Source of the DNA: Thermodesulfobacteriota bacterium
GTDB taxonomy: Bacteria > Desulfobacterota > Binatia > Bin18
Direction: 5' to 3'
NCBI GenBank assembly: GCA_964291405.2
Contig: OZ219926.1
Coordinates: forward strand, 4,800,001-4,864,000
DNA length: 64,000 nucleotides
Below, in pieces: positions 1-64,000 of this stretch. The notes below the pieces were generated by a model. It did no database searches and was not told the DNA's origin. It saw only the letters and a list, made by a program, of their open reading frames with translations. The stretch's first letter is position 1, and every line of letters starts with the position of its first letter. The translations under genes and the position numbers were made by a program.

Positions 1-16
1 AGAGAAAGGAGAGCGC

Positions 17-289
17 ATGCCGCCTAAGGATTCTCGTTCTGCGGATGAGACAGCCGTCGTCATGAAACGGGTTGATAAATTTCTTCGGCTTCTGACCTTT
101 CAACTCTTTTTTATCATTGCCCTTTTGGTCTATCTCGCCTACCGTCCGCAGGCCGGACGGTATCAGGTCATCTCTGCGCAAGCGGTCATGGAGGGCACTG
201 TTATTTTTTTTGATACGATTACAGGACAGGCTGGTGGAACGTCGGTTGAGGTCCGTGATCGGGGCGATGCTCCCGTGCCTCTCGACTAA
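17..289 (+). CDS. small hypothetical membrane protein
   Basis: 90-aa ORF with an AGGAG RBS upstream and one hydrophobic segment (LLTFQLFFIIALLVYLAY). Confidence 0.6.
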   Translation: MPPKDSRSADETAVVMKRVDKFLRLLTFQLFFIIALLVYLAYRPQAGRYQVISAQAVMEGTVIFFDTITGQAGGTSVEVRDRGDAPVPLD

Positions 290-343
290 GACGGGAGCAC
301 CCTCGCATCATCGGTCCCGTCCGGCCAGGCAAAGGAAAAACGT

Positions 344-1306
344 ATGCATCCATTAGGTATTGTCCTCTCGACGGCAACCGCCGCCCCCCCACAGGAGTTT
401 GTTGAAATCGGCCAGATTGCCGAAGACAAGGGCTTTGCCGCTGTTTTTGTCAACGAAGGTCGGGGGGACGCCCTGGCGTGTGCCGAAGCCATTGCGTTGG
501 GAACGTCTCGCATCAAGGTGGGAACGAATATCGCCAATATCTATTTCCGCCATCCGTTTTTGGCCGGCATGACCGCCACCACTATTTCGGAGCTCTCGCA
601 GGGGCGGATGATCCTCGGATTGGGCATGAGCCACCGCCCGCTGCTCGAATCCCTGGGTATCACCATGGAGCAGCCGCGGCAGTATATGCGCTCATATGTG
701 ACGGCGCTGAATACCCTGTTTCGCGGGGAGTCGCTGAGTACCTTTCACCGTCCGCAAAAGAGCAACTATCCCATACCTGTCTATGTCGGGGCGGTGACTG
801 CCGAAAGCGCCGAAATCGGCGGCGAGCTGGCCGATGGGATTATGCCGTTTCTGCCGGCCTTGCCCTATTTGACGCAGCTTGTCGAGGCGGCCCAAACTGC
901 GGCGCAGCGCGTGGGGCGCGACCCGAACCAGGTGGGATGTATTGTGAGTATCCCGACGTTTATTTCAGATGACGTTGAGCAGGCCCGCTCCGCGGCACGC
1001 TACAATCTGGCGTTTTTCGGGAATCTGCCTTTCTATCGCAAACAATGGCGACGCTGTGGCTTTCGGGCCGAAGTCACCGCCATGCAAGAGGCCTGGAAAA
1101 GCGGCAACCGCCGCGCCGCGGCTGCCTGTGTGTCCGAACAAATGGTCGATCAGGTCTGCGTGTTTGGTCCCCCCAGCCAGTGTCGCGAGCAGCTTGCGGC
1201 TTTCCACGAAGCCGGGGCGGCCATGCCGGTCCTGGCCGTCAGCCCGGTGAACGAAGACCGCTTGGTCGCAACCCGGAAAGCGCTCGACCTGCTGGCTCCA
1301 GGATAA
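344..1306 (+). CDS. LLM-class (luciferase-like) flavin/F420-dependent oxidoreductase
   Basis: TSRIKVGTNIANIYFRHP, GRMILGLG and AEIGGELADG motifs typical of the LLM family. Confidence 0.9.
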   Translation: MHPLGIVLSTATAAPPQEFVEIGQIAEDKGFAAVFVNEGRGDALACAEAIALGTSRIKVGTNIANIYFRHPFLAGMTATTISELSQGRMILGLGMSHRPLLESLGITMEQPRQYMRSYVTALNTLFRGESLSTFHRPQKSNYPIPVYVGAVTAESAEIGGELADGIMPFLPALPYLTQLVEAAQTAAQRVGRDPNQVGCIVSIPTFISDDVEQARSAARYNLAFFGNLPFYRKQWRRCGFRAEVTAMQEAWKSGNRRAAAACVSEQMVDQVCVFGPPSQCREQLAAFHEAGAAMPVLAVSPVNEDRLVATRKALDLLAPG

Positions 1307-1467
1307 GGGCCGTCCGGGTCCATGCGGTCCGGCCCTTGTCTCGCTTCCTCATCATATATAATCAAAACTACTGCAATTTTCACAAAGAATTCATATTGCT
1401 TATATTGCTGAATGAATGTTCAGACTTTATAGTGCTGCAACACCGATGTTGGGGTAGGGTGGTATTC

Positions 1468-2826
1468 ATGTCCTGTAGCCGTATAGCCTGTTGTCTCGTG
1501 TTCCTGATCTGTACTGTCCTCGTATGCCTCTCTCCGGCACTCGGAGCCGACCCACCGACCCAACCGACCCAATCGACTCAACCGACCCAGCGAACCTGGA
1601 AAACAGTCGAAGAGATGTCAGAAGAAGAGTTGGCCCAGGTCCAACTCGAGGGTGATACGCCACGCCATGCCCAGGTTCCGTATCTTCCAGCCGAATCCTA
1701 TCCGTTCGTCCCGCCGTATACGGCTGAGGAAATGGGCTACCGCGCCATGGAGTTTACGCCGCGTACGCGCTGGTCGTCAGTCGTGGCCAACTCCTGGGCG
1801 TCTATTGCGCCGCAAGGGGTGCTCCTTAACCCCGGCACCTCCATCACCTTTGTCAATTATGATTCCAAAACAAGCGGGGTACGCAAAGTCCTGTCTGCCG
1901 CCCCCGGTGAAGAGATCTATCGTTCGTTGAGTCAGGCCATTGCCCCGCCCGCCGCCGAAGGCGGCCAGTGGCTGGCGATCCGGTATCGGACGGACAAGGA
2001 AGAGATTACCAAGGAGGAGCGCTTCGCCTACTCGTCTTCTATTCGACGGGTGCGCCACCAGGCCCCGTTCCGTCGCCAGAGCAATTTCCCCAATATGGCG
2101 CTCACCCCGGACGATGCGTGGGGGCGGGACGCCTGGGAGTTTTCCTGGCGGCTGATCGGCACGGACGTGCTGTACCGGACCGTTCGCTTTCCGAACACGC
2201 GCCCGAACGTGATTCTGCGGAACGGTGAAACCGGACAGTCTCAGACCGTACAGACCGCGAACATCAAGCTGATGGGTGAGGTCTTTCCGCACTATACGCT
2301 GGACGGCGGGGTTGAATGCTATGTAGTTGAGGCGGTAGCACGAGAAGAGTGGTTGCCCGACTATTACATGCCCCGTTTTCTCTATTGGCTGGAGAAATCC
2401 TCATTCTACCCGCTGCGCGGCGAGCAATACGGACCGGACGGGGAGCTTGACCATATTGAGGTGAGGCTGGCCGAGTTTTTCAATCCTGCACTCGAAGAGC
2501 TGGGCTATGGCACGCTGTTTATTTCCCACTGGGACCTGCGGACGGACATTATGTCCTATCTGGTGAATGACAGCCACAGGATCATGGAGTGGAAACCGGA
2601 AGAATCCACCGTCTTTTTCAGTCCGGACTTTATGCGTCGCCAGTGGTATCTCGATACCTCCATCAAGACCCAGGCGGCCGTCTCTCACCCAGACGAGTAC
2701 TTCATGCGTCCGGCCGTCGAGGCTGACAAATTTCCGAACGAGCGTCCGATCAGTCTGCCGCCTGAAATGGCCGCCCGGATTGAGGCCCAGAACGCCGCAG
2801 GGCGTTTAGTCTTTGACGGCACCTGA
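1468..2826 (+). CDS. secreted DUF1329-like / outer-membrane lipoprotein-sorting-like protein
   Basis: Start moved to ATG 1468, which gives a signal peptide (MSCSRIACCLVFLIC...ALGA) and a PTQ linker. YSSSIRRVR, WEFSWRLIG and ECYVVEAV motifs resemble DUF1329. Confidence 0.65.
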   Translation: MSCSRIACCLVFLICTVLVCLSPALGADPPTQPTQSTQPTQRTWKTVEEMSEEELAQVQLEGDTPRHAQVPYLPAESYPFVPPYTAEEMGYRAMEFTPRTRWSSVVANSWASIAPQGVLLNPGTSITFVNYDSKTSGVRKVLSAAPGEEIYRSLSQAIAPPAAEGGQWLAIRYRTDKEEITKEERFAYSSSIRRVRHQAPFRRQSNFPNMALTPDDAWGRDAWEFSWRLIGTDVLYRTVRFPNTRPNVILRNGETGQSQTVQTANIKLMGEVFPHYTLDGGVECYVVEAVAREEWLPDYYMPRFLYWLEKSSFYPLRGEQYGPDGELDHIEVRLAEFFNPALEELGYGTLFISHWDLRTDIMSYLVNDSHRIMEWKPEESTVFFSPDFMRRQWYLDTSIKTQAAVSHPDEYFMRPAVEADKFPNERPISLPPEMAARIEAQNAAGRLVFDGT

Positions 2827-2886
2827 ACCAATTCCCTCTCCCCCTCTTTCCTTGCCCCTGTGCTCCGCATGGGATAGGCAGCGTAT

Positions 2887-3441
2887 ATGCGCGTGCGCTA
2901 CGGCATGGTCCATGGTCGTTTTCAGCCCTTTCATACCGGCCATTTGCACTACACCCTGGAGGCGCTCAACCGTAGTGAGCATCTGATTATTGGCATCACC
3001 AATCCTGACCCATCCGAAATGCAGGTAGAAGTCGCAGATACGCAGCGGCATACACTGGAGGCTAATCCCTTTACCTTTTTTGAGCGGCAGTGGATGATTC
3101 GGGCTGCCCTGGTCGAGGCAGCGATTGATCTGAGTCGTGTCTCTATCGTGCCCTTTCCGATTCATGCGCCCGGGCGTTGGGCGTATTATTGCCCCAAGGA
3201 GACCGTGCAGTTTATCCGTGTATTCTCGGAGTGGGGCAGGGAGAAAGTCGCCCGCCTCCAAGCAGCCGGGTGGCAGGTCGAAATCCTTGATCCCGGCGCG
3301 ACCAAGCAGGAGAGCGGCAGTACGGTCCGCCGCTGCTTAAGCCAAGGACGAGGCTGGGAACAATTCGTACCGCGCGGCGTGGGCGCAGTCCTGAAGCAGA
3401 TTGGGGCTCACGAGCGGCTGGTTCGCTGCGCGCTCTCGTAA
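2887..3441 (+). CDS. HxGH nucleotidyltransferase (NMN adenylyltransferase / cytidylyltransferase-like)
   Basis: GRFQPFHTGH, NPFTFFER and SGSTVR motifs. Confidence 0.85.
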   Translation: MRVRYGMVHGRFQPFHTGHLHYTLEALNRSEHLIIGITNPDPSEMQVEVADTQRHTLEANPFTFFERQWMIRAALVEAAIDLSRVSIVPFPIHAPGRWAYYCPKETVQFIRVFSEWGREKVARLQAAGWQVEILDPGATKQESGSTVRRCLSQGRGWEQFVPRGVGAVLKQIGAHERLVRCALS

Positions 3442-3450
3442 GCTCTGCCC

Positions 3451-4785
3451 ATGCCCTCCTTACCTATTCTTTTCATCATTCTTGACGGGCTGGCCGACCG
3501 GCCCCAGCCTGTCCTGAATGGACAAACTCCGCTTGAGGCGGCCCATACACCACATCTGGATCAACTGGCTGCCCTCGGTACTACGGGTTTGCTCACACCG
3601 CTCGCGCCTGGTGTTCCCCTGGAGAGCGAAACCGCCCACTTCATTCTGTTTGGCTATGGGTTGGAGCAATTCCCTGGCCGGGCCGCGTTTGAGGCTATTG
3701 GCCGGGGATTTGAGGTGCCGCATGAGTCTGTCGTGCTGCTGGCAAGTTTTGCCGAGACAACGGTCATCGAGGGCAAGCTGCGTCGGGATGCTCTCTTGTG
3801 GGAAAAACGGCAAACCCAGGATGAGGAGGAGTGTGCCCGGCTGTGTGCAGCCATTGCCGCGTACGAAACACACGGTCTGCAATTTGCCTTGACCTCCTGC
3901 GGGCGCTGTGAAGCTATACTGACGTTGCGCGGCCATCCGAGCCGGGACATTACCGATGTCGATCCATTCTATAACAACGCCTATGCTGTGCAGGCTCAGC
4001 CCCTGGCGGAATCCTCACACCCGCAGGATGCCGCGCGCACCGCGGAGGCGCTGAACGCCTATCTCAGCTGGGCGCATTACCAACTCAGCCAGCATCCGCT
4101 CAACCGGAAACGCCAGGCGCGTGGTTGTGCCAGTATCAATTTTGTCCTCACCAAGTGGGCTGCGGTGCGACCCGATGTCGCGCCGTTTCAGGAGCAGAAC
4201 GGTCTGCGCGCAGCCAGTATTGAGAACTCTCCGTTGTATGTCGGGATTGCCCGCGTGTGTGGTATGACGCCGGTCTCCACCCCGCGGGAGACCGATACGA
4301 CCGCGGACTTCATACAGAAACTACGCACTGCGGACTCTCTCTTCGCTCAAGGATATGAGTTCGTGCATGTCCATTCCAAGGCTCCGGACGTGGCCGCCCA
4401 TCACAAAGACCCGCTGGGTAAAATGCAAGCCACTGAGGCGCTCGATGTCGCGCTCGGGTCAGTTGTTGAGCGAGTCACCAATCAATCCGACTTCATCGTT
4501 GTGGTAACCGGCGACCACGCCACGCCGAGCAGTGGGCCGCTCATCCATTCGGGCGAAGCCGTGCCCATCCTGCTTGCCGGTGGACCCAACGTCTTGTCCG
4601 ACCCGGTGACTAGGTTTCACGAACGGGCGGTGATCCGCGGCGGGCTCGGTCATATCCGCGGGGCGGATGTTCTGCCGCTGCTGCTCAATACGACCGACCG
4701 TATCCGCTTGCACGGCGTCCGGCACCAGGCCGCAGCCCGGCCGTATTGGCAGGGGCGGCCCGAACCGTTTCGGCTGAAGGGGTGA
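3451..4785 (+). CDS. apgM: cofactor-independent phosphoglycerate mutase, ApgM-type (alkaline phosphatase superfamily)
   Basis: ILDGLADRP, TPLEAAHTP, SETAH, HSKAPDVAAH, TGDHATP and HSGEAVP metal-binding motifs. Confidence 0.75.
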   Translation: MPSLPILFIILDGLADRPQPVLNGQTPLEAAHTPHLDQLAALGTTGLLTPLAPGVPLESETAHFILFGYGLEQFPGRAAFEAIGRGFEVPHESVVLLASFAETTVIEGKLRRDALLWEKRQTQDEEECARLCAAIAAYETHGLQFALTSCGRCEAILTLRGHPSRDITDVDPFYNNAYAVQAQPLAESSHPQDAARTAEALNAYLSWAHYQLSQHPLNRKRQARGCASINFVLTKWAAVRPDVAPFQEQNGLRAASIENSPLYVGIARVCGMTPVSTPRETDTTADFIQKLRTADSLFAQGYEFVHVHSKAPDVAAHHKDPLGKMQATEALDVALGSVVERVTNQSDFIVVVTGDHATPSSGPLIHSGEAVPILLAGGPNVLSDPVTRFHERAVIRGGLGHIRGADVLPLLLNTTDRIRLHGVRHQAAARPYWQGRPEPFRLKG

Positions 4786-4864
4786 CCACGCGCCTCAGAC
4801 AACAAAATCGGACATAATCTTCTAAACAGGCCAATTTAATGCCCTGCGAGTCGTACTTCCCTTC

Positions 4865-5807
4865 GGTCTATCCCCGCGTGTACGGGGGAACCATCGAAGT
4901 GGTCATGGCGCGGAGGCTGTGGACCGGTCTATCCCCGCGTGTACGGGGGAACCACTTGCCAGAAATTCGATCGAGAGCTTCCAATCGGTCTATCCCCGCG
5001 TGTACGGGGGAACCCCGGCTCCGGGCGGCGACGAGATCAAGCAGAGCGGTCTATCCCCGCGTGTACGGGGGAACCCCGGCTCCGGGCGGCGACGAGATCA
5101 AGCAGAGCGGTCTATCCCCGCGTGTACGGGGGAACCTATGTACCGTCGGCAGCAGGCGCTGGAACGGCGGGTCTATCCCCGCGTGTACGGGGGAACCAGT
5201 TTTACGCTGATAGGCGAGACCATGCATGGAGGTCTATCCCCGCGTGTACGGGGGAACCTTCTACTGGCTCTCATTTTTACTGCGTTGTATGGGTCTATCC
5301 CCGCGTGTACGGGGGAACCGACTTCGACCCCCCAGACTTCGACAGTGGCGACGGTCTATCCCCGCGTGTACGGGGGAACCTGGCTGTATCGTTTGATTCC
5401 ATCCCGAATGATGGGTCTATCCCCGCGTGTACGGGGGAACCCCCGATATAGTAAGTGTCAGAACCGACAGTGAGGGTCTATCCCCGCGTGTACGGGGGAA
5501 CCTCGGTTTCGTCGAGTGGGGAGCGGACGGGACGGGGTCTATCCCCGCGTGTACGGGGGAACCCTGGTCTGACCCACGGGGAGGGCGGATATGCCGGGTC
5601 TATCCCCGCGTGTACGGGGGAACCACACATAGCAGATTCCCTAGGTTATTGTAAATCGGTCTATCCCCGCGTGTACGGGGGAACCATATACGCCGGGTCT
5701 ACCGGCGGGGGGGTATGGGGTCTATCCCCGCGTGTACGGGGGAACCCGGCCGGTGCATTTTCAGGAGGCGATGGTGACGGGTCTATCCCCGCGTGTACGG
5801 GGGAACC
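4865..5807 (-). CRISPR. type I-E CRISPR array, 16 identical 28-nt repeats and 15 spacers of 33 nt
   Basis: GGTCTATCCCCGCGTGTACGGGGGAACC recurs every 61 nt from 4865 to 5780. The reverse complement GGTTCCCCCGTACACGCGGGGATAGACC matches the type I-E hairpin plus handle pattern, so transcription is inferred on the minus strand. Confidence 0.98.
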
Positions 5808-5888
5808 TCTACTGAGTTTATTAGACTTTTTGCCGCCATGAGTCTATTCCCCGGCGTGTAGAGGGACGCCGTTCAAGTTGTCAAAGAG
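5808..5888 (-). promoter_or_regulatory. putative CRISPR leader containing an in-register degenerate repeat (5841..5870)
   Basis: Lies between the cas2 stop and the first repeat. On the minus strand it begins CTCTTTGACAA and ends ...CAGTAGA just before the repeat, resembling type I-E leaders. Confidence 0.55.
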
Positions 5889-6194
5889 CTATTTGTCCTG
5901 CGTTTGGCGGGTTCGCCGCGATAAGATGAGGCCCTCTTGGTCCACCAACTCGACCGGTGGCGACCCCAGGACTCGCACGCCTTGCCCTCCCGGCTCACGT
6001 GGGTCCTGCCACGTCATGACAATAGATTGGCCTCCCAACTCCAGAAACCATTCCTCTATCACTGTCCAGACCCGCTCTCTGACACTACGAGAAAGCCTCG
6101 GAGCAGTGTACACTCCAGGGGCAATCTCAATCATGCAGGAGGCCAGAAACCCACGAGTGCGTGGAGCAACGTCACGTGTCACGACTACTGTCAT
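5889..6194 (-). CDS. cas2: type I-E Cas2
   Basis: MTVVVTRDV...RGFLASCMIEIAPGVY motif; 101 aa; follows cas1 and precedes the array. Confidence 0.95.
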   Translation of the reverse strand: MTVVVTRDVAPRTRGFLASCMIEIAPGVYTAPRLSRSVRERVWTVIEEWFLELGGQSIVMTWQDPREPGGQGVRVLGSPPVELVDQEGLILSRRTRQTQDK

Positions 6195-7053
6195 CGTCGT
6201 CTACCAATTTTATTATGCGATCAATCATCTTCGAGATGATCTTCATCTCTCTGAAACGGCGTCCCGCCAACCGCCGGACATGCCGTTCGAGCGGTATCTG
6301 TCCATTTTTGTAATGCTGGTTCACTGCCTCAAAGGCGACCGGGATGGTCACTTCGGTCCGGTAGAGATCTGCAATATCCAGACAAAAGGCAATAGCCGCA
6401 TCCTCGTGAATAAATCCCAGAGGAGGCAGCGTTCCGGTGGCAGCCACGGCAACGATGGCCGCAGCTTCGATTGCCGTGGCCGCGTGGTTAATGGCCTGGT
6501 TCGGAGCGTCAGCAATATCAGGGTTCTGCCGATCATAGCGGCGTCCATGCCACTCAATGCCGTACTTCTGGGCCAACAGGCTGTAGGCGGTTTTCATCCG
6601 CGCCCCTTCAATGCCCCGCAGGATGGATATGTCCTGTTCGGGTAACACTTCGCCCAAACGCCAGGCGTACATACGTCGGGCGATACGGAGACGCAACCTG
6701 TTGTCATTCCAGAGTTTTGCCTGCCGGCGCGCCCTTCTCGAATCGTTCGGGCCAAAGGGTTGGGCGCTATACATCCGCACCCCGTCCTCCCCAACGGCTA
6801 CAAGGCCGGTCCCGTGGCGGGCGAGAAGCCGGAACACGTCGTGACTCACGGTTGAGCCCGGTCCCAGCAGGATGAACGAGATATTCTGAAACGGAATGGC
6901 GTAATCGCCGGCAGCCATATCGGACGACCCGGCGGTCCGAAAATGCAGGGTGCCATCTTCCACGGTGAGATTCCCGCGTGCCAACCACAGCAGACCATGC
7001 CGGTCGGCGTGCGGAATCCGTGCGGCCTCAAGCCCTAATCGTCCTTTCAGCAC
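6172..7053 (-). CDS. cas1: type I-E Cas1
   Basis: LLGPGSTVSH, LRGIEGARMK, NQAINHA and LGFIH...FCLDIADLY motifs. Confidence 0.97.
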   Translation of the reverse strand: MLKGRLGLEAARIPHADRHGLLWLARGNLTVEDGTLHFRTAGSSDMAAGDYAIPFQNISFILLGPGSTVSHDVFRLLARHGTGLVAVGEDGVRMYSAQPFGPNDSRRARRQAKLWNDNRLRLRIARRMYAWRLGEVLPEQDISILRGIEGARMKTAYSLLAQKYGIEWHGRRYDRQNPDIADAPNQAINHAATAIEAAAIVAVAATGTLPPLGFIHEDAAIAFCLDIADLYRTEVTIPVAFEAVNQHYKNGQIPLERHVRRLAGRRFREMKIISKMIDRIIKLVDDDDSSRDT

Positions 7054-7081
7054 AGTGTCCCCTTCGTTCAGTTAGCCCGCC

Positions 7082-7825
7082 TCAGGCTGGCCGCAGCAGC
7101 AACATCCCGTAGCCGTAGGCGCGGTGCCGTCCGATGCCTTGGGCCAGTAAGGCAGTGAAGGCAGCGGCATCAGTAATGGTCAGGACGCCCTGCATGATCG
7201 CGTCCGGCCCTTCGCTGTGACGGGCGCGGAGCTTGCGCACGGCGCGGGTCCGCTGGAATGACCGTATTTCGGCAGACTCCAACCGCGCGCCATCTCGGCG
7301 GACGAACTGGTCGGCCAACCACTCGCGGTATACTTCTTCACGGCTGTAGGGCATCTCCTTCTTCGGATACTGCATTGCCTTCAGTTGAAAGGCGTCCCAT
7401 TCCCTGCCGGGTTGGCCTTCCGCATTGCGGCTGCGGCGCACGATAGGGCGAATCCGGGTCTCAAAGCCGAGTTGTTTGCCTGCCCGCCATTCCGTCGGCA
7501 TTGGTTTGCTGTTGATCGTGTGACCAGGAAGAATTTTTACCTGCAAGGGACAGGCGCATATATCAGCCGCTTCACGCAGAGCATCGGCCTCAGCGTGTCC
7601 ATAGCCGTATAATACGCCACACGTTGCGCCGCGCGGCACGATCAAGCGAAAGGGTTTGGGTGCCAGGTCGCCGAAGCATTCGGTGAGCAGACAGTGCATG
7701 GCGTGGTCCGTGTCCTGGAGGAGTCTGTCACCCATCCAGCGATGAAGGTCCCGTACCCTGACGTTGGCGCGAATCAGTTGAAGCGGAGCCGTGAGCGAAT
7801 CGGTTGACGTGGCAACATCCGTCAT
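7082..7825 (-). CDS. cas6e: Cas6e/Cse3 crRNA-processing endoribonuclease
   Basis: C-terminal Gly-rich loop GIGRHRAYGYGMLLL. Start placed at ATG 7825, just after the cas5 stop. Confidence 0.93.
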   Translation of the reverse strand: MTDVATSTDSLTAPLQLIRANVRVRDLHRWMGDRLLQDTDHAMHCLLTECFGDLAPKPFRLIVPRGATCGVLYGYGHAEADALREAADICACPLQVKILPGHTINSKPMPTEWRAGKQLGFETRIRPIVRRSRNAEGQPGREWDAFQLKAMQYPKKEMPYSREEVYREWLADQFVRRDGARLESAEIRSFQRTRAVRKLRARHSEGPDAIMQGVLTITDAAAFTALLAQGIGRHRAYGYGMLLLRPA

Positions 7826-7826
7826 T

Positions 7827-8573
7827 TTATCCATCCTTTGCCGTGGAAAATCGGCCATGCTCTATAGCTCCCTCACACACCAGTCGCCCGCCACCGTGCA
7901 GACCAGACAACCAGTTACGCTGGTCGGTGAGCATATAGCTGCGACTGGGCGTGATCTCTGCCTCGCCTTCACCGTCCGGCCAGAGCACCCGTATGGGGTC
8001 CTCACGCGATTCGTCAGTGACCAGCGGCGTGGCTAGCAGCGCGGCCAGGGCCGTGTCACCCTCGGCGAAATCACCGGCCAGAGAGCCCGACGGCAGGCAG
8101 GGCTTGCGTCCGATGAACAGCGGTCGGGCCGGCTCCTGCAAGGCTACGGCCAGACCGTCCAGGGTCGGGGTCTCCTCGGCCGGTTCCAGACGTAGCGCAA
8201 CGCTCACCCGCATATCGGCAAAATAGTCACGATAGCGCAGATGGGGCGCGTCATATGTCTTCGGCCCACCGTCGCGGCCTTCGGGGACTCCCCGCGTAGT
8301 CCAGCCTTGGTCTTTTTTACTCAACTGTGCCGTCTGAAAATCGGTGAGCCTCACACCGGTTGCCGGTTCGCGGTCAATGCGTGCAGCAAACACCAAGCGG
8401 TCTTGCAGGCGTTGATGCCGATCACGCTCGGTCCGGCGCCAGCCCAAGGCGTTGGCCAACAGTCCGGCCAGCATGGAGGCGGACGGAAACCAGCGGATAA
8501 CGCCATAGTTGTCGATGGTCTCCCCGCCGAAGGCCATGAGTGGGGCTTCAAGAGATACAATCAGATGGCGCAT
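7827..8573 (-). CDS. cas5: Cas5e
   Basis: LEAPLMAFG, PSASMLAGLLANALG, RYRDYFAD and LFIGRKPC motifs; no C-terminal HNH extension. Confidence 0.95.
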   Translation of the reverse strand: MRHLIVSLEAPLMAFGGETIDNYGVIRWFPSASMLAGLLANALGWRRTERDRHQRLQDRLVFAARIDREPATGVRLTDFQTAQLSKKDQGWTTRGVPEGRDGGPKTYDAPHLRYRDYFADMRVSVALRLEPAEETPTLDGLAVALQEPARPLFIGRKPCLPSGSLAGDFAEGDTALAALLATPLVTDESREDPIRVLWPDGEGEAEITPSRSYMLTDQRNWLSGLHGGGRLVCEGAIEHGRFSTAKDG

Positions 8574-8575
8574 CC

Positions 8576-9820
8576 CTACACCGCCTCACCGCTCAGTACT
8601 GCCCGCGACGCCCACGCCGCCAGGTCGTCCAGACAGAGGCGTTTGGCGTTAGGAATGTCGCAATCCTCAACCGACATCACCCTTCGGGTTTCCTTTGCGC
8701 CATAGGCAGCGTCCAGTTTGCTTAGATAGTCCGTCATCCGGGAGGTGGCGTCAGTCACCTGTGCCTCTGCTGGGCTGCGAAACGCATTCGCCAGACTACG
8801 AGGTTGGCGTTTCCCAGCCTCAATGAGCATCAGATCAGCGCAGGAATAGGGCGCGGTAGAACCGAGCTTCGCGCCGGGCGATACGGTGGCAATCAGATGA
8901 ACAAGGTGGTTGACCACCTTGCCAGCGAGGTCTTTATCCGCGCTTTCCCAGGCAGTGGAGTCACAGCCAGTCAGGTTGGAAATCAGCCCCGGTACGTCCA
9001 CCACGACATAGCCGTAGAACAGCCCAGCGGTCAGCTCCATGTCGCCGATGTGAGCCGCGCCGGCATCTTCGTCTTCGCGCTGGAGATCGTCCACGACTGA
9101 GAAGTAGTCGCTCTCGCTCTCCTCCCGGTGGACGGTAAAGGCGTGGGCGACATGAATAGCGGCGTCAATGTTGGCACCAGGATCAGATGTCACCATGCGG
9201 CCGAAGAGCGCTCCGACGAGTCCGCCGGGCAGATTCGTGCTTTTACGGAATACCTCGAAATTCTGAATTTCATCACCGAACATCTCAGTAGCGGCATTCC
9301 TGGCATCTCTCAGTTCGGTCTTGGCTTTTCCTGTGGCGGCTTTAATTTGTTCATCAGTCACCAACAAACCAGTAGCCACTTTCTGTGCGGCAATCTCGTC
9401 CCCGGAGTGTTTCTCACAGATCACCTTGGCTTTCTCGCGCAGGTATTCCACTTCGGGCAGCCCTAATAACAAAGGCTGACGACCCTTCTCCGTATCACCT
9501 GTCTTGCCGTACACTCCTACGTTAAAAGCTTTTTCAACTGCTTCAAGCACATCGCCAGAAATCTCTCCCGCCTCGCGTAGTGACTTTATGACTTCTCGCT
9601 CAACAACATTTCGGGAGCGCACCGCGTCGGGTTTAATGGCAGTCAACGCAAACTCATCCTTGGCCATGCGCCAGTGCCGCTTGAGACATTGCGACGAGAT
9701 ACGGGTACGTACCGCGTCGCCGAAGGGCATGCGCTTGGCCAAGCCGCTGTCGTCTCGGTTCAGCAGTGCGGCCGGGTAGGAATGAAGGGTGTGGATTTGC
9801 AGAAAACGTGGTGCGGTCAT
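8576..9820 (-). CDS. cas7: Cas7e/Cse4 backbone subunit
   Basis: LNRDDSGLAK, RISSQCLKRHWR, ALFGRM, VAHAFTVH and DYFSVVDDL motifs. Start moved to ATG 9820, which follows an AAGGAG RBS. Confidence 0.96.
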   Translation of the reverse strand: MTAPRFLQIHTLHSYPAALLNRDDSGLAKRMPFGDAVRTRISSQCLKRHWRMAKDEFALTAIKPDAVRSRNVVEREVIKSLREAGEISGDVLEAVEKAFNVGVYGKTGDTEKGRQPLLLGLPEVEYLREKAKVICEKHSGDEIAAQKVATGLLVTDEQIKAATGKAKTELRDARNAATEMFGDEIQNFEVFRKSTNLPGGLVGALFGRMVTSDPGANIDAAIHVAHAFTVHREESESDYFSVVDDLQREDEDAGAAHIGDMELTAGLFYGYVVVDVPGLISNLTGCDSTAWESADKDLAGKVVNHLVHLIATVSPGAKLGSTAPYSCADLMLIEAGKRQPRSLANAFRSPAEAQVTDATSRMTDYLSKLDAAYGAKETRRVMSVEDCDIPNAKRLCLDDLAAWASRAVLSGEAV

Positions 9821-9869
9821 GGTGAAAAACTCCTTTGTCTTTTTGCTGTTCCCAGTTGCGAAACTGTTT

Positions 9870-10799
9870 TTACTCATCGGTTGCTGAAGAACGACGCTGC
9901 TCCGCTCGGTAATACTCGCGGGAAATTTTTATTCGAGCCTCATCAGCCCGCTCTTCGTTATATCCATCGTTAAGGATGAACCAAGCCATTTCCCGCCAGT
10001 TGAAGGCACAGCCCTTGCTTGCCAGCATCCGAAATAGGCGCGCCAGCAAGCGGTGGAGCGTTGGTCCTCTCGCTGCAAGTAACGTTGCTAGTCGGTCTTC
10101 GCTGTAAAAGGCCGCTCCCGGTTGGTCCTGATTGCCCTCATACAATACCCGCCCAACCGGTTTTCTTGGATTATGAGCCAATACAGCACTATGAGACATC
10201 AGAGCTATGCCGTGCGTGATAAGTCCCCATTTTTTAATATCCAGGTTTCTGGGCATTCTACGCTGGCTTATGAGCTTCCAGAACACAGCGCTGTGAGGAT
10301 TGCTTGGGTCCATGCGCCGGAGGCTGGCTTTTTCTCCCGTTGTCATCTCCTTGGATTCAATCGACTCGATGGTGTTATCCATCACAACACCAAAGTTGGC
10401 AGGTATCGGACTGCTGGGCAGTTCAGGTAAAAGTTTGGTCACGTTTGGGTGTCCGGTCGTACCATTTTCGATAATGTCGTACAGTTCGCGTCGGTGCTCT
10501 GGGTTATCACCACGCCAAACCTTTGTAGTGATACCCATCTGTTTGAACGCTTCCAGCCAGTCTTCCTGTCCTTCTCCGAATGGGCTGGCGGCATCGCGCT
10601 TCAACTCTGCCACCAGCATTTCAAACTGCCCCGACTCTGGGTGCTGCCTAAACATAACGAGGTCGGGAAATCCCCTACCGCGCACTATGCGAAAACCCTC
10701 AACATGGAACGGTCTCCATCCATGGTGAATGGCTTCCTCATGTACCTCTTTGTTAAAGAACCACTCCCTATCCGTGTTGATGGATTGTTGCTCTGACAT
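9870..10799 (-). CDS. cse2: Cas11/Cse2 fused to an N-terminal VRR-NUC-like PD-(D/E)xK nuclease domain
   Basis: Occupies the cse2 slot between cas8e and cas7. The C-terminal ~175 aa have Cse2 motifs (ASLRR, SEDRLATLL, FNWREMA, ISREYY). The N-terminal ~113 aa have E12, GFPD46, AE65LK67, Q78xxW and VWR. AAGGAG RBS before the ATG. Confidence 0.88.
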   Translation of the reverse strand: MSEQQSINTDREWFFNKEVHEEAIHHGWRPFHVEGFRIVRGRGFPDLVMFRQHPESGQFEMLVAELKRDAASPFGEGQEDWLEAFKQMGITTKVWRGDNPEHRRELYDIIENGTTGHPNVTKLLPELPSSPIPANFGVVMDNTIESIESKEMTTGEKASLRRMDPSNPHSAVFWKLISQRRMPRNLDIKKWGLITHGIALMSHSAVLAHNPRKPVGRVLYEGNQDQPGAAFYSEDRLATLLAARGPTLHRLLARLFRMLASKGCAFNWREMAWFILNDGYNEERADEARIKISREYYRAEQRRSSATDE

Positions 10800-10801
10800 A
10801 C

Positions 10802-12385
10802 TTAATTCTCCTTCTGTCCTTCATCGAATAGAAACGGGAGCCCCTTCGCGCCGCGTATCCGACCCTCAAACAGCCCTTCTGCGTTGACACGGGCGCGGTA
10901 ACGATGGATAGCCGGACAGGGCAGGGCATCCTCGGCAGTGTGCAAAGTCCGACGAGCGTGGTCGATTACACCATCTGTGCCGTTCATCAGCCATGTGTTA
11001 CGGACTGTCTGCCGCTCTGCGCCATCGGCCTCAAATTCGGTTTGCAAATCGTCAAAGAAATTCACATCAACAAGGTCATCCAGCTTATTCAGCCAGGGAC
11101 GGGCCAGGGTGCGATGTTCGGGACTCGCCTTATCGCTGTCGCCTCGGGCGGCGAATACCTGGATGGCGTGGCTGAGAATGCGCTGAACGACGCTGACCTG
11201 TTCAATACGCTCCCGAGCAATCTTACCCAGGTCGTCCACCGCCGTGGTACGCCGGGTCATAGCACTGCCGACCGTTTTGGGCCGTAGGGGGATGATGCGC
11301 TCGTGATAGCCTTCGGTTTTGCCCTGACCGCGGACCATGCCGCGGGCTACCAGGTACATAGGTTTCGCAGAGTGTTGTTCCGCTGGTAGCGGACGTAATA
11401 GGGGTGGCCACTGCCAATCTTCTGAGGTGAGATAGTCGGTGACCCGTTTGTACGTAAAGCCGCCGCCGGCCAGTGTCAGAGGCAGGCCGTCTCTTTTTGT
11501 GTTGACGGGAACCCACGGGTCGCCGGTACGTCCTTTGAGTTCTTTACCCGCAATACGAGCGGCTTTGGTACTCGTTCTGATCCCATGCAAGACGCGGTTC
11601 GCATCGGAGCACAGCCGTATACGGCGGCAGATTTCGATATAGAACGGGTCAAGACGGTTCAGCAGCAGTGTTTCCGCAGGCGTTCCGTCCCACGACAGGG
11701 TCCACAGCAAATCTACGCCGTGGTCGGACATTTGATACTCGTCCATCAGTGTCGAGCGATATTCCAGCAGGGCGGTGATATCGCGCCCAATGTGGGCGCC
11801 CAATCTTGCGGAAGGGGTCAGGGTGAAGGCCGGGCGGCTGCCCAGCCCACCGTTCATGCGAGAGATGCCGTAATTGCCCGCGCCGCTGAATCCCTCCATC
11901 GTTTGCAACGTAACCAGCGCGAACAACCATTCGTCAGGAGCGGCCTGCGTCGCCACTGCGGCTTTCAGGTCGTGATTCTTGGAGGTGACGAGCATGTCCA
12001 GTTCGTCGGGTGTAGAGACCGTGCTCTTATAGTCCTTCTCGCGCTCCACAGAGGAGGCCGGGGGCTGCATGAAGGCGGGTTTAGTGAGGTCGACGACAAC
12101 CATCTGCCAGGGTTCGTCGTCGGGATAGTCCGGCGTCAACGCGCGAATAATACGTAGCCACTCTACGGCGTCACTAGGCGGCTCGGCCAGCCCAGATTGG
12201 TGCATCGCCATTGCGCCCAACTGCACCAGAAAGGCGTGCCAGGCGTGACGCTGGTGGGGCCGGAGCGCGGGAAAGGCGTCTACCTTGTCGTCAATCAGCA
12301 CGGCGTAGGTTTCGGGCAGGGAAGCGGAATATGTACTTTCCGCCACGTTAATCTGAATCAAGGGGTCAGTGAGGATGTGGAGCAT
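10802..12385 (-). CDS. cse1: Cas8e/Cse1 large subunit
   Basis: LRPHQRHAWHAFLVQL, AFMQP, GAGNYGISRMNGG, YIEICRRIRL and RGQGKTEGYHER motifs; 527 aa. Confidence 0.93.
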   Translation of the reverse strand: MLHILTDPLIQINVAESTYSASLPETYAVLIDDKVDAFPALRPHQRHAWHAFLVQLGAMAMHQSGLAEPPSDAVEWLRIIRALTPDYPDDEPWQMVVVDLTKPAFMQPPASSVEREKDYKSTVSTPDELDMLVTSKNHDLKAAVATQAAPDEWLFALVTLQTMEGFSGAGNYGISRMNGGLGSRPAFTLTPSARLGAHIGRDITALLEYRSTLMDEYQMSDHGVDLLWTLSWDGTPAETLLLNRLDPFYIEICRRIRLCSDANRVLHGIRTSTKAARIAGKELKGRTGDPWVPVNTKRDGLPLTLAGGGFTYKRVTDYLTSEDWQWPPLLRPLPAEQHSAKPMYLVARGMVRGQGKTEGYHERIIPLRPKTVGSAMTRRTTAVDDLGKIARERIEQVSVVQRILSHAIQVFAARGDSDKASPEHRTLARPWLNKLDDLVDVNFFDDLQTEFEADGAERQTVRNTWLMNGTDGVIDHARRTLHTAEDALPCPAIHRYRARVNAEGLFEGRIRGAKGLPFLFDEGQKEN

Positions 12386-12675
12386 ATCTCCTCCGGGCTA
12401 CTGCGATTGAAATTCTGTTTGGAAAACTCTGACTAGGATCGGCTTCTATGGACTCTTTCTGGTATACGTACTGTTTGCATCCCAAAGGCCCCTATCCAAA
12501 AACACATTTGGTGTCAATTTTCCCCCGGTGTATGATGTCCGCACTGCCAATGCATATGGTGATGTAACGAGCGCGGCTTGTACAATGGCTGTATTTGGTA
12601 TTACGATTCTGAGCAGAACAGTCTTTTCAGAAAGCTTCCTTGAACTTTTCCCCTACAGATGAACTGGGAAGGACT
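12386..12675. promoter_or_regulatory. divergent intergenic region expected to hold the promoters of the cascade operon and the TA pair
   Basis: AT-richer non-coding gap between divergently oriented cas8e and DUF433 genes; individual promoter elements not resolved. Confidence 0.4.
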
Positions 12676-12909
12676 ATGCAACCAGACTATACGGGAATCA
12701 TTACGGTCGAGCCGGGCAAGCGCGGTGGAAAACCCTGCATTCGCGGTCTGCGCATCACGGTCTACGACATTCTGGAGTATCTGGCATCCGGGATGACCGA
12801 GCCTGAAATCCTGGCCGATTTTCCCGACCTGACCTGCGAGGATATCCGGGCGTGTCTCGCCTTTGCCGCTGAGCGGGAGCGGCGCCTGGTATCCATTCCG
12901 CCAGAATGA
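12676..12909 (+). CDS. DUF433 family putative antitoxin
   Basis: ITVEPGKRGGKPCIRGLRITVYDILEYLASGM...ILADFPDLT.EDIRACLAFAA; ATG 12676 follows GAAGGA. Confidence 0.92.
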   Translation: MQPDYTGIITVEPGKRGGKPCIRGLRITVYDILEYLASGMTEPEILADFPDLTCEDIRACLAFAAERERRLVSIPPE

Positions 12910-13238
12910 GACTGTTGTTCGATCAGAATTTGTCCTGGCGTCTCAGAGAAGCATTGCAGGACCTGTATCCTCAATCGCTCCACGTCAGGGATGTGGGCCT
13001 TGCATCTGCCGTTGATGTCACAGTATGGGCCTACGCCAAAGAACACGGATTGGTGATTGTCTCGAAAGACGCTGATTTTCGGCATCTCGGCTTCACCTAC
13101 GGGCATCCGCCCAAAATCATTTGGATTCGTCGGGGGAATTGTTCAACCAGTGAGATTGAGGCGCTTCTTCGCAAACATCGCGATTCTGTGCTCACGTTCT
13201 ATGAGGACGAACAAGAGGTCGTCCTCGCCTTGGTTTGA
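12906..13238 (+). CDS. DUF5615 family PIN-like putative toxin
   Basis: MRLLFDQNLS, HVRDVGL, VIVSKDADF and PPKIIWIRRGN motifs; 4-nt ATGA overlap with the DUF433 gene. Confidence 0.9.
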   Translation: MRLLFDQNLSWRLREALQDLYPQSLHVRDVGLASAVDVTVWAYAKEHGLVIVSKDADFRHLGFTYGHPPKIIWIRRGNCSTSEIEALLRKHRDSVLTFYEDEQEVVLALV

Positions 13239-13317
13239 CTGCTGTTGCCAGGTGTAGTCTCCCCATGCACGTTGGGGTAGTTCCATGGCCGGCGAAACAG
13301 CGCTGCGAGCACGCTGC

Positions 13318-15999
13318 CTATACCCGCCGTAGTCCCAGCCGGTCGTACCGGAAACGGGACTCACCTATACGGAATGTAAAACCTCCGTCCTCCGGGTCGG
13401 GAACGACCGGCTGGTCGTCGGTCGCCTCGCCGGACAGACGAGGGGCCAGATGGTGGTGGATGGTCAACTGCGCAATGGCCTCTGCACCGAACGGGCTTAG
13501 CGCGGGTGGGTCCAACTCCACTTCAACGCCCTCGTCACCCAGCCGGGTGCGTATGCGTTCTTCGTCACTCCCGAATATAACCTCTCGGTTGTCCTCACCA
13601 AAAAAGGACTTGCCATAACGAACAAGGGCGCTTTGCGCGGTCAGGTTTTTGGCCAACGTCCCTCCTGTTATTTGTTTTTCGTGGTCTTGCCAGGCGTCGC
13701 CCAGTTCGTCGGTTATGGCTTTCAGGGCGTCGGGGTGGGTCGCTCGCTCCACGAGTTCCCGATTCATTTCCGGGATGCGCCATTCCGGGTGGTGGAGAAT
13801 CAGCCGTCGCGTTGCCTCAAGCACACGCAGGTCCTCGTAGACGAATCCGTGCGGTCCCAGGCCATTCCGACCGGGGCCTTTGGACAGCAGGGGTGAGAGG
13901 TCATCACCCTTTGGCATCAGGACAACGCAGGTCGGTGCTTCGTAGTCTGCGGGTCGGTCATCTCGTTGGTGGCGGTGCAGCCGACCGATGCGCTGGAGCA
14001 GCACGTCCATCGGGCACAAGTCGGTGATCAAAAGGTCTGCGTCTATGTCCAGCGATTGCTCCAAGGTCTGCGTCCCAACAATAAGGCATCCGCCGGTCGG
14101 TCGGTTTTTGCCTATCTGTTCCTCGATCGCTTTGTCCAGCAGGAGCCGGTCTTCACGGGCAAACCTGCCGTGGTGGAGGGTGAGAATACCGCAACAGGAG
14201 TAGAGTAGGTCACTTTCGCCCTGGACCATCCTTTTTTCCACTGTCTGCTGAGTGTCAATGGCATATTGCACGGTATTGCGTACCACCAGCACCTTGGCCC
14301 CGGCGCGGGCCGCGTGCAGGGCGCGTTCGGCCACTTGGGTGAAATCTCCCATGCCCGAGACAGCGTCAATCCGAACTGTCTTTTCCTTCCCGTTGCCATT
14401 CACGGCGATGGTGGTTTCGCCGGTGCAAGTCGTGATTGCGGGGTAGGGAGTCTGGATTGCGTCGTCCAACAATGGTGGAGTATTGGCGGCAGAGGAAGAT
14501 GTTGCGGCCAGCCAATGAGAACGTGACACGGAACCGAGTGTGGCAGATATCAGGAGGGCGTAGCCGCCGGCTTCGATATGGACACGCAGCAGGGCTTCGA
14601 TAATGACGCGCATATAGGGGTCGGAGGCGTGAACCTCGTCTACTACCAGCAGATTGCGCGACAGGCAGGCGGCGCGCATATGGGCGTGCTTGACCTTGAG
14701 TGCGGCCTGCATGGCTTGGTCAACTGTACCAACTGCGATCTGAGCTGCCAGGTAGCGCTTGGCGCTCTCGGCTGCCCAGCGACGTTTTTCGGTGAGGATA
14801 TCGGGATGATCGTCCCACCAGACTTTATAGTGCGGCAGATGCTTGCCTGTGGCGGCTCCGACACGGACATAACCGGGAACTGCCAGCACGGGCTCCGGGC
14901 CGACTTCTTCGGGGAAGAGCTTGTTAATGAATCGTGTGACGCGTGCGTGCATCTGGCTGGCTGCCGCACGGGTAGGCAGGGCAAAATACAATCCATCCAC
15001 CCGTCGGGCTTGATACAGATGGGCAAAACGCCACAGCGCAGCCTCGGTTTTCCCAGAGCCGGTTTCGGACTCGATGATGACCAAATGCTCGTCCAGCGGA
15101 ACCGCTCTTGTCGCCTGCTGAATGGGGTTGGGCGTTCCGTTGGGGATATCGAATAGGGTATCGAAATTCGGCAGGGCGGGTAGGACGTGAAAAGCGCTCC
15201 GCTGGCTTTCGATATTCAACCCGATTTCCGCGACCGCGCGCTGGGCGTTGTGCCGGGCAGTCTGCATATAGTCGTCACGCGGCTCAGCACAGAACGGGAA
15301 GTAGGTTTCGTCAGAACCAATCCAGTCGGCCAGCATGCACAAGCCCAAGAACATATGCTGAAAAGCCGGTGCCGACGGGAGCGACGGTCCGTTAGATGTC
15401 CAGGCCGCAGGAAACCAGTCTCGTACCAGCAGACCGATACGCTCTACACCACGCCGGGGATGCAGCGCCCCGAAGGAGCGCCAGATAGCGGGGTTCTTGG
15501 ACCGGGCCGCCTGCATGTTGAGCGGTCGGCCGTGGTGAGACAGCGCAGCCACGAACAAGGCGCAGACTGTCTCCCCGTCGCAGTTGTCCCAAGACTCGGT
15601 AGCGTCCCACCACCAGCCCAGGGCGTTGAAGAACCAGTCTGCGGTTTCGGTATCGTCACAGTTCAGAACCGGCGTCAGATCAACGATGTGTCCGGCGTGG
15701 CGGGGGTGGCGTGTATCTGTGGGAAAGTCGGCTTCCTGCCATATCCGTGTCTGAAAGCCTGTGTTGACTTTGCCTATGTCGTGTAAGGTTGCCAAGATCG
15801 CCAGCCGCGCTGTAATTACAGGGTCAATGTCGTCTAGCTTGCCAGCCTGTGCTAGGCGCTGTCGGATAGTCGGCTGGACCAGCAGGGCCTCAAAGCAGGC
15901 TCCCACATCGGCCATATGGTGTTCCAGCAGGTGGATACGCTGCGGGTTTTCGCGGTCGGATTTTGCCCAGAAGACCTGAGTATATGCTGCTGGCGGCAT
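13318..15999 (-). CDS. cas3: Cas3 HD nuclease-helicase
   Basis: HD domain (LEHH, LHDIGK, HHG, ADWIGS) and SF2 helicase motifs (TGSGKTE, DEVH, SAT, QSLDIDAD, QRIGRLHRH). Confidence 0.97.
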   Translation of the reverse strand: MPPAAYTQVFWAKSDRENPQRIHLLEHHMADVGACFEALLVQPTIRQRLAQAGKLDDIDPVITARLAILATLHDIGKVNTGFQTRIWQEADFPTDTRHPRHAGHIVDLTPVLNCDDTETADWFFNALGWWWDATESWDNCDGETVCALFVAALSHHGRPLNMQAARSKNPAIWRSFGALHPRRGVERIGLLVRDWFPAAWTSNGPSLPSAPAFQHMFLGLCMLADWIGSDETYFPFCAEPRDDYMQTARHNAQRAVAEIGLNIESQRSAFHVLPALPNFDTLFDIPNGTPNPIQQATRAVPLDEHLVIIESETGSGKTEAALWRFAHLYQARRVDGLYFALPTRAAASQMHARVTRFINKLFPEEVGPEPVLAVPGYVRVGAATGKHLPHYKVWWDDHPDILTEKRRWAAESAKRYLAAQIAVGTVDQAMQAALKVKHAHMRAACLSRNLLVVDEVHASDPYMRVIIEALLRVHIEAGGYALLISATLGSVSRSHWLAATSSSAANTPPLLDDAIQTPYPAITTCTGETTIAVNGNGKEKTVRIDAVSGMGDFTQVAERALHAARAGAKVLVVRNTVQYAIDTQQTVEKRMVQGESDLLYSCCGILTLHHGRFAREDRLLLDKAIEEQIGKNRPTGGCLIVGTQTLEQSLDIDADLLITDLCPMDVLLQRIGRLHRHQRDDRPADYEAPTCVVLMPKGDDLSPLLSKGPGRNGLGPHGFVYEDLRVLEATRRLILHHPEWRIPEMNRELVERATHPDALKAITDELGDAWQDHEKQITGGTLAKNLTAQSALVRYGKSFFGEDNREVIFGSDEERIRTRLGDEGVEVELDPPALSPFGAEAIAQLTIHHHLAPRLSGEATDDQPVVPDPEDGGFTFRIGESRFRYDRLGLRRV

Positions 16000-16002
16000 G
16001 TC

Positions 16003-16698
16003 TTAGCGTTTCTCGTACTGACCGGCACCGAACAGCAGATCCTTGGCCTGCTGGTCCATCTGTTGTGGGGAGCGGCTCTCTTCCTGGAGCACGGCGAGCC
16101 CTCGCTGGACCGCCGGCCGTGCGCTGATGGCGTCGTACCAGCGTTTGAGGTGCGGATAGTCCTCCAGCTTCTGACCTTGATTTTCGTGATACCGCAGCCA
16201 GGGGTAGGTCGCCATATCGGCAATTGAGTAGTCTCCGGCCACGTACTCGACCTCGGCCAGCCTGGTGTCCACCACGCGATACAAGCGGCTAGCCTCATTG
16301 GTATACCGATTGAAGGCATACTCGATCTTTTCCGGTGCGTATAACCGGAAGTGGTGTGCCTGCCCCAGCATGGGGCCGATCCCGCCCATCTGAAACATCA
16401 GCCACTGGATAACCGTATAACGCTCGGCCATGCCCGAGGGCATGAATTGGCTCGTTTTCTCCGCCAGGTAGAGCAGCATGGCACCGGATTCAAACACGGC
16501 ATACGGCTTTCCGTCCGGCCCGTCGCGGTCCACCATGGCCGGCATTTTATTGTTCGGGCTGATCTGCAGGAACTCGGGGTCGAATTGATCCCCGGTTAAG
16601 ATGTTCACCGGAATGACGCGATATTCCAGACCCGTCTCTTCCAGGAAAATATGGACCTTATGGCCGTTCGGCGTTGGCCAGGTATACAGATCGATCAT
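16003..16698 (-). CDS. glutathione S-transferase, YfcG/YghU-like disulfide oxidoreductase
   Basis: MIDLYTWPTPNGHK, ISPNNKMPA, FESGAMLLYLAEK and QWLMFQMGGIGPM motifs; start moved to 16698. Confidence 0.92.
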   Translation of the reverse strand: MIDLYTWPTPNGHKVHIFLEETGLEYRVIPVNILTGDQFDPEFLQISPNNKMPAMVDRDGPDGKPYAVFESGAMLLYLAEKTSQFMPSGMAERYTVIQWLMFQMGGIGPMLGQAHHFRLYAPEKIEYAFNRYTNEASRLYRVVDTRLAEVEYVAGDYSIADMATYPWLRYHENQGQKLEDYPHLKRWYDAISARPAVQRGLAVLQEESRSPQQMDQQAKDLLFGAGQYEKR

Positions 16699-16849
16699 GC
16701 TGGGTGTCCCCCTTTGAATTATGCTACTGCGTAGCCTAGCCAAGACTGGCAGAGGTGTCGATCTCGGCGTTTCCACACAAACATCCCGGCCTTGTCAGAA
16801 TCAGCCTATATGTGACAATACGAACAGTTGTCAAAAGAAGGATAGCCGC

Positions 16850-17941
16850 ATGTCACACCCCCTGCGCTTCGGGACCTATGTCGAGTTTCAATGCCCCCCC
16901 GGTAAAGACCACGCCCAGTTAATCGAAGACGTGATCGCCCTCGGTATTCATGCCGACCAGAACGACTTCTCCGTTTTTACCACGCTCGAACACCCGTTCT
17001 TTGAACAGTTTGCCATTAACCCCAATCCGTTGGCCCTATATTGCACTCTAGCCGAGCGGACCACTCAGATTCGCTTTCGTACGCTGTGCCATACGCTGCC
17101 GCTGCATAATCCCATGATTCTGGCGGGCGAAATCGCGGAAGCGGATATCCTGACCAAGGGCCGGATTGAGTGCGGAGTCGGGCGGGGGCACGCCTGGCTG
17201 AATGAACCGGCCAATATCGTGCTGGAAGAAAATCAGGAGCGCTATGTCGAAGCACTCGATATTCTGATCAAGGCCTGGACAGAAGAGCGGTTCTCGTACG
17301 ACGGTAAGTATTACCAGGTCAAAGACCTGTCGGTAGTGCCCAAACCCTACCAGAAACCGCATCCCCAAATTTTCCAGGTCGGTACCAGCGCCAAGTGGTT
17401 CAGCCTGGCGGCCGAGAGAGAGTGGGGCGTGTGCATTGGCGGTCCGGCTCCAAGCTCGGTGTTTCGGGAGCCGGCTGCGCTGTACCGGCAGGCATGTCAG
17501 GAGGCCGGAAAACCCTCTTATCTTGGCTGGGTCAAGGCCATCTATATTGCCGAGGACGACCAGACCGCCCTGCACGAGGCCGAACAGCCGGTTCGCAATT
17601 TTATCGATTTCAACGTGTCGCCCATGGACTCGCTGGCCAGAAACACCCCGGCGGAAAAACAGCGTCTGGTCGATGCCGGCTATGCGTTTTACGCTGCGGA
17701 TGATTTCCCGAACTTGCGCAATCTCTCGTATGAGGAACTCGTCGCGGCCGGCATTGTGTGTGTTGGGTCGCCGGACACCGTGGGCAAACAACTGCTCGCG
17801 CTGTGGAAAGAGTTTCGGTTCGATGAAATGATCGTGATCAGCCACTATGGCGGCATTGACAAAGACCGGGCGCTGAGAACGCAGGATTTATTCGCCAAAA
17901 AAGTGATGCCCATGATGCAGGCTGCAGTACAAAATGCGTAA
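16850..17941 (+). CDS. LLM-class flavin-dependent oxidoreductase
   Basis: EHPF, LPLHNPMILAGEIA, GRIECGVGRG and PKPYQKPHP motifs. Confidence 0.9.
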   Translation: MSHPLRFGTYVEFQCPPGKDHAQLIEDVIALGIHADQNDFSVFTTLEHPFFEQFAINPNPLALYCTLAERTTQIRFRTLCHTLPLHNPMILAGEIAEADILTKGRIECGVGRGHAWLNEPANIVLEENQERYVEALDILIKAWTEERFSYDGKYYQVKDLSVVPKPYQKPHPQIFQVGTSAKWFSLAAEREWGVCIGGPAPSSVFREPAALYRQACQEAGKPSYLGWVKAIYIAEDDQTALHEAEQPVRNFIDFNVSPMDSLARNTPAEKQRLVDAGYAFYAADDFPNLRNLSYEELVAAGIVCVGSPDTVGKQLLALWKEFRFDEMIVISHYGGIDKDRALRTQDLFAKKVMPMMQAAVQNA

Positions 17942-18062
17942 ACCGGCCAGACAGATGTATGCTGCACATTTCCAGAAACCAGCGCTCGCCAGCCGCGGGG
18001 GGCCACCGGGCCGGGGTGGGTTCCTTTCTGCATCCCGCATCACACGCCAGATAGGGGGGGAT

Positions 18063-19289
18063 ATGACAACCGCTATCTTTGATGTCAATAAACGTTGGTC
18101 GGAAGAGTATCCCGAGTTGGGAACCGACCCCGTGCCAACCGAACCCTGTATTTCTCCCGCCTATTTTGAGTTGGAGCGCGAACGGGTATTCCGCAAAGTC
18201 TGGCTGTACGTGGGCCGTGCGGAAGAAATCCCCCGTCCCGGCGACTATATGGTGCGTAACCTTAAAGCCTGTCGAACTTCGGTGATTTTTGTTCGTGGGC
18301 AAGACGGCACCATCCGTGGCTTTCATAATATCTGCTCTCATCGCGGCAATAAGCTCGCCTGGGAAGAGCGGGGAAGCTGCCGGAACTTTGCGTGCAAATT
18401 TCACGGCTGGGTCTATGATACGCAAGGCCAGTTGGTCGGCGTGCCGGATGAAGCGTTTTTTCACAATCTCGACAAAGCTGCCAACGGCCTGGTACCGGTG
18501 GCGACCGAACTCTGGCAGGGTTTTCTGTTTGTCCATATGGACCCGCAGCCGGCGCAGTCGCTGGAGGACTATCTGGGCGAGTTGGGCCAGCGCATGGGCA
18601 GCTTTCCGTATGCCGACCTGACTGCGCGGTACGCCTATCAAACCGAGATTCGGTGTAACTGGAAAGTCGCCTTGGACGCCTTCTCCGAGGGCTATCATGT
18701 GAACGTGATCCATGGTCAGTCCTACCCGGACACGTTTACGGGTAAGAACAACCCCATGTGTCATCTGCCCGAGGTGCGCTTCTATGGCCCACATCGCTCC
18801 TGCATTGTGTACGGCAACCCCAAGCACAAGCCGAGCCCGGCCGCGGCGGTAGCCTATCGATTCGGCGAAACGGTGACCAAACGGTCCGTGGCTCAAGACC
18901 AACTCCCACCTGAGGTGAACCCCACCCGGAGTGCGGAATTCGGCTTTGATCTGGACGTGATCTTTCCCAACCTGATTCTACACGTTCTGCCGGGCATGTG
19001 GTTCACGCATCAGTTCTGGCCGCTCGACGTGGACCGCACGCTGTGGGAAGGCCGCGCCTACTGGCCGCCGGCCACGACACCGGGCGAACGGTTTGCCCAG
19101 GAGTTTAATAACACGGTGCTACGGAACGCTTGGCTCGAAGACACGGGGACCATGGAAGCAACCCAGGAGGCGCTCTCCTCCGGAGTGAAAACCCACTTCC
19201 ATCTACAAGAGCAGGAAATCCTGATCCGCCACAGCTATAAAGTGCTCGAAGACTACGTTGGCTTTTACACCGCCAACGGAAACGCCTAG
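18063..19289 (+). CDS. Rieske aromatic ring-hydroxylating oxygenase alpha subunit
   Basis: Rieske ligands CSHRG...CKFHGW and mononuclear iron motif NWK...EGYHVNVIH. Confidence 0.93.
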   Translation: MTTAIFDVNKRWSEEYPELGTDPVPTEPCISPAYFELERERVFRKVWLYVGRAEEIPRPGDYMVRNLKACRTSVIFVRGQDGTIRGFHNICSHRGNKLAWEERGSCRNFACKFHGWVYDTQGQLVGVPDEAFFHNLDKAANGLVPVATELWQGFLFVHMDPQPAQSLEDYLGELGQRMGSFPYADLTARYAYQTEIRCNWKVALDAFSEGYHVNVIHGQSYPDTFTGKNNPMCHLPEVRFYGPHRSCIVYGNPKHKPSPAAAVAYRFGETVTKRSVAQDQLPPEVNPTRSAEFGFDLDVIFPNLILHVLPGMWFTHQFWPLDVDRTLWEGRAYWPPATTPGERFAQEFNNTVLRNAWLEDTGTMEATQEALSSGVKTHFHLQEQEILIRHSYKVLEDYVGFYTANGNA

Positions 19290-19298
19290 AGGCGAGCC

Positions 19299-19640
19299 AT
19301 GGCCACCATCCTACCCAAACCGTTTGCCGACCTCGAAGTCTTTGTGGCGGACTGGTCGCTGGCGACCCAGCGTGAGCGGGAACGACAGCGGTCTGCCAGC
19401 ACCGCCGGAGAGCTTACGACCCTATACCAGGTCCTGCTGCCTCGGCTCGATGCCATGCTGGAATACTTAAACCAGTACGAACTCGGCCGGCTTCCGGCCG
19501 ACGCCAAGCGGCTCTTCTATCTCAGCCTGTCGTTTGCCGAGATCGCCCCGTTTGTGGAGTGTTACAAGGGCGAACCGCGGGTGCCCAACAGCTTTGACGA
19601 GTCCCGTTTTATTGCGGTCCACGCCGACCGCCTACCTTGA
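19299..19640 (+). CDS. conserved hypothetical protein next to the Rieske oxygenase
   Basis: 113-aa ORF with a GAGG RBS, tightly coupled within the operon. Confidence 0.7.
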   Translation: MATILPKPFADLEVFVADWSLATQRERERQRSASTAGELTTLYQVLLPRLDAMLEYLNQYELGRLPADAKRLFYLSLSFAEIAPFVECYKGEPRVPNSFDESRFIAVHADRLP

Positions 19641-19654
19641 TGGAGAGGGTCCAT

Positions 19655-20152
19655 ATGGCTGAGGTCGATGTCCAGCAACTCGCCGCCCGCGTCCAACGCC
19701 TGGAAGACATTGAGGCGATCAAGCTCCTTGTGGTGCGCTACGCCCAGGGCGCAGACCGGGGTAATGATCCCGACATCATGGTCCCCCTGTTTGCGGACAC
19801 CGGAGTCTGGGATGGGGGAGAACGCTTTGGGATCTACACCGGTAAGGAGGCCATTCGCCAGTTTCTGGCCGAGTCAGGCGCGTTTATCGGCTGGACCCTG
19901 CACTATATGGTTTCGCCCGCGGTAGACGTGGACCCAGGCGGCCAGACGGCCAGAGCGTTCTGGTATTTATGGGAAACGGCTAATATGCCCAACCGGGAGA
20001 CCGGAGAAGACGACGCCTTTTGGATCGGCGGCACCTATGAGAGCGAGTTGGCCAAACAGGCCGACGGGGCGTGGAAGTTTACCCGCGTGGCCCTCAATCT
20101 CAAACTGCTGAGCCCGTATGCGGAGGGCTGGGCCAAGAAACAGTTGCCCTGA
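19655..20152 (+). CDS. SnoaL/NTF2-like family protein
   Basis: RLEDIEAIK.L..RYA...D, TLHYM and GAWKFTR motifs. Confidence 0.85.
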   Translation: MAEVDVQQLAARVQRLEDIEAIKLLVVRYAQGADRGNDPDIMVPLFADTGVWDGGERFGIYTGKEAIRQFLAESGAFIGWTLHYMVSPAVDVDPGGQTARAFWYLWETANMPNRETGEDDAFWIGGTYESELAKQADGAWKFTRVALNLKLLSPYAEGWAKKQLP

Positions 20153-20172
20153 GAGAGAGGAGACGAAAAACC

Positions 20173-21297
20173 ATGAGTATTGAGACCGCCGCCTATATTG
20201 CGATCGACCGTTCCAAAACACTCCAGGAAGAACCGGCCTGTGGGCATAATCGATGGCATCCCGATATCGCGCCGATCTCGGAAGTCGAGCCCGGCCAGGT
20301 GGTCGGGCTGGAAACGCGGGATGCCTTTGACGGCTTTATTAGCCCGGCAACCACGGCGGCTGATTTGCAAAACGCCAACCTGGGTGTCGTGCATCCGCTG
20401 ACCGGACCGGTCTATGTCAAAGGCGCGCAACCCGGCGATATCCTGGAAGTCACCCTGGTTGAAATCGAGCCCCAACCCTTTGGCTTTACCGTCCAGGTGC
20501 CGGGCTTCGGGTTTTTACGCAGCGACTTCACCGAGCCGTATATCGTGCGGTGGACTATTGAGAACGGCTTTGCGACTTCCGACGACCTGCCTGGGGTGCG
20601 CATTCCCGGCGCGCCGTTTATGGGTGTTATCGGCCTGGCGCCCTCGCACGAACTGCTGCAACAGATTAACCAGCGCGAAGCCGAGTTGGCCGAACGTGGG
20701 GGTGTAGTCTTGCTACCGGAGGCCAAAGACGCGGTTCCCGCAGATATGGGGATTGCCTCCACTGCCATGCGTACCATTGCCCCGCATGAGACGGGCGGGA
20801 ATCTCGATATCAAGCAGCTCACCAAAGGGACGACCATCCGCTTCCCTGTCTCTACACCGGGTGGCTTACTCTCGGTTGGCGATGCCCATTTTGCTCAGGG
20901 AGACGGAGAATCCTGCGGGACCGCGGTCGAGATGGGCGCCACCTGTTACTGTTCCTTCAACATCCTCAAGGGCTTGGCGGCTCAGCACGATATCCGTGAA
21001 GTGCAGTTCTACCGTGAGGACTATTACACGTCGCCGGAAATGGCTGCGCCCAAACGCTTCTTTGCGACCACCGGCCAGTCGTATACGCGTGACGGTGTGG
21101 CCCACTCCGAGGACGCTACCCTGGCAGCGCGCAACGCCTTGCTCAATATGATCGACCACCTGGTGAGTGAGCGCGGCTATACCCGCCAGCAGGCCTACGC
21201 CATTTGTAGCGTGGCGGTGGACCTGAAGGTCAGCGAACTGGTTGATGTCCCGAACTTTGTGGTCTCGGCCTTCTTACCGCTCGATATTTTCGTGTGA
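20173..21297 (+). CDS. acetamidase/formamidase family protein
   Basis: HNRWHPDI, HPLTGPVYVKGAQPGD, GGNLDIK, GDAHFAQGDGE and VDVPN motifs. Confidence 0.93.
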   Translation: MSIETAAYIAIDRSKTLQEEPACGHNRWHPDIAPISEVEPGQVVGLETRDAFDGFISPATTAADLQNANLGVVHPLTGPVYVKGAQPGDILEVTLVEIEPQPFGFTVQVPGFGFLRSDFTEPYIVRWTIENGFATSDDLPGVRIPGAPFMGVIGLAPSHELLQQINQREAELAERGGVVLLPEAKDAVPADMGIASTAMRTIAPHETGGNLDIKQLTKGTTIRFPVSTPGGLLSVGDAHFAQGDGESCGTAVEMGATCYCSFNILKGLAAQHDIREVQFYREDYYTSPEMAAPKRFFATTGQSYTRDGVAHSEDATLAARNALLNMIDHLVSERGYTRQQAYAICSVAVDLKVSELVDVPNFVVSAFLPLDIFV

Positions 21298-21992
21298 GGC
21301 TACCGCTGACGGTGGAGGACCAGCCGATGAAACGTATCCGCCACGACTTCATGCAAACCGCGCGCGACCGCGCCAAAGCTGCTATTCGGGACGGTCGCAC
21401 CCAAGACGCACTGAAGGCCGTTGACGACATCTGGGAAGAAGGCCGGCCGATTCACGACCTGTACGGTGATATGTCCGCGGTTTTTCTCGATTATATCCAG
21501 GAAAAGCTGGGTGAGGACGCGGTGGAAGAAGCCTGGCGCTATGTGGGCGAAAAACTCTGGCGGCCGGTGCTGGAAGCCTACCGGGACAAAGACCCGACCC
21601 TGCTGGCCACAACCTATGCCATGTTCCTGCGCTCGCACGGCTACGACTTTACCTGCGAAGAAGACGATGAGAAGTTCCAGTTTCTGCTGCACTACTGCCC
21701 GAGTGGAGGGCGCATGCTCCAGGAAGGCAAGGCCGCAACCTCCGAGCGTCATCCCACGGCACTGGGGGTGACGAGGCAGCCTCATGCCTGGAGTTTCCAC
21801 CAAAAAGACGTCCTGTATTACTGCGGGCATACCAAGCTCTGGTTTGATACCCAGCCCAGGGAATGGGGCATGGATGTGTTCCAATCGGAGTATGGCGAGT
21901 TCAACGATAAAGGCGAGGTGGTAGGGCGGCCCTGCGCGGTCACGATTTATAAACAGCCGCGTAACGGTTCTGCCGGAACCGAGCAACACTAG
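21294..21992 (+). CDS. hypothetical protein with conserved-looking Cys residues
   Basis: 232-aa ORF overlapping the formamidase stop; CPSGG and YYCGH motifs. Confidence 0.7.
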   Translation: MRLPLTVEDQPMKRIRHDFMQTARDRAKAAIRDGRTQDALKAVDDIWEEGRPIHDLYGDMSAVFLDYIQEKLGEDAVEEAWRYVGEKLWRPVLEAYRDKDPTLLATTYAMFLRSHGYDFTCEEDDEKFQFLLHYCPSGGRMLQEGKAATSERHPTALGVTRQPHAWSFHQKDVLYYCGHTKLWFDTQPREWGMDVFQSEYGEFNDKGEVVGRPCAVTIYKQPRNGSAGTEQH

Positions 21993-21995
21993 TAC

Positions 21996-22676
21996 ATGGC
22001 AAGAGGCGACCATCTCAGCGTGCGGCGTGGCTGGTACACCCACCACGCGATTGATCTCGGAGACGGCTATGTCGTGCAATACGGGCGTGGTGTGTCGGAT
22101 GGCGTCGGCGCAACGGTCCAGGTCTGTTCCTATGAAATATTTGCCAAAGGCCGTCCGATTGAGACCGTCGCCTCTCCGGCCCTATATGATGCGCGAGAAG
22201 TCGCGCTCCGGGCGCTGAGCTGCCTCGGCGAGCGGGACTATCACATTCTGTGGAATAACTGCGAGCATTTCGTTACCTGGTGTCGTAGCGGCAATCGCCA
22301 GAGTCAGCAGGCGGACCACTTCATGCAGACCGCCTCCGAAGTGGTGACAAAGGTGGCCGTTGGATTAGTCGCCACGGGTGTGGCCAGACTGGCAATCAAG
22401 GCTTCATCCAGACTCTCAACCAAAGCCGCGAGCAGAACGGTAGCGACCCCCTGGCTGATTGCCGCGGATGCCGCCCAACTGATTGCCGAATCCACGGCGA
22501 GCGCGCTCGGACGAGAGAAAAACGTGGCGAAACGTACCGGCCAAGCGGTTGGGGCCGGCACCTCGGCCGGGATAGGGGCGCTCACTGCCGGTCCGGTCGG
22601 CGTGGCGCTCGCCGTCGGCCTGTGGGCAGTCGGTGAAGCAGTCGGAACAGCGCTCTCGTCCAGGGAACAAGACTGA
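21996..22676 (+). CDS. LRAT-like (permuted NlpC/P60) acyltransferase/hydrolase with Gly/Ala-rich hydrophobic C-terminus
   Basis: GDHL...YTHHAIDLGDG and YHILWNNCEHFVTWC motifs. Confidence 0.88.
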   Translation: MARGDHLSVRRGWYTHHAIDLGDGYVVQYGRGVSDGVGATVQVCSYEIFAKGRPIETVASPALYDAREVALRALSCLGERDYHILWNNCEHFVTWCRSGNRQSQQADHFMQTASEVVTKVAVGLVATGVARLAIKASSRLSTKAASRTVATPWLIAADAAQLIAESTASALGREKNVAKRTGQAVGAGTSAGIGALTAGPVGVALAVGLWAVGEAVGTALSSREQD

Positions 22677-22687
22677 AAAGGAAAAGC

Positions 22688-23575
22688 ATGGCGCACGAAC
22701 CTCTGGTGTATATCAACGGCGAGTATAAACCTCTGAGTCAGGCTGGCGTTTCTGTGCTTGACCAAGGCTTCCTGCTGGGCGACGGCGTGTTTGACGTGGT
22801 CTCGGCCTGGCGGGACACGATCTTCAAACTCGACGAACATCTCGACCGATTTTTTCAGTCTCTTCAGGCCGCGCGGCTGACGACCGCCATGACGCGGGAC
22901 GAGTGGCGCCGGGCGATCGTTGAAACCGTGCGCCGCAACGAACTGCACGATGCGACTATCCGCTTTATCGTGACAAGAGGTGTTGCCAAACAGGTGGTTG
23001 CCGACCCGCGCGATTACGATCCGACCATTATTATCTGGGCGGCACCGTATATCTTCTTAGCAGACGAGGAAAAACGGAATACCGGTATCCGGCTGTTTAT
23101 CAGTCATTTGCGCAGCTTTACGCCCGACACGCTCGACCCACGATACAAATGTCTGGACCGTCTGCATTTCCAGCTCGCCAAGATTGAAGCCCTAGAGGCT
23201 GGTTATGACGATGTGATCTGGCTGTCCGCCGACGGCTATGTGGGCGAAGGTCCGGCCTCGAATGTCTTTCTGGTCCGACAGGGGACGCTCTACACTCCTG
23301 GACGACAGGTGTTGCGCGGCATCACCCGCCAGACCTTTCTTGACCTGGCCCAAGAGGCCGACATCCCTGCGGTCGAAGGGGATGTCTCGGCCTTCGATCT
23401 CTACTCTGCGGACGAAGTGTTTACCTGTAGCACCGCGGGTGGAGCCTTGGCGGTGCGGGAAGTGGCTGGGCGTCCCCTGCAGGGTGCCGTGCCCGGTCCG
23501 TTGACTCAGCGCCTCAATCGTCTGTATTGGCAGTTGCGCGAATCCGGGAGGCATGGGACGCCGATCTATACCTAA
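22688..23575 (+). CDS. class IV PLP aminotransferase (branched-chain / D-amino acid type)
   Basis: DQGFLLGDGVFD, EGPASNVF, LRGITR and ADEVFTCST motifs. Confidence 0.92.
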   Translation: MAHEPLVYINGEYKPLSQAGVSVLDQGFLLGDGVFDVVSAWRDTIFKLDEHLDRFFQSLQAARLTTAMTRDEWRRAIVETVRRNELHDATIRFIVTRGVAKQVVADPRDYDPTIIIWAAPYIFLADEEKRNTGIRLFISHLRSFTPDTLDPRYKCLDRLHFQLAKIEALEAGYDDVIWLSADGYVGEGPASNVFLVRQGTLYTPGRQVLRGITRQTFLDLAQEADIPAVEGDVSAFDLYSADEVFTCSTAGGALAVREVAGRPLQGAVPGPLTQRLNRLYWQLRESGRHGTPIYT

Positions 23576-23603
23576 ATACGCCTGAGGCGCGAGCAGAGGA
23601 CGC

Positions 23604-24005
23604 ATGCCTAAAAAGAAAGTCGTGCATACGGCTGACAGCTTTGAGATCAAAAAATCGCCTGGCCGTGGAAAGGGCGTGTTTGCCAAAATTCGCATCAAGA
23701 AAGGCGAGACCATAGGCTATTATACCGGCGAGATCATTCGAGACTGGCACTCGAATCGGGAACCTTACCGCTCCTCGCGCTATCTGATGTGGGTGTGCAA
23801 AGATCACTGGATTAACGCTGTAGGCCCACAATCGAACTACACGCGCTATATCAATCACAGTGACACACCCAACGCCGAACTGATCGTCTCGACGCGTTGG
23901 AAAACGGCCCGGATCGTCAGCCTACGCACCATTCCACCTGGCGAGGAAATTTTCTATAGCTACGGTGACGAGTACTGGGAGGTCATGGAAATCGATCCGC
24001 TCTAA
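23604..24005 (+). CDS. SET-domain protein (lysine methyltransferase fold)
   Basis: GKGVFA, RYINHSDTPN and GEEIFYSYG motifs. Confidence 0.92.
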   Translation: MPKKKVVHTADSFEIKKSPGRGKGVFAKIRIKKGETIGYYTGEIIRDWHSNREPYRSSRYLMWVCKDHWINAVGPQSNYTRYINHSDTPNAELIVSTRWKTARIVSLRTIPPGEEIFYSYGDEYWEVMEIDPL

Positions 24006-24057
24006 AGAGTAAACGTGTCCTCCAATCAGCATAGAGATGCTGGACACGTTTACTCTT
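24005..24057. repeat. perfect 16-bp inverted repeat (hairpin)
   Basis: AAGAGTAAACGTGTCC (24005..24020) pairs with GGACACGTTTACTCTT (24042..24057). Confidence 0.8.
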
Positions 24058-24170
24058 CGACTCACACGTATTCACAATCCGCAACCCTGTCTTGAGCGAT
24101 TGTATCCGAAAATGGTACATTCCGGCCTAACATTGACGAGTAACCGGAAACACGTCAGGAATAGGAGGGC

Positions 24171-24731
24171 ATGATGGCTAATCGGCGAGAAACCGCAACC
24201 CTGGGAGCGGGCTGTTTCTGGTGTATTGAGGCGGTGTATTTGGAGGTCGAAGGCGTCGAGAGCGTGGTGTCCGGGTATACGGGCGGCGCGGTCGACCATC
24301 CCAGCTACGAAGCGGTCTGCTCGGGGACAACCGGACACGCCGAGGTCGCTCAGATTGTCTTTGATCCCGAGATTATCTCGTTTACGGAAATCCTGGAAAT
24401 CTTCTGGCAGACCCACGACCCGACGACGCTCAATCGACAGGGCAATGACGTCGGGACGCAGTACCGCTCAGCCATCTTCTACCATGATGAAGAGCAGCAG
24501 CGTATAGCCGAGCAATCGAAAAAAGAAGCTGGTACCTCCGATCTGTGGATCAATCCGATCGTCACCGAGATCGTCCCGCTCACCACTTTTTATCCCGCGG
24601 AAGGCTACCATCAGAACTTCTATCAGCAGAATCCCTACCAGCCGTACTGCATGATGGTCATTCATCCCAAGATGCGAAAATTCCGTAAGGCGTTTGAAAG
24701 AAAGCTGAAAGCGTCAGCCTCGGCGGCCTAA
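24171..24731 (+). CDS. msrA: peptide-methionine (S)-S-oxide reductase
   Basis: GAGCFWCIE, GHAEV, HDPTTLNRQGNDVGTQYRS and YHQNF motifs. Confidence 0.96.
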   Translation: MMANRRETATLGAGCFWCIEAVYLEVEGVESVVSGYTGGAVDHPSYEAVCSGTTGHAEVAQIVFDPEIISFTEILEIFWQTHDPTTLNRQGNDVGTQYRSAIFYHDEEQQRIAEQSKKEAGTSDLWINPIVTEIVPLTTFYPAEGYHQNFYQQNPYQPYCMMVIHPKMRKFRKAFERKLKASASAA

Positions 24732-24782
24732 GGGCAGCCTGCCGCTATACGAGCGGGGCATGTGGGCAGGAGGGGGAAGGGC

Positions 24783-25480
24783 ATGACTGCGACCTTGGAC
24801 TGGATGGGGTGTGCCACGTTTCGACTGACGCTGGACAATCAGGTCGTCATGCTGGATGCGTATATTGACCGGGTGCCCAGTGCCGCGCCGACCGGAGCGA
24901 CGGTTGACGCCATTCGGCAGGCCGACTGGATCGTGGTGGGTCACTCTCACTTCGACCATCTCTACGGGGCCGAGCGGATTGCCAAAAACACGGGTGCAAA
25001 AATTATTGGCTCATACGAGTCGATCCGGATTATGGCCGCGCAGGGTGTTCCCGAAGAACAGCTCCTGCCCGTAGCCGGTGGCGAAACCGTCCGTCTTTCC
25101 CCGGACGTAACGGTCACCGTCTACCCGAGTCAGTTGGGTTGCCGATATGAGCGGTGTGCGGTGAACTGGGTGTCACCTACCAGGAACAGCAGGAGAAGCT
25201 GCGGCTCAACGCCATTTTGCTTGAGCAGGGGGCCCGGGGTGACGCTATCTGTTCGTAGCACGGAAGCAAAGAATATCAGGGCACCCTGGCTCAATTCGTC
25301 GCCCAGCAGGCCGCGCTGCTCCGCCCGCGGCGCGTCATCCTGAGCCATCACGATAACTGGCTGCCCGGCTTTTCCCGCAAGATTGAAACTGCGCCCATCA
25401 AGGCAGAAATGGTCCGCCGCGCTCCGTATACCGAACTGGTCGAGTTGGGTTATATGAGCGCGTATCCGGTTTTTGCTTGA
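24783..25480 (+). pseudogene. MBL-fold metallo-hydrolase with a scrambled middle section (pseudogene or assembly artefact)
   Basis: The N-terminus has LDWMGCATFRL and GHSHFDH. The C-terminus (QGTLAQFVAQQ...SHHDNWLPGFS...YPVFA*) resumes in another frame after ~25277. Confidence 0.7.
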
Positions 25481-25573
25481 CACGCCTGCGTAGCACGGAA
25501 GCAAAGAATATGTTTTGCCACCGTGTCTAAGGCGTTGGGAAACAAAATCACGTCGAATAAACAGAGGTTTTTT

Positions 25574-26881
25574 ATGGGCTTGTTCGACAAGCTGATCAAT
25601 CGGGCGGAGTCGCTTTCCTCTCATATTCAAGACGCCGTCAGTGAGATCAAAGAGAGTTGGTCCCTGTCGGATGTCGAGCAGAAGCTGAGAATGGCTCTTG
25701 CACGAATGGTAGTTCAATTGGCAAAGCAATCTCCCAATGCTGAGACAGAAAGCCAACTGCGAAATAGCCACATGGCGATTCTTCTTGAACTTGCAAATGG
25801 TACGAGTAAAGTCGACCTCAATATTGATGAGGAAGATGAACTGATTGATATAGAACTCTCGAATCAACTCGACAATCTCGTCGAGTATCTCATAGATAAA
25901 CGTCCAGATATTTCTCCTCTCGTTGAGACTCTCCCGGTAGAACTCGCACCGATGATCCGTGAGATTGAAGGAATCTTGATTGAGATCAATGAGTTAGGGG
26001 AGGAAAACTCTCAGACATCCGTAGAACGACAGGCGCGTAGAGAAACGCTTGCGCACGAATATGCGGAGATGGCTGAGCAATCCGACTATTCGGAACTTGA
26101 GAAAACTACGGCGCTTGCTGACTTGGCCAAAACGATGAGCGTCGGGCGTTCAATTGTAGAAAGTCTCTACGATATTCCTCGGCTGGAGGCTGAGGTTCAT
26201 GAAAACCCCCATGATCCTATGGGCTACGTGAATTTAGCGGAAGCGTTTATCCGAAGTCGGACGACAGAAAATATCCGAAAAGGTATCGATGCTGTCATCA
26301 ACCCCAAGGCGTTCGTCGTTTCTGGAGTAGGCAGCATGATCCGTAAGGCCCAGGGGGGTATCGCCAAAGAGGTCGTGCTTGCGAGAACGAGCCTGTGCCT
26401 GAGTAGGCGTCACCTTGAACAAGACCCGATGGACTTTTGGGCCTTGGCTGCTGCGGGAAGGGCGTATTTATTACTCGGAGAGCCCTTGTTGGCGGCTCAA
26501 TACCTCAAAACAGCGGTATTGCTCAGACCGGATTGTGCGGATCTCTATTATTATTTAGCGCAGACCTATGCGACAAAAGAGTCGATGAAAAATGCTGTCT
26601 CATATTTGATCTATGGGGCAAAGCTCGGAAGCCAACGCTGTGCCGCCTCACTCCATGAGACAATAGAAGACTTTGAGGAGGAGGTGGAGGAGAGCCTTGA
26701 TCACTCAATCGAACTCCGTGAACGTCTGATGAAAGTGGTTGAAGAGCAGGAGAAAGAGGAAGAGGACACGGGAGTTCTCGGGCAGTTTCTTGAAGATAAG
26801 ACAAGGTCCTTTGGACGGCTTGGTAAACGCCTTGAGCGAGCAATGGACACGTTTGTCGGAGGCCGGGAGGAAACGCGATGA
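25574..26881 (+). CDS. acidic helical protein with a TPR-like region
   Basis: ATG 25574 follows GAGGT. ALAAAGRAYLLLGEPLLAAQYLKTAVLLRPDCADLYYYLAQTY is TPR-like. Confidence 0.7.
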   Translation: MGLFDKLINRAESLSSHIQDAVSEIKESWSLSDVEQKLRMALARMVVQLAKQSPNAETESQLRNSHMAILLELANGTSKVDLNIDEEDELIDIELSNQLDNLVEYLIDKRPDISPLVETLPVELAPMIREIEGILIEINELGEENSQTSVERQARRETLAHEYAEMAEQSDYSELEKTTALADLAKTMSVGRSIVESLYDIPRLEAEVHENPHDPMGYVNLAEAFIRSRTTENIRKGIDAVINPKAFVVSGVGSMIRKAQGGIAKEVVLARTSLCLSRRHLEQDPMDFWALAAAGRAYLLLGEPLLAAQYLKTAVLLRPDCADLYYYLAQTYATKESMKNAVSYLIYGAKLGSQRCAASLHETIEDFEEEVEESLDHSIELRERLMKVVEEQEKEEEDTGVLGQFLEDKTRSFGRLGKRLERAMDTFVGGREETR

Positions 26882-27303
26882 TAGATGATATCATGGACGA
26901 AACAGTCGATAGCCTCTCGGATCTGGGTATGGATGCTGAGGATATCGGTCTCGACCAGGACGATTTGGGGCAGATATTTGCCCTGGAACTTGGAGCACAC
27001 GCGGTGCTTTCCGAAAATGAGTTTGAGAACGTGGTCCGGGCAATCGCCCGCAGTCGGAGCGACCTTGATGATATGTCGGCCTCTATCGCTGAGATAGATG
27101 ATTATGTAGACAGTTTTGAAGCTGACCCGGAACGACTGAGTGGGCTTTTATCAAATATCAAAGGGATTTATGGAGATGAGATTGGCAAAGATGTCCGTGC
27201 TGCCATAGAAATCCTGAGTACTCAGGAGCCAGAATTCGACAACTTGTCTACTTCGGTACCTTTCGCCGAGTACATTCGCGCAAAAGGCATCACATTCGTG
27301 TAG
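26878..27303 (+). CDS. highly acidic hypothetical protein
   Basis: 141-aa ORF with a 4-nt ATGA overlap with the upstream gene and a GGAGG RBS. Confidence 0.7.
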   Translation: MIDDIMDETVDSLSDLGMDAEDIGLDQDDLGQIFALELGAHAVLSENEFENVVRAIARSRSDLDDMSASIAEIDDYVDSFEADPERLSGLLSNIKGIYGDEIGKDVRAAIEILSTQEPEFDNLSTSVPFAEYIRAKGITFV

Positions 27304-27373
27304 ACCCATCCCGCCGAGGGACAAATGATTTTTCCTTCATACACATCAGGTTGCCGTTCACACGACGTTAAGA

Positions 27374-28282
27374 TTAAGAGCGAAAGACAAAACGAAAACC
27401 ATCCTGACTACTGATAATTCGTCCTGCGGTTGGTGTCGCAAAATGGGCCGGAAGAATCAGCGCATTCGAGTCGGCGTAGCGCTCAATAAATTTTCGGCGT
27501 GTCTGACGGGACTGCTCCGAGTCAAAGCAAAAGGCACTGGAGACCTCTGGATACACGACCTGGAGGGGGTGGTGCATCACGTCGCCGGAGAGCACGGCGT
27601 GTAAACCCTCCCGCTCTATTGTGAGTATGGCGTTGCCTGGGGTGTGGCCGGGCGCGGCCTCGACCCAAATTCCCTCCTCAATATGGTGACCGCTGGTAAT
27701 CAACTGAGATTGCCCGGCTTCGACCACCGGCAAAACACTATCCTGGTAGGAATCTCGAAGCACCTGCCGAACCGGCAGAGGGTAGGGGTCATCCGGGCCG
27801 GCAGGTTCTGTCGTATAGGCATGCCAGTGCTCCCATTCCCGCCTGGCAAAAAGATAGGTCGCATTGGGAAAAGTTGGCACCCAGCGACCATCCTCCAGGC
27901 GCGTATTCCAGCCGATATGATCGACGTGCAGGTGGGTGCAAAAGACAAAATCCACGTCTTCGAGCGCGATACCCAACGCGTTGAGGTTTTCGACATAGGG
28001 CGTGCGTTGCTGATGCCAGTCGCCAAAATCGGGCCGGTGTTTATTATTGCCAACACAAGTGTCGACCAGAATGACGTGCTGCGGAGTCCGAATAATGAAG
28101 GTGTGCAGACTCATCACCAACAGGCGCGTTTCCGGGTGAAAAAATCGAGGGGCAAGCCAAGCCCGATGTACGTCTATGACGGACTGATCCAAGTCGGGTA
28201 GGAGCACCTGCAGGGGGTACAGAGGACCTTCTGACTCCACCAGCCGCTCAATGCGGATGGTATCGGTGATAATTGGTTGCAT
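27374..28282 (-). CDS. MBL-fold metallo-hydrolase
   Basis: THLHVDHIGWN, PGHTPG, GDVMHHP and PAHF motifs. Confidence 0.92.
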   Translation of the reverse strand: MQPIITDTIRIERLVESEGPLYPLQVLLPDLDQSVIDVHRAWLAPRFFHPETRLLVMSLHTFIIRTPQHVILVDTCVGNNKHRPDFGDWHQQRTPYVENLNALGIALEDVDFVFCTHLHVDHIGWNTRLEDGRWVPTFPNATYLFARREWEHWHAYTTEPAGPDDPYPLPVRQVLRDSYQDSVLPVVEAGQSQLITSGHHIEEGIWVEAAPGHTPGNAILTIEREGLHAVLSGDVMHHPLQVVYPEVSSAFCFDSEQSRQTRRKFIERYADSNALILPAHFATPTAGRIISSQDGFRFVFRS

Positions 28283-28368
28283 AGTTGCCGTCCTTTTGAA
28301 AAAGTGGCTTTCCTTGTGAAGGATACTCTACTCTCTCGGGCCACTTTCTCCAACGTATAGGCAGATGT

Positions 28369-29550
28369 ATGGCAGCCGGACACGCTGAAATTGCTGGAGC
28401 CGGCTTTGCCGGTCTTGTTGCCGCGATTGCTCTGGCCGACCGCGGTTGGACTGTGCGGGTGCATGAACGGACGCCGTTTCTCCGAGCCGAAGGATTTGCG
28501 TTGACCATCCACGGCAACGGCGTGAAAGTCCTCAAGTCGCTCGGCGTTTTTGAGCCTGCGGTAGCGGGCGCCATGCGAATCAGCCGCCTGGAAACGCGGA
28601 ATGCCCGCAACGAGACCACCCTCGCCCTGACTCCTCCAAGTGCGCTGTATCGCATCTCCCGCCAGCATCTGATTGCGACCCTGGCCGCGGCGGCCGAGCG
28701 GCGTGGAGTTGAAGTCCTGGTTGACTCTCCGGTCGTGTCCGCCAAGCCGGATGGACAATTAGTGTTGGAGAAGGGTCAGGTCTGTAAAGCCGATCTGGTC
28801 ATTGGGGCTGAGGGGGTCAACTCACGAGTGCGCGATACTGTCGGTGTTCGCGTCCGTCGCATTTCTCTCCAAGCGGGCGGCGCGTGCCGCATGGTCATTC
28901 CTCGAAGCGATGCCGAAAAGGCAATAGAGCCAGGAGACGAAGCGGTCAATTACGAATATTGGTCGGGCACGCGACGTATCATCGCGAATCCGTGTAGTCG
29001 AGACGATCTCTACCTCGCCTTGAGCTGTCGAGATACCGATGCCTCAGGCAAACGGATACCGCTCGAGGTCCCGTCCTGGCAGGAGGCGTTTCCGCATTTG
29101 GCTGCGGTCATCGAGCGCGTTGGGCGGGATACCGAGTGGGAGCGGGTGCTGTGGGCGCGATTTCTTATCATCCAACTCTCGCGTTGGTCTGCGGGCCGCG
29201 TTGCCATTGTGGGTGACGCCGCCCATTCCATGCCGCCAGACCTGGGGCAGGGTGGGGGGACCGCAATGATGAACGCCCTTGCTCTTGCCGTGGCCTTAGC
29301 GGAATCGGCCGATATTGAGTCCGGTCTATCACTGTGGGAACAACGCGAACGGCCGTTAACCACGCACACCCAGCGGGTGGCGCGGATCTATAACCATTCG
29401 ACCTTGTGGCCGGAACGTGTGCGAACAGGCGTGTTTAAGCTCATTGGCCGAACGGCTTTTTTACGGGAACAAGTGCAGCGAACGGCGAATCACCTGCCGC
29501 GCGGATACCATAACGAAGGAGGGGGCTATGTTTATCGATCTCACGGCTGA
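28369..29550 (+). CDS. FAD-dependent monooxygenase (hydroxypyridine oxygenase MHPCO-like)
   Basis: AEIAGAGFAGL, ADLVIGAEG and GDAAHSMPPDLGQGG motifs. Confidence 0.88.
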   Translation: MAAGHAEIAGAGFAGLVAAIALADRGWTVRVHERTPFLRAEGFALTIHGNGVKVLKSLGVFEPAVAGAMRISRLETRNARNETTLALTPPSALYRISRQHLIATLAAAAERRGVEVLVDSPVVSAKPDGQLVLEKGQVCKADLVIGAEGVNSRVRDTVGVRVRRISLQAGGACRMVIPRSDAEKAIEPGDEAVNYEYWSGTRRIIANPCSRDDLYLALSCRDTDASGKRIPLEVPSWQEAFPHLAAVIERVGRDTEWERVLWARFLIIQLSRWSAGRVAIVGDAAHSMPPDLGQGGGTAMMNALALAVALAESADIESGLSLWEQRERPLTTHTQRVARIYNHSTLWPERVRTGVFKLIGRTAFLREQVQRTANHLPRGYHNEGGGYVYRSHG

Positions 29551-30685
29551 CCAAGAGCGCATTATCAATATTGCCAAGGAGCTTGCGGCTGAGTTTACCG
29601 AACGGGCCGAGCAGCACGACCGTGAGGGCAGCTTTCCTTTTGAGAATATCGCTCGACTCAAGGAGACCGGCTATACGACCATGACCACACCGCAGGAGTT
29701 CGGCGGCTGGGAGGCCAGCCCGCTCACTTTTGTACTGGCCCAGGAACAGCTCGTCCAGGGCTGCGCGGCCACCGCCTTTTCCATCAATATGCACTGTAAC
29801 AGCGTCGGCTTTTACACGCCGTTCATGACGCAAGCGCAAAAGGAGCTGTATCTGGGCAATGTCGGTCGGAAGAAAATGCTCCTGAACGGCTTTTATACCG
29901 AGGGTGGCGGGGCGCGCTCGATCATGTCACCGGCCTCGACCGCGCGCAAGGTGTCAGGCGGCTATCTCCTTAACGGCAAGAAGGTCTTTGCCACGCTTGT
30001 CCCGGTGGTAGATTATTTTGGCGTCAGCGTCTCGCTGGAAGGCTACACCGGCCCTGGCTCCGGGGGGTGTATTTTTCTTCTGCCGCGCGACACGCCGGGT
30101 CTGGAGGTTGAGGAAACCTGGGATGCCATGGGCATGCGGGCCACCGGCAGCCATACCATTACCATGCAGGATGTCTTTGCCACACCCGAACATCGCATCG
30201 GCGAGGAAGGGCGCCTGGCCGAAGAGTTCGCCCAAGTCGCGCACTGGTACTGTCTATCGTTTTCCGCCTGCTATCTGGGCATCGGCCAGGCCATGTACAC
30301 CCATGTCCTGGACTACGCCCGGACGCGCAAGGTCCAAAAGACCGGCCAGCGGGTTGGCGACTTGGCCTGGAATCGGTTTGCCATAGGCGAAATGTATAAC
30401 CGTTTGGAGGCGTGTCGCACGCTGCTCTACACCACCGCCCGAGAAATCTCAGAGCAACGTCCGTATGGGGAGCGTCAGATTCCTACGGTTGAGATGCTCC
30501 GCACCTATATGGCCGAAAACATGCTGGAGGTCGGTAATCTTGCCACCCGCATCGCCGGCGGGCTTGGCTACCTCAAGGGCAGTCCGGTAGAGCGGGCCTT
30601 TCGCGACCTGCGCTCCGCACCGCTGCATACCCTGAAGCGCGACGAGGTGCTGGAGCTGCTGGCCGAAATGGAGTTGGGGTTTTAG
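29528..30685 (+). CDS. acyl-CoA dehydrogenase family protein / flavin monooxygenase
   Basis: [21 protein letters not shown] and ERAFRDLR motifs; start moved to 29528. Confidence 0.88.
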
Positions 30686-31759
30686 GCTATTTCCGAAACC
30701 GTCACCTGCTCCCCGGCTTCGTTATAGACTTTATCGCCTAGGGCAAAATTCTCTTCCAGAAACCACTGGAGATAGGCTGCGCTGGTAATGGGTGGTTCTT
30801 TGGCTGGATTATCCGGCCCGTAACACGTGGGTAGACACTCGATGACGGTCTCCGGGGTCGGGTGCAAGAAGAACGGAATGGAATAGCGGTAGGTATCCGA
30901 GGCGTTAATCACCCGGTGTGGAGTGGAGAGCACGCGACCGTTCGACCAGCGGGTCAGCATATCTCCGGAGTTAATAACAAAAGCATCCGGAATGAGCGGC
31001 ATTTTCAGCCCGACCGGACTGGGTTCGGAGACTGGGTTCGGATTTCAAGTCCAGGTTGGTCTGACGTAGCCAGCAAAGTCATAAACGAGCTGTCCGTGTG
31101 CGGTCCCACGTTGAATTCGTCCTCATCCAGCCTGTCGGGTGGCATCCGCGCGACGCGCAAGAAGTTCAAACCCTGATATTTGGGGAATTTATCGTCAAAG
31201 AAATCCGGCTCCAGGTCCAGAGCCAGGGCATACAGCGGCAACATGCGGATACTCAAATCTTCCGCGGCCTCAAAGAATTCCATCACGGTAGTACGAAAGC
31301 CACTCTCATTCTCGGGCCATTGATTCTGCGTGGGCCGATGACTGGGACCCCAGTCACGCTGGAGAAGATAGCACTCGCTCACATCAGGCTTTCTGGTCCC
31401 AGTGTAGTATGGTGAAGTTTTGGGCAGCTCACCTCGGGTCGGGACATACCCGTTGCCTTCTTCGTTCACTTTGAGGGCCATCTTCTGTTCAAGTGGAAGA
31501 TCGTAAAAGCGGGCAGTTTCTGACACCATTTTATCTCGGAGAGATTTGGGGATGCCGTGATTAATAATCCAAAGGCTTTCTGGTCCCGGTGTAGTAAAAA
31601 GAAGCCGATACGTTCGAGGGCGTCACGCATCTCGCTGGCCGCCGTAAAGGCTGCTCCAGGTTCTTCAGCCAGGAAGGGACCGAGGTCAATAATCGGAATG
31701 GTTTCCCCGGCAATCGCGTACTCTTCTTGTAAGGCGTGCTTGTCTTGTGCGGTCTGCAT
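30682..31759 (-). pseudogene. 2OG-Fe(II) oxygenase (isopenicillin N synthase family) split into three frames
   Basis: IPIIDLGP...IGFF, GPHTDSSFMTLL and NSGDML..WSNG...STPHRV...RYSIPFF lie in three consecutive ORFs, with breaks near 31600 and 31020. Confidence 0.8.
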
Positions 31760-31774
31760 ATTATCCCCCTCTTG

Positions 31775-34012
31775 TCAGCGCACAAACGGTGCTGGATCGA
31801 GAAATCGCTTCAGCACGTTGTGCGTAATGCGCGAAACATTATTGTCGTAATGATTATGTGACAGACTGCCGGCCCAGGCAATCGAGCTTGACGACCACAC
31901 CGCCCCGCCGTTGGGGGTTTCATAGAACACCATATCCGCCCGGACCAGTTCGTTTTCGGTCCCGCCCAGACCCGGTGTGGTGACCAGTAATTCCTCGCAC
32001 ACCACCAAATAGATATCCGTGTGACCGCCCTGGGAGGTTGCCAGTACCAAGGTGTGCGGGGGGGTGCCTAAGCGCTCGTCCGCCCGGTCGATTTCCAGAC
32101 CCGCGGCCCCGCCGCCGATCAGCCCGAAATCTCCGATAACCTCGTCCTTGCCTACACCTTCAAAAATAAAGGCCGCCCGCGCATCAAAACTGCCCGACAG
32201 GCGGTGATACGGTGCCGAAATATCAAAACCCTGGGCGCTAAACCCCGTGCCCAGCATGACCTGGGGGGCTCGGCCCTGATTGCGCCACAGGCCGCCGTAT
32301 TCACCCGTGAAGCTGTGGTAGTACTCGCCCGGATCGGCGGCCCAGGTCCGAATACCGCCCTCATTCCGACGCACTTCCATGAGACCGGGACAGTCGGGAT
32401 GAAAGGCCACCCGCCAATACCAGCCGTTGGCGCCCATATACATGAGCCGCCCGCCCTGATTTTGATAGGCTTTCATCGCTTCCCACATCTGGAGGGAGTG
32501 GTACTCCGGGTGGGTGCCGGACAGAATCACCCGGTAGGGCTTCAGCAGGGCGAGCCCCTCATAGTGCAAATCTTCATCGGTAATGACATCAAAGTCATAA
32601 TCTTGGGCCTCAAGCCAGTCGGTAATATGGGTGTCCGCATTAAACTGCCACAAGGATGAGCCGTCCCCGCCCAGCGCGGATATATGCTTGGGCCGCATAT
32701 TCAGAATGGGCCGCAGGCGGGACGAATAACACACACCTGAGCCGTCGGAGTGGGAGTCATAGCACGAGCCGCCGTATTCGCGGTGTTCGTTGAGGAACAG
32801 ACTGTTCTTGTCGAACGGAGCCAGGCGACCGCTGAGTAGCTCCATCATACCGGCGTTGGTGGCCATATGTTCGTTGGCATAGGCCATATAGCTGGCGGTG
32901 GGGAGCAGAAAGGCCAGCTTTTTTTCTTTGCCTTTGGCTGGCTTGACGACAAAGGGAACATAATCCTCCTCGGTTCCCGAACGCAGCCGGGCGGCGTACA
33001 GGCCGCTTTTGAGGTCCGCCGGAACGGTCAGCGAAAAATCGACCTCCCAGCCGGCGTCGTACACATCGTCATCGTGGAAATGGATCGCCCCGTACTGTTC
33101 CGGCGTCTGTTTCCAGTCCATGCTCTCGCCGCTCCAGTTATAACCCTTCATACCTCGCGCCGGCATGTTGACGGTCTCGCCGTGCAGCCGATTAGGCGAC
33201 GTGTCGGTCACTCGGGTCGAACTGATACCCTGGGAAAAATCCCAGGCACCGACCACGCTCTGCTGGAGTTGGGCGGGGACGCCGCGCTTGAGTTGTTCCA
33301 TCTCGGCCCGCTCCAGGACGCGGTTGGCCAGACGCGGGCTGTCTATCTTGCCGTTGAACTTCTGGTCGAGCCTGCTGCGACCCGAACCCGTCCGCAGTGC
33401 GCCGAACATCAGGGCAGACTGATTAGAGCCCACGCGTTCGAGTTTGATCTTCTTCCGGACGCGGCCCGCGTCCGAGACCGTGGGATAATCGGTCTGGGGT
33501 TCTTGATACAATGTGACCCGCCGGGTCTCCGCGTCATAGCTCGCCGCCACAAAATACCACTGCCGGGCGAGGAGTTGTTTGTTGGTGCTTACGACTTCGA
33601 CGTTGCCGCGTCCGTCGCCCAATTGCAGGGCCAGCCGCCCGGCCTGGATCACCAGCGCAAAGCCCGAACGCCGCCGGTCCTGCCACTTCGACACAATGGC
33701 CTGGCTACCCTTGTCCGGTGTAGTCGGCCACAGCATGGCCTGGACGGTAAAGCTCTTGAGGTTTTGCAGCGGCGGGCTGTTCGAGATCAGCACATACGAG
33801 CCAGATTCGATCGTCTGGGAGCGGCCCTTATACGATTTATTAGCCGGTGTTGGCACGACGTGTTCCCTGATCCCCGGACCCTCGGGATTCAGGTCGCCGC
33901 AGACCAGACGAACGATGTCGGCCCGGTAGCGGGGTCGTTCGCAGTTCACCATGAACTGAAGCGTTTCGCCGGGACGCGCGCTGATTTTGTCGGCGTAACC
34001 AGTAATTTTCAT
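31775..34012 (-). CDS. dmfA2: N,N-dimethylformamidase large (beta) subunit family protein
   Basis: N-terminal LamG-like domain; YGAIHFHDDD, TASYMAYANEH, YDSHSDGSG, GTHPEY and GANGWYW motifs. Confidence 0.88.
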   Translation of the reverse strand: MKITGYADKISARPGETLQFMVNCERPRYRADIVRLVCGDLNPEGPGIREHVVPTPANKSYKGRSQTIESGSYVLISNSPPLQNLKSFTVQAMLWPTTPDKGSQAIVSKWQDRRRSGFALVIQAGRLALQLGDGRGNVEVVSTNKQLLARQWYFVAASYDAETRRVTLYQEPQTDYPTVSDAGRVRKKIKLERVGSNQSALMFGALRTGSGRSRLDQKFNGKIDSPRLANRVLERAEMEQLKRGVPAQLQQSVVGAWDFSQGISSTRVTDTSPNRLHGETVNMPARGMKGYNWSGESMDWKQTPEQYGAIHFHDDDVYDAGWEVDFSLTVPADLKSGLYAARLRSGTEEDYVPFVVKPAKGKEKKLAFLLPTASYMAYANEHMATNAGMMELLSGRLAPFDKNSLFLNEHREYGGSCYDSHSDGSGVCYSSRLRPILNMRPKHISALGGDGSSLWQFNADTHITDWLEAQDYDFDVITDEDLHYEGLALLKPYRVILSGTHPEYHSLQMWEAMKAYQNQGGRLMYMGANGWYWRVAFHPDCPGLMEVRRNEGGIRTWAADPGEYYHSFTGEYGGLWRNQGRAPQVMLGTGFSAQGFDISAPYHRLSGSFDARAAFIFEGVGKDEVIGDFGLIGGGAAGLEIDRADERLGTPPHTLVLATSQGGHTDIYLVVCEELLVTTPGLGGTENELVRADMVFYETPNGGAVWSSSSIAWAGSLSHNHYDNNVSRITHNVLKRFLDPAPFVR

Positions 34013-34044
34013 ACGTCTTCCCTTTGCTTATGCGTTTTCCTCGC

Positions 34045-34350
34045 TCAGCTCTTCACGCCGGTATGCAGTTCCCAGCGGCGCCGAAATATCTCTCGCTCCG
34101 CATCCGCAACCGAGGTGAAGACCTGGTCCTTGAACATTCTGACCGGCTTGCCCCGTTCACCAGTGAGCTGACCGAGCGTCCACTCTTTATGGGGTTTGGT
34201 GCAGATGAGCACGTATTTATCCCGAACCGGTTGGCCGCGAATAACGTTCAGCACGCGCTGTAAAGCGGGACTATGGTGGCCAATCGGCTTGGCGTTGAAT
34301 TCCTCGACCACGTCCTGGTCGTCCGCACTGATCTTATAGACCGTATGCAT
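34045..34350 (-). CDS. dmfA1: N,N-dimethylformamidase small (alpha) subunit-like protein
   Basis: EEF...PIGHHSPALQRVL...AEREIFRRRW; directly upstream of the beta subunit gene. Confidence 0.7.
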   Translation of the reverse strand: MHTVYKISADDQDVVEEFNAKPIGHHSPALQRVLNVIRGQPVRDKYVLICTKPHKEWTLGQLTGERGKPVRMFKDQVFTSVADAEREIFRRRWELHTGVKS

Positions 34351-34491
34351 GCGCCCCCTCCTTTGGCTGGCAGGTCAATCCAGACGGAGACTAGCACACC
34401 GCTCTGTCACAAGTCGAGAATTGCGGAGCACCCTAGACCCTACTGCCCGCATTTGAAAGGATACGACACCCGAAAGTGTCAGGAGGAAGGC

Positions 34492-35586
34492 ATGAGAGCG
34501 GCCGTCTTATACGAGGTTGATACTCCCCTCAAAGTTGAAGACGTTGATCTGGACAGCCCCAAGAGCGGGGAGGTCAGGGTCAGGATTGTGGCCAATGGGG
34601 TGTGCCATAGCGACTACTCGATTATCCATGGGGTCTTGCGCAGTCCGCTGCCCATGGTCCCCGGCCATGAGGGCGCGGGCATTGTCGAAGAGGTCGGACC
34701 GAACGTCTCCCTGGTCAAGCCGGGTGACCATGTCGTTCTGTCTCTCGCCCCGTATTGCGGCCACTGTTACTACTGCGCCATCGGTAAGCAGAATCTGTGC
34801 GTCAATATGTTTCAGACCATGGTGAAGGCGGCGATGGTTGACGGGACGTGCCGCCTCAAGAAGAACGGCAAGGACATTCACCATATGGCCGGCATCTCCA
34901 GCTTTGCCGAGCAGGCCGTGGTCGCCGAACAGGCCTGTATCAAGGTGCCGGACGAGGTGCCGCTCGATGTGGTGTGTCTGATCGGCTGTGGCGTCATGAC
35001 GGGTGTGGGTGCGGCCATGAATACGGCTCAGGTCGAGCCGGGCAGCAGCGCGGTGGTGATCGGCTGCGGCGGCGTCGGGCTCAACGTCATCCAGGGCTGT
35101 GTGCTCGCCGGTGCCAGCACGATTATCGGGGTGGATTTACTCGATAACAAATTGGACTACGCCCTCCAGTTCGGTGCTACCCATACCATCAACCCGGAAA
35201 AGGAAGAACTCGTTCGGTCGGTGCGTAAGCTGACCGGAGGCCGGGGCGCGGATTACGCCTTTGAGGTCATCGGCCTGTCCCGCACGGTCGAGCAAGCCTA
35301 CGCCTGCACCCGTCAGGCTGGAACGACGATTGTGGTCGGAGCCGGGTCGCGGCGAGACACGGTCTCCATTCCGATGGGGAGCTTTTTGACCGAGAAGATT
35401 ATTAAGGGCTCGGGCTATGGCTCGGCCCGTCCCCACCTGGACATGCCCCGACTGGTCGAGCATTACCGGAACGGTCGCCTCAAACTGGACGAAATGATTA
35501 CCCGGACCTATGCGCTGGAGGAGGTGAACGAGGCCATGACCGCGTTGGAAAAGGGCGAAGTGGCGCGCAGCGTCGTGGTCATGTAA
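34492..35586 (+). CDS. Zn-dependent alcohol dehydrogenase (class III-like)
   Basis: GVCHSD, GHEGAG, structural Zn Cys cluster, IGCGVMTGVGA and GCGGVG motifs. Confidence 0.93.
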   Translation: MRAAVLYEVDTPLKVEDVDLDSPKSGEVRVRIVANGVCHSDYSIIHGVLRSPLPMVPGHEGAGIVEEVGPNVSLVKPGDHVVLSLAPYCGHCYYCAIGKQNLCVNMFQTMVKAAMVDGTCRLKKNGKDIHHMAGISSFAEQAVVAEQACIKVPDEVPLDVVCLIGCGVMTGVGAAMNTAQVEPGSSAVVIGCGGVGLNVIQGCVLAGASTIIGVDLLDNKLDYALQFGATHTINPEKEELVRSVRKLTGGRGADYAFEVIGLSRTVEQAYACTRQAGTTIVVGAGSRRDTVSIPMGSFLTEKIIKGSGYGSARPHLDMPRLVEHYRNGRLKLDEMITRTYALEEVNEAMTALEKGEVARSVVVM

Positions 35587-35627
35587 GACACTTATTCTAG
35601 TCTAGCATTTCAGAGGAGACTTCAAGC

Positions 35628-37976
35628 ATGAGTGCAGTGCAGGTTGATCCATCCATTTCCAAGCTTCCGATTGAAACCAATGCCAAGGACCAGGCGACCG
35701 TCTGTGTGCTGTGCAGTCACAACTGTGGCCTGACGGTTGATATCAACGAGGGGCATATCGAAAACATCCGGGCCGATGCCTCCAACCCGATCTCGCACGG
35801 CTATATCTGTAACAAAGGCTTCAGCGTTGACCATTATGTCAACCATGCCCAGCGGCTCAGCCATCCGCTCAAGCGCAAGCCGGACGGTGGGTTTGAACAG
35901 ATCGGTTGGGACCAGGCGATCGCCGAAATATCCGAGCGGCTCACTATGATTATTGCTCAGCATTCCCCGCGTGCCTGTGGCCTGGTTGGCATTGGCGGCC
36001 AGGCCAACCATCTGGACGCGCCATACGGCGTTACCTTTCTCTCCCTGATGAAATCCCGCCGCTTCTTTAACTCGCTGGCCCAGGAGAAGAGCCAGCACTG
36101 GCTGGTCGAAAAATGGATGCTGGACAGCTCGTCCGGCACCACGCTGCATCCCGACCACGACCACGCCGACTTTCTGCTGGTCATGGGCACCAACCCGCAC
36201 ATCAGCAATCGCGGTCATAATCCCACCGACGCCCTGAAAAGTCTGGCCCGCAACGAAAACCGGACCATGGTGGTGGTGGACCCGCGCATTACCGAAACCA
36301 GCCGTCAGGCCGACCGTCACCTCAGGGTCCGGCCCGGCACGGACGTCTATCTGCTCCTGGCCATGCTTAAGGTCATTGTCGAACAGGACCTCGGAGACGC
36401 CGAGTTTATCGCTAATAAAACGCTCGGCTACCAGGAACTCAAAGCCCAACTGGCGGATGTAGACATCGCCGACATGGCCCAGCGCTGCGGCCTTGAAGTC
36501 GCTGACGTCGTGGCCACGGCCACCGAATACGCCAGCGCCAAGAGCGCCGCGCTATTGTGGGACCTCGGGGTGGAGATGACGCTGTTCTCAACCCTGAACT
36601 CCTATCTGATTCATCTGCTGATTGCCCTGACCGGCAATATGGGTCGCCGGGGAGGTAATGTCTTCACCTCGAATTTGAACCCGCCAACGCCGGACAATCG
36701 GCGTCACGCCGAGCCTGAGCGCGCCCTGGCTTCCGGCATTAGTGCGGTCTCGGCCCTGACCCGGCTGGGCATCTTCTCGCCGGTGCTGGTGCCCGAAGAA
36801 ATCCAGCACGACCATCCTGAACGGCTACGAGCGCTGATCGTGGAAGGCTCCAACCCACTCTTATCTTTTCCCGATACGCAGCGCTGGCTGGAGGCGCGTG
36901 AACAACTCGATTTGCTGGTCGTGATCGAACCGACCATGACCGAGACGGCCCTGGTGGCCGACTATATTCTGCCGACCCCAACCGGTTACGAAAAATGGGA
37001 GATGGCCAGTTTTCCGCGCGGCTATCCGCGCGTCCAGACGCAGTTGCGCCCGCCCATCCTGCCCGCGCCGGGCGAAGCCCTGCCCGAAGGCGAAATCTAT
37101 AATCGGCTGGCCGAGGCCATGGGCCTGGTTCCCGAGCCGCCCCAGGAACTCTACGATCTGGCGAAAGACGCGCATCAACCCGCAGGGGCCGCGGCCTATC
37201 TGAAGGCGCTTCAGACCGCAGCAAAGGCCGCGAAGTTCTCGGCTCCCCTCTACTGGGCTTACCGCACCCTGGGTCCCCAGCTCGATTCGCCGGTTCTCTC
37301 CAGCGTCTGGTTCCAGGCCGTGATGAACGGGGTTATCCGCAAGGACGCGGTCGTGCGCGTCCTTGGGCCGGAATGGCAGGACAAGGATACCTTTGAAGTC
37401 GGTATCGAGCTGTTCCGGCGTCTGCTGGCCCATCCCGAGGGGATCGAGGTGGCCGAGCTTGACATGGACGCCAACCTTGACGAACGGATCGGTTTTGAGG
37501 ACGGAAAAATCCGTCTCATGCCCGAAGAAATCGTAGCTGAGTTGGGCCGTGCCGTCTCAACCAGACCGGCCGAAGACCCGGACTATCCCTTTGTGCTGGC
37601 CTCCGGCCTGCGCACCCGCTGGACCGCCAACACCATTCAGCGCGACCCGAGCTGGCGCAAGGGTCGCGGCCCGCACTGCGCCTTGAACCTCTCTCCCGGA
37701 GATGCCCAACGCATGGGGGTGATCGACGGCGACACGGTTCGGCTGCGCACCCGACGGGGACAGGTCGAGCTGCCGGCCGTTGTGGACAAAAAGCTGATGG
37801 AGGGCCATGTCTGGATGCCGAACGGTTTCGGCATGATCTACCCGACGGAGGGCAATGGCGCGAACGCGGACCTGAACGGCGTCAATATGAACGCCTACAC
37901 GGATACGGCCGCCCGCGACCCCTTTACCGGCTGCCCCTATCACCGCTTCGTGCCGTGTCAGATTGAACGCGTGTAA
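35628..37976 (+). CDS. molybdopterin-dependent oxidoreductase
   Basis: CVLCSHNCG...C Fe-S motif, VVDPRITETS, ADYILP and a C-terminal dinucleotide-binding domain. Confidence 0.92.
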   Translation: MSAVQVDPSISKLPIETNAKDQATVCVLCSHNCGLTVDINEGHIENIRADASNPISHGYICNKGFSVDHYVNHAQRLSHPLKRKPDGGFEQIGWDQAIAEISERLTMIIAQHSPRACGLVGIGGQANHLDAPYGVTFLSLMKSRRFFNSLAQEKSQHWLVEKWMLDSSSGTTLHPDHDHADFLLVMGTNPHISNRGHNPTDALKSLARNENRTMVVVDPRITETSRQADRHLRVRPGTDVYLLLAMLKVIVEQDLGDAEFIANKTLGYQELKAQLADVDIADMAQRCGLEVADVVATATEYASAKSAALLWDLGVEMTLFSTLNSYLIHLLIALTGNMGRRGGNVFTSNLNPPTPDNRRHAEPERALASGISAVSALTRLGIFSPVLVPEEIQHDHPERLRALIVEGSNPLLSFPDTQRWLEAREQLDLLVVIEPTMTETALVADYILPTPTGYEKWEMASFPRGYPRVQTQLRPPILPAPGEALPEGEIYNRLAEAMGLVPEPPQELYDLAKDAHQPAGAAAYLKALQTAAKAAKFSAPLYWAYRTLGPQLDSPVLSSVWFQAVMNGVIRKDAVVRVLGPEWQDKDTFEVGIELFRRLLAHPEGIEVAELDMDANLDERIGFEDGKIRLMPEEIVAELGRAVSTRPAEDPDYPFVLASGLRTRWTANTIQRDPSWRKGRGPHCALNLSPGDAQRMGVIDGDTVRLRTRRGQVELPAVVDKKLMEGHVWMPNGFGMIYPTEGNGANADLNGVNMNAYTDTAARDPFTGCPYHRFVPCQIERV

Positions 37977-38024
37977 GATTCGGCACAAGAGCCCATATTA
38001 TCCACAGATGAATGGGAGGTCCTT

Positions 38025-38408
38025 ATGGCTATACAAGCTGAGACCCGGCCGCCGGTTGCCATCGGTCATGCCACGCTGCGGGTGACCGATCTCACACGGG
38101 CAACCGAGTATTTTGTCTCATTGGGGATGCGCTTTATTCATCAATCGGACACGATTGCCGTGCTGGAATTGCGGGGTGGCACGCACGTCGTGTTGCGCCC
38201 CACCGACGACCCCATCCCTCCTCGGACAAAAGCTCCTTTTGATCTGATGGTCGATGATGTCGAGGCGACCAGACAAGCGTATATGGATATGGGCCTACAG
38301 CCGTCAGAAATCGAATCGGGCACTGTCCATCGCTGGTTTACGCTCGTTGGGCCGGACACTTACGAGTTGACCATCACTTCATCGCACGCGGGAAAACGGG
38401 CGGTGTAA
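38025..38408 (+). CDS. VOC/glyoxalase family protein
   Basis: IGHATLRVTDL, LELRGGTH and DLMVDDVEA motifs. Confidence 0.8.
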   Translation: MAIQAETRPPVAIGHATLRVTDLTRATEYFVSLGMRFIHQSDTIAVLELRGGTHVVLRPTDDPIPPRTKAPFDLMVDDVEATRQAYMDMGLQPSEIESGTVHRWFTLVGPDTYELTITSSHAGKRAV

Positions 38409-38434
38409 ATCAAGCCTGACGATGGAGAGGACCC

Positions 38435-39406
38435 ATGCAGCAGCGTGTCCTGGGCAAAACCGGCTTTTCCGTCTCGGCCATCACCTTGGGTGGGGGCGGG
38501 ATTGGGATGGTATGGGGGGCAACGACCGAAGACGAGTGCATCGAGACGGTCAAGTACGCCGTGGCCAGCGGGATCAATATCATTGATGTTGCTCCCGTGT
38601 ACGGAAAGGGGAAGGCCGAGGAGGTCGTTGGAACGGCCTGGCCCGACCTGGCCACCAAGCCGCTGCTTGCAACCAAAGTCTTGATTCGTCCCCGTGAGCG
38701 GAGCGATCTGTCCGGAGCCATTCGACGCTCTCTGGAGGGCAGCCTCACCCGTTTAGGGCGCGAACAGATCGACATATTCCAACTGCACAACCAGATTGAA
38801 CCCCGGGAGCCGGTCTCTCCGCTGCGACTGACCTTGCAAGAGGTGGTTGGAACCGGTGGGGTGCTTGAGACCATGCAGCGGCTCAAGGAAGAAGGTCTTG
38901 TCCGAGAGATCGGGTTTACCGGTATTGCGCGCCACGATGTGGTGAGGGAACTCTTTACCGATGGTCGGCTGGCGACGGTTCAACTCGTGACCAATATCCT
39001 CAATTCAGAAGGAGAGATGGGGGTCGCAGAGGATGGGACATACCGAGATCATCTGGAAATGGTCGCCCTGGCGCGGTCCGCGCAGTGCGGCATATTTGGC
39101 ATCCGGCCCTTTGCGGCCGGTTCTCTGACCGAGGCCGTTGATCGCTCGCTCCCTGCGGATCATCCCGTGGCCGTAGACTTCGCTTTCGGGCAGCGGCATT
39201 TAGGCTTTCTGACTGCCGCGACCGGCTCTTCCCTTGCCGTCGTAGCCATGCGCTACGCGTTAAGTTTACCTGGGGTGAGTACGGTCGTCACCGGAGCCAA
39301 GAACCGGGCCGAACTCGATGACGCGATAGTCGCCGCACAAGCAGGGCCACTCCCGTCCGCTCTCATGAAACGCATTGCGACCCTCCAACAGACCCGCACG
39401 CCGTAA
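38435..39406 (+). CDS. aldo/keto reductase
   Basis: RVLGKTG, IDVAPVYG, SLTRLG...IDIFQLHN motifs. Confidence 0.92.
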   Translation: MQQRVLGKTGFSVSAITLGGGGIGMVWGATTEDECIETVKYAVASGINIIDVAPVYGKGKAEEVVGTAWPDLATKPLLATKVLIRPRERSDLSGAIRRSLEGSLTRLGREQIDIFQLHNQIEPREPVSPLRLTLQEVVGTGGVLETMQRLKEEGLVREIGFTGIARHDVVRELFTDGRLATVQLVTNILNSEGEMGVAEDGTYRDHLEMVALARSAQCGIFGIRPFAAGSLTEAVDRSLPADHPVAVDFAFGQRHLGFLTAATGSSLAVVAMRYALSLPGVSTVVTGAKNRAELDDAIVAAQAGPLPSALMKRIATLQQTRTP

Positions 39407-39426
39407 GAGAAAGGGGCCTCGTACTC

Positions 39427-39921
39427 ATGAGCACCACGCACTCTGACGACCTGCCTAGCATTGCCGGCGTGCTCGCCCCGGTTGTGGCCCGCTTTTCGCG
39501 CCAACAGCAGAAACTTCTCATTGCCTGGGCCGAACGCCAGGCCGCCGAGAGGTATCAAAGCTGGGCCGAACAGGTCGGCGGTGCGGAGCGTGCCGGCTTC
39601 CTCGGGTGTGCCGCGCGGGAGGAAGATATTGCGACCCGGATTGAAGCCCTCGACCCGGACGCAGCCGCCATCCAGCAGCAACTCCTGGCCGAGCTGCCCG
39701 ACCTGGAGGCCCAAGTCCTGGAGGTCTATGCCGACCGCTCGCTCGAAGAGCAGTGGGAGATCCAGCGCCGGGGCGAGCGGGCCGGGAAAAAAACCTGGGA
39801 GGCTTTCGCCGCCGCGGAGGGTGATCCGCGGACCCATGCCGTGCTGCTGGCCTGCGCCGCGCTGGAAGACGAAAACGCGAGTTTTCTGCGTAGCGTCTTA
39901 GAGAAGCGGGGAGGGTGGTAG
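39427..39921 (+). CDS. hypothetical protein, possibly a ferritin-like four-helix bundle
   Basis: Paired AERQAAERY/REE and GERAG/LEDENA helical motifs. Confidence 0.6.
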   Translation: MSTTHSDDLPSIAGVLAPVVARFSRQQQKLLIAWAERQAAERYQSWAEQVGGAERAGFLGCAAREEDIATRIEALDPDAAAIQQQLLAELPDLEAQVLEVYADRSLEEQWEIQRRGERAGKKTWEAFAAAEGDPRTHAVLLACAALEDENASFLRSVLEKRGGW

Positions 39922-39924
39922 GAC

Positions 39925-40692
39925 CTAGTCCCGCTCTATATCAACCTCGTCCGCATGAAAGTGCGGCATGTCCAGAACGCCGCGCTCTTTGATAAAATCC
40001 CAAAAGGTATCCGGGTGCTTCTGCATGCCCTCATAGTAGTGGTCCAGCGGCTGGGTATACTCGTAGAGACGCCGCAGTTGGCTCACCGCATGCGGATGGT
40101 AGTCCACTCGCAGGTCAACCTTGGGATACGGATTTTTCCCGTCGGCCACAAAAACGGCGCATGACAGCTCGCCCCAGTGCTTGCCCGTTCTGACATCGCC
40201 CTGTCCACCCGCATCCCGGCCCGCCTCAAGGGCGCGGACAATCCGCTCGCCCAAAGGCTGACCCGCACTCTCTCGCATCGAGGCGGCCATGCCCTCAACG
40301 GTCTTGCTGCTGGCCAGGGCATTCCCGGACACGGCCCACTGGCCCTCCACAATATGGCCGGCGTACTCAAACGCCTTGTCGCCGGTATGCACCCAAAGGT
40401 CGCCGGCGACGGTGAGCACACTATACTGGCGGTAGCTGAAATACGGGTCCGTTTTCGGCAGCTCTGCCTTGAGTTGTTCCAGGCCATAGCCCTGCTCAAG
40501 CAGCCGAAACGTGTCATACGCCAACTGCCGATTGGCATATGAATGGGGCAGGACTACGGCTCCGCTCTCCTGGAAGGTCGGCAGCAGGCCGCTGACGACC
40601 GGGCTCACACGACCGACATTGACCGAAAAGGTTGTCAGTCCGGCTCCGATGGCTCCGGTTTCCGGGCATTTCCCGATAACGGCAAAGGTCAT
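39925..40692 (-). CDS. DUF1028 (Ntn-hydrolase-like) protein
   Basis: MTFAVIGKCPETGAIG, SGNAL, ALEAGRDAGG and VDLRVD motifs. Confidence 0.85.
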   Translation of the reverse strand: MTFAVIGKCPETGAIGAGLTTFSVNVGRVSPVVSGLLPTFQESGAVVLPHSYANRQLAYDTFRLLEQGYGLEQLKAELPKTDPYFSYRQYSVLTVAGDLWVHTGDKAFEYAGHIVEGQWAVSGNALASSKTVEGMAASMRESAGQPLGERIVRALEAGRDAGGQGDVRTGKHWGELSCAVFVADGKNPYPKVDLRVDYHPHAVSQLRRLYEYTQPLDHYYEGMQKHPDTFWDFIKERGVLDMPHFHADEVDIERD

Positions 40693-40851
40693 ATCTGTCT
40701 CCTCTCGCTCTTCTCGATCAGGTGATTAAGGGTGGCTCGCCGACCGATCCTAGTCCTTTTTTTTATGCGGTAACAGAGATGTCTTCTTCATTGCCGGGGG
40801 AGGCTGTGCTACAGCTCTCACCATACAGACGGACTCTGGAGGGGGGCGGTC

Positions 40852-41592
40852 ATGACTCGGAAGACTCCGCGGCTACTCGTCTTTCAACATCTCAACGTCG
40901 AACATCCCGGTGTCTTCCGGGATTTCATGCGGGAAGACGGCATTGAATGGCAGGCGGTCGAACTCGACCGGGGTGAGCCTATCCCCGACTTAAGTGACTA
41001 TGACGGGCTGTGGGTGATGGGTGGGCCCATGGATGTCTGGGAAGAGGAGCAATACCCCTGGCTGAAGGCGGAGAAAGCAGCTATCCGCGAGGCCGTCGTA
41101 GACCGGCAGATGCCTTTTCTGGGAGTCTGTCTCGGCCATCAACTGCTGGCGGATGCGCTTGGCGGTCGGGTGGGGCCGGCTGCTGCCCCGGAGGTTGGCA
41201 TATATGAAGTCGAGAAAACCGCGGCCGGCGAAAAGAGTCCGTTTCTGCTGGGTCTGCCCGGCACGATGAAATGCCTCCAGTGGCACGCCGCCGAAGTGCA
41301 GCAGCCCCCTGACGGTGGATCCATCTTGGCGACGAATGCCGCGTGTGCCATCCAGAGCCTGTCGTTTGGCGAAAAGGCGCTCAGCACCCAGTATCATACG
41401 GAAATATCTGCCGTGACGGTCGCCGAATGGGCCAGTATTCCTACCTATCGCGCCGCGCTGGAAAAAATACTCGGCCCTGATGCGCTCTCTCGGTTTGAAG
41501 CCGAGACCAATCAACATCTCACGCTCCTGAGCCAATCCGCCCGTCGCCTGTTTGACAACTGGAAAATGATCGCGTTTGGGGCGTTCGAGTAA
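40852..41592 (+). CDS. type 1 glutamine amidotransferase (GMP synthase-like)
   Basis: VMGGPMDVWEE, LGVCLGHQLLA and QYHTE catalytic motifs. Confidence 0.9.
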   Translation: MTRKTPRLLVFQHLNVEHPGVFRDFMREDGIEWQAVELDRGEPIPDLSDYDGLWVMGGPMDVWEEEQYPWLKAEKAAIREAVVDRQMPFLGVCLGHQLLADALGGRVGPAAAPEVGIYEVEKTAAGEKSPFLLGLPGTMKCLQWHAAEVQQPPDGGSILATNAACAIQSLSFGEKALSTQYHTEISAVTVAEWASIPTYRAALEKILGPDALSRFEAETNQHLTLLSQSARRLFDNWKMIAFGAFE

Positions 41593-41656
41593 GGTGGCGA
41601 GGTGAAGCCGCCCTTCGGTGCACTGTTTTATAGGGACGCGTGAAAGGAGACCGGAT

Positions 41657-43366
41657 ATGGCAATCCGTCAACGACGAGCTCCTGCAGACACGGTCCTGCT
41701 TAACGGGACCATTTTGACTGTTGACGAGGCGTTCAGCCGGGCCAAGGCAGTTGCGATGTCCGGGGGCAGGTTTGTGGCTATTGGCAAGAACGCCAAGGTG
41801 AAGAAGCTGATCGGTCCTGACACAAGAGTCCTTGATTTGGAAGGGAGAACCGTAGTCCCTGGCTTTATTGATACCCATGGGCATATCGGCCTATTTGGCT
41901 TAGAGACCCTGGCTGTTTCCCTGGCCGGCGCTCGGTCGATTCCCGAGATACAGCAACGTATAGCCGGCCGGGCAAGGGAGACTCCCCCTGGCCAATGGAT
42001 TGTGACCCTGCCGGTTGGAGATCCTCCATACTTTTTCAACGTTCCGCACATTCTCCAGGAAAATCGCTTTCCTCATCGCTGGGACCTCGACCCCGTCTCC
42101 CCAGATCACCCGGTCTATATTACTGCGCCGACTAATCGGGTTCCTAATGCGGCCGTGCTGAATAGTCAGGCCCTCTCTTTAGCCGGTATTACGAAGGACA
42201 CGCCGCAACCAGAGCATATAGAAATCGTCAAAGACCCTGACTCGGGCGAACCGACGGGAGAGTTGCGTGGCGCCCTGCAGCCGATTTACAATCCGAATCC
42301 CTTCTTTGTCGAACTGACCAAACTGATTCCTCATCCAACCTACGCGCACGTACGCGAGGGTATCAAAAGACTCGCGCCAGATTTCCTTGCTGGTGGCACA
42401 ACAACGTTACTAGAGGCGCATTTAAATTCTCCGGAGGAGCTTCGAGCCTACGCTCAGCTTCAGGCGCAAGGCGAGCTTCCCCTGCGGATATTCTATACCT
42501 ATGAAATTGACCCACGTCAGTCGCTTGAAACGATTGCCGATTATCTGCGGACGGTGAGCTTTGCCGCGGGCCGTGGCTTTGGGACAGACCAGCTTAAGGT
42601 CGTTGGTGTGAGTATTGGGCTCGACGGCCCCTATTGGCACGGGGCTGCGGTGAACGATGCCCCCTATACCGGCCCCTTTGGTCAGAAGGTAGCTCCGGAA
42701 CCTCTGGTACCGTGGGAAAAATATGCTGCGATTCTGCGCCTGGCGGCGGAGTTCGACCTCAGGGTACACGCCGAAGCCGCAGGTCGAGGTTCGATTGAGA
42801 TAGCGCTCCGTGCCATGGGTGAAGCCCATGCGGTGACGCCGATTCATGACAAACGTTGGGTCATCGAGCATGTGGAATTTCCCACCCAGGAGCAGATTGC
42901 GCAATGTCGGCAGCTTGGCGTGGTTCCTACGACAGCAACAAATTTCATTTGGGGGAAAGGAGCAGAAGTCTATAAGGACCGCCTCGGGCCTCGCTATGTC
43001 AAAGATGCGATTCCTCTGCGGTGGTGGCTCGATGCGGGTGTACCCGTGAGCCAAAGTACGGACTGGGGGCCGCGCGGGGCACTGTTCACGCTCTGGCAGT
43101 CAATGGCTCGGCAAGCTGGATTAACCGGCGAAGTCATTGGCCCAGCTCAGCGCATCTCACGTGAAGAGGCGCTCAGGATTTTTACCAATAACGGAGCGTA
43201 TGCCTTATGGATGGAAGATGAGCTAGGCTCCATAGAGGTTGGTAAACTTGCCGACTGTGTGGTGCTTTCCGACAATCCTCTCAAAGGCAAACGTGATGCC
43301 ATTCGAGATATACAGGTCGATCTCACTATAGTAGGGGGGAATGTCGTCCACGGAGAACGCTTTTAG
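41657..43366 (+). CDS. amidohydrolase (YtcJ-like)
   Basis: VPGFIDTHGH, RWVIEHVE and GSIEVGKLAD motifs; start moved to 41657. Confidence 0.9.
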   Translation: MAIRQRRAPADTVLLNGTILTVDEAFSRAKAVAMSGGRFVAIGKNAKVKKLIGPDTRVLDLEGRTVVPGFIDTHGHIGLFGLETLAVSLAGARSIPEIQQRIAGRARETPPGQWIVTLPVGDPPYFFNVPHILQENRFPHRWDLDPVSPDHPVYITAPTNRVPNAAVLNSQALSLAGITKDTPQPEHIEIVKDPDSGEPTGELRGALQPIYNPNPFFVELTKLIPHPTYAHVREGIKRLAPDFLAGGTTTLLEAHLNSPEELRAYAQLQAQGELPLRIFYTYEIDPRQSLETIADYLRTVSFAAGRGFGTDQLKVVGVSIGLDGPYWHGAAVNDAPYTGPFGQKVAPEPLVPWEKYAAILRLAAEFDLRVHAEAAGRGSIEIALRAMGEAHAVTPIHDKRWVIEHVEFPTQEQIAQCRQLGVVPTTATNFIWGKGAEVYKDRLGPRYVKDAIPLRWWLDAGVPVSQSTDWGPRGALFTLWQSMARQAGLTGEVIGPAQRISREEALRIFTNNGAYALWMEDELGSIEVGKLADCVVLSDNPLKGKRDAIRDIQVDLTIVGGNVVHGERF

Positions 43367-44514
43367 ACCTCTAAAAACGTAAAGATACTGTTCCTGATGG
43401 CACGGTCGTTCAATACCTGAGAATGCGCGGCCCGACTGTCACATTCCGTCACTGCTGCTAGCGCGTGCATATAGGCCGAGGGCAGTTGGGCTGACTGAAC
43501 GCTGACTGTCTCGTCTCCGTCTTCAAACAGCGCTCGGTAGGGTTGTTGTGGCAGATACTTGGAGAGCTCGTCTCTATGAAAGAGCAAGGTCGGAGCGGGC
43601 TCAGCGTCGAGCAGTACCGCCCTCGCAAGCGTAGGATGCGACCTGGCAAAGACGTACAGCATCTGCGTCGACAGTTGTGGCGAGTGCCTGAGAGGGGCAT
43701 GGAGTCGTCCATACAGGTGCTTGCCTGTGTGTAACGCCGTTGTCACCAGTGCCAATCTTTTCTGTCGAGTCTGTTCCGACACGCACGTTGCCGTATCCAA
43801 GAAACCCCAGCCATACCGCTCCCACAGGTCGCTCTCATACAGCGTATGGGGGAGGGGGGTGAGACCGTCATCGAGAAGAACCGGCGCATACGTAGGCATC
43901 ATCTCATAGACCGATGGAAAAGTCGCAAACGCCTGGGCCTTTATCAGCGTGGTGTTGAGACCAAAGCGAGCGCCGTGTTTCATATTGTGGAAGGCGGTCA
44001 TGGACCCTTTGAAGGGCACGGTCGCGAGCACGACCTTGTCTACATGGCCTGCTCCTTCCCAGGTTTCGACGGCCTCTTCGGGAGCCTGGGACCCATAGCG
44101 CAAGTAATAGCTGGTAATGAGCCCGCCCATGCTATGGGCGATAATGGTAATTGACGTAGCACCCCGGTGTTTCAACTCGGAGACCAGACGGGCCAGTTGT
44201 TTTACTGCTGCAAAATAGTCCTCGCGCCAATCGTAGGCGAAGAGATGGATTCGGGGGCGCGTTCCGAGTCGGGCTCGAAGTTTGCCGAGAAATGCGGCGT
44301 ACACATCCTTGCTGTAGATGCCAGGGATGACGGGAATGCAGTCCAATATCGTATCGGGAACGAGGGCTCTTTCCCCGGCTACCCCAAATCCGGTGCGTGC
44401 CGCTGTCTTTGAACCGAACAAGGCCTGCCAGGCCGAGAGCCAGACGATTTTCCGGTCACTGGTTTGGACGAGTCGCGTTCCGTAAAAGCCTGGGATAAAG
44501 ATGAGGTGCTGCAT
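43363..44514 (-). CDS. alpha/beta hydrolase, lipase/LCAT-like acyltransferase
   Basis: IFIPGFYGT, YDWR, AHSMGG, GDETV and AHSQ motifs. Confidence 0.85.
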   Translation of the reverse strand: MQHLIFIPGFYGTRLVQTSDRKIVWLSAWQALFGSKTAARTGFGVAGERALVPDTILDCIPVIPGIYSKDVYAAFLGKLRARLGTRPRIHLFAYDWREDYFAAVKQLARLVSELKHRGATSITIIAHSMGGLITSYYLRYGSQAPEEAVETWEGAGHVDKVVLATVPFKGSMTAFHNMKHGARFGLNTTLIKAQAFATFPSVYEMMPTYAPVLLDDGLTPLPHTLYESDLWERYGWGFLDTATCVSEQTRQKRLALVTTALHTGKHLYGRLHAPLRHSPQLSTQMLYVFARSHPTLARAVLLDAEPAPTLLFHRDELSKYLPQQPYRALFEDGDETVSVQSAQLPSAYMHALAAVTECDSRAAHSQVLNDRAIRNSIFTFLEV

Positions 44515-44607
44515 ATCCGTAGTGCACCGTGTGAACGGCCTTTGGCCCGTGATACTACGTGGTGGTGAGGCGAGAGCCAAGCGCCAGAGTGTAGCCCCCT
44601 ATCGACC

Positions 44608-45948
44608 ATGTCCATACCAGCCATTGACGCCTGGAGCGTGTTTATTGATCTGGGCTGTGTCTCGGTTTTGATCTTAATCGGATTTGCCGTTCGGACTGCG
44701 TCCGTGTGGATGCAGCGGCTGTTTCTTCCCACCAGTGTCATCGCCGGGTGTGGCGGTTTGGTGTGTGGGCCGAACGGGCTCGATATTCTGCCGTTTTCGA
44801 GCTTGCTGCCGCAATATCCCAGCGTTCTGATTACGCTGGTGTTTGCCGCTTTGCCGTTCACCTCCCGGTCTGTCAGCCAGGAGACCGGTTCGCGACGCGC
44901 AGTCGAGATCGGGTCGTATTCGGCCGCTATCGTCCTGCTGCAATGGGGGCTGGGTGTGCTGTTTGGCCTGACCGTGCTGGCATTTGTCTGGCCGGATTTG
45001 CCGCGCGGATTCGGAACCATACTTGCCAGCGGGTTTGTCGGCGGACACGGCACCGCCGCGGCGCTGGGCACGGCATTTAACAGCCTGGGTGAACAAAGCT
45101 GGTCCGAGGCCGGCGCCTTAGCCATGACCTCGGCCACCGTCGGCATTCTAAGTGCGGTGGTCGGCGGTATGTTGTGGGTACAGTGGGCGGCCCGAAACGG
45201 CACGACCCGGTTCCTGGCCCGATTTGACGACCTGCCCGACGAACTGCGCACCGGTCGTGTCCCCGACAACCGGCGCAGCCCGCTCGGCTACGAAACCCTC
45301 TCACCCCTGGCGCTCGACCCGTTGATCTTCCATGTCGCGCTCGTTGTTACAGCGGCTTTTGGTGGCTACCTGCTCACCGGTCTGAGCAGTGTATATCTGG
45401 GCGAGTATCGACCGCCGAGTTTCTGTCTGGCGTTCGTGTGCGGCTTTGGTCTCAAACACCTGTGTACTCGCCTGCGGTTTGCAGACACGGTTGACCGCAC
45501 GGTCATGCTACGGCTGAGCGGTGCGCTCACCGACGTGCTGGTCGTATGCGGTATTGCCGCGGTCAGTCTTGAGGTCGTGGCCCGCCACGCCCTACCGCTG
45601 CTGGCGCTGTTTGTCTTTGGCCTGGCGCTGTGCTGGACGGTGTTCTATGTCGGTGGCCCACGTATCTTCCGTGACCTCTGGTTTGAAAAGGCGCTGTTCA
45701 CCTGGGGCTGGGTGACCGGTGTGATGGCTATCGCCCTGGCGCTGCTGCGCGTGGTCGACCCGCGTGACGAGTCGGAGATTCTGGACCCGTTCGCTCGCGC
45801 CTATCTGTTCGTGGCGCCGCTGGAGGTCGGTCTGGTGTCGTTTGCGCCGCTGCTGATTGTGCAGGGCTTTGCCTGGAGCTTCGTCGGCGCGACCGTTCTT
45901 GCTGGCTTCGTCGCCTTGCTATGGGGTGGGTGGCGAAATGCGAGGTGA
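44608..45948 (+). CDS. gltS: sodium/glutamate symporter family
   Basis: LFLPTSVIAG and GFVGGHGTAAA motifs; multiple transmembrane segments. Confidence 0.8.
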   Translation: MSIPAIDAWSVFIDLGCVSVLILIGFAVRTASVWMQRLFLPTSVIAGCGGLVCGPNGLDILPFSSLLPQYPSVLITLVFAALPFTSRSVSQETGSRRAVEIGSYSAAIVLLQWGLGVLFGLTVLAFVWPDLPRGFGTILASGFVGGHGTAAALGTAFNSLGEQSWSEAGALAMTSATVGILSAVVGGMLWVQWAARNGTTRFLARFDDLPDELRTGRVPDNRRSPLGYETLSPLALDPLIFHVALVVTAAFGGYLLTGLSSVYLGEYRPPSFCLAFVCGFGLKHLCTRLRFADTVDRTVMLRLSGALTDVLVVCGIAAVSLEVVARHALPLLALFVFGLALCWTVFYVGGPRIFRDLWFEKALFTWGWVTGVMAIALALLRVVDPRDESEILDPFARAYLFVAPLEVGLVSFAPLLIVQGFAWSFVGATVLAGFVALLWGGWRNAR

Positions 45949-46010
45949 GGCGTGAGTCGATCTACCGCGCTTTAGGATAGTGACTCAGTTTCACATCTTC
46001 AGTAGAAGGA

Positions 46011-46097
46011 ACCCACCCCGGCCCTTCGGGCCACCCCTCCAAGGAGGGGATTTTTCCACTCCCTCTCCCTTGGAGGGAGAGGGCTGGGGTGAGGGGG
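46011..46097. repeat. REP-like GC-rich palindromic cluster between convergent genes
   Basis: CCCCTCCAAGGAGGGG and CCCTCTCCCTTGGAGGGAGAGGG hairpins followed by GGGGTGAGGG. Confidence 0.7.
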
Positions 46098-46129
46098 AAT
46101 ATGCAAACGGAAGCACTCCCCATACAGAC

Positions 46130-47467
46130 TCAGTACAACCCGAGATAATTCTCCACTTCCCACTGCGAGACGGAATCGTGATAGCTCTTCCACTCGTCGC
46201 GTTTCACCTGGATATAGTACTCGGCATACTCGCGCCCGAGCGCCTCTTTGATGACCTCGTCCTGCTCAAGCTCATCAAGGGCTTCGCTTAGGTTGGTTGG
46301 CAGAAAACCAATTCCCTCGGCTTTCAACTCAGCTTCCGGGACTTCGTACAAATTACGGTCGTTGCGATTCCCGGCTTCCATCTTGTGCTCAATGCCGTCG
46401 AGGCCGGCGGCTAGCATGACGGTCGGCGCCAAATAGGGGTTGGCCGCACCGTCAACGGTTCGGTTTTCCATTCGGCCCGGCCCGGGAATCCGAATCATCT
46501 GGGTCCGATTTGAAGCCCCATAGGTCACATAGACCGGGGCCCAGGTTGCCCCGGAAAGGGGGGCGCCGCGAATCAGACGTTTATAGGAGTTCACGATGGG
46601 GGCCGTTACCGCAGCGATCGCCCGAGCGTGGTGCTTGAGGCCGCCGATGAAATGGTAGGCCAACTCGGACAGGCCGTTTTCATTGGACTCGTCGAGAAAC
46701 AGATTAACCTCACCCTCGGCGTCCCACAGGCTGGTGTGAAAATGGCAGCCGTTGCCGGTCAGGTGGGAAAACGGCTTGGGCATGAAGGTGGCGATGCTAC
46801 CCCGTTCCTCGGCCAGGGTGCGCACCATCCAGCGAAAGAAGGTGTGCCGGTCAGCAGTGGTCAGGCAGTCGGAATAGGTCCAGTTGATCTCGAACTGACA
46901 GTTGGCGTCCTCGTGGTCGTTAGCGTAAGGGTCCCAGCCGAACCCCTGCATATAGCTCAGCAGAGTAGTGGTGAAATCCAGGTTGCGGTTCAGGGCGCGC
47001 AGGTCGTAACAGGGCTTACTCAGCGTATCCAGCGCATCAAACGGCTCAAAGCCGCCCTGCTCGGTCCGCCGGGTCAGAATAAACTCCGGCTCAACCCCGG
47101 TCTTGAAGCTATAGCCCTTGTCGCGGACCGTGGCTAATTGACGCTGTAAAATAGTGCGCGGACAGTAGGGCCACGCCTGGTCGTCGACGGTGATATCGCT
47201 GGCGACCCAGGCCACGTTGTTACGCCAGGGTAAAATGGTGAGGCTATTAAAATCCGGCATGGCCAGCATATCGGTATCGTGCGGGCCCTGGCCCATATTG
47301 CCCGCGGCAAACCCGGCAAAGCCAGCACTGCCCTCGGCCATGTCCTTGAGATGGACGGCTGGCACCACTTTCGCCTTGGGCGCCCCACTCATCTCCACAA
47401 AGGAGCACAGAAAGAACTCGATGCCGTTGTCCTGAACAATTTTTTCCACATCTTGTACTGTTGCCAT
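46130..47467 (-). CDS. gmaS: type III glutamine synthetase-like gamma-glutamylmethylamide synthetase
   Basis: AGFAGFA, DHEDANCQFEIN, FMPKPF, SGATWAP and NRTQMIRIP motifs; last gene of the mgs/mgd operon. Confidence 0.85.
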   Translation of the reverse strand: MATVQDVEKIVQDNGIEFFLCSFVEMSGAPKAKVVPAVHLKDMAEGSAGFAGFAAGNMGQGPHDTDMLAMPDFNSLTILPWRNNVAWVASDITVDDQAWPYCPRTILQRQLATVRDKGYSFKTGVEPEFILTRRTEQGGFEPFDALDTLSKPCYDLRALNRNLDFTTTLLSYMQGFGWDPYANDHEDANCQFEINWTYSDCLTTADRHTFFRWMVRTLAEERGSIATFMPKPFSHLTGNGCHFHTSLWDAEGEVNLFLDESNENGLSELAYHFIGGLKHHARAIAAVTAPIVNSYKRLIRGAPLSGATWAPVYVTYGASNRTQMIRIPGPGRMENRTVDGAANPYLAPTVMLAAGLDGIEHKMEAGNRNDRNLYEVPEAELKAEGIGFLPTNLSEALDELEQDEVIKEALGREYAEYYIQVKRDEWKSYHDSVSQWEVENYLGLY

Positions 47468-47500
47468 GAGTCCCTCCTTTTGGTGTCGATTTTATATTGC

Positions 47501-48712
47501 CTAATGCGACACGGCGGCCGCGGCTTTCTCTCCTACTAAGCGATCTTCGTAAAACCGAGACAGCGCAAATGGCTCGATCAATGTGGGTGTCTTATTGGTC
47601 ACGATCAACTCGGCCACCGTCTTTCCGCCGGCAGGGCCAGCCTTGAAACCATAGGTGCCCCAACCGACATTCAGGATAAACCCTCTGACCTCCGGCACGG
47701 GGCTGATGATGGGGCTGAAGTCGGGTGTCATATCACAGACGCCGCTCCACTGACGCAGGACACGGGCTTCTTCCAATATCGGAAACAGCTCCAGGGCATG
47801 GGCAGCCATCATCTCCAGGGTAGGTAATGTGGAGGCGCTGTTGTACGAGGCGTAGGGGTCAATCTCCGCACCGATGACCACCTCTCCCCGGTCGGTCTGG
47901 TTCACATATACGTGCAGCGTGGCCGACACGATGACCTTGTCCAGAAAGGGTTTTAAGGGCTCGGTGACACAGGCCTGGAGCGGATGGGAGACAATGGGTA
48001 GATCAACGTCCACCATCCGTGCAACGGTTGAACACCAGCCCGAGGTGGCGTTGACGACGGTGTTGGTCGCAATGCGACCGCGACTGGTGTGAACTGCGGT
48101 AACCTGACCGTTGTCGGTATCGATAGCGTGGACTTCCGTATGCGGATGGAGCTCTATGTCCATCCGGTCCGCGCCGCGCGCATAGCCCCAGACCACCGCA
48201 TCATGCCGGATGATACCGCCCGGAGGATGATAGAGTGCCGCCTGGATGGGAGCATGGGCCGCTTTGCTGACATCCATGGCCGGCACCAGGCTTTTGATCT
48301 CCTCGGGAAAAATGAGTCGGCTGTTGACGCCAAGCAGGGCGTTGGCCTCGGCCCGGACGCGCAAGCCATCAACGCCGGTGTCCGTATGCGCCAGCGTCAG
48401 ATGACCAATCTGGGAAAAAAGAACGTTAAAGTCGACTTCCTGAGATAATTCCTGGTACAGCCGCAGGCTCTCATCGTAAAAAGGAATGGCTTCGGCTGTG
48501 CGATAATTCGCGCGCAGAATAGCGGTATTGCGGCCGCTATTACCTCCACCGAGATAGCCACGGTCGAGCACCGCGACGTTTTTTATCCCCTGTTTGCCGA
48601 GATAATAGGCGGTCGCCAGGCCGTGGACGCCGGCTCCGATAATCACCACATCATACTGATCTTTCAGATCATGTCGGCGCCACATCCGTTGGGTGCGAAA
48701 GAGCTGCAACAT
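47501..48712 (-). CDS. mgdA: sarcosine oxidase beta-like / N-methylglutamate dehydrogenase FAD subunit
   Basis: GAGVHGLATAYYL, GGGNSGRNT, RHDAVVWGYA and GWGTYGFK motifs. Confidence 0.82.
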   Translation of the reverse strand: MLQLFRTQRMWRRHDLKDQYDVVIIGAGVHGLATAYYLGKQGIKNVAVLDRGYLGGGNSGRNTAILRANYRTAEAIPFYDESLRLYQELSQEVDFNVLFSQIGHLTLAHTDTGVDGLRVRAEANALLGVNSRLIFPEEIKSLVPAMDVSKAAHAPIQAALYHPPGGIIRHDAVVWGYARGADRMDIELHPHTEVHAIDTDNGQVTAVHTSRGRIATNTVVNATSGWCSTVARMVDVDLPIVSHPLQACVTEPLKPFLDKVIVSATLHVYVNQTDRGEVVIGAEIDPYASYNSASTLPTLEMMAAHALELFPILEEARVLRQWSGVCDMTPDFSPIISPVPEVRGFILNVGWGTYGFKAGPAGGKTVAELIVTNKTPTLIEPFALSRFYEDRLVGEKAAAAVSH

Positions 48713-48715
48713 GAC

Positions 48716-49459
48716 TCATCCTTGCGCGTGCAACTGACGCTGGGCAGCCAGGCCAAACGGGCGCACGCCGAACTCCTCGCCCGCGTCCAGCAGGGCGTCC
48801 CACACATGGGCGCCGAACTCTCGTCCGCAATGGACCTGGTAGGCCAGATGCGCCTGAATATCTGCGCGCAGAACTAAGGCATGTACATGTGCCAGGCTGC
48901 CTTGCGCGCAGGACAAATCCGGGAACTGGGCGGGCCTGAGGTCCAGGGCCGTGAGTTTCCGCAACAGATCCCGACTGTGCGGGCCGACGAGCTGCATGGC
49001 GGTAAAATTTGATGTGACATCCGTCAGGTGGATACAGGCGGAATCGGCTGTCTGTTGTATGACCGATTCAACACGAGCGTGGACTGCGCCGGCTGTTCCG
49101 GGTGGCGAAATGAGCCGCGCGTGGTTCCCGGCCAGGGAATACAGCAGTCCGCCCGCCTGGGCGCCGAGCTGAAGAGCTTGGGGAGGGACGCGCACGACCC
49201 GTCCGACCGGGACAGTCTCAAGCGAAATCCCTAGCGAGAGCTTCTGTCCGAGCGAGGCGAATACGTCGTTGCCTTGAATATCGAGCTTGGCCAGCGGGCT
49301 GATATCGCTCAGCCCTACCTGTTCCCGGATCGCCTGTACTTCGACCTCAACCGAGCCGTAGGAGTCGGCACACTGCCAGCCGTGGTCTTCGATCATACTG
49401 GCCTCGGCCAGATGAAAGGCATGGAGCGCCGAGCGTCGGATGAGGGGTATCGCGGCCAT
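48716..49459 (-). CDS. mgdD: sarcosine oxidase gamma-like / GcvT-fold subunit
   Basis: DISPLAKLDIQG, GPHSRDLLRKL...DL and VWDALLDAGEEFG motifs. Confidence 0.7.
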   Translation of the reverse strand: MAAIPLIRRSALHAFHLAEASMIEDHGWQCADSYGSVEVEVQAIREQVGLSDISPLAKLDIQGNDVFASLGQKLSLGISLETVPVGRVVRVPPQALQLGAQAGGLLYSLAGNHARLISPPGTAGAVHARVESVIQQTADSACIHLTDVTSNFTAMQLVGPHSRDLLRKLTALDLRPAQFPDLSCAQGSLAHVHALVLRADIQAHLAYQVHCGREFGAHVWDALLDAGEEFGVRPFGLAAQRQLHAQG

Positions 49460-49462
49460 ATC

Positions 49463-52390
49463 CTAGCTCCTGAGGCGCTCTCCTTGAGGGTCGTAGAAGG
49501 CATCGTCAATGACATCGGCCTGAGCATCCGTTCCGTTGATGCGAATCTGAAACGGACTGGTGCCACTCGCCACCTCAACCGGCACCCAGGCCAGGCCAAC
49601 ACACTTTCCGGCAGTCGGGCTAAAGGCCGCACTGGCGACCCGGCCGGCCGGTTGCCCGTTTACCACAACTGCTTGACCACCTTCCGCCATACCCGAGTCG
49701 CGGAGGGCAAAGCCAACCAGTTTGTGACGCGGGCCACGTTCCTGTATGGCCTGGAGGCCGCGTTTGCCAATAAAGTCATCCTTATTGAATTTGACCACCC
49801 ATTCCATGTCGGCTTCCAAGGGGTTGGACAGCGCGTCCGTATCCTGGCCGACAATGACATGCTTTTTCTCCAAACGTAAAATGCGCTGCGCCCCAACGCC
49901 AAACGGGATAATCTGAACCCCTGACCCAGCCGCCATAATGGCGTCCCAGACCTGCTCTCCGCATTCGGCCGGAACATGAATTTCCCAGCCGGTCTCTCCG
50001 ACAAAGCCGATGCGCAGCAGCAGCGCCGGAACCCCGGCCACTGTGGCGTGCCGGCAGGCCATATAGGGAAAAGCTTCCGAAGACAGATCAATGTCCGTGA
50101 GCTGGCTGAAGACCTGTCTGGCCTGCGGCCCGGCGATATTCATGGCCGCCAGCCCACCGGTCATATTGGTCACATGCGCACACAGGTCTGTACCGGCCGT
50201 CCACCATTTGAGCCATTGCTCGACGAATTCGACATTGCCGGTTGTGGTCGTCAAAAAGAAATGGTCGTCGGCCAGACGTGAAACCGTACCATCATCAATA
50301 ATGATCCCACTGTCGTCGCACATCACCCCATACCGGATACGTCCGACCCGGAGTGTCGAAAAGGTATGCGTGTAGACCTTATCCAGCAAACGCGCAGCGT
50401 CCTTGCCATTGACCTCCAGTTTTCCCAGGGTGCTGACGTCGATGAGGCCGACCCGTTCGCGAACCGCCTGATGTTCTTCGCTCGGTGTGGTATACGCATA
50501 CGGTCGCTTCCAACTGCCGAGCAGCATCATATCCGCTCCAAGCGCGATGTGGCGATGGTGCAGGGGCGTATGTTTTTCCGGCTGATGCTTGCGTCCGGCC
50601 AGCACGCCGAGGGGAACCGGCGTCACGGGCGGACGGGCCGTGGTCGTTCGCGTTGCCAGCTCGGAGCCAGCGTATCGGGCACAGATTCGTGCCGACGAAG
50701 TCGCGCACATGCGACCCTGACATGGCCCCATTGAAAACGTGCTGTAGCGTTTGAGGGTTTCGACCTCGTCAAAGCCCTCGGCGACCCCCTGAGCCAAGTC
50801 CTTATGGGTAATATCTTCGCAGACACACACAAACTGCTTTTTGTTGGCCCAGACGTCGCTGAGCTGAGGGTAGGGCTCATAGTGTCGCCGATACTCCCGC
50901 TCCAGGGTCTCGCACTCGTATTGTAAGGTCTGGATATGGGACGAAGCAGACGTTTCTGAAGCGCGCAGACTGCGGACGGCCCGGAGCCCGGCCAGGCGTC
51001 CTTGGACAAGGGTCGCCGGCAAATGATGAATGCCGGTCACGTCTCCCGCACAGAACACCTGGGGAGGGAGTTGCTGAGGAACCGTCTGCCCCAGCGTTTC
51101 ATCGTAGCCGAGTTCGCCCCCGCTCTGCGCCACCAGAGCGGCCGTTGGAGTCTGGTCGGTCGAAAGACAAATCAAGTCGCATGGAATAAAGCGGCTGGCG
51201 TGCGGAAAAGGACGGTGCCGGGCATCGAGAGGAACAACATGAGCTCCCTCAACACGATTTGTCCCGCGGGCTGCCTGGATAGCGTAGGAGGTGAGCACCT
51301 CGACGCCGCTGCGCTGGAGCTGTTCTCTGGAATCTAGAGCGTCCGGCAGCCTATAGCGAGAGTCTACAACCGCCGCGACCCGGATGCCGGCACTAAGCAA
51401 CTCACCGGCAAGAGTCCAGCCCGTGTCATCATGACAGACTACCACCGCTCGTGTGCCGGGCTGCACGCCGTACAGGTGCAGCAGTCGCCGGACACCGCTG
51501 CCGAGCATAACGCCAGGTACATCATTATTTGCAAAAATGGCTGGATATTCGTGGCTCCCGGTTGCAATAATCACGCGTTGGGTGCGCAGATGAATCAGCC
51601 GCTTGGCCTGCATTACACCCAGCAGCCCGCCTTCATAGCCGCCAAAAACGGTCGCGGACGACAGAACGTCAACGTTCGGCTGTGCAGTGACTTGCTCCCT
51701 TAATGTCCGGGCAAGGGCGAAGCCAGTCGCACCGCTCTGCTCGCCGATATTATCGTAGGTCCCGGTCTGAAACCGCAGGTGGCCCCCGAGTTCCGGCTGA
51801 TCGTCAATCAGCGTCACCTGACAGCCGAGGTTGGCCGCCTCATACGCCGCGGTCAGACCGGCCGGTCCACCGCCAATAACCGTAATATCGGTGTGGCGGT
51901 ACTCGTGGTCATAGCCGCCTTTTGGCTTTGCCTGGGTATTGATTTCTCCTAAGCCGGCAGCGCGGCGAAGAAATTTTTCTGCCAAGGGCCAGAAAAAACG
52001 CGGACGGATAAAAGTCTTATAATAAAAGCCAATCGGCAGCAGCCAGTCGAAGCGGTCAATAATGGACAGCAGGTCGTGCTTGAGCGAGGGCCACGCATTC
52101 TGTGGCTGGACGCGCATACCCTGCTGGACGGGCTCGGTACAGGCGCGGACACTAGGGGTGCCATCCACGTTCATGAGACAGTTCGGACACTGCCCCGCGC
52201 CGCATAACAGTCCGCGTGGGCGATGGTATTTGAAACTCCGACTGAAAGTCCGCTGGCCTGCGGCGTAGAGCGCCGAGGCGATGGTATCGCCCGCCCGTGC
52301 CTGTATGCGTTCCCCGGCAAAAGAGAAGGTCAGGGTTTGTTCGTGGTCGATGACGTGGGCCGGGTGGGGCGGGAGTCTAGTCGTGCTCAT
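49463..52390 (-). CDS. mgdC: sarcosine oxidase alpha-like / N-methylglutamate dehydrogenase large subunit
   Basis: GDTIASAL, RSFKYHRPRG, GGGPAG and KRYST..MGPCQG motifs plus a C-terminal GcvT domain; start moved to 52390. Confidence 0.85.
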   Translation of the reverse strand: MSTTRLPPHPAHVIDHEQTLTFSFAGERIQARAGDTIASALYAAGQRTFSRSFKYHRPRGLLCGAGQCPNCLMNVDGTPSVRACTEPVQQGMRVQPQNAWPSLKHDLLSIIDRFDWLLPIGFYYKTFIRPRFFWPLAEKFLRRAAGLGEINTQAKPKGGYDHEYRHTDITVIGGGPAGLTAAYEAANLGCQVTLIDDQPELGGHLRFQTGTYDNIGEQSGATGFALARTLREQVTAQPNVDVLSSATVFGGYEGGLLGVMQAKRLIHLRTQRVIIATGSHEYPAIFANNDVPGVMLGSGVRRLLHLYGVQPGTRAVVVCHDDTGWTLAGELLSAGIRVAAVVDSRYRLPDALDSREQLQRSGVEVLTSYAIQAARGTNRVEGAHVVPLDARHRPFPHASRFIPCDLICLSTDQTPTAALVAQSGGELGYDETLGQTVPQQLPPQVFCAGDVTGIHHLPATLVQGRLAGLRAVRSLRASETSASSHIQTLQYECETLEREYRRHYEPYPQLSDVWANKKQFVCVCEDITHKDLAQGVAEGFDEVETLKRYSTFSMGPCQGRMCATSSARICARYAGSELATRTTTARPPVTPVPLGVLAGRKHQPEKHTPLHHRHIALGADMMLLGSWKRPYAYTTPSEEHQAVRERVGLIDVSTLGKLEVNGKDAARLLDKVYTHTFSTLRVGRIRYGVMCDDSGIIIDDGTVSRLADDHFFLTTTTGNVEFVEQWLKWWTAGTDLCAHVTNMTGGLAAMNIAGPQARQVFSQLTDIDLSSEAFPYMACRHATVAGVPALLLRIGFVGETGWEIHVPAECGEQVWDAIMAAGSGVQIIPFGVGAQRILRLEKKHVIVGQDTDALSNPLEADMEWVVKFNKDDFIGKRGLQAIQERGPRHKLVGFALRDSGMAEGGQAVVVNGQPAGRVASAAFSPTAGKCVGLAWVPVEVASGTSPFQIRINGTDAQADVIDDAFYDPQGERLRS

Positions 52391-52628
52391 AGGTTTCTTT
52401 GACAAGGTTTGTGCGCGTGTCACGAACGGCTAAAAACCAGCGCCGACAGCCCAACTGATGATACCACCACTCGGTCGTCTCTCCGGCCTCGTTTTTTCGG
52501 AGATATAGGTAACGCGCCCACTCGTGTGACGAAACTGACGCGGATGGGCGTTGCCGGAACTCCCCGCCCGAGCGAAACTCGTACACGCTCCGCTCGCCAC
52601 AGTTGGGACAGGCCAGAAGAAACGACAT
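52377..52628 (-). CDS. mgdB: sarcosine oxidase delta-like Zn subunit
   Basis: CPNCGER...EF, EWWYH..GCRRWF and RDT motifs. Confidence 0.85.
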   Translation of the reverse strand: MSFLLACPNCGERSVYEFRSGGEFRQRPSASVSSHEWARYLYLRKNEAGETTEWWYHQLGCRRWFLAVRDTRTNLVKETYEHD

Positions 52629-52633
52629 GGAGA

Positions 52634-53980
52634 CTACCGTTCGGACGACGGTTTCCAGCCCGGTCCTCCGGCAAAGACCACGTTGGTTCCAACCAGGGGA
52701 ATCCCGGTGATCATGGAGGACTCCAGCGTTAAGGCACGCAGGTCCTCAGGCTCTAAGGCATGGACATCCGACTTCCCGCAAGAGCGGGCTAACATTTGGA
52801 TTTCCAGGGTCATGGCGTTAAAGAAGTTGCCAACCCGCTCCGCACCCGCGTCAATATCCAGCCGTTTCATCAGCTCCGGGTCCTGCGTCGTAATGCCGAC
52901 CGGGCAGCGGCCGGTATGGCAGTGATGGCAGGCGTAGGGCTCGGCACCGATGGCATGATAATCGTCCACGTACAGCGGCTTGTTACAGTTCAGCGCGATT
53001 AGAGCCGCCGTGCCGATATAAACGGCATCCGCGCCGAGTGCCAGCGCCTTCGCCGCGGCAGTGCCGCTGTGTATGCCGCCGGCAATAATGAGCTGGACCG
53101 TGCCGTACAGCCCGCACTCCTCCAGGGCAACGCGCGCTTCGCTCACCGCGGCCAGGGTCGGAATCCCGGTATGGTCAAGCAGAATGTCCGGCGAGGCGCC
53201 CGTGCCGCCCTCCATTCCATCGACCACAACCACGTCGGCTCCCGCCTTGGCCGCCAACTTCACATCGTCATACACGCGGGCCGCGCCCATTTTGACAAAA
53301 ATCGGAACCTGCCAGTCGGTTGCCTCGCGCAGCTCCTCGATCTTTGTCAGCATATCGTCCGGACCGAGCCAGTCCGGATGACGGCACGGACTGCGCTGGT
53401 CAACACCTGGAGGCAGGTCGCGCAGCTCGGCGATTTCGTCCGAGACCTTGGACTCAAGCAGCAGCCCGCCCGTGCCGGGCTTGGCCCCCTGTCCCACCGT
53501 CAGCTCAATCGCGTCGGCCTGCCGAAGATGGTGCACGTCGATGCCGTAGCGGCTGGGTAAGACCTCGTAGATCAGAATATCCGAATGCTCGCGCTCGGCA
53601 GCCAACATCCCTCCATCGCCGGTTGTCGTGGACGTCCCGGCGCGCGCCGCAGCCTTGGCCAAGGCCACTTTGGCGTTGTAGGACAGCGCGCCATAGCTCA
53701 TCCCGGTCACCATAATGGGAATGTCGATCTCAATCGGCTTTTGGGCAAAACGGGTGCCGAGTACGGTCTTGGTCGAACACTTTTCACGGTAGCCCTCAAG
53801 GGGCACCCGGGTGAGAGTACAGGGCACAAACGTCAGGTCGTCAAAAGAGGGCAGGGGGCGGTCGCGTAAGGCGCTAAAGCCCCGAATACGATAGCGGCCC
53901 AGGTCGGCCTTGGCCTGGATGTCTTCTATGTTCTCGGGTTTCCAGATGGTGCTGTGTCGGACAACAGGGCGCTCGCTCAC
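52634..53980 (-). CDS. mgsC: FMN-binding glutamate synthase-like subunit (N-methylglutamate synthase C)
   Basis: GMSYGALS, TTGDGGM, GQGAKPGTGG, SPCRHPDW and CHHCHTGRCPVG motifs. Confidence 0.87.
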   Translation of the reverse strand: MSERPVVRHSTIWKPENIEDIQAKADLGRYRIRGFSALRDRPLPSFDDLTFVPCTLTRVPLEGYREKCSTKTVLGTRFAQKPIEIDIPIMVTGMSYGALSYNAKVALAKAAARAGTSTTTGDGGMLAAEREHSDILIYEVLPSRYGIDVHHLRQADAIELTVGQGAKPGTGGLLLESKVSDEIAELRDLPPGVDQRSPCRHPDWLGPDDMLTKIEELREATDWQVPIFVKMGAARVYDDVKLAAKAGADVVVVDGMEGGTGASPDILLDHTGIPTLAAVSEARVALEECGLYGTVQLIIAGGIHSGTAAAKALALGADAVYIGTAALIALNCNKPLYVDDYHAIGAEPYACHHCHTGRCPVGITTQDPELMKRLDIDAGAERVGNFFNAMTLEIQMLARSCGKSDVHALEPEDLRALTLESSMITGIPLVGTNVVFAGGPGWKPSSER

Positions 53981-54666
53981 AGGGCCTCCCGCCAGGTATC
54001 AAAGTCTTTTTTGTCAAACTGCCATAAGCGTCTGCCGGAGACGATCTTTTGAAAGGAAGCCGGCGCTTCAATATCGTACTCGGCCAAGGTGGTTGTCAGA
54101 AAGGCCTGGTCCTGGTCCGTAACCTCCGCAATGACCGCATCATTGCCCAGGTCCGAGATACGACCACCCACGAAGATACGTCCCTCATACATGGAGTCAC
54201 CCAGCGCTTCGGCCGTATCGCCGCAGACAATGATCGTGCCTTTCTGCATCATGAAACCGGTCATATAGCCACTATTGCCCTGAACAATGAGCGTCCCGCC
54301 CTTCATGGCAATACCGGCGCGTGAACTCGCACTCCCCCGGACCACGATCGTTCCACCTCGAATGGATGCCGCAGCGCTATTGCCCGCGTTCTGGTTCACG
54401 ATGACCGTGCCGCTCAGCATGCTTTCCGCTAAGCCCCAGCCGCAACTTCCATGCACTTCAATCCGCGGCCCGTCAACAAGTCCGCCACAGTAATAGCCGA
54501 CGCTCCCGGTAATGGTCAGGGTGACCGGCTGGAGGACCGCAACGCCGAGATTATGACGTGCCTGGGGGTGATGGACGCATATCTCGGTTTCGCCAGCCTG
54601 GATGTGGTGGCGGATTTCCTGATTGATGACTCGGGAGGTTTTGTCCGTGCAGTCGATGTCTTTCAC
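53977..54666 (-). CDS. mgsB: GXGXG-domain subunit (N-methylglutamate synthase B)
   Basis: GSVGYYCGG, AGIAMKGG and ALGDSMYEG motifs. Confidence 0.87.
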   Translation of the reverse strand: MKDIDCTDKTSRVINQEIRHHIQAGETEICVHHPQARHNLGVAVLQPVTLTITGSVGYYCGGLVDGPRIEVHGSCGWGLAESMLSGTVIVNQNAGNSAAASIRGGTIVVRGSASSRAGIAMKGGTLIVQGNSGYMTGFMMQKGTIIVCGDTAEALGDSMYEGRIFVGGRISDLGNDAVIAEVTDQDQAFLTTTLAEYDIEAPASFQKIVSGRRLWQFDKKDFDTWREAL

Positions 54667-54675
54667 GCTACATCC

Positions 54676-55602
54676 TTACGAACCGACTCCATTCTCTACC
54701 GTCCAGGTCATGACGGTATTCACCCCCGGCTCCCACACCGGAAAGTCATCGCCCAGGGCGGAGCGCAGGGCCTGTTCTTCGGTGGCAATGGCGACATAGG
54801 CCGGTGTGTCAGTCACCACCAGGGGTTTGAAGGCAAACGGGTCTTTGACATAGCCCAGACTGTCCGCACTTGCGGCCAGATAGCTGAACGCTCCGTCAAA
54901 ATCGGTCAGTGAGGTCTGGAGCGCATCCGCAAAGCTGGCGCCCTGCGCCATACGGTCGGCGAGATACAGGCCGATAATTTCCGAGTCATTCCCGGTGTAA
55001 AAACGATGTCCCTGTTGCTCATAAATGCGCCGCATCTTGTGATAATTGGTGATATGCCCGTTATGGACGACGGCAACGTCGGCGCGGCCATGCGCCCAAA
55101 AGGGCTGAGAATGGCTGAGGTCAACGCGACTCTCCGTAGACATGCGGGTGTGGCCAATACCATGCGTGCCGATATACGACGAGACCGCGTAGGTAGCTTC
55201 AAGATTTGCCGGAGAACCAACCTGTTTGACCAACTCAAGGCGGTTGCCCAGGCTGACGACTTCGATGCTGCTATCTACCGCTTCAATGGTCCGTTCCAGA
55301 GATTCCGGGCTCTCCGGAGGCGTGACGATCAAACGCAGAGACGGACCCTGGAGGTCCACCGTAGACACCGAAACGAGGCTTTTGACCTGCTCGACAACCA
55401 GGTCGGCGAGGGTCTCGAACGGCCCGTGCTCGCCCAGCTTGATCCGTAAGACACAGGCGTCCGCGCCACGGTCGGCATAAACGGCAACTCCACTCGAATC
55501 CGGGCCACGGCGGTCAAGAGCCGACAACATGTCGAGCAGGGTTTGCCCGACTGCGGCCTGGCGGTTGCCGCTTTTGTCTAAAAATCCGACGATGCCACAC
55601 AT
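54676..55602 (-). CDS. mgsA: class II glutamine amidotransferase (N-methylglutamate synthase A)
   Basis: N-terminal MCGIVG, RGPDSSG, GHTRMSTES and HNGHITN motifs. Confidence 0.87.
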   Translation of the reverse strand: MCGIVGFLDKSGNRQAAVGQTLLDMLSALDRRGPDSSGVAVYADRGADACVLRIKLGEHGPFETLADLVVEQVKSLVSVSTVDLQGPSLRLIVTPPESPESLERTIEAVDSSIEVVSLGNRLELVKQVGSPANLEATYAVSSYIGTHGIGHTRMSTESRVDLSHSQPFWAHGRADVAVVHNGHITNYHKMRRIYEQQGHRFYTGNDSEIIGLYLADRMAQGASFADALQTSLTDFDGAFSYLAASADSLGYVKDPFAFKPLVVTDTPAYVAIATEEQALRSALGDDFPVWEPGVNTVMTWTVENGVGS

Positions 55603-55773
55603 AATTGCCTACCCGTTCGGTTTGGCCTTCGGTGTTCAGGACAACGAGGCTTTCGATGTGTATACGGCTTACCGGCGCAGGGTGTCAAGTTTGAAAACCG
55701 CCGTAACGCTGTACGCGCATGGACGGCTCGGCCTGATAAGGGAGCTGGACGCTGAATGAATGGCAAACGGAGG

Positions 55774-55822
55774 CTTGAAGTGACGTACTTGAAGTGACGT
55801 ATATGTCAGAATATGTGTACGT
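55774..55822 (+). promoter_or_regulatory. tandem 14-nt repeat and palindromes upstream of the antitoxin (candidate operator)
   Basis: CTTGAAGTGACGTA occurs twice (55774..55801), overlapping the imperfect palindrome TGACGTATATGTCA. Confidence 0.45.
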
Positions 55823-55823
55823 T

Positions 55824-56066
55824 ATGAACACAAAGCTCACCTTACGCATGGATGAAAGCCTCGTCGAAAAAGGAAAAATTGAGGCAGATCGCCGGGGCAA
55901 ATCGGTCTCTCAAATGGTTGGCGATTTCTTTGACTCGCTCGGCACGCCCGACCAGCACGCCGCAAAGAAACTCCCTCCCCTTACGGCTTCGCTTGTCGGC
56001 GTACTGAAAGGACACCGGATGAATACCGACTCATACAAGGAGCATATCTGGGAGCAATATCTATGA
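55824..56066 (+). CDS. DUF6364-like ribbon-helix-helix antitoxin
   Basis: MNTKLTLRMDESLVEKGK..A...GKSVSQMV..FF and LPPLTASLVGVL motifs. Confidence 0.82.
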   Translation: MNTKLTLRMDESLVEKGKIEADRRGKSVSQMVGDFFDSLGTPDQHAAKKLPPLTASLVGVLKGHRMNTDSYKEHIWEQYL

Positions 56067-56145
56067 AAATGCTGATGACACAAATGTCGTGCTTGACGCT
56101 CTATTGGACCGAGAGTCGTTCGTTCAGAGGCCAGCGGGCGTCTGA
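56063..56145 (+). pseudogene. truncated, frameshifted PIN-domain toxin remnant
   Basis: ATGA overlap with the antitoxin; reads MKML, then after a frameshift DTNVVLDALLDRESF, then a stop. Confidence 0.75.
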
Positions 56146-56165
56146 ACGAATTGTTTGAGCCCTCC

Positions 56166-57155
56166 CTATTGCATGAAATTCAGCGGACTGCCGGCGATGA
56201 GGGGTTGCAGGTTGCGACGGTACTCCTCCGGTTTGGCAACCTCTTCGACCAGCCATTCAATATCGCGTTCGTAAAAATACGACATCAGGGTAAACAAAGT
56301 ATTATAGGCATCGACATAGCGGTTGCACACATAGGCGACCGTCTCCGCCCCGCGGCGTTCGACCGGGGCGTAGTGGGTGATCAGGTCGGCGTCGCTCAGC
56401 GCCCGCGGGGTATCGTCATCGACAAAGCGTTGATTCTCCTGCTCCATGTCGGTCACCAAATCATTCGCCTCGTGGCATAGATCAAGCTCGACCGTGACGG
56501 GCAAGGCAATATCCAGAGTTGGTGGTTTCCGCTTGGCAAAGCGCTCAAGGGCGCGTCGTGCGCCCTCGCGAATACGGGCGTGGCTCTCGCTCAGGGGAAG
56601 ATGCAGGCCCTTAAAATAACCGAGCGATTTTTTGACCTCGACATATTCGATGTCGCCGAGCAGCGGACGGGCCTGCTCAATGGTTTTGTCGTCACCGGAC
56701 AGCATCAGAATAGGCACGCCGAAGCTGCTGACCAAAAAGCCGTTCAGACCATATTCTCCAACCGACAGGCCGTTTATCCGCACATCCTGAAAGGCCGGAA
56801 TCCAGGTGTGGCTGAGGATGCCATCCGGCGTCCCGGCTTTTGAGTGATAGCCAATAAACAGCGCCCCATCAAAGCCGGGGTTAAAGCCTTTGAACTGACA
56901 TAAATTACGCTTCATCCCGGACTTCAGGGTGGCCTTACGATGCACGTCCTTAGGACGGATATTGCACATATAACCGTGCGAGTCTGAGACCACAATGTCG
57001 GTCGCCCCCCCTTCGATCGCACCCTGAACGGCGGCGTTCACGTCCCCGGCCATGATCTGCCGAAAAGTCTTATAGCCTGGCAAACCCTGAAAGACCTCCT
57101 CCACGGTTTCCACTCCAGAGATGCCTTCCATATCCACCGATATGAAGATTCGCAT
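56166..57155 (-). CDS. M55 family D-aminopeptidase (DppA-like)
   Basis: ISVDMEGISG, DSHG, GYHSKAG, LSHT and SGDD motifs. Confidence 0.92.
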   Translation of the reverse strand: MRIFISVDMEGISGVETVEEVFQGLPGYKTFRQIMAGDVNAAVQGAIEGGATDIVVSDSHGYMCNIRPKDVHRKATLKSGMKRNLCQFKGFNPGFDGALFIGYHSKAGTPDGILSHTWIPAFQDVRINGLSVGEYGLNGFLVSSFGVPILMLSGDDKTIEQARPLLGDIEYVEVKKSLGYFKGLHLPLSESHARIREGARRALERFAKRKPPTLDIALPVTVELDLCHEANDLVTDMEQENQRFVDDDTPRALSDADLITHYAPVERRGAETVAYVCNRYVDAYNTLFTLMSYFYERDIEWLVEEVAKPEEYRRNLQPLIAGSPLNFMQ

Positions 57156-57189
57156 ATGACCCCCTTGTCCGGCTCGTTCAGGTAGGACA

Positions 57190-57220
57190 CCTGTCGGGCA
57201 GGTCAGCCCAACCCGACAGG
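57190..57220. repeat. intergenic hairpin
   Basis: CCTGTCGGG...CCCGACAGG 9-bp stem. Confidence 0.5.
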
Positions 57221-57236
57221 CGCGCGTACTCGCCAG

Positions 57237-58151
57237 TCACTCATCATCCTGCCAGGCTGCGGCCGCCTCGCGCATGGTTGTGAACCAAACCCCGGGCTTG
57301 GCGTAGACGTGTTGGATTACGCTCTCCAGCCACGCTGGCTTAAAATCCCGTCCGCAGCACTGCGGGTGAAGGATCGTATTCCATATGCCACCTGGGACGT
57401 GTTCATAACAATAGTCAAAACTCGACGTGAAAATTTCCTTCGACTGGGAAGGGGTGTGGAAAGGGGCCGGGTTGAACCAGGGATTTTTGGGATCGAGATA
57501 ATAGCCCATGAATTCAAACTGGGCGAAGTCATTGGTATCCCAGTGCAGGGGAATCTCAAGCAGCTCCGAGGGCTGCCCCCAAGTGACCTCAAAAGGCTCC
57601 TCGGTCTGGATCGTATCGCCTATCCGCAGCCGATAGGGCAAAAAATCATGGCCCTGCAAACTGCTGTCATAGACAAAACCCAGGTCGATCAGATGCTGCG
57701 GCACATGCTCGCCCAACCAGTCTCCAATGGGCGAGCGGAATCCGATAGGCCGTTCGCCTACGGTTTTCTCCAACAGCTCAATCTGTTGTTCGAGATAGAC
57801 GCGTTGCTCGTCCGGCGAGGCCGGCTCGACCCCACTCATGGCCAGACCGACCTCGGAAGGTTGGTGATACATGCTATGGGCCGCAATTTCATGGCCCCGA
57901 CGATGCGCCTCCTGCACGACATCTCGAAAAAGTTTGGCACTATGACCGGGAGTAAAGAAGGTCGCTTTGATGGAATATTTATCGAGGATGTCCAGGATGC
58001 GTGGCATGGCCACCCGAGGACCGAATTCTCCGCGTGAAAGGGGGTTGGCAGTCGGAGAGCGGAAGAACCCCAGCCACAAGGCCATGGCATCGATATCGAA
58101 ACAAAAACAGCAGGCCATTTTTTTGCCGTCCGGCATCTGTACCTTGCCCAT
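57237..58151 (-). CDS. polysaccharide deacetylase family (PuuE/PgdA-like)
   Basis: FDIDA, ATFFTPG, GHEIAAH, GFRSP, YDSSL and LHPQ motifs. Confidence 0.88.
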   Translation of the reverse strand: MGKVQMPDGKKMACCFCFDIDAMALWLGFFRSPTANPLSRGEFGPRVAMPRILDILDKYSIKATFFTPGHSAKLFRDVVQEAHRRGHEIAAHSMYHQPSEVGLAMSGVEPASPDEQRVYLEQQIELLEKTVGERPIGFRSPIGDWLGEHVPQHLIDLGFVYDSSLQGHDFLPYRLRIGDTIQTEEPFEVTWGQPSELLEIPLHWDTNDFAQFEFMGYYLDPKNPWFNPAPFHTPSQSKEIFTSSFDYCYEHVPGGIWNTILHPQCCGRDFKPAWLESVIQHVYAKPGVWFTTMREAAAAWQDDE

Positions 58152-58318
58152 AGACCCTCCTTAGTCCGAGCGTTGAGACTGCTTTATCATGTGCTGTCGT
58201 GTGATATGCCTCTCGGTCTGTCCCTCCTTTATTGAGTACTCCTACTCATTTTCTTCTACTGAACCTGAGAAGAAGAAGGCAAGAGCGCCCGCCAGAATTT
58301 TTCGCCAAGTCATGTCGG

Positions 58319-59380
58319 CTACCGAAAATGGGGGATGACTTTCTCCCCAAACAGACGCATCGAGCGTTCAACCCGGTCCTGCGGCAGTCCCCCGAAATTC
58401 ATCCAGCACAGCAGTTCTCCCACCCCGGCCGCTTCCATTTCACGCACCCGGTCCACAATCCGCTCCGGCGAGCCGAACAGTACGGTCTCTGCTACAAGCT
58501 GCTCCCAGGTGATGGTGGCCAAACGATCGGCCAGAGCACGAAACTGGGGCTGCAGGGCAGGGGGAGCGGCCTCGATATGTTCGGGAACAAGAAAGCGGGC
58601 CAGGGATTGTTGATACCACAGCTCCGCCTCTTGGGCTTCGCGCAGAGCCTGAGCGTCGGTTGGCGCGACATAGATATGGCGCGATACCCCCCATGATTGC
58701 AATGCCGTTCGTATGGTGGCCTCGGAGTGTCCAGCTTCACTCAGGGCCGCAGTATAGATATCCCGATTCTGCTCGATTTGGCTGAACGGACCGAACAGGA
58801 TGGAATTCAACATGGACCAGCCGCTCCTGGCAGCCAGTTGGATTGTCTCGGGACTGACGCAGACGAGTGATAGCGGAGGGTGTGGTTTCTGGTGAGGCTT
58901 GGGAATGACCGGGATGTCTTCAATGCTGAAGAACTTCCCGTGGTACGAGACTCGCTCCTGCGTCCAGGCCTGGAGCATAATGTCTACGGTCTCACCAAAG
59001 CGCTCTCGGCTTTCTATCTGCGGAACCCGGTAGCCAACAAACTCTACCGGACGATTCCCCCGTCCGATTCCAACGCGCAGCCGCCCCCGGCTAAGAATAT
59101 CGACAAAGGCAATTTCTTCGGCCAGACGAATGGGATCATGAAAGGGCAGGATCACCGCGGCCAGCCCGATGGCGATCCGTTCAGTCCGAGCGGCAATTGC
59201 CGCGGCCAGCGCCATGGGGCTGGTGGAAATGCCATACTCAATAAAATGGTGCTCGGTCAGCCAGACGCTGTCGTAGCCGAGTTCTTCACTGAGCAGAATC
59301 TGCGCAAACTCCCGGTGAATGACCTCTTCATGAGAGCTGCCCGGCGGAGCCTGAAGAAAATAATAGGTGCCGAAACGCAT
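58319..59380 (-). CDS. LLM-class flavin-dependent oxidoreductase
   Basis: WLTEHHF, PIRLAEEIAFVDILSRGR and PKPHQKPHPP motifs; start moved to 59380. Confidence 0.92.
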   Translation of the reverse strand: MRFGTYYFLQAPPGSSHEEVIHREFAQILLSEELGYDSVWLTEHHFIEYGISTSPMALAAAIAARTERIAIGLAAVILPFHDPIRLAEEIAFVDILSRGRLRVGIGRGNRPVEFVGYRVPQIESRERFGETVDIMLQAWTQERVSYHGKFFSIEDIPVIPKPHQKPHPPLSLVCVSPETIQLAARSGWSMLNSILFGPFSQIEQNRDIYTAALSEAGHSEATIRTALQSWGVSRHIYVAPTDAQALREAQEAELWYQQSLARFLVPEHIEAAPPALQPQFRALADRLATITWEQLVAETVLFGSPERIVDRVREMEAAGVGELLCWMNFGGLPQDRVERSMRLFGEKVIPHFR

Positions 59381-59738
59381 GGTCTGTCCCTTTGCTGCTG
59401 TCGGAAGAAGAGGGGCCTTCCTTTTCCTAGCAGAGATAGACCGGAGTGGGCAGGGCAAGGGGAAGGTCGTGTATCAGTTTGGTATTGTCAAATTATCGCA
59501 GAGAGAGCGAAAAGTGGTAGGGGGAGTAGGAAGAATATCTCGCTCATGATCTGTTGCTCTATCCGGGGTGGGAGGTACGGCCGTTCAAGGAAAAGTTCTG
59601 ACCGGCTGAAGACACGAGGAGGTAGGCTGAGCTAGCAGATAGGATCCTGGCCCTCCTGTGGATCGCCACGTCCAGGCAACGCACTCGTGTTCGCTGCGGC
59701 AAGAAACGTCCGCCAAGTAAGAATCCAAGGAGGAGGAA

Positions 59739-62279
59739 ATGATGGAATCATTCTTTCGGGCTGTCATCCGTTTCCGCTGGCTGGTCATCGGCCTGGTCCT
59801 CGGTAGTACGGTGCTGGCCGTACTCCCGATTCAAACATTACGCTTTGAAAACGATGTTGAGGCCATGTTCCCCTTCGATGATCCGATCCTCGCCTATAGC
59901 AGAGTGGTTGAAGAACGATTCGGCATCCGTGATCTCATTATGATCGGGGTACTGAACGACAACGCCGACGAGAATGGCGTCTTTAATCCGCGGACCTTAG
60001 GCATTGTCAAAGAGTTTTCGGAACGCCTTGCTCTGCAACCCGGTATCAAAGCCATCCGGGATGAAGATGTGGCCAGTATCGCCACGATGGATAATATCAC
60101 TGGCACCGTAGACGGTATAAACGTTGATCCGTTTATGGAAGCCGTTCCCGACGCAGCCAATGCGCTGGCAGATCTTAAACAGGCCATCTTTGCCAATCAC
60201 ATGTTCGTCAATTGGGTCGTATCGCAAGACGGGACGGGTTTGCTCATCCTGGCCAAGATGGAGCCAACCGAAGACACACAGGCAGGCACGGCGCGACGGA
60301 TGACTGTGTATACCACGATCCGTGACATGGTCGAGGCTAAAAAGGCGACGGGCGTGCCGGAAGAATTTCATATTGCCGGGCGTGGAGCGATCGAAGTCAC
60401 CTTGTCGGAAGAGGAAGCACGCGACATGGAAACCTTCTTACCCCTGACCTTGGTCGTGCTTCTGGTAACCTTATATTGTACGTATCGAAGCCTGCGCGGC
60501 GTCCTCCTGCCGCTGGCAGTCGTGGTCGTGTCGGTGATCTGGACCCTCGGGATTATGGCCGCGCTTGGTATTCCTATGTACTTTGTCACCTCCATAATGC
60601 CGGTCGTGCTCATGGCCATCGGCGTGGCGGATGGCATTCATATTCTCAGTCGCTATTACGAAGAGCTGTTGGAGCATCCGGATATTTCCTCAGCTGACGC
60701 GGTGATTGTGACTATGCGAGAGATGTGGCAGCCCGTCATTTTGACCTCGCTGACCACCGCAGCGGGATTCTTATCCTTTCTGACTGCGACCGTTGTCCCT
60801 GTCCGCTATTTTGGGGTGTTTAGTGGAGTGGGAATCTTAGCCGCGATGCTCTTCTCGCTGACCTTTTTCCCGGCCATGTTGAGTTTGTTGTCGCCGACCG
60901 TCAGCCGGGGCCTGCGCAATCAAATGAGCCGGAGTGGAGACCTGGCAGCCGCCGGCTGGGCAGCCAGCTTCTTGGCGCGCCTCGGTCGCGGTGTAGCACG
61001 GCGTCCACTGGTCGTGTGGGTGCCGGCCGCGCTCGTTGTTGCGCTGTGCGTGCTCGGCACGCAGCGGATTGTAGTGAACTCGACCATGGTCGGGATGTTT
61101 CACCCATCCCACGAGATGCGCGTTAGCGATAGGGTCCTGCGCGATACATTTCAAGGCACCGTGCCTATCTATGTGGCGATCGAAGGGTATGAGGCTGATC
61201 GGCTCAAAGATCCGGTCCTGCTCGATCAACTGGACCGCCTGCAAACGCGGGTGGAGCAGGATCCTGATGTGGGTGGCTCCTTGTCATTAGCGGAATACAT
61301 CAAACGGATGAACCGGGTCATGAATGAAGATCGTGCAGAAATGGAAGTCATCCCAACTTCTCGTGACCTGGTTGCCCAGTATCTGCTGCTGTATTCGTTT
61401 TCGGGAGACCCGGATGATTTCGACGATGTCGTGGATTATGACTACCAGCATGCCAACGTAGCGGTCTATCTGCGCTCCGATAGGACCCGAGACGTCGAAC
61501 GTGTCGTGCAGATTATCCGCGACTTTGCGGTCGAGGAATTTGGCCAGAATGGAGCCACCGACGCTGCCACCCATGATCCGCTGGGACTCCGCTTGGGCCG
61601 CTGGTTAGCCGGCATTGAGCCCACGGTGGCGGGGTGGGAGACGAACAGCGGCTTTCGGATCGGGATTGCGGGCAATGGCTACCTCCTGAACCGTCTGAGC
61701 GAACTGATTGTGTCCGGGCAACTGGCGAGTTTGGTGACCTCGCTCGGCGCGGTCTTTCTGCTCACCACGGTCATGTTTCGCTCGTTCGTTGCCGGGCTGA
61801 TTAATGTCCTGCCGATTAGCCTGGTGATGATTTTTAGCTTTGGGCTGCTGGGGCTGCTGAATATCCCGCTAGAGATTGGAAAATCGCTGACTGCCTCGAT
61901 GACCATCGGGATTGGCATCGATTATACGATTCACTTTCTGAGTAAGTATCGGGTCAAAGTCCGAGAGGGGCTCACAGACCCCACGCAGATTACAGCGGCC
62001 ACGATGGCTACCTCGGGCAAGGCCATCTTTTTTAATGCGGTCGTGGTTATCGGCGGCTTCCTGATTTTTCTCACCTCGAACTTCGAGTCCCTCTTTTACC
62101 TGGGTGTCATGCTTTCACTCAGTATGGGGGCCTGCTTGATTGTGTCGATGACGGTCCTGCCGGCGATCTTGAATCGGTTTCAACCGTGTTTTGTGTATGG
62201 CGATAAATTAGCGCTCGCTGTGCCGCCGCAAACGGCCGACCGGATCATTTCAACGAGAGAAGAGGAGGAAGGAGCATAA
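59739..62279 (+). CDS. MMPL/RND family transporter
   Basis: Two repeats of a large soluble loop plus transmembrane helices; AIGVADGIH, TSLTTAAGF and GIGIDYTIH motifs. Confidence 0.92.
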   Translation: MMESFFRAVIRFRWLVIGLVLGSTVLAVLPIQTLRFENDVEAMFPFDDPILAYSRVVEERFGIRDLIMIGVLNDNADENGVFNPRTLGIVKEFSERLALQPGIKAIRDEDVASIATMDNITGTVDGINVDPFMEAVPDAANALADLKQAIFANHMFVNWVVSQDGTGLLILAKMEPTEDTQAGTARRMTVYTTIRDMVEAKKATGVPEEFHIAGRGAIEVTLSEEEARDMETFLPLTLVVLLVTLYCTYRSLRGVLLPLAVVVVSVIWTLGIMAALGIPMYFVTSIMPVVLMAIGVADGIHILSRYYEELLEHPDISSADAVIVTMREMWQPVILTSLTTAAGFLSFLTATVVPVRYFGVFSGVGILAAMLFSLTFFPAMLSLLSPTVSRGLRNQMSRSGDLAAAGWAASFLARLGRGVARRPLVVWVPAALVVALCVLGTQRIVVNSTMVGMFHPSHEMRVSDRVLRDTFQGTVPIYVAIEGYEADRLKDPVLLDQLDRLQTRVEQDPDVGGSLSLAEYIKRMNRVMNEDRAEMEVIPTSRDLVAQYLLLYSFSGDPDDFDDVVDYDYQHANVAVYLRSDRTRDVERVVQIIRDFAVEEFGQNGATDAATHDPLGLRLGRWLAGIEPTVAGWETNSGFRIGIAGNGYLLNRLSELIVSGQLASLVTSLGAVFLLTTVMFRSFVAGLINVLPISLVMIFSFGLLGLLNIPLEIGKSLTASMTIGIGIDYTIHFLSKYRVKVREGLTDPTQITAATMATSGKAIFFNAVVVIGGFLIFLTSNFESLFYLGVMLSLSMGACLIVSMTVLPAILNRFQPCFVYGDKLALAVPPQTADRIISTREEEEGA

Positions 62280-62287
62280 AAATTACT

Positions 62288-62321
62288 CCGTCCCTCTCTC
62301 TGAGGAGGGAGAAAGGGACGG
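62288..62321. repeat. GC-rich hairpin after the MMPL gene (REP-like or terminator-like)
   Basis: CCGTCCCT...AGGGACGG outer stem with an inner CTCTCT/GGGAG pairing. Confidence 0.45.
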
Positions 62322-62379
62322 CAACAAACGCCATTAACATGCCGCTCGCAGCACTCCTCTAATCAAGTGGCTGGCATAT

Positions 62380-63599
62380 ATGAATGACACGGCAAAGGTG
62401 ACCCCAGCGGCCAGTTTTACGCTCTTGCTCGCAACGCTGGCGTGCACTGTGTTCTCTCTGATGACGGCCCAAGGCATGCTTGGCCCGCTCTTACGGGACA
62501 TGGCGCAAGACCTGGGGACGACCGTGCCGATCGGGGCGCAGGTGGCGACAGCGGAAACTGTTGCATGGGCGGCAACAGCAGTGATGATTGGTCCCTTCTC
62601 GGATGCCTACGGACGGAAGCCTTTCTTACTGTGCGGCGCGCTCTTGGTGAGCGCCGGAGCCATAGGGATGGCTCTTGCTTCCAGCCTCTCGATTGCCTCG
62701 GCGTTTCGTATCCTGGCCGGTATCGGGGGCGGCATGATCCCCCCGACATGCGTCGCTATCATTGGCGATTTCTTTCCTGAAGAGCGACGCGCGTCCTCTA
62801 TTGCGACCATCGCCATGCAGCCTGGGCTGAGCAGCATCTTTGGCGTGCCTTTGGCTGCGCTGCTGGCGGCTACAGCGGGCTGGCGCATCACTTATAGTGT
62901 CGTTGGGGTAGTGGTGTTGGGGTGTGCGGTAGCCTTGTTTTTTCTCGTTCCGTATCGTCGCAGCGACGGCATCTCTCTTGACCTCTCACAGAGGCTGCGG
63001 AAAATCGGGCGGTTTCCTGTGACGTGGTCGCTAACGGCAGCCAATATGACTGGTCGCCTGTCGATGGGCGTGATGATGATATTTTTCCCGGTCTTTCTCC
63101 AGGTCACGTATGATTTGGGGACCGCAGAGGTGGCACTGCCCGTATCGCTCATGGCCGTCGGGGCAACGCTTGGCACGTATCTCGGGGGACAGATAGGGAA
63201 GCGACCGAATCGCCTGCTGCTTAGGGCTCTCACGATATGCTTTTCCACGCTCCCGGCTCTGGCTGTTTTTGTATGGGGGGCAGCTTGTGGCTCACAGTAG
63301 GGACGGCAAGCGTCTTTATGGCTTGTGTTATGCCGGTGACCAGCCTGCTCATGATTATGGGAGCTGAACTGGCCGGTCCCTCCCGAGGGACGATGGTGGG
63401 GCTTCTATCCGGCAGCGGGTTTTTGGGCTTCGCGGTTGCCTCCTCGTTAGGCGGCTTCCTTGTTGCCCAGATTGGCTATGGGGCGCTGTCCGTCGTACTG
63501 GCTGTGGTCACCGCAGCCAGTGGACTGTGCTTACTCTTTCTGCAACACAGCCGGGCCGAGCAGCGCGCTCGTGCCTATTTCGGCGCTGACACGCAATAG
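62380..63599 (+). pseudogene. MFS transporter with a single frameshift at a G6 run (63275..63280)
   Basis: MFS motif A GPFSDAYGRK. The C-terminal helices continue in the 63237..63599 frame, and adding one G joins the frames. Confidence 0.8.
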
Positions 63600-63743
63600 G
63601 CGCGAATGATACAAAAGGAAAATCTGGCCCACCCTCGATATAAGGACGAATGAGTAAGCATAGTCGGGACAGGGGAGAGCATCAATAATCACTCAAAGAA
63701 GGCTGCGAGCAGATACCGCCCCATGAGGGGTAGATGCTCGGGC

Positions 63744-64000
63744 CTAAGGGGCGAGGCTTGTTGCAATATGTAACAGCAATATATCTGCCCCGCGTGGCCC
63801 AATGAGAGATATGCCGATCGGGCAACCATCAAGGGTACCCAACGGCAGGTTGACTTGAGGGAGACGGGCGAGGCCGGCGATACATAAGAGACTCAACGCC
63901 TGAGCCCGAAACGCCTCCAGCTCATCCGAAGGTGTATTCCGAAGCGGGGCAATGCCGGGTGCGGTCGGGAGACATAAGACGCTATCCTCTCCGAGGAACG
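63744..64000 (-). CDS. amidase-signature family protein, C-terminal part (runs off the window)
   Basis: Manual translation gives FLGEDSVLCLPTAPGIAP...IAGLARLPQVNLPLGTLDGCPIGISLIGPRGAD..LL*. Confidence 0.8.
   Translation of the reverse strand, partial: FLGEDSVLCLPTAPGIAPLRNTPSDELEAFRAQALSLLCIAGLARLPQVNLPLGTLDGCPIGISLIGPRGADILLLHIATSLAP

Follow-up and report, generated by a model that had tools for sequence, protein, structure and literature searches.

A VRR-Nuc-type nuclease domain fused to Cas11 in a complete type I-E CRISPR-Cas locus that keeps Cas3

In the 64,000-nucleotide stretch of DNA analysed here (the window), the gene at the cas11 (cse2) position of a type I-E CRISPR-Cas locus encodes a Cas11 protein with an additional N-terminal domain, which its motif and profile matches identify as a VRR-Nuc-type (Hjc-like) PD-(D/E)xK domain of 113 residues. 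We propose, with a probability of roughly 55%, that VRR-Nuc-Cas11 acts as a Cascade-tethered, structure-selective nuclease at the R-loop, working beside Cas3. The fusion itself is already known. An earlier note on this DNA had taken it to be undescribed, but a VRR-NUC-Cas11 type I-E variant has been in print since 2023, in one sentence of section 10 of Altae-Tran et al. (Science 2023, PMC10910872), and the claim to novelty fails for this reason. The legend of Fig. 6 of that article (Fig. 6A) reads 'VRR: PDDEXK nuclease domain', and the parts of it that deal with the variant give no experiment or mechanism. A literature search for a functional study of VRR-Nuc-Cas11, with most subscription journals outside its scope, returned Altae-Tran 2023 alone. 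Compared by the article's text alone, the published variant is the same as the window fusion, with no demonstrable difference; what is added here to that text is that cas3 is mostly kept, that minimal loci lacking Cas3 exist, and that tandem forms pair a live copy of the domain with a dead one.

The window locus is a complete type I-E system with an array (Table 1). The signature set of cas3 (HD and helicase), cas8e, cas11e, cas7e, cas5e and cas6e is present in full, each gene being assigned by PADLOC to the 'e' subtype, and cas1e-cas2e stand next to an array whose 61-bp period agrees with repeats of ~29 nt and spacers of ~32 nt. The coordinates of the array are those of the 26-nt repeat core that was searched, and it was assigned to the minus strand on the grounds that the I-E-like ...CGGGGATAGACC end is seen in its reverse complement. 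The cas3 product aligns over its full length with the solved I-E Cas3 4q2c (E 8.4e-49), the HHMADV, LHDIGK, SHHG and ADWIGSD motifs being visible. The cas8e product had no Pfam match. The cas11 gene lies between cas8e and cas7e, an order found in 25 of 25 related loci, and its stop is overlapped by the start of cas7e by 8 nt. cas7e is present as a single copy genome-wide, and this is the sole Cas7e and Cascade set of the genome. The conserved spacer between cas3 and cas8e gave no Rfam match; it contains two small protein genes, which account for its conservation. No tRNAs were found in the window, and a promoter and terminator scan, which returned fewer sites than in shuffled sequence, was uninformative.

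Table 1. Features of the type I-E locus and of the fused gene, in window coordinates.
Feature	Position	Strand	Evidence or remark
CRISPR array, 16 identical repeats, 61-bp spacing	4866..5806	-	16 matches, 0 mismatches, 0 expected by chance
cas2e	5889..6194	-	Pfam Cas_Cas2CT1978 1.3e-24; PADLOC Cas2e 2e-40
cas1e	6172..7053	-	Pfam Cas_Cas1; PADLOC Cas1e 1.6e-142
cas6e	7082..7858	-	Pfam CRISPR_assoc 2.3e-29; PADLOC Cas6e
cas5e	7827..8573	-	Pfam Cas_Cas5d 1.4e-30; PADLOC Cas5e 5.1e-52
cas7e (433 aa)	8576..9877	-	Pfam Cas_CT1975 2.9e-96; PADLOC Cas7e
Fused gene, VRR-Nuc domain + linker + Cas11e/Cse2	9870..10799	-	309 aa + stop, ATG start
Cas11e/Cse2 domain, residues 134-309	9873..10400	-	PF09485, TIGR02548, PADLOC Cas11e
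Pro-rich linker, residues 114-133	10401..10460	-	Variable sequence and length
VRR-Nuc-type PD-(D/E)xK domain, residues 1-113	10461..10799	-	Complete E12, P45-D46, E65-x-K67, Q78 site
cas8e/cse1 (527 aa)	10802..12385	-	PADLOC Cas8e 8.8e-159; NCBIfam casA_cse1 72.1 bits vs cut-off 70.05
AAGGAG Shine-Dalgarno-like hexamer	10808..10813	-	Within last cas8e codons, 8 nt upstream of fused-gene ATG
cas3 (type I-E, HD nuclease + helicase, 893 aa)	13318..15999	-	Pfam Cas3_HD 6.9e-30, Cas3-like_C_2, DEAD; PADLOC Cas3e 2.5e-170

The fused gene was seen as the earlier note had described it, a single open reading frame of 309 codons in the cse2 position. In its translation the residues that had been quoted are all in place: E12, GWRPFH at 27-32, GFPD with D46, LVAELK with E65 and K67, Q78 within GQEDWLEAF, and the linker HPNVTKLLPELPSSPIP at residues 117-133. 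The codons of D46, E65 and K67 occupy positions 10662-10664, 10605-10607 and 10599-10601, respectively. The AAGGAG ribosome-binding site is likewise present, but not right after the cas8e stop, where it had been placed; the stop is at 10802-10804 and the hexamer precedes it in the cas8e frame. The frame of the gene is uninterrupted in 24 of 25 related loci from independent genome records, and contigs assembled from two runs of different studies bridge the VRR-Nuc/Cse2 junction: one of 1707 nt from run X1, which may be the source sample itself, spans 9600-10873 with 0 differences, and one of 1294 nt from run X3 bridges 10333-10963. Given the shared frame and the bridging contigs, the join is no assembly artefact.

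The broader suspicion that the fusion is artefactual, be it that the join was misassembled, that there are really two genes or that Cse2 begins at an internal methionine, is therefore barely credible, even though the annotated start of 22 of the best 120 homologues in the databases is an internal methionine (M49 or M61). The 'short' protein P0119 is, residue for residue, an in-frame part of the L010 product, and the frame of L010 is open upstream and encodes the whole domain. No internal methionine is conserved: position 140 is Ile in 68, Met in 44 and Leu in 6 of 120 sequences, and M152 is likewise variable. With this variability, translation from an internal methionine, the possibility that the earlier note had itself raised against the fusion, is disfavoured. 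Against the four nearest relatives, dN/dS was 0.06-0.18 for the N-terminal domain and 0.07-0.17 for the Cse2 part; these ratios, which also argue against an artefact, indicate that the N-terminal domain is under purifying selection.

The Pfam VRR_NUC model (PF08774) gave a weak match to the N-terminal domain (E 1e-4): the full-length window protein scored 20.6 bits and residues 1-125 alone scored 22.8 bits, both under the gathering cut-off of 23.8. At E <= 0.01 the model was matched by 43 of 66 fusion members, with a best E of 3.7e-5. When a profile of 24 fusion N-terminal domains was aligned by hhalign to a stand-alone family, with members of ~100-160 aa of which 44/50 match Pfam VRR_NUC (best E 9.8e-10), the probability was 100 and the E 1.1e-39 over 105 columns. 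The joint profile reached the VRR-Nuc domains of FAN1 (E 1.7e-4), at the PD...ExK...Q region, and the solved stand-alone VRR-Nucs 4qbn, 4qbl and 4qbo at E 0.03-0.05. Sequence searches of the PDB with the N-terminal domain alone, the A1 profile or the A2 profile did not find a VRR-Nuc structure, and the matches that fusion-only queries did give there (de novo TIM barrels, RNase H) were rejected as chance or repeat-driven. The ESM Atlas model of P0031, a 71%-identical homologue, superposes with its residues 28-140 on clusters of predicted VRR_NUC and Hjc models, with TM scores of 0.68-0.76 by query and 0.62-0.88 by target. In the VRR-Nuc active site as published by Pennell et al. 2014 (PMC4103454), E-PD-ExK is accompanied by a conserved Gln bonded to the Lys, and the E12 / P45-D46 / E65-x-K67 / Q78 motif of the fused gene equals this site.

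For the C-terminal part, Pfam CRISPR_Cse2 (PF09485) matched residues 157-297 over model positions 2-137 of 137 (E 4.5e-9, 37.3 bits vs a cut-off of 24.6), NCBIfam casB_cse2 (TIGR02548) residues 152-299 (48.3 bits vs 28.5) and PADLOC Cas11e residues 146-302 (E 3.8e-36). The earlier reading of a VRR-Nuc-like domain, a linker and Cse2 in one frame of a type I-E operon is thus supported by profile matches and neighbourhood. A PDB sequence search with the Cse2 part alone gave no match; with the homologue P0031 as a proxy, residues 168-333 of its Atlas model superpose on a Cse2 cluster with a TM of 0.74 by target. The linker ends in a conserved IPxNF motif, and the ordinary Cse2 of L024 begins with a similar sequence. 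As in canonical Cas11e/Cse2 (CasB), the gene is flanked by cas8e and cas7 and its C-terminal 176 residues fit the Cse2 models in full, whereas ordinary Cse2 is without a catalytic domain, as in L024 (203 aa) and in the second I-E locus of genome G151, where the gap for cas11 is ~630 nt.

A search for the same fusion in other genomes, which had been suggested as a check, found it to be widespread. It is present in 24 of 25 related loci, from Binatia, Dehalococcoidia/Chloroflexota and Entotheonella, and the VRR-Nuc domain is joined in one frame to Cas11 in every one of the best 120 homologues from the databases. E12, D46, E65, K67 and Q78 are invariant in the 24 fusion loci, at 42-94% identity. 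The best 120 homologues contain 127 such domains, 91 with a complete active site, 28 cut at the N-end and 8 degenerate. In 15 fusions reaching down to 29% identity, E65 is kept in all 15 and D46, K67 and Q78 in 14 each. Seven proteins carry tandem VRR-Nuc domains. PD/ExK/Q is retained in the outer copy; in the one next to Cse2, D46 is replaced by H or R and E65 by A, T or S. One live and one dead copy in tandem are what selection for catalysis would produce in a dimeric enzyme.

I-E Cascade contains two Cas11 copies, as in the E. coli and T. fusca complexes, and two nuclease domains would therefore come to lie beside the displaced strand and the branch points of the R-loop. In the proposed mechanism, the N-terminal domain, attached through a flexible linker of ~20 residues, would be catalytically active as a metal-dependent, structure-selective endonuclease, which Cascade would bring to the R-loop formed when the crRNA pairs with its target. 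The paired domains could form a homodimer as in the stand-alone VRR-Nuc enzymes. At the window locus, a local, Cas3-independent cut would add to the processive degradation by Cas3 in a division of labour, while in minimal relatives lacking cas3 the domain may be the only nuclease. On present knowledge a second nuclease is not needed here, since Cas3 looks fully functional. If the VRR-Nuc domain is active, type I-E Cascade would gain a second, built-in cut at a defined place. It would then also be a natural example of a surveillance complex whose two small subunits together form a dimeric, structure-selective nuclease.

More tentatively, and with well under even odds, VRR-Nuc-Cas11 Cascades could be self-sufficient RNA-guided cutters, in which the two Cas11 copies, or a live/dead tandem pseudo-dimer, form a resolvase-like dimer that, without Cas3, makes cuts at defined positions in the branched target. 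Complete loci like that of the window would then add shredding by Cas3, and satellite loci, which are without cas3, cas1 and cas2, would depend on the nuclease mode only, with crRNAs whose repeat type matches that of a resident canonical I-E system. In complete loci, the two interference modes side by side might serve as insurance against Cas3-directed anti-CRISPRs. Experimental handles are offered by the retention of cas3, by satellite loci without Cas3 (one of them beside a canonical I-E locus in the same genome) and by the live/dead tandem forms.

Grafting of a nuclease domain onto a type I Cascade subunit is a feature that the window system shares with the Cas5-HNH (I-E-like) and Cas8-HNH (I-F-like) Cascades. 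In those, an HNH domain is carried by Cas5 or Cas8, in one copy per complex, whereas in the window a PD-(D/E)xK domain of the junction-nuclease fold is carried by Cas11, in two copies; the HNH variants have already been made into editing tools. Precise RNA-guided DNA cutting has been demonstrated for both HNH Cascades (PMC10910872, PMC11794572); for VRR-Nuc-Cas11 such activity is a prediction. Most HNH loci are without cas3, whereas VRR-Nuc-Cas11 loci mostly keep it. Among the VRR-Nuc enzymes, the stand-alone psNUC, stNUC and saNUC (PDB 4qbl, 4qbn, 4qbo; Pennell et al. 2014, PMC4103454) are of the same size class as the window domain and share its E-PD-ExK and Q motif; they are described as dimeric enzymes that cleave forks and flaps as well as four-way junctions. 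They act as free homodimers resolving four-way junctions, whereas the window domain is tethered to Cas11. FAN1, which cuts 5' flaps, resembles the window protein in that its VRR-Nuc domain sits inside a larger DNA-recognising protein, but an insertion obstructs its dimer face and keeps it monomeric (PMC4103454), whereas the window domain is compact: 105 of its 113 positions could be aligned with those of the stand-alone family.

The earlier note had suggested that Cascade could cut its target in an RNA-guided way without Cas3, or could nick it beforehand for Cas3 loading or priming, and a stronger form of the first idea makes the VRR-Nuc domain the sole effector nuclease, with Cas3 dispensable as in the Cas5-HNH and Cas8-HNH systems and the Cas3 of the window redundant or being lost. 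We consider this unlikely. Cutting without Cas3 does not fit the window locus, where an intact, full-length cas3 with HD motifs lies 2.5 kb upstream of the fused gene, and full-length cas3 adjoins 18 of the 24 fusion loci (L013 has one 14 kb upstream). Relatives that bear the fusion and lack Cas3 do exist, however: five minimal loci (L008, L011, L016, L025 and L043) consist of cas8e, the fused cas11 with its nuclease motif retained, cas7, cas5, cas6 and a mini-array (4-14 repeats), and their flanks are free of cas3, cas1 and cas2. Only in these five is the arrangement of the HNH Cascades found, with no cas3 and a nuclease built into Cascade. An I-E cas3 was not found by a Cas3 protein query in the chromosomes carrying L016, L025 and L043, nor by a Cas3_HD family search in those carrying L016 and L025. 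On the opposing side, genome G154 has a Cas3b-type Cas3 elsewhere, and G110 gave a weak Cas3-like match. The sole-effector idea is also favoured by L006, where cas3 is reduced to a 46-residue remnant (the open reading frames upstream of it matched no Pfam family), and by G151, where a VRR-Nuc Cascade without cas3 stands separate from an ordinary-Cas11 I-E locus with cas3 and at least 65 repeats. On the other hand, cas7 is frameshifted in L025 and L043, two of the five loci without Cas3, which may thus be decaying rather than self-sufficient, and both arrays of G151 use the same repeat, so that satellite loci could borrow Cas3 in trans. An association of the Cas3-less loci with transposons was considered and rejected: LigA, arginine decarboxylase and other housekeeping genes make up the flanks of L016, where no transposase family was matched.

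A role in spacer acquisition is rather unlikely. The domain would here cut Cascade-marked DNA into prespacers for primed adaptation, or trim prespacers. The PD-(D/E)xK superfamily includes other adaptation nucleases; to our knowledge, I-E systems are without a Cas4-type PD-(D/E)xK nuclease, for which the VRR-Nuc domain would stand in. Fusion loci with cas1-cas2 do have very large arrays, of 16 to at least 97 repeats within the flank, but arrays of this size are not specific to the fusion, as the ordinary-Cas11 locus of G151 shows, and the five minimal loci keep the fusion and its intact motif with no cas1 or cas2 in their flanks. Purifying selection acts on the N-terminal domain in this setting too: between L016 and L043, dN/dS was 0.12 for the N-terminal domain and 0.31 for the Cse2 part. 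It is improbable that the domain is a non-catalytic module that binds DNA or junctions and stabilises the R-loop or aids Cas3 loading. PD-(D/E)xK folds are sometimes retained as binding modules, and the Cse2-proximal copy of the tandem forms is kept despite the loss of D46 and E65; yet every tandem protein has one copy with PD/ExK/Q, and besides the invariant residues of the 24 loci, no part of the site is missing from 91 of the 99 domains that extend over it among the best 120 homologues. Quite improbable, finally, is a non-specific (collateral) nuclease that target binding by Cascade would switch on and that would stop the infected cell. Collateral cleavage has been reported for the Cas8-HNH and Cas5-HNH Cascades (PMC10910872), and stNUC and saNUC show some non-specific nuclease activity (PMC4103454), but the sequence data offer no support for such a role, and a tethered, structure-selective enzyme at the R-loop is the simpler reading.

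A single origin of the VRR-Nuc-Cas11 fusion is only suggested. In a midpoint-rooted FastTree of N-terminal domains, built from 149 domain rows that cover >80 of 113 profile positions and come from 155 proteins, all 20 fusion tips fall into one clade of 24 with a support of 0.81; the domain is short and the clade support moderate, hence the caution. Phage records gave no tblastn match to the N-terminal domain, and a scan of viral contigs gave no relative. Among metagenome contigs (alignment A7), four loci were recovered, one of which is a fusion.

The locus in the window adds one more member, complete and with Cas3, to a variant in which a VRR-Nuc domain is joined to Cas11, a combination reported by Altae-Tran et al. 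(Science 2023; PMC10910872), where the legend of Fig. 6 has the entry 'VRR: PDDEXK nuclease domain'. The novelty that an earlier note had supposed for the fusion is therefore not supported. A full-text literature search returned this one paper as naming the combination, and its passages describe no experiment on the fusion. Since the paper names it, we treat the architecture as already reported and, as far as those passages go, functionally uncharacterised. It gains several new comparative leads here, namely the retention of cas3, a set of minimal loci and tandem forms.

Type I-E locus with the fused cas11 gene and other features of the region (window coordinates)
Feature	Position	Strand	Remark
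cas3	13318-15999	-	same strand as fused cas11
DUF5615/PIN-like gene	12906-13238	+	E 1.7e-35
DUF433 gene	12640-12909	+	E 4.8e-26
cas8e	10802-12385	-	same strand as fused cas11
fused cas11 (VRR-Nuc + Cas11e/Cse2)	9870..10799	-	ATG start, 309 aa
cas7	8576-9877	-	same strand as fused cas11
cas5, cas6, cas1, cas2	after cas7	-	same strand as fused cas11
CRISPR array	beyond cas2		16 identical repeats, 61-bp spacing

PADLOC assigned subtype I-E to all eight Cas proteins of the locus. Its Cas3 aligned along its length with the solved I-E Cas3 4q2c (E 8.4e-49), with the HD motifs visible. As the genome holds a single Cas7e copy, at this locus, the fused protein is the sole small subunit available to this Cascade. 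Cas3_HD has one further match elsewhere in the genome, a weak one of 25.4 bits within a 1113-aa open frame (G000:C3:2765198-2765692); it may be part of another CRISPR-Cas type.

Translation, with codons checked on the DNA, placed E12, GWRPFH, P45-D46, E65-x-K67, Q78 and the Pro-rich stretch (117-133) where the earlier note had them. The AAGGAG hexamer proposed as its ribosome-binding site is present at 10808-10813, 8 nt before the ATG, though it lies within the last codons of cas8e and not after the cas8e stop (10802-10804), which is 2 nt upstream of the ATG. At the other end, the start-codon region of cas7 shares 8 nt (9870-9877) with the end of the fused gene, and this overlap suggests translational coupling in the Cascade operon.

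Judged by its family matches, the C-terminal half, which the earlier note had called Cse2-like, amounts to a whole Cas11e/Cse2. PF09485 scored 37.3 bits (cut-off 24.6) and was covered from position 2 to 137 of 137 by residues 157-297, while the fused protein scored 48.3 bits with TIGR02548 (cut-off 28.5) and matched the PADLOC Cas11e model at E 3.8e-36. For its fold, a proxy is the ESM Atlas model of P0031, a 71% identical homologue, in which residues 168-333 superposed on a Cse2 cluster with a TM score of 0.74 by target.

The fusion itself is real and conserved. The domain junction was bridged by contigs of two sequencing runs from different studies, which bears out the join. The X1 contig had zero differences from the window, and this run is possibly the source sample; the X3 contig, which comes from a relative, differed at 47 positions and had 21 nt inserted in frame close to the N-terminus (window 10774, just past the gene start). 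The insertion fits the variable N-terminal extensions of 7-30 residues seen in many homologues. The search for the same fusion elsewhere also succeeded: the N-domain occurred in all of the best 120 of 733 homologues (E <= 1e-3), at full length in 98, the other 22 having their annotated start at an internal Met (M49 or M61; for example P0119 and P0087). P0119 is identical residue for residue to an in-frame stretch of the related locus L010, whose reading frame continues open upstream through all of the domain. At least this record looks like a start-codon miscall, and the 22 as a group look like miscalls of a non-ATG start.

Sampling one genome per species gave 25 loci, from Candidatus Binatia (the nearest, 90-93% identity), Dehalococcoidia/Chloroflexota and one Entotheonella. 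The N-domain and Cse2 share a single continuous frame in 24 of them, as claimed for the window, the exception (L024) having an ordinary 203-aa Cse2. E12, D46, E65, K67 and Q78 were unchanged in all 24 fusion loci (42-94% identity), and in a set of 15 fusions with identities as low as 29%, P0221 was the one protein to depart from the motif. Against the four nearest relatives, dN/dS was 0.06-0.18 for the N-domain and 0.07-0.17 for the Cse2 part. Within the host's phylum, the fusion was present in 2 of 301 sampled genomes, the window's own and one of the same genus, and the fused gene is the sole VRR_NUC match in the window's genome.

The assignment of the N-domain as VRR-Nuc rests on a link through its relatives. 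Pfam VRR_NUC fell just below its cut-off of 23.8 bits (20.6 for the whole protein, 22.8 for residues 1-125), and queries built from the fusions alone retrieved no VRR-Nuc structure from the PDB by sequence. A profile of the 24 N-domains, searched against 1.84 billion representative proteins, matched 3799 at E <= 1e-3 and 234 at E <= 1e-10; among the best 150, 16 carried a Cse2 part and 134 were small stand-alone proteins (median 126 aa). VRR_NUC matched 44 of 50 stand-alone relatives (best E 9.8e-10), and profile-profile comparison of these relatives with the fusion N-domains gave a probability of 100 (E 1.1e-39, 105 columns). The joint profile reached the VRR-Nuc region of FAN1 (E 1.7e-4) and three solved stand-alone VRR-Nucs, 4qbn, 4qbl and 4qbo (E 0.03-0.05). 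As a proxy for the fold, residues 28-140 of the P0031 model superposed on VRR_NUC/Hjc clusters with TM scores of 0.68-0.76 by query. The motif equals the VRR-Nuc active site, E-PD-EXK plus a conserved Gln, as given by Pennell et al. 2014 (PMC4103454). The domain call is supported. In a FastTree phylogeny of N-domains, all 20 fusion tips fell within one 24-tip clade (support 0.81).

The fusion's co-occurrence with cas3, another point raised earlier, was checked: cas3 is usually kept, standing at full length beside cas8e in 18 of the 24 fusion loci. In L013 it lies 14 kb upstream on the same chromosome; this locus also shows an apparent frameshift near the cas8e start (~8400), which may mark a pseudogene or an assembly error. 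In L006 a 46-residue C-terminal remnant remains directly upstream of cas8e (8099-8236), and the ORFs further upstream matched no Pfam family.

Five minimal loci (L008, L011, L016, L025 and L043, the last in a genome that shares the window's genus) comprise cas8e, fused cas11, cas7, cas5 and cas6, with neither cas1 nor cas2 and with a mini-array of 4-14 repeats directly after the genes. In the four arrays whose repeats were compared (L008, L011, L016, L025), the copies are not identical; fusion loci carrying cas1-cas2 possess arrays of 16 to 97 or more repeats. No cas3 was found in the flanks of L008, L011, L016 and L025. On the chromosomes behind L016, L025 and L043 a Cas3 protein query found no I-E cas3, nor did a Cas3_HD family search behind L016 and L025; the L016 chromosome has a Cas3b-type gene 1.2 Mb distant, and that of L043 gave only a weak match to the query (38% identity over ~120 residues). 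The genome with L008 carries on another contig a second, complete I-E locus (L042, G151:C34:30000-41700) that has ordinary Cas11, cas3, cas1 and cas2 and in which the repeat sequence of L008 occurs at least 65 times. Between L016 and L043, dN/dS was 0.12 for the N-domain and 0.31 for the Cse2 part. Apparent cas7 frameshifts in L025 (~11652) and L043 (~11589) could be decay or sequencing error, and count against self-sufficient minimal loci. L008 and L011 have one trailer-end spacer in common (1 mismatch), their remaining spacers differing.

In I-E Cascade, two Cas11 copies border the route of the displaced strand. Tethered by a linker of ~20 residues, a compact VRR-Nuc would place two active sites beside the single strand of the R-loop and its two branch points. 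According to PMC4103454, VRR-Nucs that stand alone form homodimers and cleave four-way junctions, with weaker activity on forks and flaps; FAN1 is a monomeric 5' flap cutter. Seven proteins of 373-460 aa (P0007, P0008, P0009, P0011, P0013, P0038, P0092) carry two N-domains, of which the outer retains PD/ExK/Q and the Cse2-proximal carries H/R in place of D46 and A/T/S in place of E65. Both copies of P0011, the only tandem protein in the tree, grouped within the clade of fusions, suggesting that the domain was duplicated internally. In P0052 the VRR-Nuc domain is single and degenerate.

One live and one dead copy in tandem fit a dimeric working unit with catalysis under selection, and on this ground we favour a structure-selective nuclease, predicted to be active and delivered by Cascade. 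A role in adaptation only fits poorly, because the N-domain persists under constraint in loci that lack cas1-cas2, and a role in binding only fits poorly with invariant catalytic residues. The favoured nuclease would add a local cut to the processive degradation by Cas3 in complete loci, and might act alone in minimal ones.

The DUF433 and DUF5615/PIN-like genes, which overlap by 4 nt inside the 930-bp cas3-cas8e gap on the strand opposite the cas genes, look like a toxin-antitoxin-type pair. The pair is kept in L002 and L007 (76-91% nucleotide identity) and only its DUF433 part in L003 and L016; in other relatives, such as L014 and L022, cas3 directly adjoins cas8e.
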